The notes under the pieces are model-generated. The model saw only the letters and a program-made list of their open reading frames with translations. It did no database searches and was not told the origin of the DNA. A stretch of DNA of 64,000 nt from Paraphysomonas bandaiensis (taxonomy: Eukaryota; Protista; Chrysophyceae), in NCBI GenBank assembly GCA_965644295.1, contig CBFFRP010000128.1:1-64000 (forward strand), in the 5' to 3' direction. Every line of letters begins with the position of its first letter. Positions within the stretch are counted from its first letter, which is position 1. Position numbers and translations under genes: made by a program. Shown here in pieces: positions 1-64,000 of the stretch.

Positions 1-250
1 CCAGATCAATAGCGCCGGTGAGTCCACGGACACACGATAAAGGCGAATTTCATATCACACAAAAGAACGGAAGTGGTTGCACCTTGGTGCTTGCGGCGAC
101 GCACAAGCAGCTTTCGTAGCGTTAAATAGTAGGATAAAAGAGTTTGTATTGATTAGTTACGGGTAGTGGTCTAACTAGTATGACTAGCATTCTTCTAGCC
201 ACTAATTGATGCAAGGTCTCAACGCCTATTGCTAAATAATCAGACATTCA
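1..250 (+). mobile_element. 3' end of a non-LTR retrotransposon-like element (family shared with 1021, 10920, 34047, 43050, 60868)
   Basis: Contains core GGTTGCACCTTGGTGCTTGCGGCGACGCACAAGCAG and ends CCTATTGCTA...AGACATTCA. The window opens with CCA GAT CAA TAG (PDQ*), echoing the RPPD* ORF end of the 60375 copy. Confidence 0.7.
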
Positions 251-1020
251 CTACTAATATCGAGCAATTCTGATAATTACCTGCAGCACAGAATGCTATA
301 CGTTCGATATTAGAATTCGTACTGTCTCTGTCAAACTATTCACCAAAAAGTAAACTCTAAACTGTGTTAAAAGTATGCTGCCCTCCACGTACAACACTAA
401 AGACTGCCCGAATATATTTTTCTTATGATCTGTAAGAGGTAATAGTATACCAGTGTAAACACTCAATAAGCAAGATGCCAGTAAAACGATCTTCATATCC
501 GCCATTATGGTCACAACACCAAGACAATTATTCGATTCCAAACTATTTGACTGTCATCACTTTTATATTTATCGCACACTAGGTGTTGGAATTATTACTT
601 CCTCGAAACAAGGCAACAAAATGTTTTCTCTTTCTTAGATTATGGTTCCTACACTGCATGTTATCGTGAATATGTGAATATGACTAGTGACTGCTGAATT
701 ATATATGAATAAGCTCGTCAGCTGGTATTTTCCTACTATATCGTACAGTAAGTAGTGTTATAATATTATATTAAAGTGGTGTTATACTATGATATACAAC
801 TGCATTCGGTAGAGACATTTATATGTCGACTTGATTGGCGTTGACTATTGACTATCATAGAAGCATCCAACAACAGAGAATATGTTTCTGCTAAGATTTA
901 TTTATTATTTATAATTAGTGTGGACTGTTTAGTGGTTGCAACTATAGAAGTGGGGCAACTACAAGGTCACAGACACTGCACAGTGTGACGTATATTCTTT
1001 GAAGAATATATTTCGCTGTA

Positions 1021-1204
1021 ACGGAAGTGGTTGCACCTTGGTGCTTGCGGCGACGCACAAGCAGCTTCTGTAGCGCTAAATAGTAGGATAATAGAATTTG
1101 TGCTGATTAGTTATGGGTAGAGGTCTAACTAGTAGATCTAGCATTCAACTAGCCACAGTATCGGAACGAGTTTTTAACGCCTATTGCTATATAAAAAGAC
1201 TTTC
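1021..1204 (+). mobile_element. 5'-truncated non-LTR retroelement/SINE-like insertion with 16-bp TSD
   Basis: Homologous to 67-250; flanked by exact direct repeat AATATATTTCGCTGTA at 1005-1020 and 1205-1220. Confidence 0.85.
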
Positions 1205-1570
1205 AATATATTTCGCTGTAGAGACGTATCAGAGAAGTATCTTCTAATTGTGATATTCGAGGATAGCTAATGACATTTTACGGAGTCTTTGCACTATTCT
1301 ACCTTCTTTATACTTTATACCATGAAAACGCGCAATAATGATGCATAATACTAAGAGCAAAGTGAAAAAATCCACAGGGACGTCACCAAAGCATTGTAAT
1401 AGTAACAATAATAACTCTTACACATCAGTCCATGGGCGTCGTGATGAGTAATGAACATGAAGACTACTTCGGTATTGCACTCTATTCAATAGAAATACCC
1501 GTACCATAGTATATGCCACGAACTTCAGAAGATATCACATATAACATCTTTCCACATAAATATGCCGCAA

Positions 1571-2767
1571 CTAAGACACAGTATTCAATTGTTTCTCTTG
1601 CATCGATTTTAATTTACACGCTGCCCGCTTATCACCTTGCTCAGAAGCTGAAGTATACAGTTGCATAGCCTCTTCAACGTTCTTATTTACACCGTTTCCT
1701 TCTTCGTAGCATACTCCTAAGTTACACTGTGCCAAAGAGTAGCCCTGCTCAGCTGCTGCCTTGTAGTGAGACACAGCAGCGGAGAGATTTTTCGAAATCC
1801 CCTGACCAAATTCATAGCACCACCCCATCATGCATTGTGCTTTACAATGTCCCTGGTCAGCTGCTAAACTGTAATACCTAACCGCTTCATAAATATCCTT
1901 CTGAACCCCTTTACCATACTCATAACACTCCCCAGCATTGTATTGAGCAACAGGATAACCTTGCTTAGCAGATAGAATATAGTTTTGCACTGCTTTTTCT
2001 AGGTCTTTTGGTACTCCATCTCCATACTCATAACATACTCCCATAGTATGTTGAGCAAGAGCATGGCCTTGTTTCGCCGCTAGAGAATATTGTCTAGCTG
2101 CCTCCTCAATGTTTTCATCCACACCAGTACTATTTTCATAACACATTCCAACGGCGTGCTGAGCACACGCATACCCACTGGACGCCGATTGTGCATACAG
2201 ACTGAAGGCTTTGACCTCATCCAATTCCACACCACGCCCATATTGGTAACACATTGCCAGATTGTATTGCGCTATTGGATTGTTTTGGTCACTCGAGAGC
2301 TGATACAGGCGCACAGCTTCCAAAGGGTCAGCAGCTACTCCCAACCCACTGTAGTAACACGTCCCAAGATTACACTGTGCTATAGAGTGTCCTGCAGATG
2401 CAGCTAATTGATAATATCTAACAGCCTCCATATCATTCCTCCGCAGTGATATGCCCCTCGAGCAGCAAAACCCCAAAACAAACAAACCATCCGCATCTAG
2501 AGCAGACTCCATGCTCTGCAGACCTCTTCCCACCTCCTCGAGATACTCCTCTGAGGGGATGATATGAGAGCCGGGGAGGGAGAGTGACAGATGGTCACAT
2601 AGATAGTCATCCGTTAATAGGACTATACAGAGATAGCCACGAGACAACACACACACACTGGATAGATCTAACAGATCCTTGAAGGCATTTTGATCTCCGC
2701 ATCTCGATCTGAGGTGAAGAGATCGAGAGAGACTGTTGTACTGAGAGGTGGCGGCCCACTCCGACAT
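1571..2767 (-). CDS. Sel1-like repeat protein
   Basis: Tandem Sel1 motifs (AQxNLGxCYExGxGVxKDxxxAVxxYxxAAxQG). First ATG (MSEWAATSQ) at 2767; start uncertain. Confidence 0.9.
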   Translation of the reverse strand: MSEWAATSQYNSLSRSLHLRSRCGDQNAFKDLLDLSSVCVLSRGYLCIVLLTDDYLCDHLSLSLPGSHIIPSEEYLEEVGRGLQSMESALDADGLFVLGFCCSRGISLRRNDMEAVRYYQLAASAGHSIAQCNLGTCYYSGLGVAADPLEAVRLYQLSSDQNNPIAQYNLAMCYQYGRGVELDEVKAFSLYAQSASSGYACAQHAVGMCYENSTGVDENIEEAARQYSLAAKQGHALAQHTMGVCYEYGDGVPKDLEKAVQNYILSAKQGYPVAQYNAGECYEYGKGVQKDIYEAVRYYSLAADQGHCKAQCMMGWCYEFGQGISKNLSAAVSHYKAAAEQGYSLAQCNLGVCYEEGNGVNKNVEEAMQLYTSASEQGDKRAACKLKSMQEKQLNTVS

Positions 2768-2798
2768 ATCCGAACTAATGACGAAACCATTCAACAAT

Positions 2799-3240
2799 AC
2801 CTACCTACCCTGTACCTACCTACCCTGTACCTACCTACCCTGTACCTACCTACCTACCTACCCTGTACCTACCTACCTACCCTGTACCTACCTACCTACC
2901 CTGTACCTACCTACCTACCCTGTACCTACCTACCTACCCTGTACCTACCTACCTACCCTGTACCTACCTACCCTGTACCTACCTACCTACCCTGTACCTA
3001 CCTACCTACCCTGTACCTACCTACCTACCTACCCTGTACCTACCTACCTACCCTGTACCTACCTACCTACCCTGTACCTACCTACCTACCCTGTACCTAC
3101 CTACCTACCCTGTACCTACCTACCTACCTACCTACCTACCTACCTACCTACCCTGTACCTACCTACCTACCTACCTACCTACCTACCTACCCTGTACCTA
3201 CCTACCCTGTACCTACCTACCTACCCTGTACCTACCTACA
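2799..3240. repeat. Compound microsatellite of CCTA and CCCTGTA units
   Basis: Directly visible; generates the spurious YLPT/TYLP ORFs. Confidence 0.95.
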
Positions 3241-3540
3241 GTACATACATATAGCAGTAGGAATTCCTGCGCACATCTGCTGCATCTTTTTTTCGTGGAC
3301 AGGTTGGTCGTTTGTTGGTTTGTGTGCCTTGAGGTTGCAGAGAGCAGTTGGAATTCTAATTCCTGGAGTTGAGTGGTGTGCTGTGTATTATCATGCTATG
3401 GATACTTCGTAATTGCATTGGATTGCTATAGTAGGGTACTATATGCATGGTGGTGAGGAGCATCATATATATGCAACACACAAGTCACTTATTCAATAGT
3501 ACCGAATTAACTCTCAACACCTATAAGTTACGCTTTAATC

Positions 3541-4245
3541 ATGAGATGGTGCACAGTTTTTACTATGATGACACTGCTTATGTTGAGTAGTGTCACTGCC
3601 ACCAAACCAAAGCCCAAACCAGTTCCCAAGAAACCACCAACCAGTAAGCTCACTTCTTACTCCTATAGTCCTTCACAGTGTGTTTATACTCGTAGACGGA
3701 GGCGCTGGAGATGATGATGATTCCGTCGCTGCCACTTGTGATGACTATCCCAGATGCTCCTGTACTCAGTCAACCGAATGCACTACTGATTATTTCTGTG
3801 CTATCGAATGTTTTACAGGTAACTGTGAGGCCAGCGTCGACGTGTGCCAGCCTTGTGATCCTGAGTGTCAATATGATGAAGATATCACTGGTAATGGAAC
3901 GTGTCCATCTGTATGTGGCGGATACTACACTTACTCCGAGGAACTATCTCTTTCAAGGTTCGTTTATTACGCTATAGTAGGCAATTCTCATTGATACCTA
4001 GTGCGTCTCACATTAAGTCGCTAAAGTTTGATGCTTCTATCGGTCTTGGGGCAGCTGCACTTCTTATTGCAGTTCTGGTGACTGTTAAAGTCGCACAGAA
4101 ACGAAACGGTCCGCAATCGGAATTTTCTCCCGTTGCAGAGGATTCTCAGCATGCTGTCGAGATTACTACGCCTACCCATCAGGAAGTTTGTTTGGAACCC
4201 GTTCAACAATTTCCACTGGCAAAGTCTAATATTGGCGCACTGTAG
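3541..4245 (+). CDS. Small type-I membrane protein with Cys-rich ectodomain (3 exons)
   Basis: Signal peptide MRWCTVFTMMTLLMLSSVTA; introns gtaagc..cgtag (~3645-3695) and gttcgt..cctag (~3958-4001); Cys-rich exon; TM segment IGLGAAALLIAVLVTV followed by basic residues. Confidence 0.75.
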
Positions 4246-4579
4246 CTAGTATTTCTTTGATGAACTATTGAGCTCGTTGCATTGTTGATGACATGTCACT
4301 TGCTGATAAATATAATCGCCACAGTAATAATAAACTGCTCTATTCCCAGACTTGGTCATTGTGTAGGCTAAGATATTTCGCAGATTCTACGCAGTCATCA
4401 ATATAGAACTAGGTTGACCATATAGATCGCTCGCTGAATCTGTCAGATCCACCCTGCCACCTCACCTGTGTTTCCCTTCACAAATATTGCACGGTCTGTA
4501 CAGTCAATATATTACAGTTCTAACCTAATTAAGATTTAAGATCATTTCATATAATTCATATCCTATTACCTTTAACTAC

Positions 4580-4701
4580 CAGGGCTGCGTGTCAATTATT
4601 GAAATTGCAATTGTTGAAATTGGGACATCGATTCATAATTGCAATTATAATTGACTCCAGCTCGCTTCAATTAATTGACAATTACTTGATACGCAGCCCT
4701 G
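4580..4701. mobile_element. hAT-type MITE, 122 bp
   Basis: TIR CAGGGCTGCGT...ACGCAGCCCTG; 8-bp TSD TTAACTAC on both sides; AATTG-rich subterminal repeats. Confidence 0.9.
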
Positions 4702-4759
4702 TTAACTACTGTATTCTTCAAGCACCTGTTATAATTAAGAAACCTTGAAATAGCTCTTA

Positions 4760-5025
4760 GCTTTACAAATAAGAATTTCCAAACAAGGAAATCCACATTA
4801 GTTACAATACACAATATTTCAATTTTTGATAGATAGAGTTTTACAATGGAATGACATCTTGTCATGTTGCAATATATGTTGGTATTTATTGCAACTCTCT
4901 ATGGACTATGTATTTATTATTTATTGGAATACTTATTTATCTGCACTCCATCAATGTTTATTGGTTATTGATGGGCGCTATCTAATATCTAAAAATCATA
5001 GTATTGCAATATATTGTTCCCTAGC
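4760..5025 (-). mobile_element. hAT-family relic related to the 40917 element
   Basis: Reverse complement of ~4945-5022 aligns with 40923-40985 (TAGGGAACAATATAT...TTAGATAGC...CCATCAATA). Confidence 0.55.
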
Positions 5026-5439
5026 CTTCATATATAATTAATCAAGTGATATTGGTCGGGCAGAGTAATACATACTACAATACGAAATATTGTTCCCTGA
5101 CCAATATCTCTTGAGAAAATCAGTATCTGATCTGTATAAGAGTTATTTCGAAAGCTTCTCGATATATTTAACATTTATAGTAAAGAAATGTATGCGTTGA
5201 TAACTCTAAATCGTTAAGTAATACTTAACGGGCCATTGATTCTGAATATATAAGATTTAATTAAGAAACTAAATATATTGCATTGAATATAATATCTTCC
5301 CACCATTGCCACTTATTGTCTAGTATAATTGGCAGGCATCAATTAGAATGTGCAATAACGTGCAATGAGATGATGTGGCAGTAAAGATACAGGACGTTTT
5401 CACTCAAAAACAAGTACATGGTTTGCTACATGCCCTCCC

Positions 5440-6489
5440 TTAACATTGAGGGAGACTCTCTGGGTTACCGAGATAATCCGAGGAGGGTCGTGGAGAGCAC
5501 ATGAGTGCCATATACTCATTAGTATTCTCGTATGTGCCGTCAGAGGATACCCCTGATATTAAAAACATGCTGATTCCGACAAACATATTGTATCCCTTGA
5601 CAAGTCCCATTCTCGGATCAGGCATGGTAGTGATTGCAAACCACTTGTCTCCAACTGAATCATAGGACCAGACTGCCTTCGAGAGATCTCCACTCGCGGA
5701 GGCTCCTCCTGCAGCAATCAGTTGGGTGCCATACACACCGAGTGCAAAGCTGTGCCTCGGGGAGGGCATGGGAGCTACACTCGACCATATCTTAGTCTCG
5801 GGGTCATATACCTCCACAGCATCCTGAGCTTCGCAGTTTTCATAATCGAGAGTGGATCCATCGCCTCCACAACCACCAACAGCGTACAGCTTCGAACCTA
5901 CTACACCAACCGACAAATCTCGTCTTGGTGTTGGCATAGGAGGTAAATCAGTCCAAACGCCCGTTGTGACATCATATACTTCAAGGGTTCCCAAATACTC
6001 AACGGGAACTCCAGTACAATCGGATATACAACGCATTCCACCAACCGCATATAGCAGTCCGTTCTCTTCGTCGCTCGCAAAAGCAAGACCCGTTCGTGCA
6101 GTGTTTAATGGTGTCACTTCAGACCACGCATCATCATTAGAAGTATACTTCTCGACCGAAGATGTGTTACGCATATCATCAGTGATCCCTCCACCGACAT
6201 AGAGCGCACCTGCCAATGGAGCTGCCCCATGATCACTGCGACCCTCAGACAGAGATACAACAGCTCTCCATTCATCATAGGCAGTGTTGTAGACTTCAAC
6301 GATAGAACCAGTATTCTGAATATCTGGATTATACCCTCCAGTCACCCATACCTCAGGATAATCCTTGGAGTTATAGAGTATGCCTCCTACAGCACCTCTA
6401 CGCGCAGTGGGGATCGGGGACCAGGTAGAGAACGATGACCCAGCAAGGGCGCAGCCTAGAATATGTAGAGAAAGTAGCCAGTAGATCAT
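5440..6489 (-). CDS. Secreted Kelch-repeat (beta-propeller) protein
   Basis: Signal peptide; repeated LYAVGG...VEVYD...W...PMPTPR Kelch motifs. Confidence 0.9.
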   Translation of the reverse strand: MIYWLLSLHILGCALAGSSFSTWSPIPTARRGAVGGILYNSKDYPEVWVTGGYNPDIQNTGSIVEVYNTAYDEWRAVVSLSEGRSDHGAAPLAGALYVGGGITDDMRNTSSVEKYTSNDDAWSEVTPLNTARTGLAFASDEENGLLYAVGGMRCISDCTGVPVEYLGTLEVYDVTTGVWTDLPPMPTPRRDLSVGVVGSKLYAVGGCGGDGSTLDYENCEAQDAVEVYDPETKIWSSVAPMPSPRHSFALGVYGTQLIAAGGASASGDLSKAVWSYDSVGDKWFAITTMPDPRMGLVKGYNMFVGISMFLISGVSSDGTYENTNEYMALMCSPRPSSDYLGNPESLPQC

Positions 6490-7082
6490 GGTGAGTGGTG
6501 GAGTAGTGTGGGTTTACAGGGTGTTCTATATATAAATATATATATATGTAGCACTCGACTCGGCTACCTACGCCTGTGCTGTACTCCTCTATACAGATAC
6601 GCATGTACTACAGCTCTACAGCAGGAGATTGTGCATATCGATTTCATCGATTTGTTCATCGTTTATTTCATTGAAAAGTCATCGGTTTTTCATTAAAAAG
6701 TCACCTTTTTTCACTTTTCACTGAAAAATCGATGACTTTTCAATGAACACTGCAGTATGTGCAAACCATATGGAGATGGGTATACTCTGCTGTACATCTG
6801 CACACCTACGCAGAGGATAATACGTACTCGTCACCATCCGTATCCTTCTATATGCCATAGCTCATACATTATCTACCACTCATACAGTACATATACATGA
6901 GATGTATGTTCGTCTCTATACAGCACGTATATGGTATAGTGTGGTATGGTATGTGTATGATGCATGTGACGGCTGTATGTATGTGTATGTATGTATGTGT
7001 ATGTGTGTATGGATATGTATGTATGTTTGTATGTATCAACAAACCATTCAGTTCATCATCATACACATAGCAATACCTCACA

Positions 7083-8559
7083 ATGCTTGCCAGGACAGTT
7101 GCTCGTTCATTGAAGGTAAATTTCCTTCTCTGTATGAGTGTTGTTGTGGTTCTAATGGCTCATAGGGTGCCGGGGGAGTGGGCTATAGAGGTATGGCCAC
7201 TGTGGAGGTATGTATGCACACACACACCGGAGATGCATCACATGATAGATGTGCAGATATCTATAAGAGAGGCGATCAATCAGGCGATTGATGAGGAGAT
7301 GGAGAAGGATGAGAATGTTCTTGTTATGGGTGAGACGCTGTACATGTATATGCATACACACACATACGATACTGCTACGCGACATGCTGTGCTACACTAC
7401 ACACACTATGCCGTGATATGATATACTATACGATGCTATGCCACAGTATGCTATGATATGCTGTGCCGCTCTCTGATTCGCTTATGTATACAGGTGAAGA
7501 AGTTGCTCAGTATCAGGGCGCTTATAAAGTGACCAAGGGACTCTTTCAGAAGTATGGTGAAAAGCGTGTGTTTGACACTCCTATTACAGGTTTGTTACCT
7601 AGTCCTCTGCATATGGGAAAGTTATGGTAATGTAATTCAGAAATGGGTTTTGCTGGTCTTGCTACTGGTGCCGCATATAAGGGCCTCCGTCCTGTGGTTG
7701 AATTTATGACTTTCAACTTCTCAATGCAGGCGATTGACCACATTGTCAATTCTGCTGCTAAGCAGGTACCTCCCATGCTCCTGCTAAGTGTGTCGCTGAC
7801 ATCGTTAATCACAGTTCTACATGTCTGGGGGTGATATGAATGTTCCAATCGTATTTCGCGGTCCCAATGGTGCTGCAGCAGGTGTGGCAGCCCAGCACTC
7901 CCAGTGCTTTGCAGCATGGTACAGTTCTGTTCCTGGGTTGAAGGTGGTGTCACCCTGGTCAGCTGAGGATTGCAGAGGTCTCGTCAAGTCAGCTATCCGT
8001 GACCCCAACCCAGTGATTATTCTTGAAAACGAGCTCTTGTATGGTGTTTCGTTCCCCGTTTCGGACGAAGCGCAGAGCAAGGACTTCCTTATCCCAATTG
8101 GTAAGGCAAAGGTGGAGAGAGAAGGCAAGGACTGTACGATTGTGACTTTTTCCAAATGCGTTGGTACCTCTCTGGAAGTTGCTCAGAACTTAGAGAAAGA
8201 GGGAATCTCGGTGGAGGTGATCAACCTGCGGTACGTATTTTTTTAAGTTTCTATTGCGTGAATGAGTATTTTGTTATAGCTCCATCCGCCCGCTGGATAG
8301 AAACGCTATTATCGCCTCAGTGAAGAAAACTCACCGTCTGGTGACAGTAGAAGAAGGATACCCTCAATGCGGCATCGGTGCGGAGATTGCCGCGATCGTT
8401 ATGGAGAGCGAGGCTTTCGACTACCTCGACGCTCCTGTGGAGAGAATTACCGGTGCGGATGTACCAATGCCGTACGCCATTCCACTAGAGAAGAATGCTC
8501 TGCCCCAGGTGGAGGACATCACCGCCGCTGTCAAGAGAGCCACATACCGTAAGATGTAG
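7083..8559 (+). CDS. PDHB: Mitochondrial pyruvate dehydrogenase E1 beta subunit (7 exons)
   Basis: Transit peptide; [58 protein letters not shown] and [21 protein letters not shown] joined by GT-AG introns. Confidence 0.97.
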
Positions 8560-9044
8560 ATGATTTGCCGCTGGGATTGTGTGGTACGATGAATATGGTT
8601 TTAACAGTGTAGATGCTAGAGCATGGTAATAATCTTATTAATTTGGCACCATATGGAATACGTATAGATTTTCATGAACCGTGCGGCATAAATATCTATA
8701 CGGGTGTAATTTCGTAAAGCATTAGCCGCAGGCACTGGACAGTGAAAAAGCAGGATAGGATATCAACTAAAGTCTTGGCACTAACTTATAACTCGAATAT
8801 TAAATAGCTAGCATATTGACTCACCAGACTTGGGTACTATTTATTGTATTGCCAAGAAAATTAATTGATTTGAAAATAATAATTCCAACTATTGTTATTA
8901 GATATCTCTCACCAACTAATCGGTTTACTTAATTAGTAGCTGCGCAACAATTAATTGCAATTTAATTGCAAATGTTTTTGATCATAGGTACAACCCATTA
9001 CTTACTAGAGCGTAGAAGAAGTGACTGTGTATAAGATCGTGTCT

Positions 9045-10197
9045 ATCTAAGATCGTATGAAAATGATTGATAGTTGAGACAACATGAATTTGGCGAATGA
9101 CAATGAATGATAAGTGAGAGTGATCATAATTTAGAATTAAAGCATTGAGTGTATATATCATGTTTAGTTAACTAAGTCTTTACCACCCAAAATAGGTTAA
9201 CAGTTGATATTAATCATATTTGCGTGCCAGCATAATTTTGTAGAAAGTACGCAAGAGTAATACATAGAGCAATATTATTGGCAACGAACAAATTGAGCAC
9301 CTCCACAACTATCGTACATTTAGCATACAAGCCGATTGTGGATATTCATTGTCTTCAAGTACAGTAATGTAAATGACGTTGTGTTCCCGTTGAGAACCAC
9401 TATCATTTGGCGCTGTATATATATCACCAGTATTGTGTATATATGTGTGTAAGAATACACTTCTATTATACAAAAGAATAGTAGCGTGCGTGTGCAACAC
9501 CAATAGAATAGAGTAGTATCGTTGAATGGCAATGCTTGTTGCTATTTATTCATTAGGATGGCACTAACTAAACGATGTCTATTTGTACTCCGACTTGGTG
9601 GATAACTATGCACAAAACTACGCCAGTTGAATAAAATGAAAGTAAGTTGTGCACGTATAAACTGCCATCTCAAAACTAAAGAGCACCAAATGGAGCATAT
9701 ATATAGTCAAGAGGTATAGTCCACTCATCTGCGAGGGTGTGATTCTGATGTTGATATCAAGCGATTGGTCCCAAGCCATTAACCATGCCAGGAGAGGGGT
9801 GCTTTATTTCAGATTAAGAAAAACGGTTTTAACATCGTCTGTAAACATTTTTGCAATCAGATACAGAAAAACAGCTTAATCTGGATGGTATAATATGAAT
9901 GTCTTATATTACTAACAAGAGGTGTCCGGGTACAATATGATGGTTTAATCCGTCAGTATCCCGGGATGAAATTCCAGCTGAGTGCAGACGCGGACGTTGT
10001 TCAAAATGCACATTTCGGAACGCAATAATAGTCAAGATTCAGCGTGGTATTGAGTTGGAACTGAACTGAGCTGAAAAAGACATAATACCCACTCAATGCT
10101 TTATTTTATAAATAATTATTTTCAATCTCACTTATCATTGTCATTTGCCAAATTCATGTTATAACTACCAATCATTTTCTTACGATCTTAGATAAAC
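9045..10197. mobile_element. Element bounded by ~110-bp imperfect inverted repeats (foldback/MULE-like)
   Basis: 9045-9152 (ATCTAAGATCGTATGAAAATGATTG...AAAGCATTGAGTG) is an imperfect reverse complement of 10090-10197. The interior at 9350-9470 resembles 16880-16975. Confidence 0.6.
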
Positions 10198-10919
10198 AAT
10201 ATATTTCTGCTTCACCGCTATTATATCTATCACTACTGCATCCTTCAAGTAGCGACCATGAGTCAAATATACTTTAGAGCTACAGTTATAAATTGTTCTA
10301 AAAGAGCAAAAAACAGCAAGATTAAAATATAATTGTAATTATTGTTGTTGGATACCTCTCGCCGATCAAGTGATACGCAGGCCTGTGAGTCCCTACCTGC
10401 ACAAAAAGCGGTCTCAAGACGAATTTATTTTATTTCCATTTTTATATTTAGACTTGCATGTTGTGTTGATACCAGGATACTTTAAATATAATATGTTGTA
10501 ATAAAAAACCGCAACGCACACAGCGACGACGAAATAAAATGATTAATGTTCTTATTCCTATTTTCATCGTCCATTCCTCATTCATATTTCCTTTTCTGTG
10601 TGCTAAAAACTAAGTAATATGCGCCCTCAACAAAGTCGGGCTTGCATCTTTTCGTGGTACTCTCTGGGGGATAAGTACCGGAGTTATTTCTCCAGAAAAC
10701 TAACGTGAGCTGCATATATATAGTCAGCAGACAACGTTCTGCCCACTCATTGCCAAATGCTTGTGTGGTACAAAGGACATTAATTAGTGTCACTTGTGTA
10801 GGCGTCTTCGGGCCTTGACGAATAAACAGGCATCCGAGAATGGGCCCACCTCAAGGGCATCCGGCGGGTTGTCTGCTGAAGTCCAGCATCCGGGCTATTC
10901 ACCTTAAGGACAGAGCGCG

Positions 10920-11070
10920 AAAGTGGTTGCTCCCTGGTGCTTGCGGTGGCGCACAAGCAGCTAATGTAGCACCAAATAGTAGGATATCAGAGTTAAGTAC
11001 TAAGTAGTTAAAATTGTTTGCTAACATTAGTTCTTATATTTTACACGCCTATTGCTAATGATCAGATAAT
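10920..11070 (+). mobile_element. Diverged non-LTR retroelement 3' end
   Basis: GGTTGCTCCCTGGTGCTTGCGGTGGCGCACAAGCAG...ACGCCTATTGCTAA; no TSD found. Confidence 0.7.
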
Positions 11071-11300
11071 CGCAACTGTTATAACTTAAATATATTAAAC
11101 TACTGCAAACTAACTCTGTAAAATATATGCGAGATATAGCTAGAATTACTTAAAGAAAAGTCTAAATACCTATTTTGCTATATATAGCAAACATCACATC
11201 ATATGACTAGAGTATCACATATCACGTATAAACCACGCATTGAACATTAAAATCTAGGTCCACCATCCTACTACATTGCATCCTACTACACATCCTCAAC

Positions 11301-14300
11301 TTATTTTGTTGGCGACACAGGATCAACAACTTTAGGGCGTGGAACTCGCGCGATTAAAGGAGCTGATTTAGAATGCAGCTCTGCTGGGGTTAGTTCATAG
11401 CGATCTGGAGCATATGCAGCCTGTACAATGGGTTACACGAAACACACTATTTGTGCAATACACTTACAACAGCGCGTTGACTCTTCTTTGCAGGAAAACC
11501 TTTCCGATGAATGGACCTTACACTTGACGTTTCCTCAAGATAAGTTGCACTAACTGGTGTGGGTTCTTTCTTCTTTCTCTTGCCCTGCTTTGAGTTTGCA
11601 CGGAAGGCAGATGATGCAGAATCATCGCCAAGATCTAAGTCCTCTGCTGCCTCCGGTGACACGCGAGAGCTACTCGGAGTGAACTCTGACAGACTGTTTC
11701 CTGCCATTGTCGAGTTCAAGAAACTCTCTATTTTCGAATGTGATGACTGAGGGACGCTGACTGGCATCCGAAAACCTCCCCGTAATACTTCCGGGCCAGC
11801 ACTGGAATTAGCGTTAATCGCAGGTAAGAATGGTGGTGGGTTTGTGTATCCGCTTTGGACCCTCACCGGACTTTTCTGACCGCATGATAGACATAGTCCC
11901 TTGTACGTTGCGTTTGCGCCTTTGGAATTCTCCTCGCGCTCAAGCATCAGAGCTTTCAGGCTCGACTTTATCTTCTTCGCCATTTGTGTTTTAAGTCTAG
12001 CTATTTCTTCCTCTTGCAACATTCTCAAGTCGCCAACTTCAACCATAACATCCTTGACAGTGTCCTCAATAGTTTCGACGACCTTTGTGTCAACTTTTCT
12101 GTCCAAAAATTTTACATCTGCTTTCTGTGCCATAAGCGCACGGACTGATTCAACGTCAATTTTACTGCGATTAAAGCTATCTAATCGATCCTGAAGCTCT
12201 CGAATATCAGCCTTAAGTTTATTTATTTCTGCCATATCTATAGGCGGTGGCCCTTGTTGTCTATTCCTACGTCCGCGCCCTGTGGGAGTATCTCTTCCAG
12301 GTGAGCCGTCACTGAAGTCGTCTGAGTGAAGCTGCCGGATCCTGTGTTTCATTTTTCCAGCCTGGTTCTTGCTGCCAGTGCTACTGTCATCATCTTCACC
12401 ATCTCGCCTTCTTAGCTTCCTATTCCCGGTATCTGAACTCGTCATCTGTTCAATTCGAGATCCTCGGCGTGAGTTATGAACCTCGGCTAATTCATTTGGA
12501 CGCGTCTTAGCTCCACGAACAGACTGCGGCTGTGCCACAGGTGTCTGACTGGGATTCTTCTTAGTTTGACCAAGGGCTGGCTGTCCAACTTGCCCGGTTG
12601 GCGTTGCGGTTCCCGATGAAGAAGCCACCGGAGGGCTAGAAAGTTGATTTCCCATTGGCTTAGTGGTTGTGCCACTCTCTTGATATTCCGCACTCCCCTG
12701 CGTTCTAACAGTAGGCGGTAATTGAGTACGAACTGATTCCTTTCGCTGAGGAATCTGTTCTTCAACTTTCTTCGGCGCACTGGAATCAATTTTCTGTTGT
12801 TGTTGTTGTAGTTGCGGTGATTGTTGTCTCGATACTTCAAGTGGAGAGCCATCAAACACATTATTCGATGTGGGTGATGGTGAAACTCCCACAGCATCTA
12901 GCGCCGCAAGGTCTGCTTCGAAAGAATCCATAGGCCGGAATACAGCATTTGAACTATTTCTGATCTCCTCTACAATTCCGGGCTCTTCATATGCCTCCTG
13001 GGTGTCATCGACAGGGTCGACATATCCCTCGTCATTCTCGTATTCATCATCATAGCCATCATCGAACACTTCATCGTTGCGATCCCAGTCGTTCATGTAC
13101 ATCTCTACGATGTCCTTGATCAACGGTTGAAGCTTAGATTCCATTTCAGCGGGGTCCCATGCCCCAGTCACCATGTTAGAGACTTGCTGAACTTGTTGGG
13201 AGCTACGGGGAGACACCTTCCCGCTTGATGGAGCATCAGTGGCTTTGACCACAGGCTGCATAATCTGATTCTCCTCCACGACATTCAGTCGCTCGTTGTG
13301 GTTTTCTACCTCAGACTGAAGAGTTTGAATAGATGTTGCCAGCGAACCCTGGCTCTCAGTGACTGCGGCAGCGGCCATGTCTTTGCATATTTCCTTCGCC
13401 TCTTCAGCGCTTACTTTGTTCTCGACATCACACTCGAGCTTCTCGAGCTTGTGAGAGACGCCACTGATACTTTTCATAGCTTTCATCATCCCTGAAAGTG
13501 ATACCCAGCGGTCAGACAATATCTGGTCATGGCGTTGTAGGCATTGCTTAGCATTAGCAATCTGCTCCCGCACCCCGTCAAGACCACCCTCCAAAACACT
13601 GTCAATCTTGGATATAACTTCCCTAGATTTGGTTCCAAGAATGGACTCAAGTTCGTTACGTAGGGCCTTCCCACTGGACGAAACAACCGACGCATCGCTT
13701 TCGACTAGTGCCACCATCTCTCTTAGAGTTCTCATTGAGGTGTCAACCTGCAAAAGCGCAGATATTGAGTCATTTGAACCTCCTGAATACAACTTAGAAT
13801 TAGTTTCCATTAGGTCTGCAACCTCTTTACTGATTCTCCTGGCATCACCCTCTAAAGAAGCAAATCCCACTACTATAGTAGAAAGTTTGTCTTTCAGTGA
13901 TGCATGTAAGCGGGACACATCATCATCACGCGCATCTTTCAAATCCTTGAGATCAGCAGCTATCTGGTTCGCTTGAGATGTGACAGCTTCTTCCACAGTG
14001 GTTTTGAGATCAGCGATTTCTGCGTTGAGACTTGCAATATTGGAATCAAGGGTCTGAAGATTTTCAATAGTCTTCCGCGAGAAATTGTTTTGTTGCTCCT
14101 CTAGTCTCCGCAATTCTTCCGTGAGTTTCAGATCAAGACTAGTGGTTAAGTCATTGGCATAGGTGCGGCACTCCAAGGGAATGAAAAACATACGCTGCTC
14201 CACTCTCTCAAGACGCTCTATAACAGAATCAGACTTATTCATTCGTGCCCGTGTAAAACCAATGCAGAGTTTTGTGACGCGCGCTTTTTGTACCACTCTG

Positions 14301-15278
14301 CGAAAGGCCCATTGCCAACGAGCCTTTGGTGTCATTTTCTGAACTTCGCTTCTTGTATCTACCTTGGGTTTTACCTCAGGGTCAGCTTCTTCAAGTGCCA
14401 AATCCAGGAGTTTTTGGGGAGCCGGCTTTTCAGGTGTCTTCTCCTTCTCTACGGCTTCTACTGCGGGCTTCTTTTCCACAGATAGTGTACTCTCGATAGG
14501 TGCACCATCCTCAGTCGGAAAGAGTAAAGGATCTTCAGACAAAAGGTCAAACATCAGTGCGAAGTATTTATCTGCATACCTTCAGGCTTCACATCAGCTT
14601 TTGGTCGAATTGCTGGGGTAGGTGGAACTGAAATAGGAGTTTCGCCAGTAGCTGTGCGTTTGATTTCCTTCATTCTCTGTTCCATGTCGTCTTCTTCTTC
14701 TCCCTCGTATCCCTAAAATGCCGGCCGCTTAATGCTATGCCAACTAGAATACGATATACGTTACCTGTATATTATACGAAAAGTTCTTAATTTGGCTTCT
14801 AGCATCCATGAGTTTCTCGAACAACAAGTCATTCTTCGCATTGAGTTGATCGATGTTGGCTTGTGCCCACCACATTATTTCTGCCTGTGCCTTTTTAAAT
14901 TCTTCATTGTTTTTCTCAATAGTTTCATTGAGAGTGACGATTTGTTGTTCTTGAGTTACGATCGTTTCCACTGTAATAAAAATCATAACTACCGCATATC
15001 ACTGCTAATGACGAGTGCTCATACCCATAGATCCAAATACAGCTTTAACATCAGTGGTGTCCGGCACATCCAGAGTGAACTACACACACATACATATATA
15101 CAGTCACAGTCCATCCGACATATGAGGATACACGTAACGTACATCAATCCCATCCTTCGCAAAGGAAAGACCCTGCGATCTGAGCCCCTGAACCTGAGGA
15201 TATGTTAGTATACACGACAAGAGATGAGCGGACGATTACTTTACTATTAAGACGATCCTGCGTCTGACTCTCAGCCAT
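11301..15278 (-). CDS. Large coiled-coil/low-complexity protein with C-terminal KAD..KVD..CLSC region (DUF4795/QRICH2-like, tentative)
   Basis: Short spliced 5' exons from MAESQTQDRLNSK at 15278; long exon ~11468-14533; last exon AAYAPDRY...VSPTK* ending 11301. Confidence 0.75.
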
Positions 15279-16589
15279 AACGATACACACAGACACTCAC
15301 CCTATAGGGAAATACTCTGTTTGATTAGTATAGAGGTACTTCAGGGTGAAGGTGTGAGGGGTTAAGATAGTGTGCCTGTGAGGTATGTATGTATGTATGT
15401 ATGTATATGTGGGATGACCTCAGCGGGTTACGGCCACTTCTATATCTAACTACACATACATATATATGCAGCAGTACATACACATATACACACACATACA
15501 TATATATATACATATGCTTAAGGTGAAACGACTACTACTGGACGGATAGGGTGTAGCCCGTAGAGTACCGGATATACTTGCAGCAGTAGCCCGCATATTG
15601 GAGTAAACGACGAACGTATATTTTTGTTCAAAGATGCCTCTAATATTGAGACAGCAATTATCTGTATTCCAGCCGTAGTTCTACTTCAGTAATATAGAGA
15701 ATTTTAAATTCAATTTATTTCCGAAAAGTGCCGATGCGCTGGAGGAGCTGCTGTGGATATACATACACGCATTAAGAGATGGTAAGTGGCTGAAAGCAAC
15801 ATATCTTTCAGAGTATCAATCCATCTCCTGTGTCTCCATCAATTCATAGTCATGATAGCAGTAGATACATGCATACATGTATGTATGTAATCTCATCATA
15901 TGAAATTCTCTGTCATTTTCCGTTAAAAAAAACACTCTCCGGAAAATTTTGTCCCATTTTTTTAGGACAAAAATTGAAATCCATGACACACGATAGTAAT
16001 CATCATGCAGATACTCACACTGTGTATGCAATAAAGACTCCGTGCAACTCATATCTCCTATTCAGATATGTTATCTGTATGGTTACTATGCAGTGCTGTG
16101 TATTCCCTCAATGGGAGAGTATCTCTCAGTAACTTGATGCGTGATTACTACATCGGCCTGGCGGCAATAGCATTGCCTGGTTTCTGTATCTGTCCCCATA
16201 TATGTGATTAAGATAATGAAGTATGGTCAAGAGGAATCTGAACACAGTACAATCATGTACATGTACCGCTGGCTGTTCTCAATGGCATATGTCACAGGTC
16301 TGCTGCAAGCGGCACTGCTATACATTTGATGGGTGACGTCTGTGGCTTTGGTAATGCATGTGCTGCGAACATGAGTGGAAATGCCGCATAATATCAACTA
16401 AGATACATCCACAGTGATAAGCCCACAGCAGGACAGTAATATGACACATACAGCGTCCATTGACTACACTGCGCGGCTGCTGCGTCTACTCTTCAATTCT
16501 TGTATTGTTTTTAGTGTACAAACAAAAGATGCAGACATGTCACGTTGAATATATGTCATTTTTTACAACGACATCTTGTAGCGGGTACG

Positions 16590-17137
16590 AATTGGTTTGG
16601 CTGGCTTAATTATATAGCATCTTAAGATGTTTAGCTACTGCTCTAAAATTTGTTACAAACCCATTATCTGTTACAATAAAAGCTTGGAGGTATATGTCCA
16701 GTCAATTTATCATTTTATTAATCATAGTTATGTGACAGTATGAGAGTCAGTATTCACTTTAACCTCAGCACACAAGAGTAATATATCATGTCAAAGATCG
16801 TTGGCAAAGAACAAACTGTGCACCTCGACAACGGTCGACATATAACTGATAACTGATTGCAAATATTAACGACTTCGAAATATTCAAGTGTAGTAGTATA
16901 AGTGACGTTGTTGTGCATCTGTTAGGGACCACCATAAAAGGAACCGTAGTGTGTGTGTGCAAGAATACACTCATACAGCTGTAATAGAGTAATAGAATTC
17001 AAGACTATTAATAGGCAATAATTTCCAATTAGTTGCAGTGCCAATAATTGGATGCTTGGTTAATAATTGCAACTATTATTGTTGAATTCCTGTCATTAAT
17101 TAATTGTCAACTAATTGTTACGTATTACGTAAGCCTG
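16590..17137 (+). mobile_element. Internally deleted, inverted copy of the 24478-25592 hAT family
   Basis: 16590-16825 matches the reverse complement of ~25310-25530; 17020-17137 matches the reverse complement of ~24478-24560 and ends AAGCCTG. Confidence 0.65.
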
Positions 17138-17288
17138 ATATATTTTATGATAATTAGTTATGGAAACAATAGGGGTTAGTTTTATTGTGTAAGACACTCC
17201 CATTGGAGTTCTAATAGAAGTTGTCATTATACTAGAACGCTGCTAAGTATCAACACTTGATAGTAAACATACACGATACTCTACGTAA

Positions 17289-19067
17289 TTACTCGATTGT
17301 AGTTACTTTCTTTAAACTGATTTGCTCTAAAATATACTCTACAGTCTCACGATGTCTTTCATTTTTTAGCTCTCTATGATGATCCAAAGCCATGAGAGAT
17401 TTCTTAGCCTGCACTTCTGAGAGCTCATAATCCTTTGCCAGAAACGCCGCCACTGCGTAATTCAGTCGAATCTCCATTACAACGTGATGCATGGGTCCCA
17501 GATGGGTAGCAGCAATATCAACGGATTGATTAAACAACTTCAAACTTTCAGTGAAATTTCCTATGGCGGCCAACGACGACGCCAATAGAGACATTACATT
17601 GACCGTCATGTGCTCGCCACTGGTGGTCGATATTGCTGTGAGCATGTCAAGGCTAATCGTAAGGTATTTCACAGCAAGATCAGGCTTTCCAGCATCGTAA
17701 GCAATCATTCCTACGTCTTTATACAGGCTTGCCTGCATCTGATTAATAATATCAGTTTGATTCGGATTAGAGATGTTTCGCATTTCTTCAAGAATATCCA
17801 TAACCTCCTCCGCAGCGCGTAAACGGTCTTTAATCGACTGGCCAACAACAGCACTAACAACAGCTCGACCAACACCTACAGCGCAACGTAACATCTCAGG
17901 CCAGTAGGGAAGGATACGACCGGTTTCATTCCTGTGAGTTATTGCTAGGTATCTATGCTGGTTCACGTTTAAAAGTACTGTCTCAAATGTCTTCTTACGA
18001 ATATCCAGTGCCTGCAAGATGATATTCAATTTTTCTGCTTCATTGCTCTGTTCAGCCTGGAACTCGAGGGCTTCGGAATAGTGTTTAGCTGCATTTGAGA
18101 GGAGACTGCAATCCTGCAAAGAATTTCCACCGGATGATGCCTTGACTGAATACAACTCATACAGTTGATCAAATTCTTCAGAGTATATCTTAAATGATAA
18201 CTGCTGCATGACGTCAACTGAGAGGCCTAATTGGTGAGGCAATTGCAAAGGACATTCTGCGCTCTCCTGTGGGCATTGCTGGGAACTGATATCTTCACAT
18301 AGAGTAGAAAGGGCTCGGGCAAAAACACTCTCGCGAAACATCTGACTTTCCCCCATGAGGTGGAGAACAGGATTGTGCGGGAGCAACTTTGACTTTGCTG
18401 GTGGGTCGGAATTAATGGCATCGGGAGGCAAAACGACAATTCGATCCTGAATAGAATCTTCCATCGCTCGATGACGAGTATATATCTTGTCAAATCTCTC
18501 TTGATCACTTTGCATTCTACGATCCATCGGAGATCCCCACCACTCCCTCATAAACTCTTTCGTCCATTCTGTTTGTCGTGCAATGATAGTGCCTGTATTC
18601 ACTAGTGTTTTACTGCCTGCACTCTCAGCAGATATGATTATATCAGCATGCGGATAACTCTCTAATAGAGACTCTATCTTAAAATTCATATCTATAAATA
18701 TGGCATCTGCATCGATCCACATGACCGCATGATAACTATGAGCCCATGACTCCAATGCCTGTGATATGATATGAACCTTATTCCATCGTGCATCATGAGA
18801 GTCCCCATTGAATGAGTCAGGCGTGAGGACCCGATAAGAGTATCTGTTAAGGAGTGCATATATTTCATTTATCACAGAGGAGTATTGTGAATAGCCGGAT
18901 ATGTCAGGTGTGGTGTATGACACTATGCCGATAGTGTGATGAGAGGGATGCGTGTGTGGATAGAGAGGAGGGAGACATCTGCTGCTGGTGATGTCATGGG
19001 AGATACAGAGGATAGAGAGATGAGATAGAGAGATAATGAGGAGGAGGAAGAGGATGGGAGATTGCAT
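17289..19067 (-). CDS. GT34 (MNN10/GMA12-like) glycosyltransferase with C-terminal TPR-like helices
   Basis: N-terminal hydrophobic anchor; RWNKV, VMWIDADAIF (DxD), VNTGTII, DQERF and LHLMG motifs; TPR-like C-terminus. Confidence 0.8.
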   Translation of the reverse strand: MQSPILFLLLIISLSHLSILCISHDITSSRCLPPLYPHTHPSHHTIGIVSYTTPDISGYSQYSSVINEIYALLNRYSYRVLTPDSFNGDSHDARWNKVHIISQALESWAHSYHAVMWIDADAIFIDMNFKIESLLESYPHADIIISAESAGSKTLVNTGTIIARQTEWTKEFMREWWGSPMDRRMQSDQERFDKIYTRHRAMEDSIQDRIVVLPPDAINSDPPAKSKLLPHNPVLHLMGESQMFRESVFARALSTLCEDISSQQCPQESAECPLQLPHQLGLSVDVMQQLSFKIYSEEFDQLYELYSVKASSGGNSLQDCSLLSNAAKHYSEALEFQAEQSNEAEKLNIILQALDIRKKTFETVLLNVNQHRYLAITHRNETGRILPYWPEMLRCAVGVGRAVVSAVVGQSIKDRLRAAEEVMDILEEMRNISNPNQTDIINQMQASLYKDVGMIAYDAGKPDLAVKYLTISLDMLTAISTTSGEHMTVNVMSLLASSLAAIGNFTESLKLFNQSVDIAATHLGPMHHVVMEIRLNYAVAAFLAKDYELSEVQAKKSLMALDHHRELKNERHRETVEYILEQISLKKVTTIE

Positions 19068-19231
19068 TTGATGGAGTGTGGGGAGTATATGAGGTGATAG
19101 AGATGGTCAGGACATGAACATGTGCTCCTGTCTATGTCTATGCATGTACACGTACAGCAGTATATACTCCTGCTGCTGTAGGTTCCTGGAGACTACGACG
19201 TACATACGTACACGTATGATTGGATTAATAA

Positions 19232-19660
19232 AATATTGGGGATTTGTTTGGTTCTTAAACAATAATTAGGGATTTGTTTGGTTTTTATATAATAGTTGGG
19301 GATTTGTTTGGTTTTTATATAATAATTAGGGATTTGTTTGGTTTTATGTAATAATTGGGGATTTGTTTGGTTTTTATATAATAATTGGGGATTTGTTTGG
19401 TTTTATATAATAATTGGGGATTTGTTTGGTTTTATATAATAATTGGGGATTTGTTTGGTTTTTATATAATAATTGGGGATTTGTTTGGTTTTTATATAAT
19501 AATTGGGGATTTGTTTGGTTTTTATATAATAATTGGGGATTTGTTTGGTTTTATATAATAATTGGGGATTTGTTTGGTTTTTATATAATAATTGGGGATT
19601 TGTTTGGTTTTATATAATAATTGGGGATTTGTTTGGTTTTATATAATAATTGGGGATTTA
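19232..19660. repeat. 29-30-bp minisatellite, ~14.5 copies of AATAATTGGGGATTTGTTTGGTTTT(T)ATAT
   Basis: Head-to-tail repeats with no spacers, between two divergent genes. Confidence 0.95.
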
Positions 19661-19825
19661 TTTATTTTGTAGGTGTTATTTTACATGTTTTGTCTGGTTA
19701 TTCGAATCTTAAGTATGCTTGTAGCGAGCAGTGTCCGTATAAGGAGATTACCACAAGAACAGAGAGATGTACAGATGACCACTGCAGATACCATTGATAG
19801 GTTGATTATACGGGTGATGTGCTGA

Positions 19826-21114
19826 ATGACTCGAGCTGGTGTGAGGATCATCCTATCTCTTCTAGTGGGCGTGTATATAGGCACCATCATACGCATACAC
19901 TCACCTGTCATATATACCTACCCTATAGACAACACACTCCCTGATAATACACACGCCTCTCATGACACAGTCTCTCATGACAATACCATCCGCATCGCCA
20001 ATAAGACTCACGGCTATAGTTATGATGCACAGACTGTGAGTGAGCCTGAAGGGCATCGACTGCTCTTTATGGCTCCTGTATATGGAATGACGCAGTTTAT
20101 TTTTCTTCAAAAGACGCTTGATTGCATGCTTGATATATGCAACATGGGGTGGAATGTTACTGTCATGCTTCAAGCAGCGAAGGGATTTAGCCAGAACCAC
20201 GGCCGATACATTGAAATTAAGAATAGAGCTTATTGTCATAGAGCTAGGAGTTTCATACCCATATATGTTGATGTGTTCAGTGATAACATTGGTTTTGGTT
20301 TGAATAAGCAGCACCGATCGGTCATGACAAAACATTTATATGACTTTGACTACTTTGTGTTTGCCGAAGAGGATATGCTCTTAAGTGCCAGTCATTTACA
20401 AGCATATATTCAAGCGGAGCATAGGCTCCGCAAAGCTATGCCTTCTCAGTGGTTGCAGTATACAATTGGTTTCTTGAGGTGATAGACTTATTGGATATGA
20501 CGCGATAATTTGGTAATACTAATACGTGTAGATATGAAGAAAGCGTGGGTGGTGATTCTGAACGAGTAACTTGGGAGTACAGACCACACATGGTCCATGT
20601 TGTTGATGTGGATCCAGGTCTTGGAAAGTATATTGTCACCAATAATTTAAATCAGGCGATTTTCATTTTTTCTCAAGAGCAAGTAGTAGATCTGCAGCGA
20701 CGATGTCATTTTCTAACGGATATTGGTAGAAACGCCTTCTACAATGAACTCAGGTGGGCATTGGATCAAAACTGGAGGTTTCTCGCTGTGGGGGTATCGG
20801 AATGGTCATCCTCATTTCAGCATGTCCTACAGTGTGGTTTACGGAGAGTAATTCCTGTTGATCATTTCCAATCACATATGATATTGCATTCCTCGAACAA
20901 AGCACAAAACCGGAGACCCCGCAGTGAACTTCTTAACATGAGAGACTGGATGTTGTTAATTCGAAATAAAAGTAAAACCCCGCTCACAGTAGAGGAGGCA
21001 TATGAGGTGATACACGAGCAATATAATATGCATTTAATGCGTCCAGAAAAATATATTGGGAAGTCATTATTCTCATGGAATGTGTCTGAGCGCGCGAAAA
21101 GTAGCATTCATTAA
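19826..21114 (+). CDS. Type-II membrane protein, putative glycosyltransferase (2 exons)
   Basis: N-terminal TM and stem; FDYFVFAEEDMLL acidic motif; intron ~20479-20531 joins the two ORFs. Confidence 0.65.
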
Positions 21115-21422
21115 ATTCAGAGCCTTAGTGTATATATTCTGTAACTTGAATGTACTGGGGAATTTAGAATTGATTACTATGTATATTTAGCCTGTACTAG
21201 CTTAATATAAAGCATAGATTAGTATTACAGTATCGATAAATCCAGTTCACAATTTAAAAAAATAATAGTATAGCTCTTGAAAAAAGCGTCAGATCGATCC
21301 GAAAATAGAATCACAACATCAAACAGAAGAAGAAACCGTGATATTCAAGCGAAAGTCGAATAGTGTAGCAAACGAAATAATAAAACTCTTTGAAACTTAA
21401 TATATATCAATATGTTTACATT

Positions 21423-22678
21423 TTAAACGCCCTGCTTCTTTTCACGAGGGTCTTTTACATGCCGTGCATATATATCACGAATGAAGTCGGGCCCCAAACC
21501 ACAACAACCGCCTAAAAAACAATAATTCTCACTGTATGATTCTTCATCTTCAATAATATACTCACCAACGTATGTGGCACCTTTGTCAATAAATTTTGCC
21601 ACCCAATCCGAATATCCAGTGCCCTGTTCAGTCGCCACCAGGTCCTGGCGTGTTGAGAATTGGCACTCAGACCATGACTTTTCTTCGTCTTTCATCACCC
21701 AATCTTCTCCTTTGTCACATCCATTTGCATAAGCAACAAGACCCACTCTCGCTGCTTGAAGTTCTCGAACCAGAGCCTTGTCTCCATGGACAGACGTCAG
21801 ACAATCCAAGATATTTTCTGGGGGGGCGCAGTTGAATCCCACAGCCTCCAAAAGAACACCTCTCTCTGAACTCCACCGCAAGAGATCTCGTACAACACTG
21901 GCACCAGAGCTAGTTTGAATAGCCATGTCTTCGTTCATCAGTGTACCCTCCAGACAAACCACTATGGGCAGGCACAGATCGCGACATGCAGACATGGCAA
22001 CCTTTGCTTCCTGGAGAGATGTCAAAGTTTCACAGAGAATAGTATCCACCCCTCCTTCCTTGAGGGATCGGGCAAGTAGGCGATAATAGTTGCATATTTT
22101 ATCAACTCCTTCACTAGCAAAGAAAGCAGCTGTTTCTCTGGGCCGGTGTGACTCAACAAGAGGTGGGAGGGAGCCGAATATACGCACAGAGGTACCTGGT
22201 GATTGAAAAGCAGGGTCTGCCTCTGCTTCAGTTCTTGACCTCACTGCAAGCTGTGCAGAGAGTTTGGCATCATTAGCCATTTTAACAATCCATCCATCAA
22301 CAAATCCTTCAGATTCCAGTCCAAACCAATCGTTCCATCCACCTTCTCCATTGTCACATTTAACAGGCGGAAGTGATGCAAAGGCCGATTTGTAGTAATT
22401 TGGCTGTACTCCATAGCTGTTAGTAGTAATGACAGTACTCCCTGCATACAGATATGCTTTATGCGTATCGACCAATAGAGTCTGTTTAGCGGGACTCTGA
22501 AGAGCACTGGCGGACCAGATCTTAGAAAACATGTCGTCACTAGGCAATCCTACCATAGTGAGTTGCCATCCGGTGCTTCCGTCCATCAGAGTAATGCTCT
22601 GTGTGTATATATAATGAATGATTCATAAGATAAGAGAGTTACCTTATAGGGGTGATTCCTTCCGATAGATGATGACAT
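21423..22678 (-). CDS. Homocysteine S-methyltransferase family protein
   Basis: LMDGSTG, WSASAL, HKAYLYAGSTVITTNSY, GSLPP, CETL, GFNC and GGCCG (Zn ligands); 2 introns. Confidence 0.9.
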
Positions 22679-23196
22679 GGACATCCTTAGCAGTCACAGT
22701 GGATTCGAATTAGTTCGATGTATATACCGCAGACTCTCTAATGGTTATATATGAGTGGATTCATAGATAGCATGTAGAGTAATGAGCACAGGAGTGGATC
22801 CGTATGGTATGGTATGGTATCCTACATATGCATGATGTAATGACCAGGAAAAGAATCATCGGAATGAAGTGTCAAGTCAAAAGAACTACGAAGTAGACTA
22901 CGGACCGTCACCGGGGAGAGATCCGTTTAATAGCCGTGTATTGTCATCATTCTTAAGGTTTTTAACACTAAAATCCATTAAAACCATAGAAATTTAGTGA
23001 TCTGATATAAAATACCTGTTTTTCCAGAGCCTTCATGGAACAATTGATCACACGTGTTTGTCCATATATAACATGACCGAGTGAGAGCAGGAGCATACAG
23101 GAACTAGTAGCAGTCAGTATCTATTGCTATAGTCTTACAAGATCATCAGATAGTGGTGTAGATAGCACCTCTATCCCCATTCAACACCTCCTTCTT

Positions 23197-24168
23197 ATGT
23201 CTCACTCCCCCTCCTACACAGACACAGACTCAGATGAGGAACTCTACAGTCCGAACGCTCCAGTGACTCGTATCGACTCTAGTTCATTCATAGCATATAA
23301 AGACCATATACTTAACGACTGTTATCATCATTACTACATCACATCTGACTGGAGCCCTCTGTTCTTCAAGGCACTGGCTTATGAGGGCTTCATTTGCGTC
23401 ACTCATAACGAGTTTTTAGTACCCGAGATTCAAGTGTATTATTCTGTATTAGATTTTCCAGATTTGCATATTCCCAAACAAACCCGTAAAGTGATTCGGA
23501 AGTATACACGCCCTACTGACCCTAATCAGCCCCGATTAAAATGTTTTGTCAATAAAAATTCAGATCTGTGTGTTAAACGTATTCAGGAGTATTGGGCAGA
23601 CAAAAATTGGCTCTCTGACAAATATGTTCAGTGCATGCGCGAATGTGGTCTGGATGTTCGGACGTATGAAGTGTATTTGGACACCCCTGTTGCTTCTCTT
23701 AGTACTGCAGAAAATACAGTATATGCCCGATTGTTGATTGCAGGTGAGATCGGATACGCGATTGGAGGTGTTTATACAAGTTTGACTGGGTACTGTGAGA
23801 AGAAACCTGAAGTAAAAATTGCAGACTTTATTGTTTCTAACACAGGATGTCAAACTATTGTGAAAGCATCATCGGTTGATTCTGTCAACTCTGTTGTCAG
23901 CACACTCCCAAGTGTCAATATACCGAAAGATTTGGCTCGATGTGGTGGCTCCATTCAGCTTTCTTGCCTGGGAAGATGGCTTCAAATATCTGGATTTTCG
24001 TTTTGGAATCTGGGGCACCCTCCACGTAAAGTGTTGATGAAGTACAAACGTGACATTGGAGCAAAAGTGCTGCACAGAAACAATTTCTTGGCAAGGTGGA
24101 GGGCTGCACGAGATCTTGAGCTCTTGAATGAGTCCAAGGAAAATGATTTCGATTTTGAACATTTGTAG
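23197..24168 (+). CDS. Leu/Phe-tRNA-protein transferase-like (aat/ATEL1-type)
   Basis: LAYEGF, LVPEIQ, LHIPK, LIAGEIGYAIGGVYTSLTG, GSIQL..LG..L...GF.FWNLG and MKYKRDIGA motifs; intronless. Confidence 0.8.
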   Translation: MSHSPSYTDTDSDEELYSPNAPVTRIDSSSFIAYKDHILNDCYHHYYITSDWSPLFFKALAYEGFICVTHNEFLVPEIQVYYSVLDFPDLHIPKQTRKVIRKYTRPTDPNQPRLKCFVNKNSDLCVKRIQEYWADKNWLSDKYVQCMRECGLDVRTYEVYLDTPVASLSTAENTVYARLLIAGEIGYAIGGVYTSLTGYCEKKPEVKIADFIVSNTGCQTIVKASSVDSVNSVVSTLPSVNIPKDLARCGGSIQLSCLGRWLQISGFSFWNLGHPPRKVLMKYKRDIGAKVLHRNNFLARWRAARDLELLNESKENDFDFEHL

Positions 24169-24477
24169 CTCTTAGTTGTGAATAATAGCCAAGAAAAATT
24201 AGTCCGAATTTGAGCTTTTGTAGCGCTTAGTTGTAAGTAATAGTTAAGAATTATGGTTGGATTTTGACAGCCCTCCTAGTTTCAATTATAACCAAACATA
24301 GGGCATAGTAACTACAATGAAAGGCATCATATTCTTGTATTATGGCTTCCGTTAAGCCATGCGTGTCTACACAAGATACACAATTGATTGTCGTGATAGT
24401 AGTTTATATCAAGGTTCACTTCTTTACCTCACTACAACAAGTGATAAGTGTACGATTCTTTACAAGGCTCATTTAAT

Positions 24478-25592
24478 CAAGCTTGTGTAACAATTAATAA
24501 CAATAATTGCAATTACTAATCAAGCATCCAATTATTGGCAATGCAATTAATTGCCTTTAATTCTATAGATAGATTTTAGAATAACTTTCTGAACTATAAT
24601 CTCATCCCAAAGAAACATTAACATTTCCACGCAGAAAATTCAACATTTCAAGGTTTTATTCGCTTACAAACTCTAGTCAGAGCAAGCTTAGCTCTGCTAA
24701 ACAATCTCTCACAAACATTGATTTGTCTAGTCATGCAACGATATCGTGTTGGAAGTTTGATGCATGCTTTTTGGCGCTTTCGGTTGTCTTTAAGTAAACG
24801 AATGGCCTCGTCTTCCTCCTCCTCATCTTTCTCTTCATCAAGTTGACCTTCGTGTGCAGGTACATCATTTATCAAAAAGCGTCGCACCTGTGCGTTTTCA
24901 GCGCGGTTCAGTACTTCGTACTTCGTACTTCTTACTTACCGCGCTGAATTTTGACTACTTGCTCTATCGAAATCTGCATTTTGAACAATTTCCGTGTCTG
25001 CACCCAGGTGAAATTTCATGCCAGGTGAATTAAATCATCAAATTTGTTCATTCGATGCCATCCTGTTGAATAAATAAGAATGATAAGTATGGCTATCCAA
25101 TGCTTCTAGTTCGTTATATTGCTGTACATACACACGCGGGTCCTCTGTATTAAGGCATTCTTGTGCACACACATACGTATCTTCCTCTGATAGTGGTACC
25201 AAACGGATACACTTTTATAATGTCATTTACACTACTATACTTAAATATTTCTAAGTAGTTGAATATGCTATCACATTATATGCTAATATCTAGACGATGG
25301 TTATGAAGGTGCCCAGTTCGTTCTTTGCTAACGATCTTTGACATGATACATTACTCTTGCATGCTGTGGTTAAAGTGTATACTAACCCTAACTACGATTA
25401 ATAAAATGACAACATAACTGTGCACATACGTCCATACTACTATGCTAACATATAATGGGTGTGTACCTAATATCAGTAGCTAGATATCGTAAGATGCTAT
25501 ATATACTTTAGCCAGCCTAATTAATTGGTAAAGTTTACCAATAATAATTGAAATTATCACTTTTAAAACCAATTAATTGTTACGCAAGCCTG
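24478..25592 (-). mobile_element. Non-autonomous hAT element with transposase dimerisation-domain relic
   Basis: TIR CAAGCTTGTGTAACAATTAAT / ATTAATTGTTACGCAAGCCTG (19/21 match); TSD CATTTAAT/CTTTTAAT; CERLFSRAK motif in 24648-24887. Confidence 0.85.
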
Positions 25593-25855
25593 CTTTTAAT
25601 GTCGATAGATATCAAATACCCGACTCAGTAACTGTTGCGGTGTAATTCAGTGTTTATATCACCCATAATTCAGTGTTTACTCTATGGTAACGGTATTTCC
25701 ACTTAAGATGTATCCTTAGAGCTGAATGTACATTTTGATCACTAAATAAACTTAGCTTACTATACCATCACGTACCATTCACGTCGAGCTAAATTTCGCA
25801 TTCCAATGTGCGAACTACAAACCAAGTATTCAACGAGCTAAGCTATAACAGACTG

Positions 25856-28737
25856 CTAATTTTCGACTTCAGCGAACCTATCTAACGCCCCTTTCGCCCT
25901 GTCTGCAGCCAAAGTGGAACCGAAAATAGCAGTCGGCACAGGTCTCTGCTTTATTCCTACTTCCGCAATAGCATCCTCCTCATTATCCACGTCGTCAATG
26001 TCGATTTCGTCGGGGTTTACTTGTTTGGATGACTCAACCGCTTGGACTTTCGCGGGAGGGGCAGAATTGGACGCTGGGACGAACTTGCGCTTGTTAGACT
26101 CTTCGGCTTTTTGGGCAGCCTCTAGCTCGGCTTGCCGTGCGATGCCCTCCAATCCTTCTCCAATACCTGGCTGCCCATTGGTTGACCCACCAGTGGCTGC
26201 CGTGCCAGCCGCCATCATATCACGTGCCATATAGTTCACCTACAGTAAAAATGTCGGTTTAGTACGGCCAACGTGAAATATGCACCAATCAACAGTTCCA
26301 GTGAAATGCAATACATGACAGCTATACACAAAAAATTTAAAATAAAAACACTCAATCCCACAAATACTCATGCATAGGTGTCTATATAATGCTTAATGAA
26401 TGTACCTGAGAATAAGCCGCTTCCACAGATCTCTGAATCCGTAACATTTCCGTGTACGTGTCTTCATTACCATGAGCTTCCTCGAACTCTTTCCATTTCT
26501 GCCAATATGTTGTGCTATACTTACGAGGATCAGCAAACTGAGAACCATGTTGAAAAATTGCCCGAGCGCGATCGATTTCTCCAAGCTTTGCTTCAACAGA
26601 GGCATACTCCACACATATCTCACGCGATTGATCGTCGTTGAGTTCTGTGATGGCCCGCTCATACACAGCTCGTGTTTTGGTGACACCAAAGTGCTGTTCC
26701 ACCTTCTTGATATATAGACGGTACATATCCAAGCGGTCGGCCTCTGGCACAGCCCTAGTGGCTCTGTCGTACACAGCCATCGCATGACGTGCAAGGCCAT
26801 ACTGTTCCTCCGCTTTGGCATACTTCAAATAAAACTCGGCTGCATTTTCAGCAGGTACTTTTTTTACTGCCTGTTCGAAGAGATCGCGGAGGCGCTCGAG
26901 TTTACTACCACCATAACGCGCCATAAATTTGTCCATATAGCTTAGCCAAATCTGTTTCACATGTGGAAATGCGAATAGCGACACAGCGCGCTCATATACA
27001 CGAAAACTATCTTCAAAATAATTATTCTCTTCCAAAAAGGAGGCATAGTTGAGGACCATCTGTGGCGTTATTACCTTGAGATCCATAACCTTATCGTAGG
27101 CAGCCCGACAAGACTCGATAGTCCCCAATGACTCTTCAAGATCAAGGTAGAGACCCCATACCTTCACATTTCGATGCAATCGCTCAGAAACAGTCATTGC
27201 TGCATCTACATTGGCGTCCTCGTGGCGCTTGGATATAGATGTCTTTCCCATTGCTGCAGCCTTAGCCTTGCGTCGCTTTATAGAAGACGGAGGCTCCGTG
27301 ACTGCCCGTTGCATTACATCGAGTGCCTCCTCGTAGCATTCGTGCTTCATTTCCAACTCTGCCCATGCACACCACACATGTGCGAGCTCCTCCACTGTTC
27401 TGTATTCAACCTCCGTAGCTTTCTTCAGCACTGCTCGGACATTTTCCATATCATCGTGAGATTCATAAAAGTTTGCCAACGAAAGCCACAAGCCACTGAG
27501 ACGACCATGAGCTTGCTTGGGGTCCACCGTCTTAACCGCCTCCATGTATGTCATCAGAGTGCGGTGTGTATCCCCTTTGAATAGTTTAATCCTTTTATGC
27601 CATTCATAGACATTGTGAGGATTCTGGCGCAACACCACACTGTTTAGCATTACCGGACGCTTCTCCATTAAATGCTCCAGTCGAGCTAATCGAAGTTCTA
27701 CTTCTGGACTCACCACTTCTTCACTAGAAGTTTCACCGGATTCTTGGTCTTCTTCTGCTTCCCTCATTTTAGCCATCAGCACGCTCTCCTCGAATTTCGC
27801 GTAGGCATCAAACACCAACGTGAAATCTCGCACAGTAATGACAGCATGAATAGCCTCTTCATACACGTCTCTTGCTTTTTCAAATTGCCCCAAACGAATA
27901 TAAAAATCTGCCAGTCGTGTCCAGAGGCGACCAACTTCGTCGGAAAATCGCGCAATGCCGCTGCGGATTATGGCATCAACTTTAAGGGATTTCGATATCT
28001 CCTCAGGATGTGCGGCACATAAGTCACATAGTCGCATCCACATTTGGTGCTTTGTGCATCCCGATGGAGCTACATAGTGGTCATCATTCACACATGCTGC
28101 GAGCTGCAGAGCGGCTTCCTCATACTGCCCAATCGACTCGAGATAAGATACTAGGTCCTCGCGGTGGGACGGGTCAAACATAAGATACCTGCGATAAACA
28201 CGTACAGTCGTCTCCTCCACACCAAATTCCTTGACCCACGTAATGTAGAGGTCCCATATAACCTCGTGCTGAGTAATCGGAAGAGATTGAAGAGCGCGGT
28301 CGAATGCCTTCCGAGCGCTGGTACCTTTCTTCATAGTCGTGAGCACCTCCAAATACATGCACCTAATCAAAACACATTTAACACTATTATACATAATATA
28401 TAATGCAATAATACCATATAACAGGCATTTTATGCATATGAACGAGAGCTCTCTCGAATGTATTGACGAGTATCGTATATCTCTTGTCGGTAACAGCCGC
28501 ATATTCAAGTCGACTCTTTCTTAGGGACAAATACGCATACCACAACTTATAACTACGAGGCAAAAACTTTACAGCACGTTCAAATATGACGTATCTCTCC
28601 CCCACAGGGGATGATTGCTTGTAGTCGAGGTACTTTAACCAGGCCTTTAGATAATAAGGGTTACGAGTCACCTCATCCTCATACTGTAAATTCTGTTGAT
28701 TGACAAGCACCTCATGAAGATCAGATTTACTGGACAT
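25856..28737 (-). CDS. SYF1: Pre-mRNA splicing factor SYF1/XAB2 (HAT repeats)
   Basis: YEDEVTRNPY, LPRSYKLW, FDRALQSLPITQH, LLRQNPHNV-like, GEIDRARAI, HGNEDT..EMLRIQRSV and VNPDEIDID motifs; 2 introns. Confidence 0.96.
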
Positions 28738-28854
28738 GAGTGGTGTTGATAATAGATGAGTTAGAGTGATAGGGATTCAGAGGTAAGTATACCCCACCTT
28801 AAATAATATATACACACTACCACCATACCAACTCTAACCTATACCACCTCCCCA

Positions 28855-29146
28855 CATACATACATACATACATACATACATACATACATACATACATACA
28901 TACATACATACATACATACATACATACATACATACATACATACATACATACATACATACATACATACATACATACATACATACATACATACATACATACA
29001 TACATACATACATACATACATACATACATACATACATACATACATACATACATACATACATACATACATACATACATACATACATACATACATACATACA
29101 TACCTACATACATACATACATACATACCTACCTACATACATACATA
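28855..29146. repeat. (TACA)n microsatellite, ~290 bp
   Basis: Directly visible; source of the MYVC ORFs. Confidence 0.97.
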
Positions 29147-29832
29147 GCTACATACTGCTCTATCTCTATAACGTGTTGTATCTTCGCTCTGTCTGCCTTG
29201 TAGGTCACTGCCTCTTGAAGATATCTGTGTTTCGAGTGATGTTTCGATTAGGGTTATTCTTATAGTGGGTTGATATAACACATATGGAATATATTCGTAT
29301 ATATGGATGACACTAAGTACTCCAGTAGGGGTCAGTACTGACAGTACAATATCACGGCACCACTGCTGGCTCATCAGAGGTCGTTATGCTGAAGAGTGAC
29401 TATATGTAGTGCTACTGTACTTTTGCAGTCTGGTTGAGGTAAAGCAGTTGTTTGTAGTATGGAAATGTATGATTAATAGTTTATTCGTACTGATATTCTA
29501 ACGGTCGTGTGTGTTCTTCGTGACAACAGCTTCGAATTGCAATTACTTTGAAGCAGTTAATGTAGTGTGCTAGTCATGGGAATACAAGTAGGATAGAATA
29601 AGAGATAGAAACATCGAGACGCCTTTGCAATTAACGTACTGCAAGGTAATTTATATAGTAGTAGTGCTTTCATCTTACTTCTGATTTGCTCTCACTAGTG
29701 ATGTACTCTACATTTCACGTATAACATATTTTGCGTAAACAAAGCATAAGTCTAAATTCAACCTTATAAACCAATATAAAATTAGTTGCTAAATGTTGAG
29801 CAACTAGTCAAACCAACACTAGATAACAATTC

Positions 29833-30366
29833 TGCCCCATTCTGAGAGCGTACCCTAGTGAAGTGCTAGTGTTAACTAAGCTAAGTAACGTATAGATTAT
29901 TAATATAAATCTGAGCGTGTTGTTTGTGGGTCGGCACCAAGAACACTCTAGCTAGATCTACAATCTACACTATACTTGCATAGCCTATATGAGATTACGA
30001 AAAACCCCGCGCATTCTAGGGGAGGGTGGGGGGGTGGCCAATGTCACACTAGACCTATACTGAGTCATGCATGGTCACGAGAAGTCCCGCATAATCTTTG
30101 TTAGATAATAATGGGAAGATACACATGGTCCTACTAGAATCTGCGCGAATTACATATTATATAAAAGTCATGCATAGTTATGAGAAATCCCGCGTAATCT
30201 CAGCAAAGGTTAACACAGGTGGGGGAGCAACAGAATCTGCGCGTGATCTATGTGGTCTGCTACGTTGGTACACGGGTGGGTGGGTAGTAGAATCAGTGCT
30301 ATATATCGGTATTTTAGGTGGTGCACCAGCCAACCTACACTATGGCCACGCCCTCGTAATGTGGCA
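29833..30366 (+). mobile_element. TG...CA MITE copy 1 (534 bp)
   Basis: Ends TGCCCCATTCTGAG...CTCGTAATGTGGCA; flanks AATTC (left) and GATAG (right); homologous to copies at 35066 and 43327. Confidence 0.92.
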
Positions 30367-30720
30367 GATAGCATTCGCCAATTTTGAAAATTGCGAGCTC
30401 ATGGACCCCACGTCTACAGCATATTTGGTTTCGCTCGCTGTCAGTTCTGATCTCAAACTCTCCACAGTGCTTTTACGCTGTCAAATATCAGCACACAGTC
30501 TGAGGCGCTGTTGATTATGTTTCTCTTTATAAGACCCCTCTGCTTTATCTTTATCTTGAAATAACTGCTTTAATGTATTATTTCTTGTTGTTGGTCCTGT
30601 CCAGCCTCCACTGCACGTATATGCTGCCAACGCAGATTGACCATATTAGAGGTGCTCATTGTGAAAGGAATCTTCACTGGTCTTAGTTGGAGTATCACAT
30701 CTAGAGAGAGTGGTTATGTA
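30367..30720 (-). pseudogene. 5' part of a coiled-coil gene cut at the GATAG site
   Basis: Frame ...NEHL*YGQSALAAY...RLCADI*QRKSTVESLRSELTASETKYAVDVGSMSSQFSKLANAI runs into the MITE; two in-frame stops. Confidence 0.65.
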
Positions 30721-31550
30721 GATATATACGTATCTTCATTATTGTTCTCGTTATGATGAAGGAATTTAGGCTTGGTACAGGAGTTTTCGCACAAAACCCC
30801 CGATTTTATATAAATCTATAGTTTTGTTTAAAAAAATCCTACTTTGGGTTACTGTAGTGATGATCGTAGCAATATGTCGGATAGCCGGATAGCTACAATA
30901 TGCAGAGAGTGCAAGCAATAACTATATACAGTATATGTAATAATCACTCATTGGGAAGTCAGCGAATCCTCCTTCATGCTTTCGCAACTGTCCTAAGGGC
31001 ACAACTCCCCTACATTACAATAGTCAAGCCAACGGCTGGTTTGACAGAAATATTACTATATGGTGGATCAATTCGGTATTTGATCCTTGGTATAGACCCC
31101 GATTTGGATCACGGAAATGTATTATATTGCTGGTACATACTGTTCATCATATCGAGACAACATGAGAGTGTCTGCTCTTAACGGCAAATCATGTCGTTAT
31201 ATTGGTACACATTTACACTCATATCGTACAATGTATACTGCTGTATATACTACTTTTTTGAAACACTCTGTTCTAAAAAGGTAGGATTTTCCCGGTTTTT
31301 GTGTATCAAGATAATTATTTCCATCTAGTACGCACTGTACTCTGCTGTACTCTGCTGTATACGATGTATACTGCTGTATCTTTGGGTGGGTGGTATCCAA
31401 ACAAAGTCCTAAAAATGTCCAATCAACGAACCACCTGCACCAGAATCAGACATATGGATCCACACATATCCAGAATCTATCCACATACACATACATACAT
31501 GCATCACAGATCAGATCAGATCATATAACGAACTCAACTAAAGTAGCACA

Positions 31551-33605
31551 ATGACGTATGAGTATGATACAGCCGAATTGAAAGAGAATGTAAATGATAC
31601 AAGCCTGATCCCTAGAGGAATAGTGGCACAGTTCAATTCCTCTGTCTCTGAGAGCATACAGCACAGACAAGGAGCTCAGGACCCCAGACAGTGGGATGAG
31701 GACCCCAGTCAGTGGGATGAGGACCCCAGTCAGTGGGATGAGGACCCCAGAGAGTGGGATGAGGACTACAGAGAGGGAGATGAAGACCCCAGAGAGTGGG
31801 ATGAGGACTACAGACAGGGAGATGAGGACCCCAGAGAGTGGGATGAGGACTACAGAGAGGGGGGTGAGGATTACATAGTAGGGGATGAGGACCCTAGGGA
31901 GTGGGATGAGGACCACAGACAGGGGGAGGAGAATCTCAAACTAAGCTTACATGATGTCGGTATGAGCGATCAACATATAAAGGCACTCGACTATGAATCT
32001 GTTGCGGCTGATGTGCATAATGCGTCTCTCCAAAGTATCACTGGTTCGTTTACATGGACAGAATTGTATAACAATTTTGGTTCTTTTTTCCTTTCAATGG
32101 CATTCGAGAAGCGCGAAGTTATCTGCAATAAAAGCAACCCTTTACAATCTGAAGCAGTACCTAGTGGTCTGAAGGAAGTTGGCACTCCTGATATGCGAAC
32201 TTCGAAAGGACACGAGATTGCCAAGCAGAGAGAATCGGAAGCTAAGTCGTTGGCATCATCAGCCATGCAACGTGAGGGAGAGGATCAGAGGCCAGTTCAG
32301 ACAGGTCTGAAGAAAATTGGCACTCCTGATATGCGAACTTCGAAAGGACACGAGATTGCCAAGCAGAGAGAATCGGAAGCTAACTCGTTGGCATCATCGG
32401 CCATGCAACGTGAGCGAGAGGATCAGAGGAGAGCTCAGACAGGTTTGAAGAAAGATGGAACACCTGATATGCGAACTACGAAAGGACGCGAGATTGCCAA
32501 GCAGAGAGAATCGGAAGCTAAGTCGTTGGCATCATCGGCCATGCAACGTGAGCGAGAGGATCAGAGGAGAGCTCAGACAGGTTTGAAGAAAATTGGCACT
32601 CCTGATATGCGAACTTCGAAAGGACGCGAGTTTGCCAAGCAGAGAGAATCGGAAGCTAAGTCGTTGGCATCATCGGCCATGCAACGTGAGCGAGAGGATC
32701 AGAGGAGAGCTCAGACAGGTTTGAAGAAAGATGGAACACCTGATATGCGAACTTCGAAAGGACGCGAGATTGCCAAGCAGAGAGAATCGGAAGCTAAGTC
32801 GTTGGCATCATCGCCCATGCAACGTGAGGGAGAGGATCAGAGGAGAGCTCAGACAGGTTTGAAGAAAGATGGAACACCTGATATGCGAACTTCGAAAGGA
32901 CGCGAGATTGCCAAGCAGAGAGAATCGGAAGCTAAGTCGTTGGCATCATCGCCCATGCAACGTGAGGGAGAGGATCAGAGGAGAGCTCAGACAGGTTTGA
33001 AGAAAGATGGAACACCTGATATGCGAACTTCGAAAGGACGCGAGATTGCCAAGCAGAGAGAATCGGAAGCTAAGTCGTTGGCATCATCGGCCATGCAACG
33101 TGAGGGAGAGGATCAGAGGAGAGCTCAGACAGGTTTGAAGAAAGATGGAACACCTGATATGCGAACTACGAAAGGACGCGAGATTGCCAAGCAGAGAGAA
33201 TCGGAAGCTAACTCGTTGGCATCATCGGCCATGCAACGTGAGGGAGAGGATCAGAGGAGAGCTCAGACAGGTCTGAAGAAAGATGGAACACCTGATATGC
33301 GAACTACGAAAGGACGCGAGATTGCCAAGCAGAGAGAATCGGAAGCTAACTCGTTGGCATCATCGGCCATGCAACGTGAGGGAGAGGGTCAGAGGAGAGC
33401 TCAGACAGGTTTGAAGAAAGATGGAACACCTGATATGCGAACTTCGAAAGGACGCGAGATTGCCAAGCAGAGAACTGCTCAATATCCCACTGATACTTTT
33501 CGAACTCCTGTGAAGTCGAGTAAGGCTTCTCAGATTCAATCAAGCCCTGTTGGTGTGGAGCATCTTATAACGCCTGAACATGGTAGCAGTGTGAGGGGGG
33601 GATGA
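31551..33605 (+). CDS. 684-aa repeat protein: acidic 7-aa repeats (DPREWDE) plus ten 46-aa KKDGTPDMR repeats
   Basis: Intact ORF; 21-nt repeats at ~31680-31930; 138-nt repeats at ~32165-33472. Confidence 0.8.
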   Translation: MTYEYDTAELKENVNDTSLIPRGIVAQFNSSVSESIQHRQGAQDPRQWDEDPSQWDEDPSQWDEDPREWDEDYREGDEDPREWDEDYRQGDEDPREWDEDYREGGEDYIVGDEDPREWDEDHRQGEENLKLSLHDVGMSDQHIKALDYESVAADVHNASLQSITGSFTWTELYNNFGSFFLSMAFEKREVICNKSNPLQSEAVPSGLKEVGTPDMRTSKGHEIAKQRESEAKSLASSAMQREGEDQRPVQTGLKKIGTPDMRTSKGHEIAKQRESEANSLASSAMQREREDQRRAQTGLKKDGTPDMRTTKGREIAKQRESEAKSLASSAMQREREDQRRAQTGLKKIGTPDMRTSKGREFAKQRESEAKSLASSAMQREREDQRRAQTGLKKDGTPDMRTSKGREIAKQRESEAKSLASSPMQREGEDQRRAQTGLKKDGTPDMRTSKGREIAKQRESEAKSLASSPMQREGEDQRRAQTGLKKDGTPDMRTSKGREIAKQRESEAKSLASSAMQREGEDQRRAQTGLKKDGTPDMRTTKGREIAKQRESEANSLASSAMQREGEDQRRAQTGLKKDGTPDMRTTKGREIAKQRESEANSLASSAMQREGEGQRRAQTGLKKDGTPDMRTSKGREIAKQRTAQYPTDTFRTPVKSSKASQIQSSPVGVEHLITPEHGSSVRGG

Positions 33606-34046
33606 GATACTATAAAGGATGTCAATGCTTTCCTTGTGGTGGTCGAGCACCGAAATAAAGGAGGCCATTGCCGGTAATTGGCTCTGCTTCTACGTATCAT
33701 TAGTTTATAAATAAATCAAAGAGTCATAAACTGTAGAGAATCGGAAATTGCGCTTCGTAGCTATAAAAATTATACGATTATATCTATAGTGTGAGAGAAA
33801 ATATTGATACATTCAGTTTAAATAAGAATTTTATCATTAATGGGAGAATATGCATACATACAACATTAATGAGTATGTTCTCTGTGATATTGGATGATGC
33901 AGTGGTCATGTGGTTCATAGCATATGTCTTTGTCAGGGCCTCATGGATGCTGATAGGCTCAAATTATGTGCTCGACAAAGAGCGCCTGCATCAAAGAAAG
34001 TCCCATCCATGACCACCACATATGTTATGTGTTATGTCCCATGAGT

Positions 34047-34232
34047 GCACCTTGGTGCATGCAGTGACGCGGTGACACACAAGAGACTTTCGTAGCGTTA
34101 AATTATAGAATATTAGAGTTTGCACTAGTTAGTTTTTGTGGTAAATACTTGTCTAGCTTGACTAGTCTTCATCTAGCTACTAAGCTGGTACTGTCCAACG
34201 CCAAATGCTAATAAACAGACATTCAATATTCA
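34047..34232 (+). mobile_element. Degenerate non-LTR retroelement 3' end
   Basis: GCACCTTGGTGC...CACAAG...TTTCGTAGCGTTAAAT...AACGCC..TGCTAATAAACAGACATTCA, homologous to 67-250. Confidence 0.75.
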
Positions 34233-34402
34233 ATATATATATATATGTTCTATAAGTTCGATCCAACAAAACCAAAATAACAGTACTTTGAAAATACTTT
34301 CTCAGCAAATTATAGTTTGTGATAGTTTACCTGATAGGGGGGTGTCGTGGGGGTGTATATATGGCATTATGTTTTGGGGTACTAAGTATACTATATTATT
34401 AC

Positions 34403-35065
34403 TTATCCATGGATTCCATATATTATATATTTATCATAGTGTACACGGCTATAGTATCCAACATGAAGAGAAGTATAGTGTACTCGTGATATATACTGTT
34501 CACTATATTGAAAGTATCGAAAACCCGTTATTTTTATTCGCAAACAGTACCTCCTCATACAGTTCCAGTCTACTAGTTTGTTCAAGTAATTGCGACTCAA
34601 ATTTATTTCTTTCTTCTTCTTGAGCTTTCTTCATCGCCTCTTTGAAGTGTGGACATCTTACTACTTGCCAACTGTTGCAACCAGGATTAAGCGCGAAGAC
34701 TTGATATAAACGCAAATGTAGTATCTAATAGATCATATTTACATAATTCGAAATAAACTTACATCAAACTTCTCGGTCAAGGCTTGCTTTTCATCTTGTA
34801 GTAATGAAATTTGCTTAGATTTCACTTCAATCTCAGGTGACGTCTTTTCATATATGCTTCTCTGAGGCAGTCGTGATATATCCCCTACTCTTTAATTAGA
34901 CACACATTGTTATACGTCATTGTGACTGACCAGATGACGTTTTGCTCAACCACTTCACTCGTTGCTCCTGATCACTTAACTTGAGCCATAAATTGTACAA
35001 TTCTGTAGCCTACATTTCCTCCCTGTAGCCTACATCGGTCCAACTTACAGACAGCCTATGGATAG
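34403..35065 (-). pseudogene. 3' part of the same coiled-coil gene (spliced)
   Basis: IHRLS|gtaagt..ag|ATELYNLWLKLSDQEQRVKWLSKTSS|GDISRLPQRS...ALTEKFD|ILHLRLYQ...LELYEE with consensus splice sites; 3' end uncertain. Confidence 0.7.
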
Positions 35066-35565
35066 TGCCACATTCTGAGAGCGTACCCTAGTGATGTTAG
35101 TGAAGTGCTAAGTAACGTATAGATTATAAATTAAAATCTCAGCGTATTGTTTGTGGGTCGGCACCAAGAACACTCTAGCTAGATCTACACTATACTTGCA
35201 TAGCCTATATGAGATTACAAGAAACCCCGCGCATTCTAGGGGAGGGAGGGGGGGGTGGCCAATGTCACACTAGACCTATACTGAGTCATGCATGGTCACG
35301 AGAATCTTTGTTAGATAATAATGGGAAGATACACATGGTCCTACTAGATCTGCGCGAATTACATATATAAAAATCATGCATAGTTATGAGAAATCCCGCG
35401 TAATCTCAGCAAAGGTTAACACAGGTGGGGGAGCAACAGAATCTGCGCGTGATCTATGTGGTCTGTTACGTTGGGTGGGTGGGCAGTAGAATCAGTGCTA
35501 TATATCGGTATTTTAGGTGGTGCACCAGCCAACCTACACTATGGCCACGCCCTTGGAATGGGGCA
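35066..35565 (+). mobile_element. TG...CA MITE copy 2 (500 bp)
   Basis: Ends TGCCACATTCTGAG...CTTGGAATGGGGCA; flanks GATAG (left) and AATTC (right). Confidence 0.92.
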
Positions 35566-35863
35566 AATTCAACTACTGTTATACTAGTAAGAAGTAATGG
35601 AATTGTACTATGCATATATATAATATTGTGTGTTCCACATGGATACTATGTAAATGCACCCTATATCTTCGTCGCACACACTAAAACATTCGAAGAGAGC
35701 TCTAATGACCACGCTTAAGGATCTTAATTGTTAGTGCAGTAGCAACATATGTATATCACTATATCCGCAATAACAAACTCCAATGACAACTACTATTTCG
35801 TCGTAGCTACAAAAGAGCAGCATATTCATCACTGCACTACTAGGTCTGGGACAAAAAAACTAC

Positions 35864-38307
35864 CTAATTGTGGAACTTCTTTCCCGATGCCGCGTAGTCT
35901 TTCAAAAGTTGACATGGCTCGAACTGAGGTCCGTGCTTATCTCTGAACTCATACATTCGATCCACCATCTTCTGCGTACCAGTGATATCAAGCATACGGA
36001 AGGGTCCACCAAGGAATGGGGGGAAGCCAATTCCAAAGACTGCGCCGATGTCTCCGTCTGCAGGGGCGCGGATAATTCCATCCTGAAGACAATAGGCGGC
36101 TTCGTTGATGAATCGAGAAATCAATCTGCGCTGAATCTCTTCTGCAGGAATCACCTTAGAGTTTGCTTCTGGAAGGACCTCTTTCAAAGCAGTGAGCATC
36201 TCTGGGTTGAGTTGCTTCTTTGCATTCTTTTTCGCATCCTTTGGATAAAGGTAGAAACCTTTGCCAGATTTACGTCCGAGCCAGCCTTTCTCAATCATCA
36301 CAGAAAGCATAGCACTGTCACCCCCTTCCATGCGAACTCCCAAGTCTGCATTAGAGAGGAATTCCGATACCTTGTATGACACATCGATTCCGACCTCATC
36401 GGAAAGTGTAATAGGCCCAACAGGCATGCCGAAGTCCTTCATTGACTTGTCCAAAAGCTCTAGCTGGACACCCTCCTTGACAAGGGCCGACACTTCCGTG
36501 GTGAATGGTCCCAAACATCTGTTGACATAAAATCCAGGCACATCCTTGACAAGGATAGGTGTTTTGCCCTGTTTACTTCCGACCTCCATGGCTGCAGCCG
36601 CAACCTCTGGTGCAGTTTTATCATGGGTAATAATTTCCAGTAACGGCATCATTGGAACAGGAGAAAAGTAGTGCATACCAATAACCCTCTCCGGATGCTT
36701 GGCACCCTCTGCTATTCGGGTAATTGGAATAGCACTTGTGTTTGTCGCGAAAACGCAGTCCTTCGGTATGATCTCCTCCATCTCCTGGAGCACTTTGTGC
36801 TTCACACCCAAATCTTCAAACACTGCTTCGATGACCATATCTGCATGTCCAAAATGTTTTGGCCATGCGGGGGCCGAGTCGTGCATTGGTAAAACGCGAG
36901 AGGTGGTGGTGCAGAACTCGTGGTTTGTCATACGCTTCTTCTTGAGCTTCTGTTTCAGGTTTTTCACAATCATTGCCTCGCCCCTACTAGCAGCTGCAGC
37001 ATCTTTATCTTTCAGGAAAACACGGTACTTGCCGTTGGCTGCAGATACTTCAGCAATACCCGCACCCATTAGTCCTGCCCCTAGCACACCAATATTCTGA
37101 ATTTCTCTCTTGGGCTTTCCGAAATCGTGTTTCTTGACCGCATTCATACCGTGAAAGACTCCAACCAGGGCAGCAGATTCTGGGGTTGCTGCCAGCATTG
37201 CAAACTTGCTTGCTTCATACTCCAGGGCCTCCATCTTTGGTTTACCGTAGTTCGATTTCAGAACGTCAAGAATAGCGTAAGCAGCCGGGTAGTGTCCTCC
37301 GGTATTCTTATCGACCATTTTCTTTGCTTCAGAGAACATGTACGACCGACCGAAAGGAACATCCTCAACAACCCGTGCGATGATATCCTTCTTGCGTTGA
37401 CGGGGCTTTACCTTACCGGAAGCAAGGCCTTTGGCTTGTTCAATAGCAACGCTCTCCAACGAGGCAGGGTCAACGACCTACACGACAGGACGGGTTCCAT
37501 TAAATGCATTGACCATATAATGCATTCCGGAAAAAACTGTAGCACATATCAAAACTTACCAAGTCAACAAGTCCTATCTTCTTTGCCTTATCCGGTCGTA
37601 CATTCTTTCCGGTAAGAATCATATCCAGCGCCGTCTGATATCCAACCAATAGAGGAAGGTGGTAAGTTCCAGCCATACCTGGCATGATACCGAGTTTCAC
37701 TTCGGGCAGACCAAGGACTGTTTTTTTGGAGGTAGTGGCAATGCGGTAATCACAGTACATAGCCCATTCTAAACCCCCTCCGAGGGCGGATCCATTAATT
37801 GCAGACACAAATGGAATACCAGTTTTTTTCTTGACATCAGCAAAGAATTCATGGGCCTTCATGCAGATGTCTTTCAACTCAGCTTTATTTTCAATACTTT
37901 TGATCTATAAATAGCTCATCAATGAATAGTAATAAATTAATAGATACGTAAATATACCATATCAATATCTGCTCCGGCAATAAAATTATCACTCTTGGAT
38001 GAGATAAACACCACCGCCTTAACATCTTTGTTCCCCACGACCTTATTCATCATAATGTCCTCCGCATCCTTCTGAAACCCGGCCGATATGGTGTTCATTT
38101 TCCCCGGACCATTGAACCGAACTATAAGACAGTCATGTTATGTTTCAAGTGGATCTCATTGTATCGTAACGTACCGATAGCCACACCATCCTTTACCTCA
38201 AAGTTATCGAAGTACTGATACTCACGGGCAGAGTTACACAGAGCACGCAGTGCACTAGAGGTGCGATGCTTCCCAATAGTTTGAATACCACGACGAAGAG
38301 AGAGCAT
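35864..38307 (-). CDS. HADHA: Mitochondrial trifunctional enzyme alpha subunit
   Basis: Transit peptide; hydratase motifs ([21 protein letters not shown]); HCDH motifs ([49 protein letters not shown]). Confidence 0.96.
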
Positions 38308-38984
38308 GCTGTAGTTAATGTTGTGAACGATGTGCTGAGTGCATAACCACATCACTCCTCTGCATACCTGCTGCTGTCGCTGTATACTATACAGACATAC
38401 ATACAGCAGCAGTACACACACATATACATGCATACAGAGAGATGCACACCTCACACATATATACACATACACAGAATGCTGCATACGTATATACATACAT
38501 ACATCTATATGCGGCGAAGATCACCACTTTTTTTTTGCATTTTCACTGCAATATTACGGGCTACCTTTCCTGCCTCGTTAATAACATAATGAAATTTAAC
38601 CGGATAGCAGTCCGGGATGGTTTCGTCCCCTACCTGTTCAGATACAATTTATATTACGGGCTACAGATTGCAGCCACTCTCTCCTCCGCTCACATACCAA
38701 CGGATAGATATCCGCTATTTCTCCCGGTTGTTGTGGAGTATATACGCATTGCAATATACAGCAGTATAAAAACTCCATCCAGTTGTATGCCCAGCATACA
38801 TACATACATAGCATACAGAGTATGCCCCTCTATACTATTTACCAGTCAATCCATACACTCCCTACTCTGCTGTATACACCCCCCTCACATCACATACATA
38901 TATACATACACAGCCTGCAGTTGATCACTATTATTAACCCACTGAAACCACGCGATGCTATAAATCCCCTCCAATATAATTATA

Positions 38985-40600
38985 ATGCAGAGGTTTAGTG
39001 GCTTATTCCGAGCATCCTCAGGGGGTCGATCTCTGTTCGTGGTGAGTGCACTGCACAGTGTGTGTGTGTAGAAATATTTATATATATGTCTGTACAGTCC
39101 CCTCAATTAACACGATCGTTATGCCTCATAACAAAGAAAGAATACATCAATCAGCGGGATTTATATAATCAGCAGGTAATGTGGGATTATCTCATGCGTT
39201 TGATGTGATTTAATGGTTGTACAGTTGACCGATTTGAGGAAGCAGTGGGCTGCTGACTACAGTGCAGAGCAGGAGCGTCTTGATGAAGAGAAAAGGTGCG
39301 TAAGGTTATTAATATAATATTGTGGTTGATGGTAAAAATAGATTGGAAATTGAGCGCGCTATATTGCGTAAAGCTATTCGGCTTCGCGAAAAGAGACAAG
39401 ATTCAGAGCGTCGGAATGAATTGAAGCGTATTGCCATGGAGAAAATTCGCTTGAACTATCGGTATGCACACTGCAATGCCGTGATATAATTTACTGACAT
39501 ATGGCATGTGAATCGCTATAGTGAGCATCTAGCGCGTCTTTCAGTGCGTGCTAAACAAAAGGATGAAGTCCGTCGGGCACGTCTCCAGCGACTTATTGAA
39601 CAATTAGAGGCCGAGAGCAAGTACTGGATTACTCCCCAGAATATGGAAGAAAAAATCACTGAAGAATTATTTCAAAAGCCCTGTACAACTGGGGTAGTCA
39701 CCAAGTATAGTGAATTTTGGCGGTACTATTGCCGTTCTTCTAATGTCAACCGCACGCTGATTCAAATCATGCAAGACATGAATGAAACCCCCGGGTCTGA
39801 CAGTAGGACCGACTCAGTGCGTGCTCGTATGGAAGAACGAGCTCGAAAGAATACGATGCGCAAGGAGGCAATTGCTCATATGCTTAACGGTATGATTGGT
39901 ACAGGAAAGGATCGAGAACGGTATGAGGAGTTCGTGGATGGGTTCAGCTCATTTGTGGAGAAATCCGCTGGCCCTGTCGGCAGTGAAGAGAGCGGTAAAT
40001 TCGAAAACGGTACTAAACTGCCAGATTTGAATAATCTTACAAGAACCGATATGATGGAACTGTTTGGAGACTCAACGGTACATTTGTTGTTTATGAATGT
40101 TAGAATTTTCTCATCCATTCATGTGATAATCGCAGGATGAATTCAGCACTCAGCAACTGAAGGATGAGCTGGATAAGATCCTCGGGGATCGAGAGGAACT
40201 TTTCCCAAAAAAATCATCGGCTGCTAAAGAGTTGTTTCCAATGGATGATTCGGATTCAGAATCCGACAGTAGCAGTGATGATGAACATGAGGTTACCCGA
40301 TCTGATTCCCCACTCCCAAGAGACGACAACGTAGGAGAGGAGTTGGACACCTCCTCCGGCAGCAGTGATGAAGGGGAAGATGATACCTCTGAAGATTCAT
40401 CTTCTGAAAGCTCGTCCGACGACTCTGAGGATTCAAGTGACGAGATCGAGGATGACAGGAAAATGTATGCTACCGCTGATGCCGCAAGTGTGGAGGAACT
40501 CATTGAAGACGTTGAATTTGTGGATGAAAACGACGTGGATGCAGTTAGAGTATTATATGAGAAAATTAAGCGGAAAGCACTCAATCAACAGCAATTCTGA
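38985..40600 (+). CDS. Mitochondrial protein resembling ribosomal mS26, with acidic C-terminal extension (6 exons)
   Basis: Transit-like MQRFSGLFRASSGGRSLFV; Arg/Glu-rich helix; ESKYWITPQNMEEKITEELF resembles the mS26 C-terminal FITxENL..I..AL motif; divergent from HADHA. Confidence 0.55.
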
Positions 40601-40916
40601 GCAGTGCACGAGAATCTCAGTATATGGTTTGCGCTGCTGCCCCATCCTTCCTAATAATTAAGTCATCATAACAACGAGTATCATCTCATTAGTGCTTTAT
40701 TTCACCCAGGACCCAGTATATTGTCATTATCACAACTCGCTGTGGACAAACTTAGCTATTAGTGGAGTCAAATTACACGTATAATAAGTATGCAGATGTC
40801 AGAAGTAGAGCTAGTACTCGTGCTTCGAAAGGGCAATACTATTTTTTCACGAAACTACTCCGATCTGCAAGAATACTACCGAACTTATTCTAATCGATCA
40901 CTGCCACAGTACTTAT

Positions 40917-41708
40917 CAGGGATAGGGAACAATATATAATACTATTGTTAGATAGCTTTCCATCAATAGTATTGATCATGGAGTTTTTAAACCGGCCCTA
41001 CAATACTATTGCAATAAATTGCAATATATTGTCATATATCATATATTAGTACGACTAAAATCAGCAAGTAAACACATCCGGAGTTTTTAGTACTTGCCAT
41101 TTTAAGGTCTAAGGTCACTTAGTCTTGATAATCAGACCCACTACTCTTAACTGATTAAAAGTTTCCTCATACTCATCCTCTGAGCCATCATCGGTGACAT
41201 CATCACCACCATATTAATTCAATATTGATTGAAAAATCCTTGCATCCGGCCACAACTGTCGGTTAGCTTTCAGAAACAACAGCATATTAAGTGTAGTAGG
41301 ATGCATACGTTTGTGCAACACTCATATTATCAGTTTTGCTGCGCTGAACAGGCGTTCACATGTATTGGAAGTACATACTACATGACTCGTGCACCTGTAC
41401 TTAGATATTTCAACTTTCCGTTTCTTAAATTTTTGAGCTGATTGAAGAATTTTCTCCACATATCCAACTTCTACTTCATCGTCCTCTATATTGTTGCAAT
41501 AATCACTGTCTGAACGGAGATTTATATACATGGACTTATATTTTTACCCTACAGTTAAGAATATTTCTGTATATTTTGCCTATCGTAATATTGATTGCAA
41601 TATATTGCAATATATTGTGAGTTACTTTAACAGAAACAATATTGATAGAATATTTGACCAGTCCACCAATAAATATATTGTACTATGTATTGCAATACAA
41701 TATCCCTG
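40917..41708 (-). mobile_element. hAT relic
   Basis: Ends CAGGGATA...TATCCCTG; CAATATATTG subterminal repeats; TSNTCERLFSAAKLII motif; no clean TSD. Confidence 0.75.
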
Positions 41709-41789
41709 CGGTATATATCAGTGTGAAGATGCTTCACTACTTATTCTTATAAAACCCCAATATGTAAAACATGTACTGAAATGCTCACG

Positions 41790-42482
41790 CAACACTATAC
41801 TTCATACAACAGGAGTAGATGATGCAGCAGTAGAACGAATCGTATCCATGTTTTCTTATTTTCATAAATATATTGGAATGAGACTTGATCGTACATTAAG
41901 TGATGTGTTATCAGATAGTTTATTTCAGAATGTGAAGAATGCACACTGCATGGGAGTTACTCACTAGTGCTCCTCGAAATATCACAGCCATAGATATGGA
42001 AAATCTTCTTACTGTTATGCAAACCTCACATTCATTTCTTCAACGTCCGGAAGACAACAACGTTGGTGTACATGAGTACGAACACGTCTTTTCACATTCA
42101 AGTCGTCTAGTTGTTGACCCATATAATTCCAGTGTATGCGCTGTTGCGGCAGAGAATATGAAACGGGAGCTCATTATTGCTGGTTTAACCGAACATATAA
42201 AATCTTTCTACTACTTGCTGTGGAAGCGGCTAAATATCGCACTGAATCGGTTGCACTGCTAAGGTTGAAAATCACGGAGTCCCTTCAATATACAAAAAGT
42301 TGTGCATACACCAAAAAACACCACCCCCAGAAAAATTGTTCTCTCCGGAAGTAATTGACATGTTACACAAGGAATTACAGTGCGAGAAAGAGTTATATCT
42401 TGTAGCTCAGTTGGCTATTTACAACCATACTATTGAGTCCGCCGATGCAGAATATCACAGGCTGTGCTCTGACATCTCGTGA
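41790..42482 (+). pseudogene. Possible frameshifted gene fragment, unknown product
   Basis: Three overlapping protein-like ORFs in different frames; no recognisable motif. Confidence 0.25.
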
Positions 42483-43049
42483 GAAGGGACATATAAACCT
42501 CATAGAAATGTCGGTTTTATGTCAAGAAGTGCTAGAAGTTTATTGTCATATGGCTAGAGGTATCAACTGGCGTTATAGTATAGTTTTGCGTTAGTGAAAC
42601 GATATTGCTTTGAAGAAAATATTGATTATGAAGTGCATGTCAAGATGATGCCAGCGTCATTGTTAATATAATCGTAGTCAATGGTGTGCGTATACAATTG
42701 TGAAAGAACGGTTCGAAACGATTCTGTTATGTAGTGGCTTAATAATTCATCAGAGACCTACAATATGTTGCACCCGGTTTAGTGTGTATGGACAATATAT
42801 TTATAATAATATGCTACTCCAACATATCTCACTGAATAAGTACTTCCGCTTTGAAGGGAAGAATTCAATGCATTAGGCAGCAAATTTAATATAATTCAAG
42901 TTTACAATTCCTGATCGCTGTCTCAGTACACTATTACTGCTGACTCTATTAATTACCAAGCTACATCGAATGTGTGACAACATATCCCGCATATTCTTCA
43001 GGGTGACGACAGAGAGCGAGCTGGATCCTTGCTGGAACAGCGTCTGATC

Positions 43050-43125
43050 TGATTAGTTACAGGTAGAGGTCTGACTAGCATTCATCTAGCTACTAAGTTG
43101 GTACCTATTGCTAAATAACAATACT
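43050..43125 (+). mobile_element. Short non-LTR 3'-end fragment
   Basis: GATTAGTTACAGGTAGAGGTCT..CTAGCATTCATCTAGC...CCTATTGCTAAATAA matches 150-240. Confidence 0.6.
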
Positions 43126-43326
43126 ATCAATACTCTTGCTATATTTTCACAATGAAGAATAAATCTTTATGTCGTCTTCGGTGAAAATATAAAATTACTG
43201 TGCTCCATTCTGAGTTCATGTCCATTTGTAGTAGTTGTTATGATTAAATAAAGCACTCCATATGTAAATCCCGGTATTTCGTATATAGCATAATTCAAAC
43301 TACATCTGCACAAGCTGAGCCAATAC

Positions 43327-43650
43327 TGCCCCATTCCGAGAGCGTACCCTAGTGAAGTGCTAGTGTTAACTAAGCTAAGTTACGTATAGATTATTAATAA
43401 AAATCTGAGCGTATTGTTTGTGGGTCGGCACCAAGAACACTCTAGCTAGATCTACACTATACTTGCATAGCCTATATGAGATTACGAGAAACCCCGCGCA
43501 TTCTAGGGGAGGGAAGGGGGTGGCCAATGTCACACTAGACCTATACTGAGTCATGCATGGTCACGAGAAGTCCCGCGTAATCTCTGCAAAGGTTAGCACA
43601 GGTGGGGCACCAGCAAGCCTACACTATGGCCACGCCCTCGGAATGGGGCA
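43327..43650 (+). mobile_element. TG...CA MITE copy 3 (324 bp, internal deletions)
   Basis: TIR TGCCCCATTCCGAG...CTCGGAATGGGGCA; flanks AATAC and CATAG do not match each other. Confidence 0.9.
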
Positions 43651-44149
43651 CATAGCATATGCGATATCACTGTTCAATCTACTGCTTATGTACATGTTCA
43701 TATGGATGGATGTAACAACGTGGACATGATGCTGGACGATGTTAGTACGCACAATCCCCCTCAGCACGATCCACACACATGTACAAGCAATGCACACCCA
43801 TATGGACATACACACACACTGTGACCACAGATGGACACAGTCGTACTTTATGCTATTTTTGTTACTTTTTTTTGTATTTTCTAAAATTTTAATTGAAATT
43901 TTCACCTCCATCTCCGCACTTGCCAACCAGCAGTTTAAAAAAATAGAAGACGAAATTTTCAGATGATCTGCCGACCAACAGTTAAAATCATCGTATATGT
44001 TTTTGTATATAGCATCTTGTGTAAAGAAAAAAAGTGAGATGTGAGCTGAGGGGATTGTTACGTACACCATAAGAGTGTGTCGTGGCATAACTCTTCATCA
44101 GTATCGAGCTCCATTTAGACGGGTAGACTCTATTGAATCTTACAGGGAG

Positions 44150-46022
44150 ATGGACGACATGAGCCATCGGTTCCTCGGAGAGGCCGAGGCGACAAGTGTC
44201 TTGTATAAGATCATTGCCAGCATGATATTTGTGACCATGTCTTTTTGTTTCTTCTTCCCGAACAATAGGTTCATTCCTTTAGATAGGAGAACTGCTGCTG
44301 CTATCTCTGGTACACTGTGCTATGTCACTCGTGCTTTTATCTTTCCCGACCATCGAATGGATGTCGAAGAGGCTGTAGATTTTGATGTGCTAGTTCTGCT
44401 GGCAGCCATCATGTGTATCAACTACATTGTAGTGAACCAGAAAGAAACTAAAGATGTGGTAGAATATGTTCAGAATCGTATCAAAGACAGTCCGAAGAAT
44501 GGTTTTTGGTTGGTTTCTGGTGCTGCATTTTTAGCTTCTCCGTTTCTCACTAATGACGGAGTCTGCCTTCTCTTTGTTGAGCCAATTTTAAACGCCTTTG
44601 ATTCACTTGAAGAAGAGAAAGAAGGCGGTGCGAAGTCTAGGGACGAAGACGATACCTTACAGGACCCAAATGAGTTTAAACTACAGCGTGGTGATGCGTT
44701 GTATTTTCTACTTGGCTTGGCCTGTTCATCTAATATTGGGAGTTCATTGACTTACACGGGAAATCCTCAGGTGCCATAACCGCTTGCGCTGCATACATAA
44801 TCTTACATTTGTTCTATTATTTTAGAATATGATTGTTTCTCAAGATGCTATAGATGTGATGCCTCCGTATTTGTTCTTGTTTTACATGTTGCTGCCGGCG
44901 GTCTCCAGTTGGCTCATCACACTTCTCTTCGTACAACGGTGCTGGACCAAATCACGTGAAATGAAATCGCGCGGTCTATCTCTCTTTAACCGCAATGCGC
45001 CGCCAGGGAAGCATTTCACGATTACCGGAAACCCGATGGTGGACAGTACTCATAGTAGTCTGGATGAATCGGGCTCTGTGTCTACCGATGTGGACGAGAG
45101 AGCCATTGAGATGGCTTCCGTTGACACTGAAAGGGCTATTGCTCTTCAGACTGCGATCAATGAACGCCGAGCTCGTAGAAGGCAGAAACCTCTTGATATT
45201 GTCATATTTAACAAGAAATCGGAAGATGAGGAGAGCAATGGGCATGCTGGCGAACGCAGCCCCCCTCCTAACACCATTATTCGTAAGGTCGCTAAGATCA
45301 TTGTTTCACCTTTCCCGTACGCTATGATGATCATCATGGCAGTCATGATTGCTCTTATTTTTGTGGACATCATGTCTATCGCTGGTTTGGTGTGTGTAAC
45401 AGCCGTTGTGATGACGATCTGCCTAGTGTTAGGCAATCACTGGCAAGGGCTTCCGATTTTTGGTGGCGATGAAACCGCCGCTCCTCTTACCGCCGAAGAG
45501 AAAGCTATGAACACATCGCTGTTTTTCGACGAGCTGTTTGACAGTATTGACTACTCGTTACTGATGATTTTCCTTGGTACTTTCATCGTAGTCGAGAATA
45601 TGGACTCGACTGGGATCCCGAAGTTGATTTGGGACAAAATTGTCGGCAAAACCCCTTTCGACACGTTTTCCTCTGTAGCAGGAATTTCAGCCTTTGTCTT
45701 GATTTCATCTCAGTTCCTCGGTAACGTGGCTGTTGTGCAGCTTGCGAAGCCGAATGTAGAGCCATTGGAGGATGCTGAGCGCAGATATGCGTGGGCAGTT
45801 ATCTCTTTCGTGGCTACTGTTGGGGGAAATTTGACGATCACCGGTTCGGCTGCAAATATTATTGTCGCCGAGAAGGCTGCTCGCATTGATCCCTCCTCTG
45901 CAATTGATTTCTTTAAGCACTATGCAGTGTGCTTTTGGGTTACGCTCTTCTCATGTATCATGGGTGCACTTATGATTACTGCTGTTGTTATGATGGATAA
46001 CAACCTCAGGGAGTCGTGGTAA
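44150..46022 (+). CDS. Lsi2-like (ArsB/NhaD/CitMHS superfamily) transporter
   Basis: PLDRRTAA, AVDFDVLVLL, FLTNDGVCL, SSNIGSSLTYTGNPQNMIV, FLGNV and GGNLTITGSAANIIVAE motifs; intron ~44771-44825. Confidence 0.88.
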
Positions 46023-46478
46023 TATATGGAAGGTGCTATTATGATAATAACTCAATCAAGAAATCGTAGTATGTCTGAAAGGAAGAGTGCAACGAGTGGC
46101 TTAGCGATACACTCTTATGTTTTCATTTCCTGTATGCGTAATAATTAAAGTATGGTTATCGCCTAAATGTCCAGTGTAGCTATTTCTCAGCACATCAGAA
46201 CACAATAAATAAATACACCTACAACGTTTTCTACTGAAAGCATCAACACACTATACCACATATTTTAAATGTAGATGCTGTCAACTCTTTCCTAGGCAAC
46301 TCAGGAATAGGGAAAAATATACAATTACTGAAAACTTATCATGAGAATGTCTCAAAGCGTTGGGTATTGATTCAACGTACGACTTATTACAACGCAAAAA
46401 CAAGAGTGATAAAACAATACAGTAAACGGTACACGGTTCCAAGAAAAAAAGTCCACTTGAGCTAGAGAATAAAGGTAT

Positions 46479-47068
46479 TCACATACCGGTATACTTCAAG
46501 TCTCCAGCTCCAAGGGTCATAATTTGGAGAGTTATTGCAAATCCAACAGCAAACACTGAAGATCTCAAAACAGACAGTGGGAAGTTGAAAGCAACCACAT
46601 ATATTAAAACATAAGCGCAGCGGACAAGTACAAATGCATTACAGAGTTGCACAAACTCGTCGGATTTGACACCAGCTATGAAAGCCATAATCACTGCCAC
46701 GGAAAAACCAACAAATGCCTCCAGTGAGTTCATATGAGCAGCAAATGCCCGTGCTGCCGTCTTTTCCTGTTGGAAACTTAGACGTAAGTCATAGTCTATA
46801 CATGTACATACCTTCCATGTCCCTTTCGAGCCACCAGATGTCCTAAATGAGGCCTGAACCGCATCATACTTTCCACAGAGGAGCACAGACAGTGCAACAT
46901 GAATAGCTTTTGCTGCACTGTTAGAGTATTGATGTAAGACAAGTGTTCCTTGTGAGGTATATGTACTTACTATGCGATCATGAACACACACACCACACAT
47001 CCGAAAGGAGAAAACACCAGAGGAACCTTCTGGAGATGAGGAGCTATCAGTTTGAATATCGGGAGCAT
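46479..47068 (-). CDS. MAPEG family membrane protein (3 exons)
   Basis: RAFAAHMNSLEAF and FVLVRCAY...LRS motifs; about 4 TM segments. Confidence 0.8.
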
Positions 47069-47541
47069 TAGATATGAGGTAGAGTGATATGTACGATGAA
47101 GTGTATGATTATGAACTGCAGGTTTGAGTATGTTATGAGTGAGTGTCGGGAGGAGTGTATCTAGCTATTGATGGGCGTGTATGGTAGACGACTCTGTATG
47201 TAGAAGGGGAGGAACACTCAACACTTGGCTTCAGCAGGTTGGAGAAACTTCTGGACAAACACGTACACTGCTTGACGTAAGAAAATGAAGAAATTAGGGA
47301 TTTTGTAGGAAATGTGGAATTTTTAGAAGTAAGTTGACTTCGAAGTTCGAGACAGACTGCTGTACCTGTACCTGTACCTGTACCTGTACATGCTGTACCA
47401 TAATCCAGCAGTACATACATATATACATGCGATGTACTGGACTGGACGTGTACCGTATACGGGTGTATGTTAGGGATGTGTTCTCATATCTCATATAGGC
47501 ATACATACATACATGCATGCACCACACTCTCACTCTCCATC

Positions 47542-49966
47542 ATGCTCACCCTCCTCATCATACTCCTCCTCTCATCCCCCATCACTCCAACCCATCCAAT
47601 CTCATGGAACAATGCTATATATGACCCTATTAGTAACCTCACTGTCCTGTACGTACCTGTCCCGGAGTGTGATAGTGTGTCGTGGGATTGTCGCATAGTC
47701 AGCAGCTGTGTGCCTCTACACACACATACATACTGTTCCTCTCAACCTCATCATCACACTGTCAAAGTCAGAGGAGTCATTGAAGGCCCTGTTAATGGAT
47801 GGTTCACTTATCGTAACGGTTCCATTCGAGAGTTTCATGTTCGTTTTCATGTTTCATATGGAGAGCACTGTGATGGTGCGTGGGTGAGCTTTACGAGAGT
47901 TGGGAGAGCATGTAGTAGTGGTCATGTGGTGTCCCCGATGGTTATGAACGGGATAGTTGAGTTTAAGGTGCATGCCATGGCGACAGACTCGGACCGAACA
48001 CACAAATTAGTAGTCAACGTAAACGGTAAAGCTTCCATTAGTGTCCATGTCCCCAATCGGCAACAAATCTGCTCTTCTAATTCTCAAATGGAAGATGAGA
48101 CTGATTCGTCTTCAGTTGTTCACTTTGCAGCAGATTACAGCTCCTACTTCATCTCTGGTGAGGTGGAAGGTGCTGGAAGGTGTCAGAGGACCACCCACCT
48201 GTTTTTTGAGTCTGTACCCTCAGTGCCCGTCCTTGATAACCCAAGTAAAAATACAACAACAGAGCAGCTACGAGTATTTTCTTCTCATTGGAAGAGCCTT
48301 TCACACAGTCCGACAGTGACCCCGACGAATGAAACTTCTGCCCATCGGCACATGTGCCTCTACTTCAATGCCGCCAATGATGGCATGAAGCACAAGGTTT
48401 TGCACACTATACGTTCCCTAGATGCTACCACCTACTCGTGGACATTTTTTGCTTGTACCCTGCCACATATGGATGTAGACAAAGACACTATCATTCCGTC
48501 ATTGAGATCTTTACCAAACGTGCGAATTCGCCCGTGTTTACCTGCAATCGAGCTCAGTCTAGAAGACATGTCTGCTTCTTCCTCCTTAAACGCCTCTGAC
48601 TCTTTACTGGAATATAGTTCACAAAAAGGTGTGCCAGTGGACATGGGCCTCGCTTTTGAATATGCTGTGCTCCGTCTTCACGCCTCCCGAAACCACACCT
48701 CATCAACCTCTAGTAGTGTTTCCATGCTTTTGGATGGCGTCACCCCTCAGTGGGTGCAATCTCTTTGGGTTCAAGCTTTGGATCATTTTGCTACTCTTCC
48801 TAAACCCTGCAATGCCATTCTATTTGGAAACGAACGTAGCGCAATGTCCGGGCTGTTCACAGAAGTCGCGCGGATGCTTCGGGTACCAAGGTGCTAGCAT
48901 GTATTCTGTATGTCGTTGCTTACATCTAATAATGAATGACAGTTTGATGGAACTCCCGAACCTCTTTCCCCATCCAATTGTGCGTCCGGATATTGTTATT
49001 GCGGATTCCGTGTTTGCACTAAATCACTCCTCTGTGAGTCCTCTATTTACTGTCTCACCGGATCTCCCTGGTGTTGCACCTTCCGAAGGAGTGGTAATAT
49101 CGTCAGGGATAGACACTGTTAGCCGCCAGCAGCAATCAATTACGAATGGAAAATACTTATGTCCTTCCTACTGCCGACCCTCTCCCCCTCCAGATTATTT
49201 ATTGTTTTCAGAATATGCCAGAATATTCCCGAGGTGTGGAGACTGTTTTATTGTGGGGATAGTTTGTAGGCTATCAGAAGAAAAGGCTGTCGGTTTATTT
49301 CTACTTGCAGCTGCCGAGGCAGTTCATACATATGGATGCAAACATTGTCATTTCATTATCATTGGAGACGGGCCACTGCGTGTGCGTCTAGAAGATATGA
49401 GCAACAGACTTGGGGTCAGTGATCAGGTAACATTCCTAGGCTGGGTAGAAAATGATTCCCTCCCTGGGCAACTTGCCTCTTGGGATGTTGCTGTAACAAC
49501 TGGAGCATGGAGAGAGACTTTTAGTATAGTAGGGTTAGAACACATGGCACTAGGAGTGCCTCTTGTCACGTACGCTGCGGGGGGCATGGGAGAGTACGTA
49601 GCCGAGCCAGAAAACTCTATCCAGATTAGAGTGGAGGAGTATTTGGATGCACTTTTTTCTGATACCGATGGGCTGCATGAACTGTGGGCTACGTCGGGAT
49701 GCATGTATTCTTATAATATTGAGAGACTGTACAAGTCTGACAAAACAGTGAAGTTTCCATACCCGTTTATGGAGAGTGACAATGCGATAGTTACTATTGA
49801 CCCTTGTCCACATGCCTTGGCTGCTGCAATGCTCTATCTCGACAAGAATGACGATGTGAGGAGTAAGATTGGATATCAGGGGATAGTAACAGCCACAAAT
49901 CATTTTTCCAGTGAAAAAAATATCTTAGCGTACGATAAATTATTTTATGACATAACAAGCACGTGA
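47542..49966 (+). CDS. GT4 (group 1) glycosyltransferase with long N-terminal region
   Basis: Signal peptide; VGIVCRLSEEKAV, IIGDGPLR, FLGWV and ETFSIVGLEHMALGVPLV (EX7E) motifs; intron ~48891-48942. Confidence 0.85.
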
Positions 49967-50382
49967 TATGTGTAGCACTTTTAGAGTATCTTCAGCTCAT
50001 TCAATGAATGTCGATATATTTGCACGCAGCATACATGTGCTATATGAACGACGTAGTATTTGTTGTACATGTTGCTGTCGGTACTATGTATTGTACAAGT
50101 GCTGTGAAAAGGCACCAGGTGGTGTCAGCTGCGTTGTTATTTCGTGGTTTTTGATGTGATGTAAAGTGTAAAGGACAGCTTGCGATGACGCATTGGTGTT
50201 GAAGCGTGATATATGGGCTGAAATCGCTGCAGAAGCATGCACAATGAAGAAAATACCTCCTAGTTTCTCTCTCATATGAAGGTTGAATTGCGTCTTGTAA
50301 TGTGTACAGTCCTGTCTATGCCACCTAAGAAATCGAGACGACGTGGAGCTATTAATTTTGTGGTGTGGACCTAGCACCTATA

Positions 50383-50672
50383 CAGGGCCGGTCAATATAT
50401 TGAATTGCAATATATTGCAAAATATTTAATAATTATTATTGCTCTTGAAAATATCATTATTTTTTATTTTTGCTGACAATATATTGTTTTTTATAGAGAG
50501 ATACGATGTATGAAACTAGCGTAAGCCAAGAATTAGGACGAATAGAAAAATACTTATGTAAGCAATAAGTTTATTAATTCAGTGACAGCTGGATTAATGA
50601 AATGCAACGTATACAGTTTTTTCCTTCTATATGACTATGGCTTTATACTGCTAACGTAATATTTCAGGCCTG
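50383..50672. mobile_element. Probable hAT MITE relic
   Basis: Ends CAGGGCC...GGCCTG; CAATATATTG repeats; no TSD. Confidence 0.45.
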
Positions 50673-50790
50673 ATAACCAGCAATTGTGCTAAAAATAATC
50701 CGATTGAAAACATATTATACAAGAACAAACTCTACAGTCAAACTAAAATCTAAGACTATTCAGAATAAGGTTATAATGTTTGAACGCAGC

Positions 50791-53700
50791 CTAGTTATGA
50801 AAGTACTTTTGGGGGTGTGCATATCTTCCTGACGACTTATTGCGAACAGCCTCTACAAAGAGTCTAGCCTCCTGCCAGAGGTGCGCCTTACGGGATGTCA
50901 TCGCACCATCTCCCTTTCTAATTTTAAACTGTTTCTTTATATGGTCTCGGCAACCAATCACTGGAATTTCTTTATGTGATAAAACAAGCGGCCGGACGGC
51001 AATCTATATTTAAAATGATTAGATCGGTACCCAAAATTTGAAACGATGAACCTCCAGAAATTCAAATTCCTCTAGTGCCTGTCTGCATGACAACAAATAC
51101 TTGCAACTGTAAGAAGAGTAATCGGTCGGCATCGACTCCTTCGATTCATTCATCGCCGCAGACGAATCATCAGAGTGCTGTCTCGAGACAGAACTAAGTC
51201 GTCGGGACACAGGCTTGCGACCTACGTTAACAGAGAAAATGATGCACGCAATACACCTATATTACGTAACAATCACCTGTGGAATGGAGCGAGAATGTAT
51301 TAAGAGCAAGTGACTCAACTAGATCGGCGTACACGTCAAGCACGCTTATGCAAATTATATGAAACAAAAACTCCTGCACCCAGAAAACTGTTAGACTACA
51401 TCATTGACTCAAGTGATAATATGACCTCATATTTAGTACTATCCGTGACCCAATCACGCATATCTGCGTCGGCAAATAACTTCGACCCACCCCCTGATTG
51501 CTTTTTACCGAGACTCGCAGCAACTGTCATTCCGGACAGAGTACAAAACAATTCACACTGCGGAGTATTTTTACATCACCACAACGAGGAATTGCAGTGA
51601 AAGCAATTCACCTGTATGCTCTCCAGCTCAAGAAGGACTTTAGAAACATGAGATGGAACAGAGTCTGCGGAAAGAAACTGTATTTGCTCCCAGGTTGAGG
51701 TCATTTCCGACTAATAAAAATACAAACATTAAAAAAGGGTAAAATACAGAGAATACTACAATACCTTCACTATTATTGAGTACGTTGCGTGTATATTGGT
51801 GCGGAAATAGAGTAACATGGCATCGAGATATTTAACGACTGCATTTTCTTCCATTACAGAGATAGAGCCGACAGAGAGCGCTATATTATCATACATTATC
51901 GGGTACGCTATTTGACGATCATTCGACATACCTATTCTATCATCAATTCCCTTCTCCTTTAACCTATCAAATTCAAAACAACGTTAGCAGCCAGTATACC
52001 ACACTAATACACAGCATACTTTTCTGGTCTCTTGGCAGGAGATGCTGGTGTGCTAAGAGAAATACTGTTCGTTCGTGACTTACGCTTCGTTGGTGTTACA
52101 CCCACTGCATCGTCATCATCATATGAAAACACCCCAGCTCCTATTCGAGACTTCCGTCGAGTCATCATCGTAGTTGGGTCCACAACAGAGGAGTCGTCAA
52201 CTATACGAGAGGCAGCTACAGTGTACATCAGAACGAAACTGCAAAGATGATATAACATACATCGTGCGATGGCCCCAGTTGAACTATCAATTGAACTTCT
52301 CGATGGAGCAGCAACTACATTCTCGAGAGGAAACAAAGTCTTTGTCTCTACCCACAACTAGAAAAACAACTAATTCATTGTCATAGAATATGACGAACAC
52401 TACACCTTTGACACTGTTTGTGTTCTTAAGTGAACACACGCTTTAATGAATTCCAAATTCTGATTTTTCGTCACTTGTACATGCTGAGTATCCTATAGAA
52501 AGCTTTTCACAAAAATGCCTATAATGCAGACACAATACCATAAGAGACATCTCCAAGTTCTCAAGCTCCAGTCGCGCCTTCAATACCTCTTCGCTAAACA
52601 GTGATGATGATTCACCACTCTCCGCAGTCTCCTAATTAAAACAGTAAACAATGTATGTACAATGCAGACCCAACCTCGACGTTCCCAGCAGCGGAACTCA
52701 CAGCACCACTAGAAGTTTTGGTGGCAGTTGCCATAATCGCAAGTGACGATATAAACCTATCCAGTAGACGCTGTATACACTCCCAGACAGAAAAAGCCAC
52801 CCAGTCTGGCCTTCGAATTACATCTACGAGGCGGTGGAGCTTACGCAAGGCGGCGTTTTCAAATACTCTGATGATCTCGTCCACCCCACGCTGTTTTACC
52901 TCTGTCACTGGCCCTGTATTCACCTCCAAGTCATCCCGTTCGCTTTGCAATGGTGCCAATCCAGCCCCAGTATTTGCAGTGGATGTCAGATACAAACAGC
53001 TGGTAATAAGCTGTTCCATTGACTCCTTCGCTATAGTTACCTCTCCATCCTCCGCTAGTGCGCGTAGAGTAGCGATTGCATCTCTATATGCAATAGACCC
53101 AAAAAAATTTATACTCTCAAAATCATCAGAAGTTACCTCCGAGCGCGGACCTTCTCTACCCATTAATACTGTCTCAATTACATCATATACTTCCGATATT
53201 TCCATTACTACTGTTGTTAGAAAGGGCTCTTTCAGCGGATTTTGAAGCATGCCTTGTGAAAATATGGGTTTACTGATAATTTCAGCTAAGAACGGAGAAT
53301 ATGATTTGGTTTTAAAACCCAGTATATTGCCACGAACAATATCCGAACAAATATTTAAAACATCACCAAGCTGCTTTGCCGATCCAGCAACACTTTGATT
53401 CCTCGCGTAAGTGGTGTTCATCGACCGGTTTACGCCTGTTCCGCCAAGATTTTTGCGTCCCTGTGTTGTAGGTGTTGTGTTAGTGGATATTACTGGCGCC
53501 TGCCCTGCTCCTGATGGTGCACTTGTCAGAATCTGTAGCAATCGGTGCACACTTGGAAGCCACATATCGATAAGATCAACTAGGCTTCTCGCAGTGGTGA
53601 CGCGGACCTTAGAGCAGAGAAACTCACTGTAGTCTATGTCTGGGTCCGCACCCCACTCTTCACCACCATCCCTATCTTTCTCTCTATGTCGTCTAGTTGA

Positions 53701-56634
53701 GTGCGACGCCTCGCTTGAGTCAACACTCAACGTATCTGACACATCACCCTCACTGTGCCTGTACTCCAGGTCATCAATATCCAAACCGAGTCGATCTCGC
53801 CGACTATCAGTGTACTTATGGGAAAAGTCTTGCGAGTTGTCAGATTCATAGCCATTGCTTTCACCACTATCATACATGCTCAATCCCCGAACAGCATCTA
53901 GCAAGCCATCATTCACTACAGAATGCCGACGTCTCCTCGTGGCCGCGTTTCGGATCGAGGCGGCTGTATGCCTACTCTCTTGTGTACAGTGGATTGACAC
54001 CGACCTTCCCCCAGCACGTTTCTCTCCATCACCCAAGGATGGATCACGATGCATAAGATTAAGTTCTTGACCTCGCATGAATGCCTTCATCAAGTTCTCA
54101 CTAAACTTCACACCCGTTTGTTTTATTTGTTCCTCAAAAGTCGCCATCTGTTTTTCAAAAGACTGCTGCAATATTGCGCGGCACCCCTCCTCATCTTCTA
54201 GCTCGCGCAATAATTTAACAAGGCGCTGGAGAACCGGCAAAACGGGAGATGGTGAGTATAATATATCTATGACCTTTTGTTTCATATCGAAGATAGTCTG
54301 GTCGGCCCGTTGTGAGACACGCTTCAGTATACGGAGACCAGAGGTGGCGGGCAAGGACTGCACTCTCCTGTACACATTCAATACACTCTCATACTCTCCC
54401 TGTGCAAGAAGCTGTTGCATTGCATAAGGATATTCAAGAGTAGACACGAGTCGCTTCAAAATCTGGTCTGCATTCTTCAGTTGGCGGGAACGATGCATGC
54501 GCGTTAGGATCGGAGACAGCGTATTCTGTGCCTCTTGTTTGGCCTGTGATGGAGTGACGTTCACTAGCAAAATCAATTACTAAACAGACAAAAACCTTCT
54601 CAAGGAACTCAATCGCTTGGCGCATTCTGTTCTCTGGGACTACTCCGCTGTCCTCCTCTCCTGGCACCGGTGGCAGCTTTTTGTTGTGGAGTATGCCACT
54701 ACAAAGCAAAGAAATCAAACCATAAAATATAATGAATACTTATATATCATTACACTGAGCTGCGCCGCCTATGGTGCTGCGTATTGGGCCCTGGACTTCC
54801 CCCTCCGGGCGTACTGTCACACCAAATCCAAGCGTTAGGTCAGATATGCACATATATATATACATACCCCAATTTTGAGTTGGATTGTTTCCCCGTCACT
54901 TTTACCCCATTAGCTGCACATTCATAACATCCTTGTACTCTTTATTCAAATAATCTTACCAGATTGTGTGTGGAATTCTTTCAGCCACTCTAAACCATCT
55001 ACACAGTGCACAAAAAGACCGTAGTGTTGTCTCACCAGATCCTCCCGGCGACTGCTCTGTTGATTAAGTCTCACTTTCAAGTTCTTCGTGAAACACTCAT
55101 TAGTTTGAGATAAAAAGAGATGCATCGCGTTACCTCCAAGCCGCTCCTTAGTTCATCAATAGTTGCATTACCATGCACAAGGCTTAAGAAAAGTTCCGGC
55201 AAGAAGTTTTTATCGGACGGGAGGACTGACCCCACAGTTTCCATTGTGGTACCCCTGCGGATTAATTAATTAGATGGACTGTGTGAAGTATACGCATGAG
55301 TGGTGTACAACACGATAACTGATTCTGAGAAAGAATGTGTAGCATACATGGTGTCTGTGTGCCTCTTTCTGTTCAACCCTTCGTCTCCGTCAGCAGAACT
55401 ATCATCATTCTCCTCGTCATCCTCCATTATGTCAGGACTCGATCCCATGGCACTTTTACTGGAAGTAGTCCTGCCTCGCGACTTGCTCACGCTTTTCATT
55501 GATTGCTGCATCATCTTTATAATTCCAAGTCTCTGGCCGGGCTTCATGATGCCTGTGGCCCGCCTTTGAGCGCGTCCTAGGTTGTCTTTGGCCGGTCCCC
55601 TTTCCTGGTTGCTGCTTATACCAGAGAGGTGCATTGCCTGGGTCGCCTTGAGGTCTACTCCACTAAGTCCCAAGGGATCGGGAACCGTCTGAACAACATC
55701 TGCACCGTCTGTTTCCTCCTGTGATTCACAGTACAACGCGCTCTCATTACACAAACCAGAACTTAAGGACGGCACAACAAACCTCGCTACCGAAGCCTTC
55801 CTCGTCGGGTTGAAGGGGTACGCATGTCAATCGCACGCTACTCCACTCTTTAGGTCGACTTACTGTGCGTTCATTTGGTCGTAACGCCATGTTCGCCACC
55901 TATACGCAGTAACACAAACATCCGTACAGTTAACCTCCGGTAAAAGTCAAAGATAGGAATTCCTCACCTCTTCCTTTGCAGTGTGATGCAACCAGTCCAT
56001 GAATCTAGCTTGACACGCTGCGTCCCCCTCGCACATATACTCAATACTGATAGGATCGGGATCACCCTGCGCATTCACATGGCATTGTAGCAATAGCGCA
56101 AGTATTTCACAGGCATCTTCTGCGTTACCACACCGTGATGACCCCGACATCAGGCTGGATGTGTTCTCGGCAGCAATGTGCTTGACGAAGTTGATTTGCC
56201 GGAGCGACTCAGGAGGCAGACGTACAAAACGGTCAAAGAAGACATTAAAGAAATCATCGTCATTTTCTTCAGCTCCCAGGCATATTAAGAACTTGATCAA
56301 TGAAATTACATTGGAACATATACGCTTCAGCTGTCCTCCATGCTTTGTGGACAACGAGCCGCTCCAACCCAGAAGCCCAATAATATTCTCCTCAGGATCT
56401 CCAAGAAATAGTTGATCTATACATTCATCTCCCATCTGGTATTGTATTATGCTTATATTCATATGACCATATATATATATGTCTCACCTGACAGGGTCTG
56501 TATGTCTGTATGTACTCTTGATACCGTTTTATTCCTTTAACTCTAACGGCATTATTGGGGCTATTCAAGTCCTTTAATAAAAACTTTATTTGATTCTCAG
56601 CAAAATTAGCTGATCTTCTGACAGTATCCATCAT
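50791..56634 (-). CDS. EXOC2: Exocyst subunit Sec5/EXOC2-like, multi-exon, with N-terminal extension
   Basis: PDPLGL; FLPELFLSLVHGNATIDEL..GL; LVRQHYGLFVHC.DG; LEYP..MQQLLAQGEYESV..Y.R. Exons are linked by GT-AG introns; the exon structure is approximate. Confidence 0.8.
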
Positions 56635-57200
56635 GATTCCCTCTATCGGCTATATGCCAGTTAACACTGTCTACACACGTATATATATATATATATCGAT
56701 AGAGGCACACCCCGCACCAGACACACGATCAACTGGTCTTGTTATTCACGAGGAAAGGATTGGAAGTCACACAATGGTGGAGTTAGTTGTGTATCATGTG
56801 AGGGATGTTGAGATATAGCACACTGAACATGTATGTGTAGATGATCAACTGAACTATAGGCAGCTTCGTACATAGAGTACATATGGAGATCCACACATAC
56901 AGTACAATATGGTGATTTTCAAATATATATCTTACAAAAATAGGGGGTTTTATGGAGGAAAATCAACCCCCCCCCTCATAATGTACTGCTGCATTTATGT
57001 ACGTATGTATAGGTATATGTACATGTGGATGTAGTAGATACGTACTAGTGATCTACGTACATACCATACACTCTATGTATGTGTATGTGTATGTGTATGT
57101 GTCTAGTGTATAGCTATAGTGGTATAGTCATCGCCACAGCACTCATTCTTACTGTACTTCATCTGATCGTAACTATCTTTACGGTTTGCTGTATTTAAGT

Positions 57201-58810
57201 ATGATATACTCCATCCTCGTTTCTTTCTTCCTTGCTAGTTTCATAGTATGTGATGCAGGCGTCCCTACTTATGGTATGTATGTATAAATCTGTGTGATTA
57301 CAGACCTAACTGGACGGATATTATTAATAGTGATGCTACCTCTGGATACCGTTACATCAAGCCTTACTATCAATGATCCGGATGGCCTTTACAATACTAT
57401 GCTACAGCTTAAGAGCGGAGGGGTGGAGGGTGTCATGGCAGGTGATGACTGTGATCCCACCTCATCATTACCTAATTAATATCCTTAGATTGCTGGTGGG
57501 GCCTCGTTGAGTCGGAAGAATCAAAGTATAACTTTGACCCGTATTTACAGCTTACTCAGATGGCCGCTGATGCTGGTCTCAAGATGCAGTATGTGATGAG
57601 CTTCCATCGCTGCGGTATTTGTGTTCATGATGTAGGGCTGTGCACCACGTAATCGTGTTTTCAGGGGGCAATGTGGGAGATACGTGCAATTATCCGCTAC
57701 CGGATTGGGTGTTGAACTCTGCTGATGATATATGGTACGAAGACCAGCATGGTAACAAGGACACAGAGTACGTGGCTCTGTTCGCAGACAACGAAGCCGT
57801 GCTGGGATCCGCCAATCGCACACCTCTTCAAGTTTACGAGAATTTCATGAGTGCCTTCAAATCATCCCTATGTGCGTCGATATTTAATTATTCATATACA
57901 TCACCATAACTTCTCCATATTTTAGCCAAGTTTATTGGAAGTACCGTGGTTGAGATTCAGGTGGGCGCAGGCCCTGCGGGTGAGCTGCGCTATCCCTCGT
58001 ACCAGATGGACAAGTGGGAGTTCTGTGGTGTCGGAGAGTTTCAGAGCTACTCCCCCTTGGCGTCGTCTTCTCTACAGGCAGCAGCAAATGAAGCAGGACA
58101 TCCGGAATGGGGAACTCCCGCAGGCCCCTCCAATGCTGGGTCATACAACTCTCATCCTTCTGACTCTGATGCGTCGTTTTTTTCACCGTCCGGAGAGAAT
58201 AATTACAGCAGTGAGTATGGCCAGTTTTATCTTGGGTGGTATACGGACTCTCTTCTTCGGCATGGACAGGCACTTCTCGATAGGGCAGGAAAAGTATTTG
58301 ATTCCTCTGTTCGTCTATCTCTCAAGGTGTGGTTATATTCGCAGGTGAAAGGTTGTAGTAATATTGTTGCGGTAGGTTGCCGGAATCCATTGGTGGTACC
58401 TGGACGCCTCTCACGCCGCAGAGCTTACAGCAGGATACTGGAATATTGAGGGGGACAATGGCAGGGACGTATATGGGGAGATCGCTTCGATGGTGTCGGC
58501 CGTGAATGCGACTTTCGACTTTACGTGTCTTGAGATGAAGGACTCTGAGCAGCCTGCAGAGTGCCTCTGTGGACCTTACGAACTCGTACAGCAGACCAAG
58601 CAATCGGCTATCAATTATAAGGCCGATTATAGCGGCGAAAATGCTCTTCAGCGATACGATCAAACTGCCTACGATACTATCAAGTCCCAGTCCTCATCTT
58701 TGGGACACAATATCGATGCTTTCACTTATCTACGACTAACTGACGATCTCTTGTCTGGATCTAACTGGAACACCTTTACGCAATTCGTGAACGATATGCG
58801 AAACCTTTAA
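57201..58810 (+). CDS. Beta-amylase (GH14) with signal peptide
   Basis: YVMLPLD, DCWWGLVE, MSFHRCGGNVGD, GPAGELRYPSY, GIHWWY, HAAELTAGY, FTCLEM, GENAL and FTYLR motifs. Confidence 0.96.
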
Positions 58811-59456
58811 GTTGTGTGCTTAAAAAATCTCTAGCACGAGTCGACCCCGTACTTTATTTATACAAAGTACGCTAACATTTAGTACCTGTGTTTGTGGTAG
58901 GATATTGGAAATGCTCATTTATGACGCAATCGATATTTTCAAGATAAATTCGATATTTAATTACAATATCTACACCATCTCTATGTAGTGCTTTGCTCTT
59001 GAATCAATATGGCCATAGCCGAGCGATAAGATCCGAATCTGAACTGTCACACTACTCACTCCGCAGTATGTAGTATGTAGACATAGCGCAGCCCCACCGA
59101 TACACTACAATTTCGCACCGATTCTGCTCAGCTACCAAATGCTGTCTCATGTCCTCCCTTTGTTTATGGTGTTCACCGCGTCATTTCAAACAAGAGGCAT
59201 CCATGGGTCCCATGTATAGCGAATGCTATTGCATCGTTTAGCATCCTATTCATTTTTCCCGTGTTATATCAGATATCAGTATTTACTATGTAGATTAATT
59301 TCTGCAACTACTACTTCCTTGTCCCTCGTCTACCTTTAAAACTGTGAATGATGGGAGTCAGTTAGATGGTCTGGCGTCTGGCGTAAGTAAGCAATAAGCA
59401 GTGTGTTATATTTTTTAATGGTGTGCTATATTTGAAACCAAGTCATAGTTTGAAAG

Positions 59457-59900
59457 CAGGGTTGCATATCAACTATAATTGCAATTATTACTTGCTGTCT
59501 CAATTTCAATTATTGCAATTATTTCGTACTAAACTATACATTACCTGCTAATATAGCTACTTCAACTGTCATTTCATTCCAGAGGCGACGGTTCATGCGT
59601 AATAACATAATTAATATTAAATGCAAGTCAGCCACAACAATCTTAGCTCTACTGAACAACCTTTCAACCTTACTGGTTGTGATATGCAAGTGCTTCATGC
59701 TGCAGAGACGAGATCGCTTCAAGACGTGCTCGCCTCCGCTGTCTGCTACCATCATTCTGAACTAGACTCGCACTGCTATCATCCATCAACGTTCCTTGCT
59801 GTACGTCCATCCATCAACTGTCAAACCGAAATGCATAGGAAGCATGGCTTCGATCTTGCATTCGGCCTTTCATATACCTCATCATCAATGTTAATCTCAA
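59457..59900 (-). mobile_element. hAT relic
   Basis: CAGGGTTGC end with AATTGC repeats; SKVERLFSRAK...LRMNRRLW motif. Confidence 0.7.
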
Positions 59901-60374
59901 AATAGTACCCAACCTGGTGGTTGTCGTGTCAACGGTTTTTCCACGGACGGAAAAGGAAGATCATCTATTATCACCCACTACAATCAGTGATACGCATTAC
60001 ATACTTAAGATGATACGTTGTCCTTGACATACTTATCCATCGCACCACACCTCCACCCAAAAACCTTTCTTTCGTTTCAGAGCACCTTTCCCTACAGGAC
60101 ACTTCCGGAATTATCAAGTCTCTATTGCAACCTCTTCGTTAGTATATTATTATCATTTATTTTATCAAATAACACTCGTGTAGTGACTTCTGGTGCCAGT
60201 TTATCGCCGAATTTTCCGGAACTGTAATAATCTAAGAGCGCAAACGCATATAATTTCTTAATCACAAATTGATTCTTGTTGTTCAACTCCCTGTACTGAC
60301 ATTTTCGATCGCCTTGAGACATGTTCGCACAGATCGTTGAAAATTTCCACAGATGTAAGTTGTGGTAGGGATGC

Positions 60375-61022
60375 AATGGCCGACGCATTCGGACGCCACA
60401 TATCCAGCTCACTGTTCGAACATCAATTCCACGCCTTAGAAAAATCCATCGCCTCTATCCTACTCCCCCTATATGATGGAGGGCTCCGCATGCTTCGCAA
60501 TAGGGGACACAGACACCACAACGTAGACACGGCACCGGCGACACCGGTCCCGACACACGCAAAGCAACACCAGCCCCAGGATACCCACCCGACACCAAAA
60601 GTACTCCAGCTACTCCAGGCGACATCCACCCCACGAACTACACTCTCTGCAAGAGCCCAGACCCGACAGAGGCAAGCGCAACCACTCCGGAAACAACTTC
60701 TCCTTACTTGTAGCCGAAACCCCACCTCAACAACCAGCACCATCTCCACCACCGACTTGCACTCTCATATACATCTCGCCTCACCCACCCCCCACATAAT
60801 CCATGGTACAGGCCCGCCAGACACATTGCCCAAAGGTAGACCCCCCGACTAACCTCACTACAAGGGACGGTTGCACCATGGTGCTCGCAGCGATGCACAA
60901 GCAGTCCCGAGACGGTTGCCCGCCACTAGTAGTATATAGCAAATCTAGTTATTAGCTAGTCTATAGACATAAACTAGTTTCTGTACGCAACCGTACTCAT
61001 GTAATAATTAGACTTTCATATA
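60375..61022 (+). mobile_element. 5'-truncated non-LTR retrotransposon with ORF C-terminus (GRPPD*) and 12-bp TSD
   Basis: TSD TGGTAGGGATGC at 60363-60374 and 61023-61034; ORF tail to 60852; conserved 3'-UTR core at ~60868-60905; ends AGACTTTCAT. Confidence 0.85.
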
Positions 61023-62078
61023 TGGTAGGGATGCTGCACTAACCCTTGGTGCAGCTCTCACGTTCAGTTCTCCCGGCCACAACAGTCAAGTGCACAGGCT
61101 CATTTCTGCTACGAACACACCTGAATCCTTCGCATTGGCTTGAGCAGCTAATGCCATGCGTTCTCTGCCTGCTGATATAGCTACTTGAGCCGATATATTA
61201 TCTGGAACCGAATTCAGTATCCAAGAACCAATCCACCTGTCCCTTCGTTAGCCTACATACGTATATAAGTACATATGTAGATACACTGCTGTATGGTTAT
61301 GTATATGCATGTGATGTACCTATACGTTGATACCTTATCCAGTGCTTGGACATCACCTCACCTCGCTCGTAGACCTCACGCACAGGATGTTGCCGATATA
61401 CTCCTTAACGCTGACTTCTATAGCATGATTAGCCGCTATACGACTGAGACTGTCAGCTGTAATAGTGTGGCAGTTGTAACCCGTCTCAAGTGCGGCTAGA
61501 ACAGATCCATCAACTTCACTGAAAGTGTTTGTCTTTATGCGAGGTTTCATTAAGATCTCGTTAACTGAAGTCGTATGCTCTGTATGTATAGTTATATAGA
61601 GACTATGGAAACACACATACACACACACATACACATACACACACATACACACAGGCAGTATACTTATAATAAGATCATATTCAGTGACTCATATACATCA
61701 CACTTCATGCACTTCGAAGTCAGTTAGAAGTGTTCTAGAGTTGAAGTTTGCTACAATACAATAAGGGGGGGTTTCGTGACACATATCCCCTGGATATGGG
61801 GGTTTTCAACTTAATTCATAGGGTTTTCTACTTTTTTTTTCCTCTTCTACTTACAAACTGCTGGACAGTATTGTGAGGGAGAGCGGGTGTGAAAAAAACT
61901 TTTTTTTCTCTCTTCTTCAATCTTCTTTGATCGCGATTACAAAACTTGCTCACCTACATTAAACAGTACCATAAACCCACAATTACCATGATAAGCACTG
62001 CAAATCAAGGTGATTTCTTCTACAATGTGTTGAAGCAACCTTCTCTCACATGTTTGTCATTCGCAGCACCATATTTAC

Positions 62079-63109
62079 ATGTATTCCGAGGCTTTCCGTC
62101 TTTTAATTTTGGATGTGTTTGATCACTCTCTGGAAATCACAAATTCTGTGGCCGCATCACTAGATCATATATACGAGAAATACGATGTGTCCCAAAGCAC
62201 AGTTAGAAGGTGGTTGGACAAATATCTGGACACTGGATCAGTTAAACCAGAGTCTTCACACCATTCGCACCACACTGTCATTTCACTCGAGCATATCAAT
62301 TTTGTTAAAGAGTTGCTGGCAGAAAATTCAACTTATTCCAACGAAGAATTATGCGAAAAGGTTTTTAATGTGTACGGCGTGGCGTACTTGGAGCACCAAA
62401 TGAAGCATGCCATGAACACTGAGGGCTATACCGTAAAAGTTTGTCAAAGAATTTCCCACAACAGAAATGAGGGCTTGAGGCGTTACTATAAGAATAATTT
62501 GGCCCGATCATTGGATGAAATTCCAGCTCGCTGCTATGCTGTTGTGGACGAATCACATCTCCAGCCGGCAGAAGTTCTACGCCGATATGGGCGTTCACCA
62601 CATGGCTACCCTGCCTTCGTGAGTGGTGATGTTATAGGCCACTTCAATCCCCAAGTTAGTTGTTGTGCCATTGCTGCAATGTCTATCGAAGGAGTTTTTG
62701 CTGTTACTGTACACGAAGAAAATGTTGATCATAATACATTTCTAGATGCCCTAGAACATGACATCTTTCCCCACATGAACCCTTTTCCTGGGGATCGCAG
62801 TGTGCTGCTCATGGATAATGCTTCGACGCACGTGAAGATAGATATTTATAATATGTGTGCAGAATTCGGCGTGATGGTTGTGTTTCTCCCCCTTATTCTT
62901 ATGATTTTTCACCAATTGAACCCGTATTTCATCTTGCCAAAGCGCACATTAGAAAGAAGTGGGGAATTATGTACGCATATAAACCACTTGCAGCTCAACT
63001 ACATGAAGCTTTGTGGTCATGCTGTACTGCCGAAACTGCGTGCAATTTATTCAATCGAGTGGATATTACCGTTACTTGGAAAGAACAGTGCGAAGCCTGT
63101 AACTATTGA
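62079..63109 (+). mobile_element. IS630/Tc1-mariner DD34E transposase with a one-base frameshift
   Basis: HTH region (VSQSTVRRW); VVDESH and LMDNASTH; the frame switches at the C-run near 62890 to PPYSYDFSPIE. Confidence 0.9.
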
Positions 63110-63463
63110 TCATTTGCAGATTATACTCTATACTCTACTCACTAGTTACTAATATAGATGTACTGATGATTGAATGTGATATGCTTGCTACTACTTCGTG
63201 ATAGAATATGATTAATTATACGCAATAGATTCAAGTAATATTAATAAATCAAAAAAACAAAATTTTGAAAAGTTTGTGGAGAATTTAAAATATCAGTTCA
63301 TACAGTTGCATACTAAGAAGAAAAAAGAAAATCGGTTAGTGAGTCTAAACCTAAATTTCGATGCATCGGAGCGTATGTGTTAAATTCATCCAAAAATTAC
63401 CAAGATTCGAAATAAATAATAAATGAGACCCGGCAGATAACGATTGACTGCAATCTGTTCTAT

Positions 63464-64000
63464 TTAGTAAGGGTCGGCAGGATAAGGAATTTCATACTCG
63501 GCCTCATATGCTATCCACTCACCCCTCTCATCCTTTCGCATTCCTTCTCCCCAGGCAAATCGCTGTTGGCGATAACGCGATGCATAATCAAAATCCCTGT
63601 GGCCGTGGTAATATTCTGGCGGGTAGCCATACAGCATGTGATGCGGATAATGCCGAGGAGCAGATCCCTGTGGGTAATACGGAGGAAGCTGCTGCTGAAA
63701 AGGAAAACCCCCAGTTGGATAAATAGGAGGGGGGTATACCCCGTAGGGCGATGGTCCACAGTCTGGTGGAAGGGGAAAAGGGACACCAAAAGAAGGGCCA
63801 CTACTTCCAGCAGGGGGAACACCAATTGGGATAGGCCAACCTTGTGCTGGAACACCTGGAGGAGCTGGTAGAGCAGGGGGCGGTGGTGGTGGCGGGTGTG
63901 GTCCTATTCGAACCGACGAGAATATGATATTTTCACGGGCTGCAGGTATTGGCTTATTACCCCCCTTGAGGTCACTATATTTTGGGAAGCCTTGACCCAT
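63464..64000 (-). CDS. Pro-rich ORF at window edge, unknown product
   Basis: 178-aa open frame reaching the window end; may be the C-terminus of a longer gene. Confidence 0.45.
   Translation of the reverse strand: MGQGFPKYSDLKGGNKPIPAARENIIFSSVRIGPHPPPPPPPALPAPPGVPAQGWPIPIGVPPAGSSGPSFGVPFPLPPDCGPSPYGVYPPPIYPTGGFPFQQQLPPYYPQGSAPRHYPHHMLYGYPPEYYHGHRDFDYASRYRQQRFAWGEGMRKDERGEWIAYEAEYEIPYPADPY

Follow-up and report, generated by a model that had tools for sequence, protein, structure and literature searches.

A circularly permuted host segment between sister copies of a short mobile element in Paraphysomonas bandaiensis: a candidate fusion of a circular intermediate with the chromosome

Our analyses of a 64-kb window (the whole stretch of DNA analysed, 64,000 nucleotides from the genome of Paraphysomonas bandaiensis) have identified a host segment that lies between two directly oriented copies of a short mobile element, here termed E, in an intergenic region that has a SYF1-like gene on one side and a HADHA-like gene on the other. 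The overall layout of this locus is x-AATTC-[E]-GATAG-cargo-GATAG-[E]-AATTC-y, where x and y are the flanking chromosome, and the cargo is circularly permuted relative to a paralogue on another contig (C190). The explanation that we somewhat favour, based on this arrangement, is that a host segment of ~4.7 kb, circular or otherwise permuted, was joined to the chromosome at an E element. Events of this type are already known from other organisms, and the present locus adds a clear natural case from a marine protist.

The outer 5-mer AATTC (T1) is found in identical form at positions 29828–29832 and 35566–35570 of the window, and the inner 5-mer GATAG (T2) is found at 30367–30371, where the cargo starts, and at 35061–35065, where it ends. 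The left element copy, M1 (534 bp, 29833–30366, plus strand), has the left end TGCCCCATT and the right end AATGTGGCA, the latter being a rare variant, and it ends one base short of a 535-nt reading of the same copy. The right element copy, M2 (500 bp, 35066–35565, plus strand), has the rare variant TGCCACATT at its left end and AATGGGGCA at its right end. The original prediction for this DNA had described two miniature elements with swapped flanks (AATTC-[MITE1]-GATAG and GATAG-[MITE2]-AATTC), and direct reading of the window confirms it: M1 is flanked by AATTC and GATAG and M2 by GATAG and AATTC, with each pair of 5-mers matching at 5/5 positions. The terminal motif of the element occurs 4 times in the window against 0.06 occurrences expected, and no tRNA genes were found within the 28–45 kb part of the window.

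E is a non-coding element of ~0.53 kb with TG...CA ends, a 5-bp target site duplication (TSD) and a 19-bp terminal inverted repeat (TIR), TGCCCCATTCYGAGRGCGT, at both ends of its copies. It combines features of MITEs (viz. TIR and fixed-length TSD) with LTR-like features (viz. TG...CA termini and 5-bp TSD). Among 25 full copies, 7 have a perfect TSD and 6 a TSD with one mismatch (13/25), whereas a shifted control gave 0/25 at one mismatch or fewer; the possibility that copies of this family generally lack 5-bp TSDs, raised with the original prediction, is thereby set aside. Because the family truly makes 5-bp TSDs, the swapped 5/5 matches are not due to chance. About half of the family copies are without a TSD, 18 units of E form a head-to-tail array (on contig C414, where roughly 40 bp separate the units), and no autonomous coding partner with a transposase was found among ~45 copies and 149 ends.

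The cargo comprises two parts of a split coiled-coil gene, G, an intact open reading frame, V, and a spacer, S. Segment Q (30367–30659, minus strand) is the 5′ part of gene G and is a pseudogene in comparison with the intact exon on C190, with a 1-bp frameshift and an in-frame stop. It is followed by V (31551–33605, plus strand), which encodes 684 aa, is collinear with C190 and specifies a product with WDE heptads and ten 46-aa repeats, for which no Pfam match was found. The spacer S (866 bp, 33665–34530) joins the end of V to the start of segment P and has no counterpart on C190; it is within S that the closing junction of the permuted segment must lie. An unrelated high-copy repeat of ~200 bp (34046–34253; many matches of 72–81% identity) is located inside S, and a joint that skips 34026–34243 is present in contigs of three sequencing runs. 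Segment P (34531–35065, minus strand) is the continuation of gene G and contains the remainder of exon 1 together with an intron and the exon that follows; it carries an in-frame stop, and its homology to C190 stops within an intron, with the later exons of G missing.

The minus strand of C190 carries an intact paralogue in which the sequence corresponding to cargo positions 34531–35065 runs directly into that corresponding to 30367–30737 with a 5-bp overlap. The junction reads ...cagcttgttGATAGcactcgcc..., contains a single GATAG and lies inside the intact exon 'KLASAINKLSVS', and beyond it C190 is collinear with the cargo down to position 33664. Because the C190 exon is continuous through one GATAG, this 5-mer is a true TSD, and the copy of G in the window has been split at that codon and has decayed. 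The contiguity of the end and the start of the cargo across one GATAG is exactly what a circular or tandem intermediate predicts. C190 was considered as the donor and rejected, as it is 78–84% identical to the cargo, against a divergence of 4% between M1 and M2 and a family mean of 8%; this identity places the split of the paralogues before the element family. A search for a donor remnant through paralogues of the C190 flanks found none, these flanks matching dispersed repeats only. Neither the cargo nor S was found a second time, and neither empty junction was seen, in the genome, four sequencing runs or metagenome contigs, and hence a moved segment fits better than a copied one. In relatives, the closest HADHA homologues do not exceed 82% identity, and the one contig examined for synteny shares the HADHA side only.

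M1 and M2 are 90% identical and differ by 20 substitutions and 9 indels, their substitution divergence being 4.0% compared with a family mean of 8.0%. They are sisters in IQ-TREE analyses of the whole length (support 100/97) and of the right half (99/94), and they have in common at least 6 derived bases that are absent from 16 other copies. All of the differences between them are private to one copy, with no parent-specific pattern, and a subfamily test gave no signal of two parents A and B. These results do not bear out the original prediction that each copy is a reciprocal hybrid of an element A and an element B. Only a single-base end variant follows the flanks: the TGCCACATT form is present at 5 ends genome-wide, compared with 154 ends carrying TGCCCCATT. 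Two of these 5 are the inner ends of M1 and M2, in agreement with the TIR variants that had been predicted; the remaining three belong to unrelated copies, each with the variant at a single end, and nowhere in the genome does another copy carry it at both ends. The presence of so rare a variant at both of the GATAG-adjacent ends indicates that these two ends share one event or history. A third copy in the window (43327–43650, plus strand), which belongs to the same local clade, is internally deleted (it is without positions 266–483), and its flanks, CAATAC and CATAGCAT, resemble those of M1. Of the likeness to this copy that had been claimed for the left part of M1 and the right part of M2, the former is upheld (M1-left is closest to it, with 7 differences in 249 nt), whereas in the right half the last 51 nt do not separate M1 from M2 in a meaningful manner.

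Similar arrangements are found at other loci; a look for further reciprocal TSD swaps within the family had been proposed as a check of the original prediction. A second locus, on contig C200, reads CTCAT-[E]-GGTAC..3.1 kb..GGTAC-[E]-CTCAT, with E copies that are sisters, and on contig C378 a pair of E copies has matching outer flanks (GTTAT). No paralogue of the C200 cargo was found with which its order could be compared. A copia ORF of 1496 aa is located between the two E copies on C200; E was considered as the LTR of this copia element and rejected, as the element possesses 297-bp LTRs of its own, which are 100% identical, and lies within an E copy, flanked by a separate 5-bp TSD. C378 contains a gypsy element on the strand opposite to E. 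A composite of the form E-1.86 kb-E is present at three loci (C298, C281 and C461) with inner DNA that is 99% identical. Among other close E pairs, those on C80 and C288 have left-flank sequence in common, the C288 pair being a plain tandem segmental duplication of ~2.4 kb, and the C457 pair has no flank match.

In the explanation that we favour, a segment of ~4.7 kb containing the first exons of G, the neighbouring V and the 0.87-kb spacer would have become circular or otherwise permuted, and would then have fused with the chromosome at an E copy between the SYF1-like and HADHA-like genes to give a cointegrate with two sister copies of E. The intermediate was probably a circle, as judged from topology alone, and the donor locus would have been lost through excision. 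With regard to the joining reaction, we lean toward homologous recombination of the Campbell type, in which an E carried by the circle would have recombined with a close relative in the chromosome, possibly the very copy from which it derived. Slightly less than even weight is given to a fusion made by a transposase, in which a chromosomal E that is not cut free would attack the circle at GATAG in the manner of Mu or IS26; AATTC would then be the old TSD and GATAG the new one. Of what is expected from Campbell-type integration, the permutation relative to the source is present, a pattern of reciprocal hybrid repeats was not seen, and a free circle and an empty site were not found. The features expected of a replicative cointegrate (viz. 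sister copies, direct orientation, and pairs of TSDs outside and inside) are present here and also at C200. Under either joining reaction, the same change must have arisen twice at the inner ends, or else have a cause that is linked to the event. The original argument that a cointegrate could not explain the TIR swap is a weak one, since element B too would need the rare change at both of its ends. To our knowledge, a replicative DDE reaction has not been established for any eukaryotic element.

What counts against fusion at E is that a circle, a donor remnant and an empty x|y site were all absent from our searches, which employed exact or near-exact matches. The empty x|y site and the P|Q junction were absent from the genome (at up to 3 mismatches), from four runs and, as exact patterns, from the metagenome contigs.

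The foremost alternative, which we consider unlikely, is a composite insertion by alternative transposition, as in the case of maize Ac/Ds, for which no circle is needed. In this process the two ends of E that were jointly inserted at x|y during S phase would have come from different sister chromatids, the left end from one and the right end from the other, after which E and its two flanks would have been re-replicated, the forks aborted and the broken ends joined inside S; GATAG would then be the older TSD, and AATTC would date from the insertion. This published mechanism places transposon ends and a TSD outside and joins permuted donor flanks inside (PMC4270019), it makes the two E copies literal sisters, and the TSD-less half of the family suggests that aberrant events are frequent. 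However, it copies DNA, so that the donor locus should still be present, along with a donor copy of each half of S, whereas no part of S has a second copy, the sole other copy of the cargo genes is that on C190, which is without E and far older than the divergence of M1 and M2, and the window-type P-GATAG-Q junction is absent from the genome and the four runs. The donor may have been lost later. Of the integrated circle or tandem unit originally predicted, the permuted cargo between direct copies thus stands, as evidenced by the C190 paralogue, but the maize route gives the same architecture without a circle; homologous recombination, transposase fusion and composite insertion of the maize type cannot be distinguished from the sequence of this locus.

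A broader proposal, which we regard as rather speculative, is that E habitually forms cointegrates by a replicative, IS26/Mu-like reaction in a eukaryotic nucleus. If this is true, E would fuse the chromosome with extrachromosomal circles, acting as a portable attachment site that relocates genes, and the loss of TSDs in about half of the copies, the observation that close direct pairs are always sisters, and the 18-unit array would be explained. Improbable, too, is macrotransposition, in which a pre-existing E-cargo-E unit, derived for example from a G-V locus with one E insertion that was duplicated in tandem or formed a dimeric circle, would have jumped whole into x|y and made AATTC. The composites on C298, C281 and C461 offer a precedent, a cut-and-paste move would account for the missing donor, and the outer 5/5 TSD fits; nevertheless, those composites could be transposed copies or segmental duplicates, and the proposal only shifts the problem, as a tandem or circular precursor must still be invoked to explain a permuted cargo bordered by GATAG at either end. 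It is very improbable that E is the LTR of a retroelement with the cargo as its internal region, formed by reverse transcription of a transcript running once around a circle with a solo LTR: the TG...CA ends and 5-bp TSD, the directly oriented sister pairs, and the many copies without a TSD, as is also seen with solo LTRs, agree with it, but no PBS or PPT is found next to any copy, the inner flanks of one pair bear no relation to those of another, gag-pol is not enclosed by any pair in that pair's own orientation (as seen for C200 and C378), and a circle is still required.

The architecture of the locus is supported by short contigs from two independent cultures, X1 and X18, which bridge x|M1, M1|Q, V-S-P|M2 and M2|y, the region of S being bridged by one 1777-nt contig of run X18. 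Depth over the cargo, which had been proposed as a check, is about equal to that over the flanks (about 30 vs. 23 in X1, and 90–110 vs. 105 and 89 in X18), and the structure is single-copy and common to two cultures that differ by ~1%. None of the examined contigs or reads extends across an entire E copy, and the connection of x to M1 and Q depends on the assembly. With >150 ends of this family in the genome, the true molecules could in principle be x-E-y and a separate P-E-Q-V-S that were threaded together through the 0.5-kb repeat; such a misassembly is highly doubtful, as the continuity of V-S-P in one X18 contig would make the separate unit a free 5.2-kb circle, contrary to the single-copy chromosomal depth in both cultures, as the assembly contigs exceed 1 Mb, indicating reads far longer than 0.5 kb, and as M1 and M2 are easily told apart by their substitutions and indels.

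Cases in which sequence alone reveals that a gene-bearing segment has moved via a permuted, most likely circular, intermediate are rare. At this locus, an intact paralogue gives the uninterrupted insertion site to the base and the junctions carry two separate TSDs. The event destroyed one gene copy (G) and carried an intact neighbour (V) to a new place between two housekeeping genes. The E family provides a usable natural system for studying how host genes of stramenopile protists are picked up and moved by mobile elements, and for asking whether circles return to chromosomes through recombination or through the action of a transposase.

Several known systems bear a resemblance to the structure described here. 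In bacterial cointegrates and IS26 translocatable units (Tn3, Mu and the IS6 family), the order is TSD1-[element]-TSD2-donor-TSD2-[element]-TSD1, and the two element copies are directly oriented sisters. This architecture is identical to that of the locus in the window, which differs in being located in a eukaryotic nuclear genome. Inter-element recombination among LTRs or solo LTRs removes TSDs, and here too many copies are without TSDs and flanks have been exchanged between copies. LTR circles have been described in yeast (PMC4751563). Unlike in those cases, both reciprocal products are present in cis around a permuted cargo, an outcome that could not arise from simple unequal exchange of two copies in the chromosome. 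The composite insertions of maize Ac/Ds, which arise by alternative transposition with re-replication, retain the donor locus and involve a pair of neighbouring elements (PMC4270019). They share with our locus the transposon ends and TSD on the outside and the permuted donor flanks joined at an internal junction, but here there is just one lineage of the element, and a donor copy is missing. The color-sidedness of cattle, as reportedly found by Durkin in 2012, and a 17-kb segment of wine yeasts, reportedly the work of Galeote in 2011, are said to be instances of translocation via a circular intermediate or of re-integration of eccDNA. Translocation through circular intermediates and eccDNA re-integration have been reviewed (PMC9527254, PMC11879418). 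As in these translocations, the segment described here occupies its new site in permuted order and its original adjacency is visible in another copy; in contrast to them, the point at which the circle would have opened carries a 5-bp duplication, and each junction consists of a copy of one and the same mobile element, which has an outer duplication of its own; this argues that a transposable element, rather than plain end-joining, supplied the joint.

Our analyses of the genome assembly of Paraphysomonas bandaiensis (62.6 Mb, 669 contigs; the window is C128:1-64000) have characterized a 4.7-kb cargo segment that is bracketed by two copies, M1 and M2, of a mobile element family referred to here as E. 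Judged by its HADHA homologues, this marine stramenopile is placed near the chrysophytes and has no closely related sequenced organism. Read directly from the window, the locus consists of the 5-mer AATTC (29828-29832), M1 (29833-30366, starting TGCCCCATT and ending AATGTGGCA), the 5-mer GATAG (30367-30371), the cargo, a second GATAG (35061-35065), M2 (35066-35565, starting TGCCACATT and ending AATGGGGCA) and a second AATTC (35566-35570), and since this is the same order of 5-mers, elements and cargo, the layout described in the original prediction is correct. M1 and M2 are 90% identical and differ by several indels. The upstream region of a SYF1-like gene contains a long (TACA)n microsatellite (28774-29200), ~0.6 kb upstream of where the insertion occurred. 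A third, internally deleted E copy (copy 3) is located at 43327-43650. Its flanks (43321-43658) resemble those of M1, with 5 of 6 bases equal on the left (CAATAC vs. CAATTC) and 7 of 8 on the right (CATAGCAT vs. GATAGCAT), the latter being host exon sequence, and it looks as if M1 was copied along with a few flanking bases; homology between the two sets of flanks was not found past those few bases.

A search of the cargo against the genome identified one diverged paralogue (78–84% identity) on contig C190. Its minus-strand segment 60201-59654 corresponds to the end of the cargo (window 34531-35065) and the segment 59658-59287, also on the minus strand, to its start (window 30367-30737), the two matches being directly consecutive with a 5-bp overlap. 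The C190 junction (...cagcttgttGATAGcactcgcc...) contains one GATAG in an open exon (translation ...SSQFTKLASAINKLSVSRAD...), and past it C190 is collinear with the cargo through the gene for a 684-aa repeat protein (V), up to window 33664. Because the C190 exon has a single GATAG there, GATAG is a genuine target-site duplication (TSD) from the entry of E into a once-continuous exon. The window copy of this coiled-coil gene (G) is divided between the two cargo ends and decayed: its 5' part (segment Q) runs from 30659 down to 30367 with a frameshift and a stop, and its continuation (segment P) from 35065 down to 34531 with an in-frame stop; the C190 homology of the continuation stops within an intron, and it lacks the later exons. 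Judged by these alignments, the cargo is circularly permuted relative to C190, and P and Q are proven to have once been contiguous. The spacer S between V and P (33665-34530, 866 bp) has no counterpart on C190, carries an unrelated repeat of high copy number, and must be where the permuted segment was closed.

Several variants and repeats were also observed in these regions. Contigs of three sequencing runs (X1, X6, and X18) connect 34025 with 34244, the two sides sharing 5 bases and the shorter one being only 24 nt, and this joint may represent an allele or a paralogous site without the 218-bp high-copy repeat (34026-34243) of S. A 21-nt insertion in X18 at window 31915 adds one heptad to the WDE-repeat region of the 684-aa ORF and keeps the frame; hence, the repeat number of this ORF differs between strains. 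A 2268-bp repeat on C190 (62431-64699), with at least 40 genomic occurrences at ~100% identity, is an element that was active very recently.

The relationship of M1 and M2 was examined by aligning them with 16 other full E copies. All positions differing between the two are private to one of them in this 18-copy alignment, at least 6 derived bases spread over positions 90 to 501 are common to both and absent from the 16 others, and they differ by 20 substitutions in 499 positions (4.0%) vs. a family mean of 8.0%. IQ-TREE joins M1 and M2 with support of 100/97 when the full length is used and 99/94 for the right half, the left half giving an unresolved tree in which M1 groups with copy 3 (92/75). 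These private differences, shared derived bases, low divergence and tree support indicate that M1 and M2 are copies of one recent ancestor. The original prediction had interpreted the locus as a circle-like integration that left M1 and M2 as reciprocal hybrids of two distinct MITEs, A and B; the first part is supported by the permuted cargo and C190, whereas the second is not supported, the internal sequence of these sister copies giving no A/B signal. Just one feature tracks the flanks, a rare single-base end variant that is seen at 5 of 159 ends and is present at both ends of no other single copy genome-wide; its occurrence by chance at both GATAG-adjacent ends is unlikely, with a probability near (0.02)^2, a figure not corrected for the feature having been chosen post hoc. 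The original prediction had argued that a cointegrate would not explain this swap of terminal inverted repeat (TIR) variants, but the variant gives recombination no advantage over a cointegrate, because an element B would have had to undergo that double change as well. All that can be read from the variant is that both inner ends passed through one event, and its cause could, speculatively, be repair synthesis entering both ends from the GATAG gap.

The chromosomal flanks outside M1 and M2 (x and y, respectively; SYF1-like/HADHA-like intergenic DNA) were presumably once contiguous, and this, together with the proven contiguity of P and Q and the present contiguity of Q-V-S-P, forces a circular or tandem intermediate of the cargo. 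Simple unequal exchange, inversion and intramolecular transposition were worked through by hand and none yields the observed order. In our best reading, which we regard as slightly more likely than not, a single E lineage was the point at which a circle became joined to the chromosome. The fusion may have been homologous recombination between the circle and a closely related E of the chromosome, or a transposase reaction in which a chromosomal E would have attacked the GATAG site of the circle while itself remaining in place. Neither a donor copy of the cargo nor a second copy of S was found in the genome, the run contigs or the metagenome contigs, and a moved segment is therefore favored. The main rival is a composite insertion of the type described in maize, where sister-chromatid ends and re-replication produce the same architecture (PMC4270019), but this should keep the donor locus in place, and we consider it unlikely. 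Macrotransposition from a tandem precursor, which is more doubtful still, merely shifts the question of origin.

The assembly was tested with short Logan contigs, X18 representing another culture that is ~1% different. Contigs of X1 and X18 cross the x|M1 junction (29700-29859) as well as M1|Q (30325-31063 and 30325-31075), a single 1777-nt X18 contig runs from V through S and P into M2 (33444-35188), X1 contigs cover 34350-35170, and M2|y is bridged in X18 (35524-35690). None of the contigs reaches across an entire E copy, so that the x-M1-Q linkage rests on the assembly. Among the contig joints listed, none corresponds to an empty x|y site or to an uninterrupted P|Q. Read depth over the cargo, proposed as a check in the original prediction, equals flank depth in X1 (about 30–36 vs. 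23) and X18 (90–110 vs. 105 and 89), and the cargo is thus neither an amplified circle nor an array. It is highly improbable that a free 5.2-kb circle was wrongly threaded into the assembly, which has contigs >1 Mb, as such a circle would have to be at exactly single-copy depth in two cultures. One X18 contig of single-copy depth joins 35567 back to 29832, E right end to E left end with few bases between; with only 35 nt on each side it is not assignable to this locus and may represent a tandem E-E junction at any place in the X18 genome.

Members of the family E are ~525 bp long and non-coding, with TG...CA ends and a 19-bp TIR (TGCCCCATTCYGAGRGCGT) that is matched by 154 ends genome-wide. 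Among 25 full copies, 7 have perfect 5-bp TSDs and 6 have TSDs with one mismatch, while the remaining 12 have no TSD at all; the same split was obtained in a second census built from pattern matches, and 0 copies had ≤1 mismatch when the right flank was moved five bases as a control. E generates 5-bp TSDs, and it could be either a MITE-like DNA element or the solo LTR of an element now without full-length copies. An LTR-retroelement reading of the locus is a minor rival to which we assign very little probability; no primer-binding or polypurine tract adjoins E at any copy. A 1496-aa copia ORF between two E copies on contig C200 first suggested that E is a copia LTR, an assignment that was rejected because this copia has its own 297-bp LTRs (100% identical) and is nested inside one E copy. 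This young Ty1/copia element (C200:161467-166761; L032:1468-6762), whose ORF has rve, SH3_retrovirus, and RVT_2 domains, is itself flanked by a 5-bp TSD.

A second locus with this pattern lies on C200, where two sister E copies (96% identical) bracket 3.1 kb, with outer flanks CTCAT/CTCAT and inner flanks GGTAC/GGTAC. A further pair of sister copies, on C378, is 12.5 kb apart and encloses host DNA as well as a gypsy element encoded on the other strand. The 5-mers outside this pair match (GTTAT/GTTAT), whereas truncation of the inner left end precludes a comparison of the inner ones. Other close direct E pairs are likewise sisters; those on C80 and C288 have left-flank sequence in common, the C288 pair being a plain tandem segmental duplication of ~2.4 kb, and a flank match was not found for the pair on C457. 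An E-1.86 kb-E composite is present at three loci (C298:686795-689700, C281:177600-180500, and C461:50000-53000) with 99% identical inner DNA; its inner flanks are ATTAT...ATTTT, and its inner open reading frame (>260 aa, no Pfam match) has diverged paralogues on C68 and C89. At C414:88809-98491, at least 18 E units are arranged head-to-tail with a period of 568–569 bp, and GATTG precedes each left end, so that the array unit is E plus ~40 bp; this array either seems to record a mobile element on its way to becoming a satellite or arose by rolling-circle replication. These sister pairs, composites and the array imply that aberrant copy-pairing events are common for E.

The novelty of the present work lies in the organism, in the base-level proof supplied by an intact paralogue, and in the double-TSD signature together with its recurrence. 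The architecture of the M1-cargo-M2 locus equals that of a bacterial cointegrate, and its topology is that of known translocations through circular intermediates, matching the re-integration of eccDNA (reviewed in PMC9527254 and PMC11879418).
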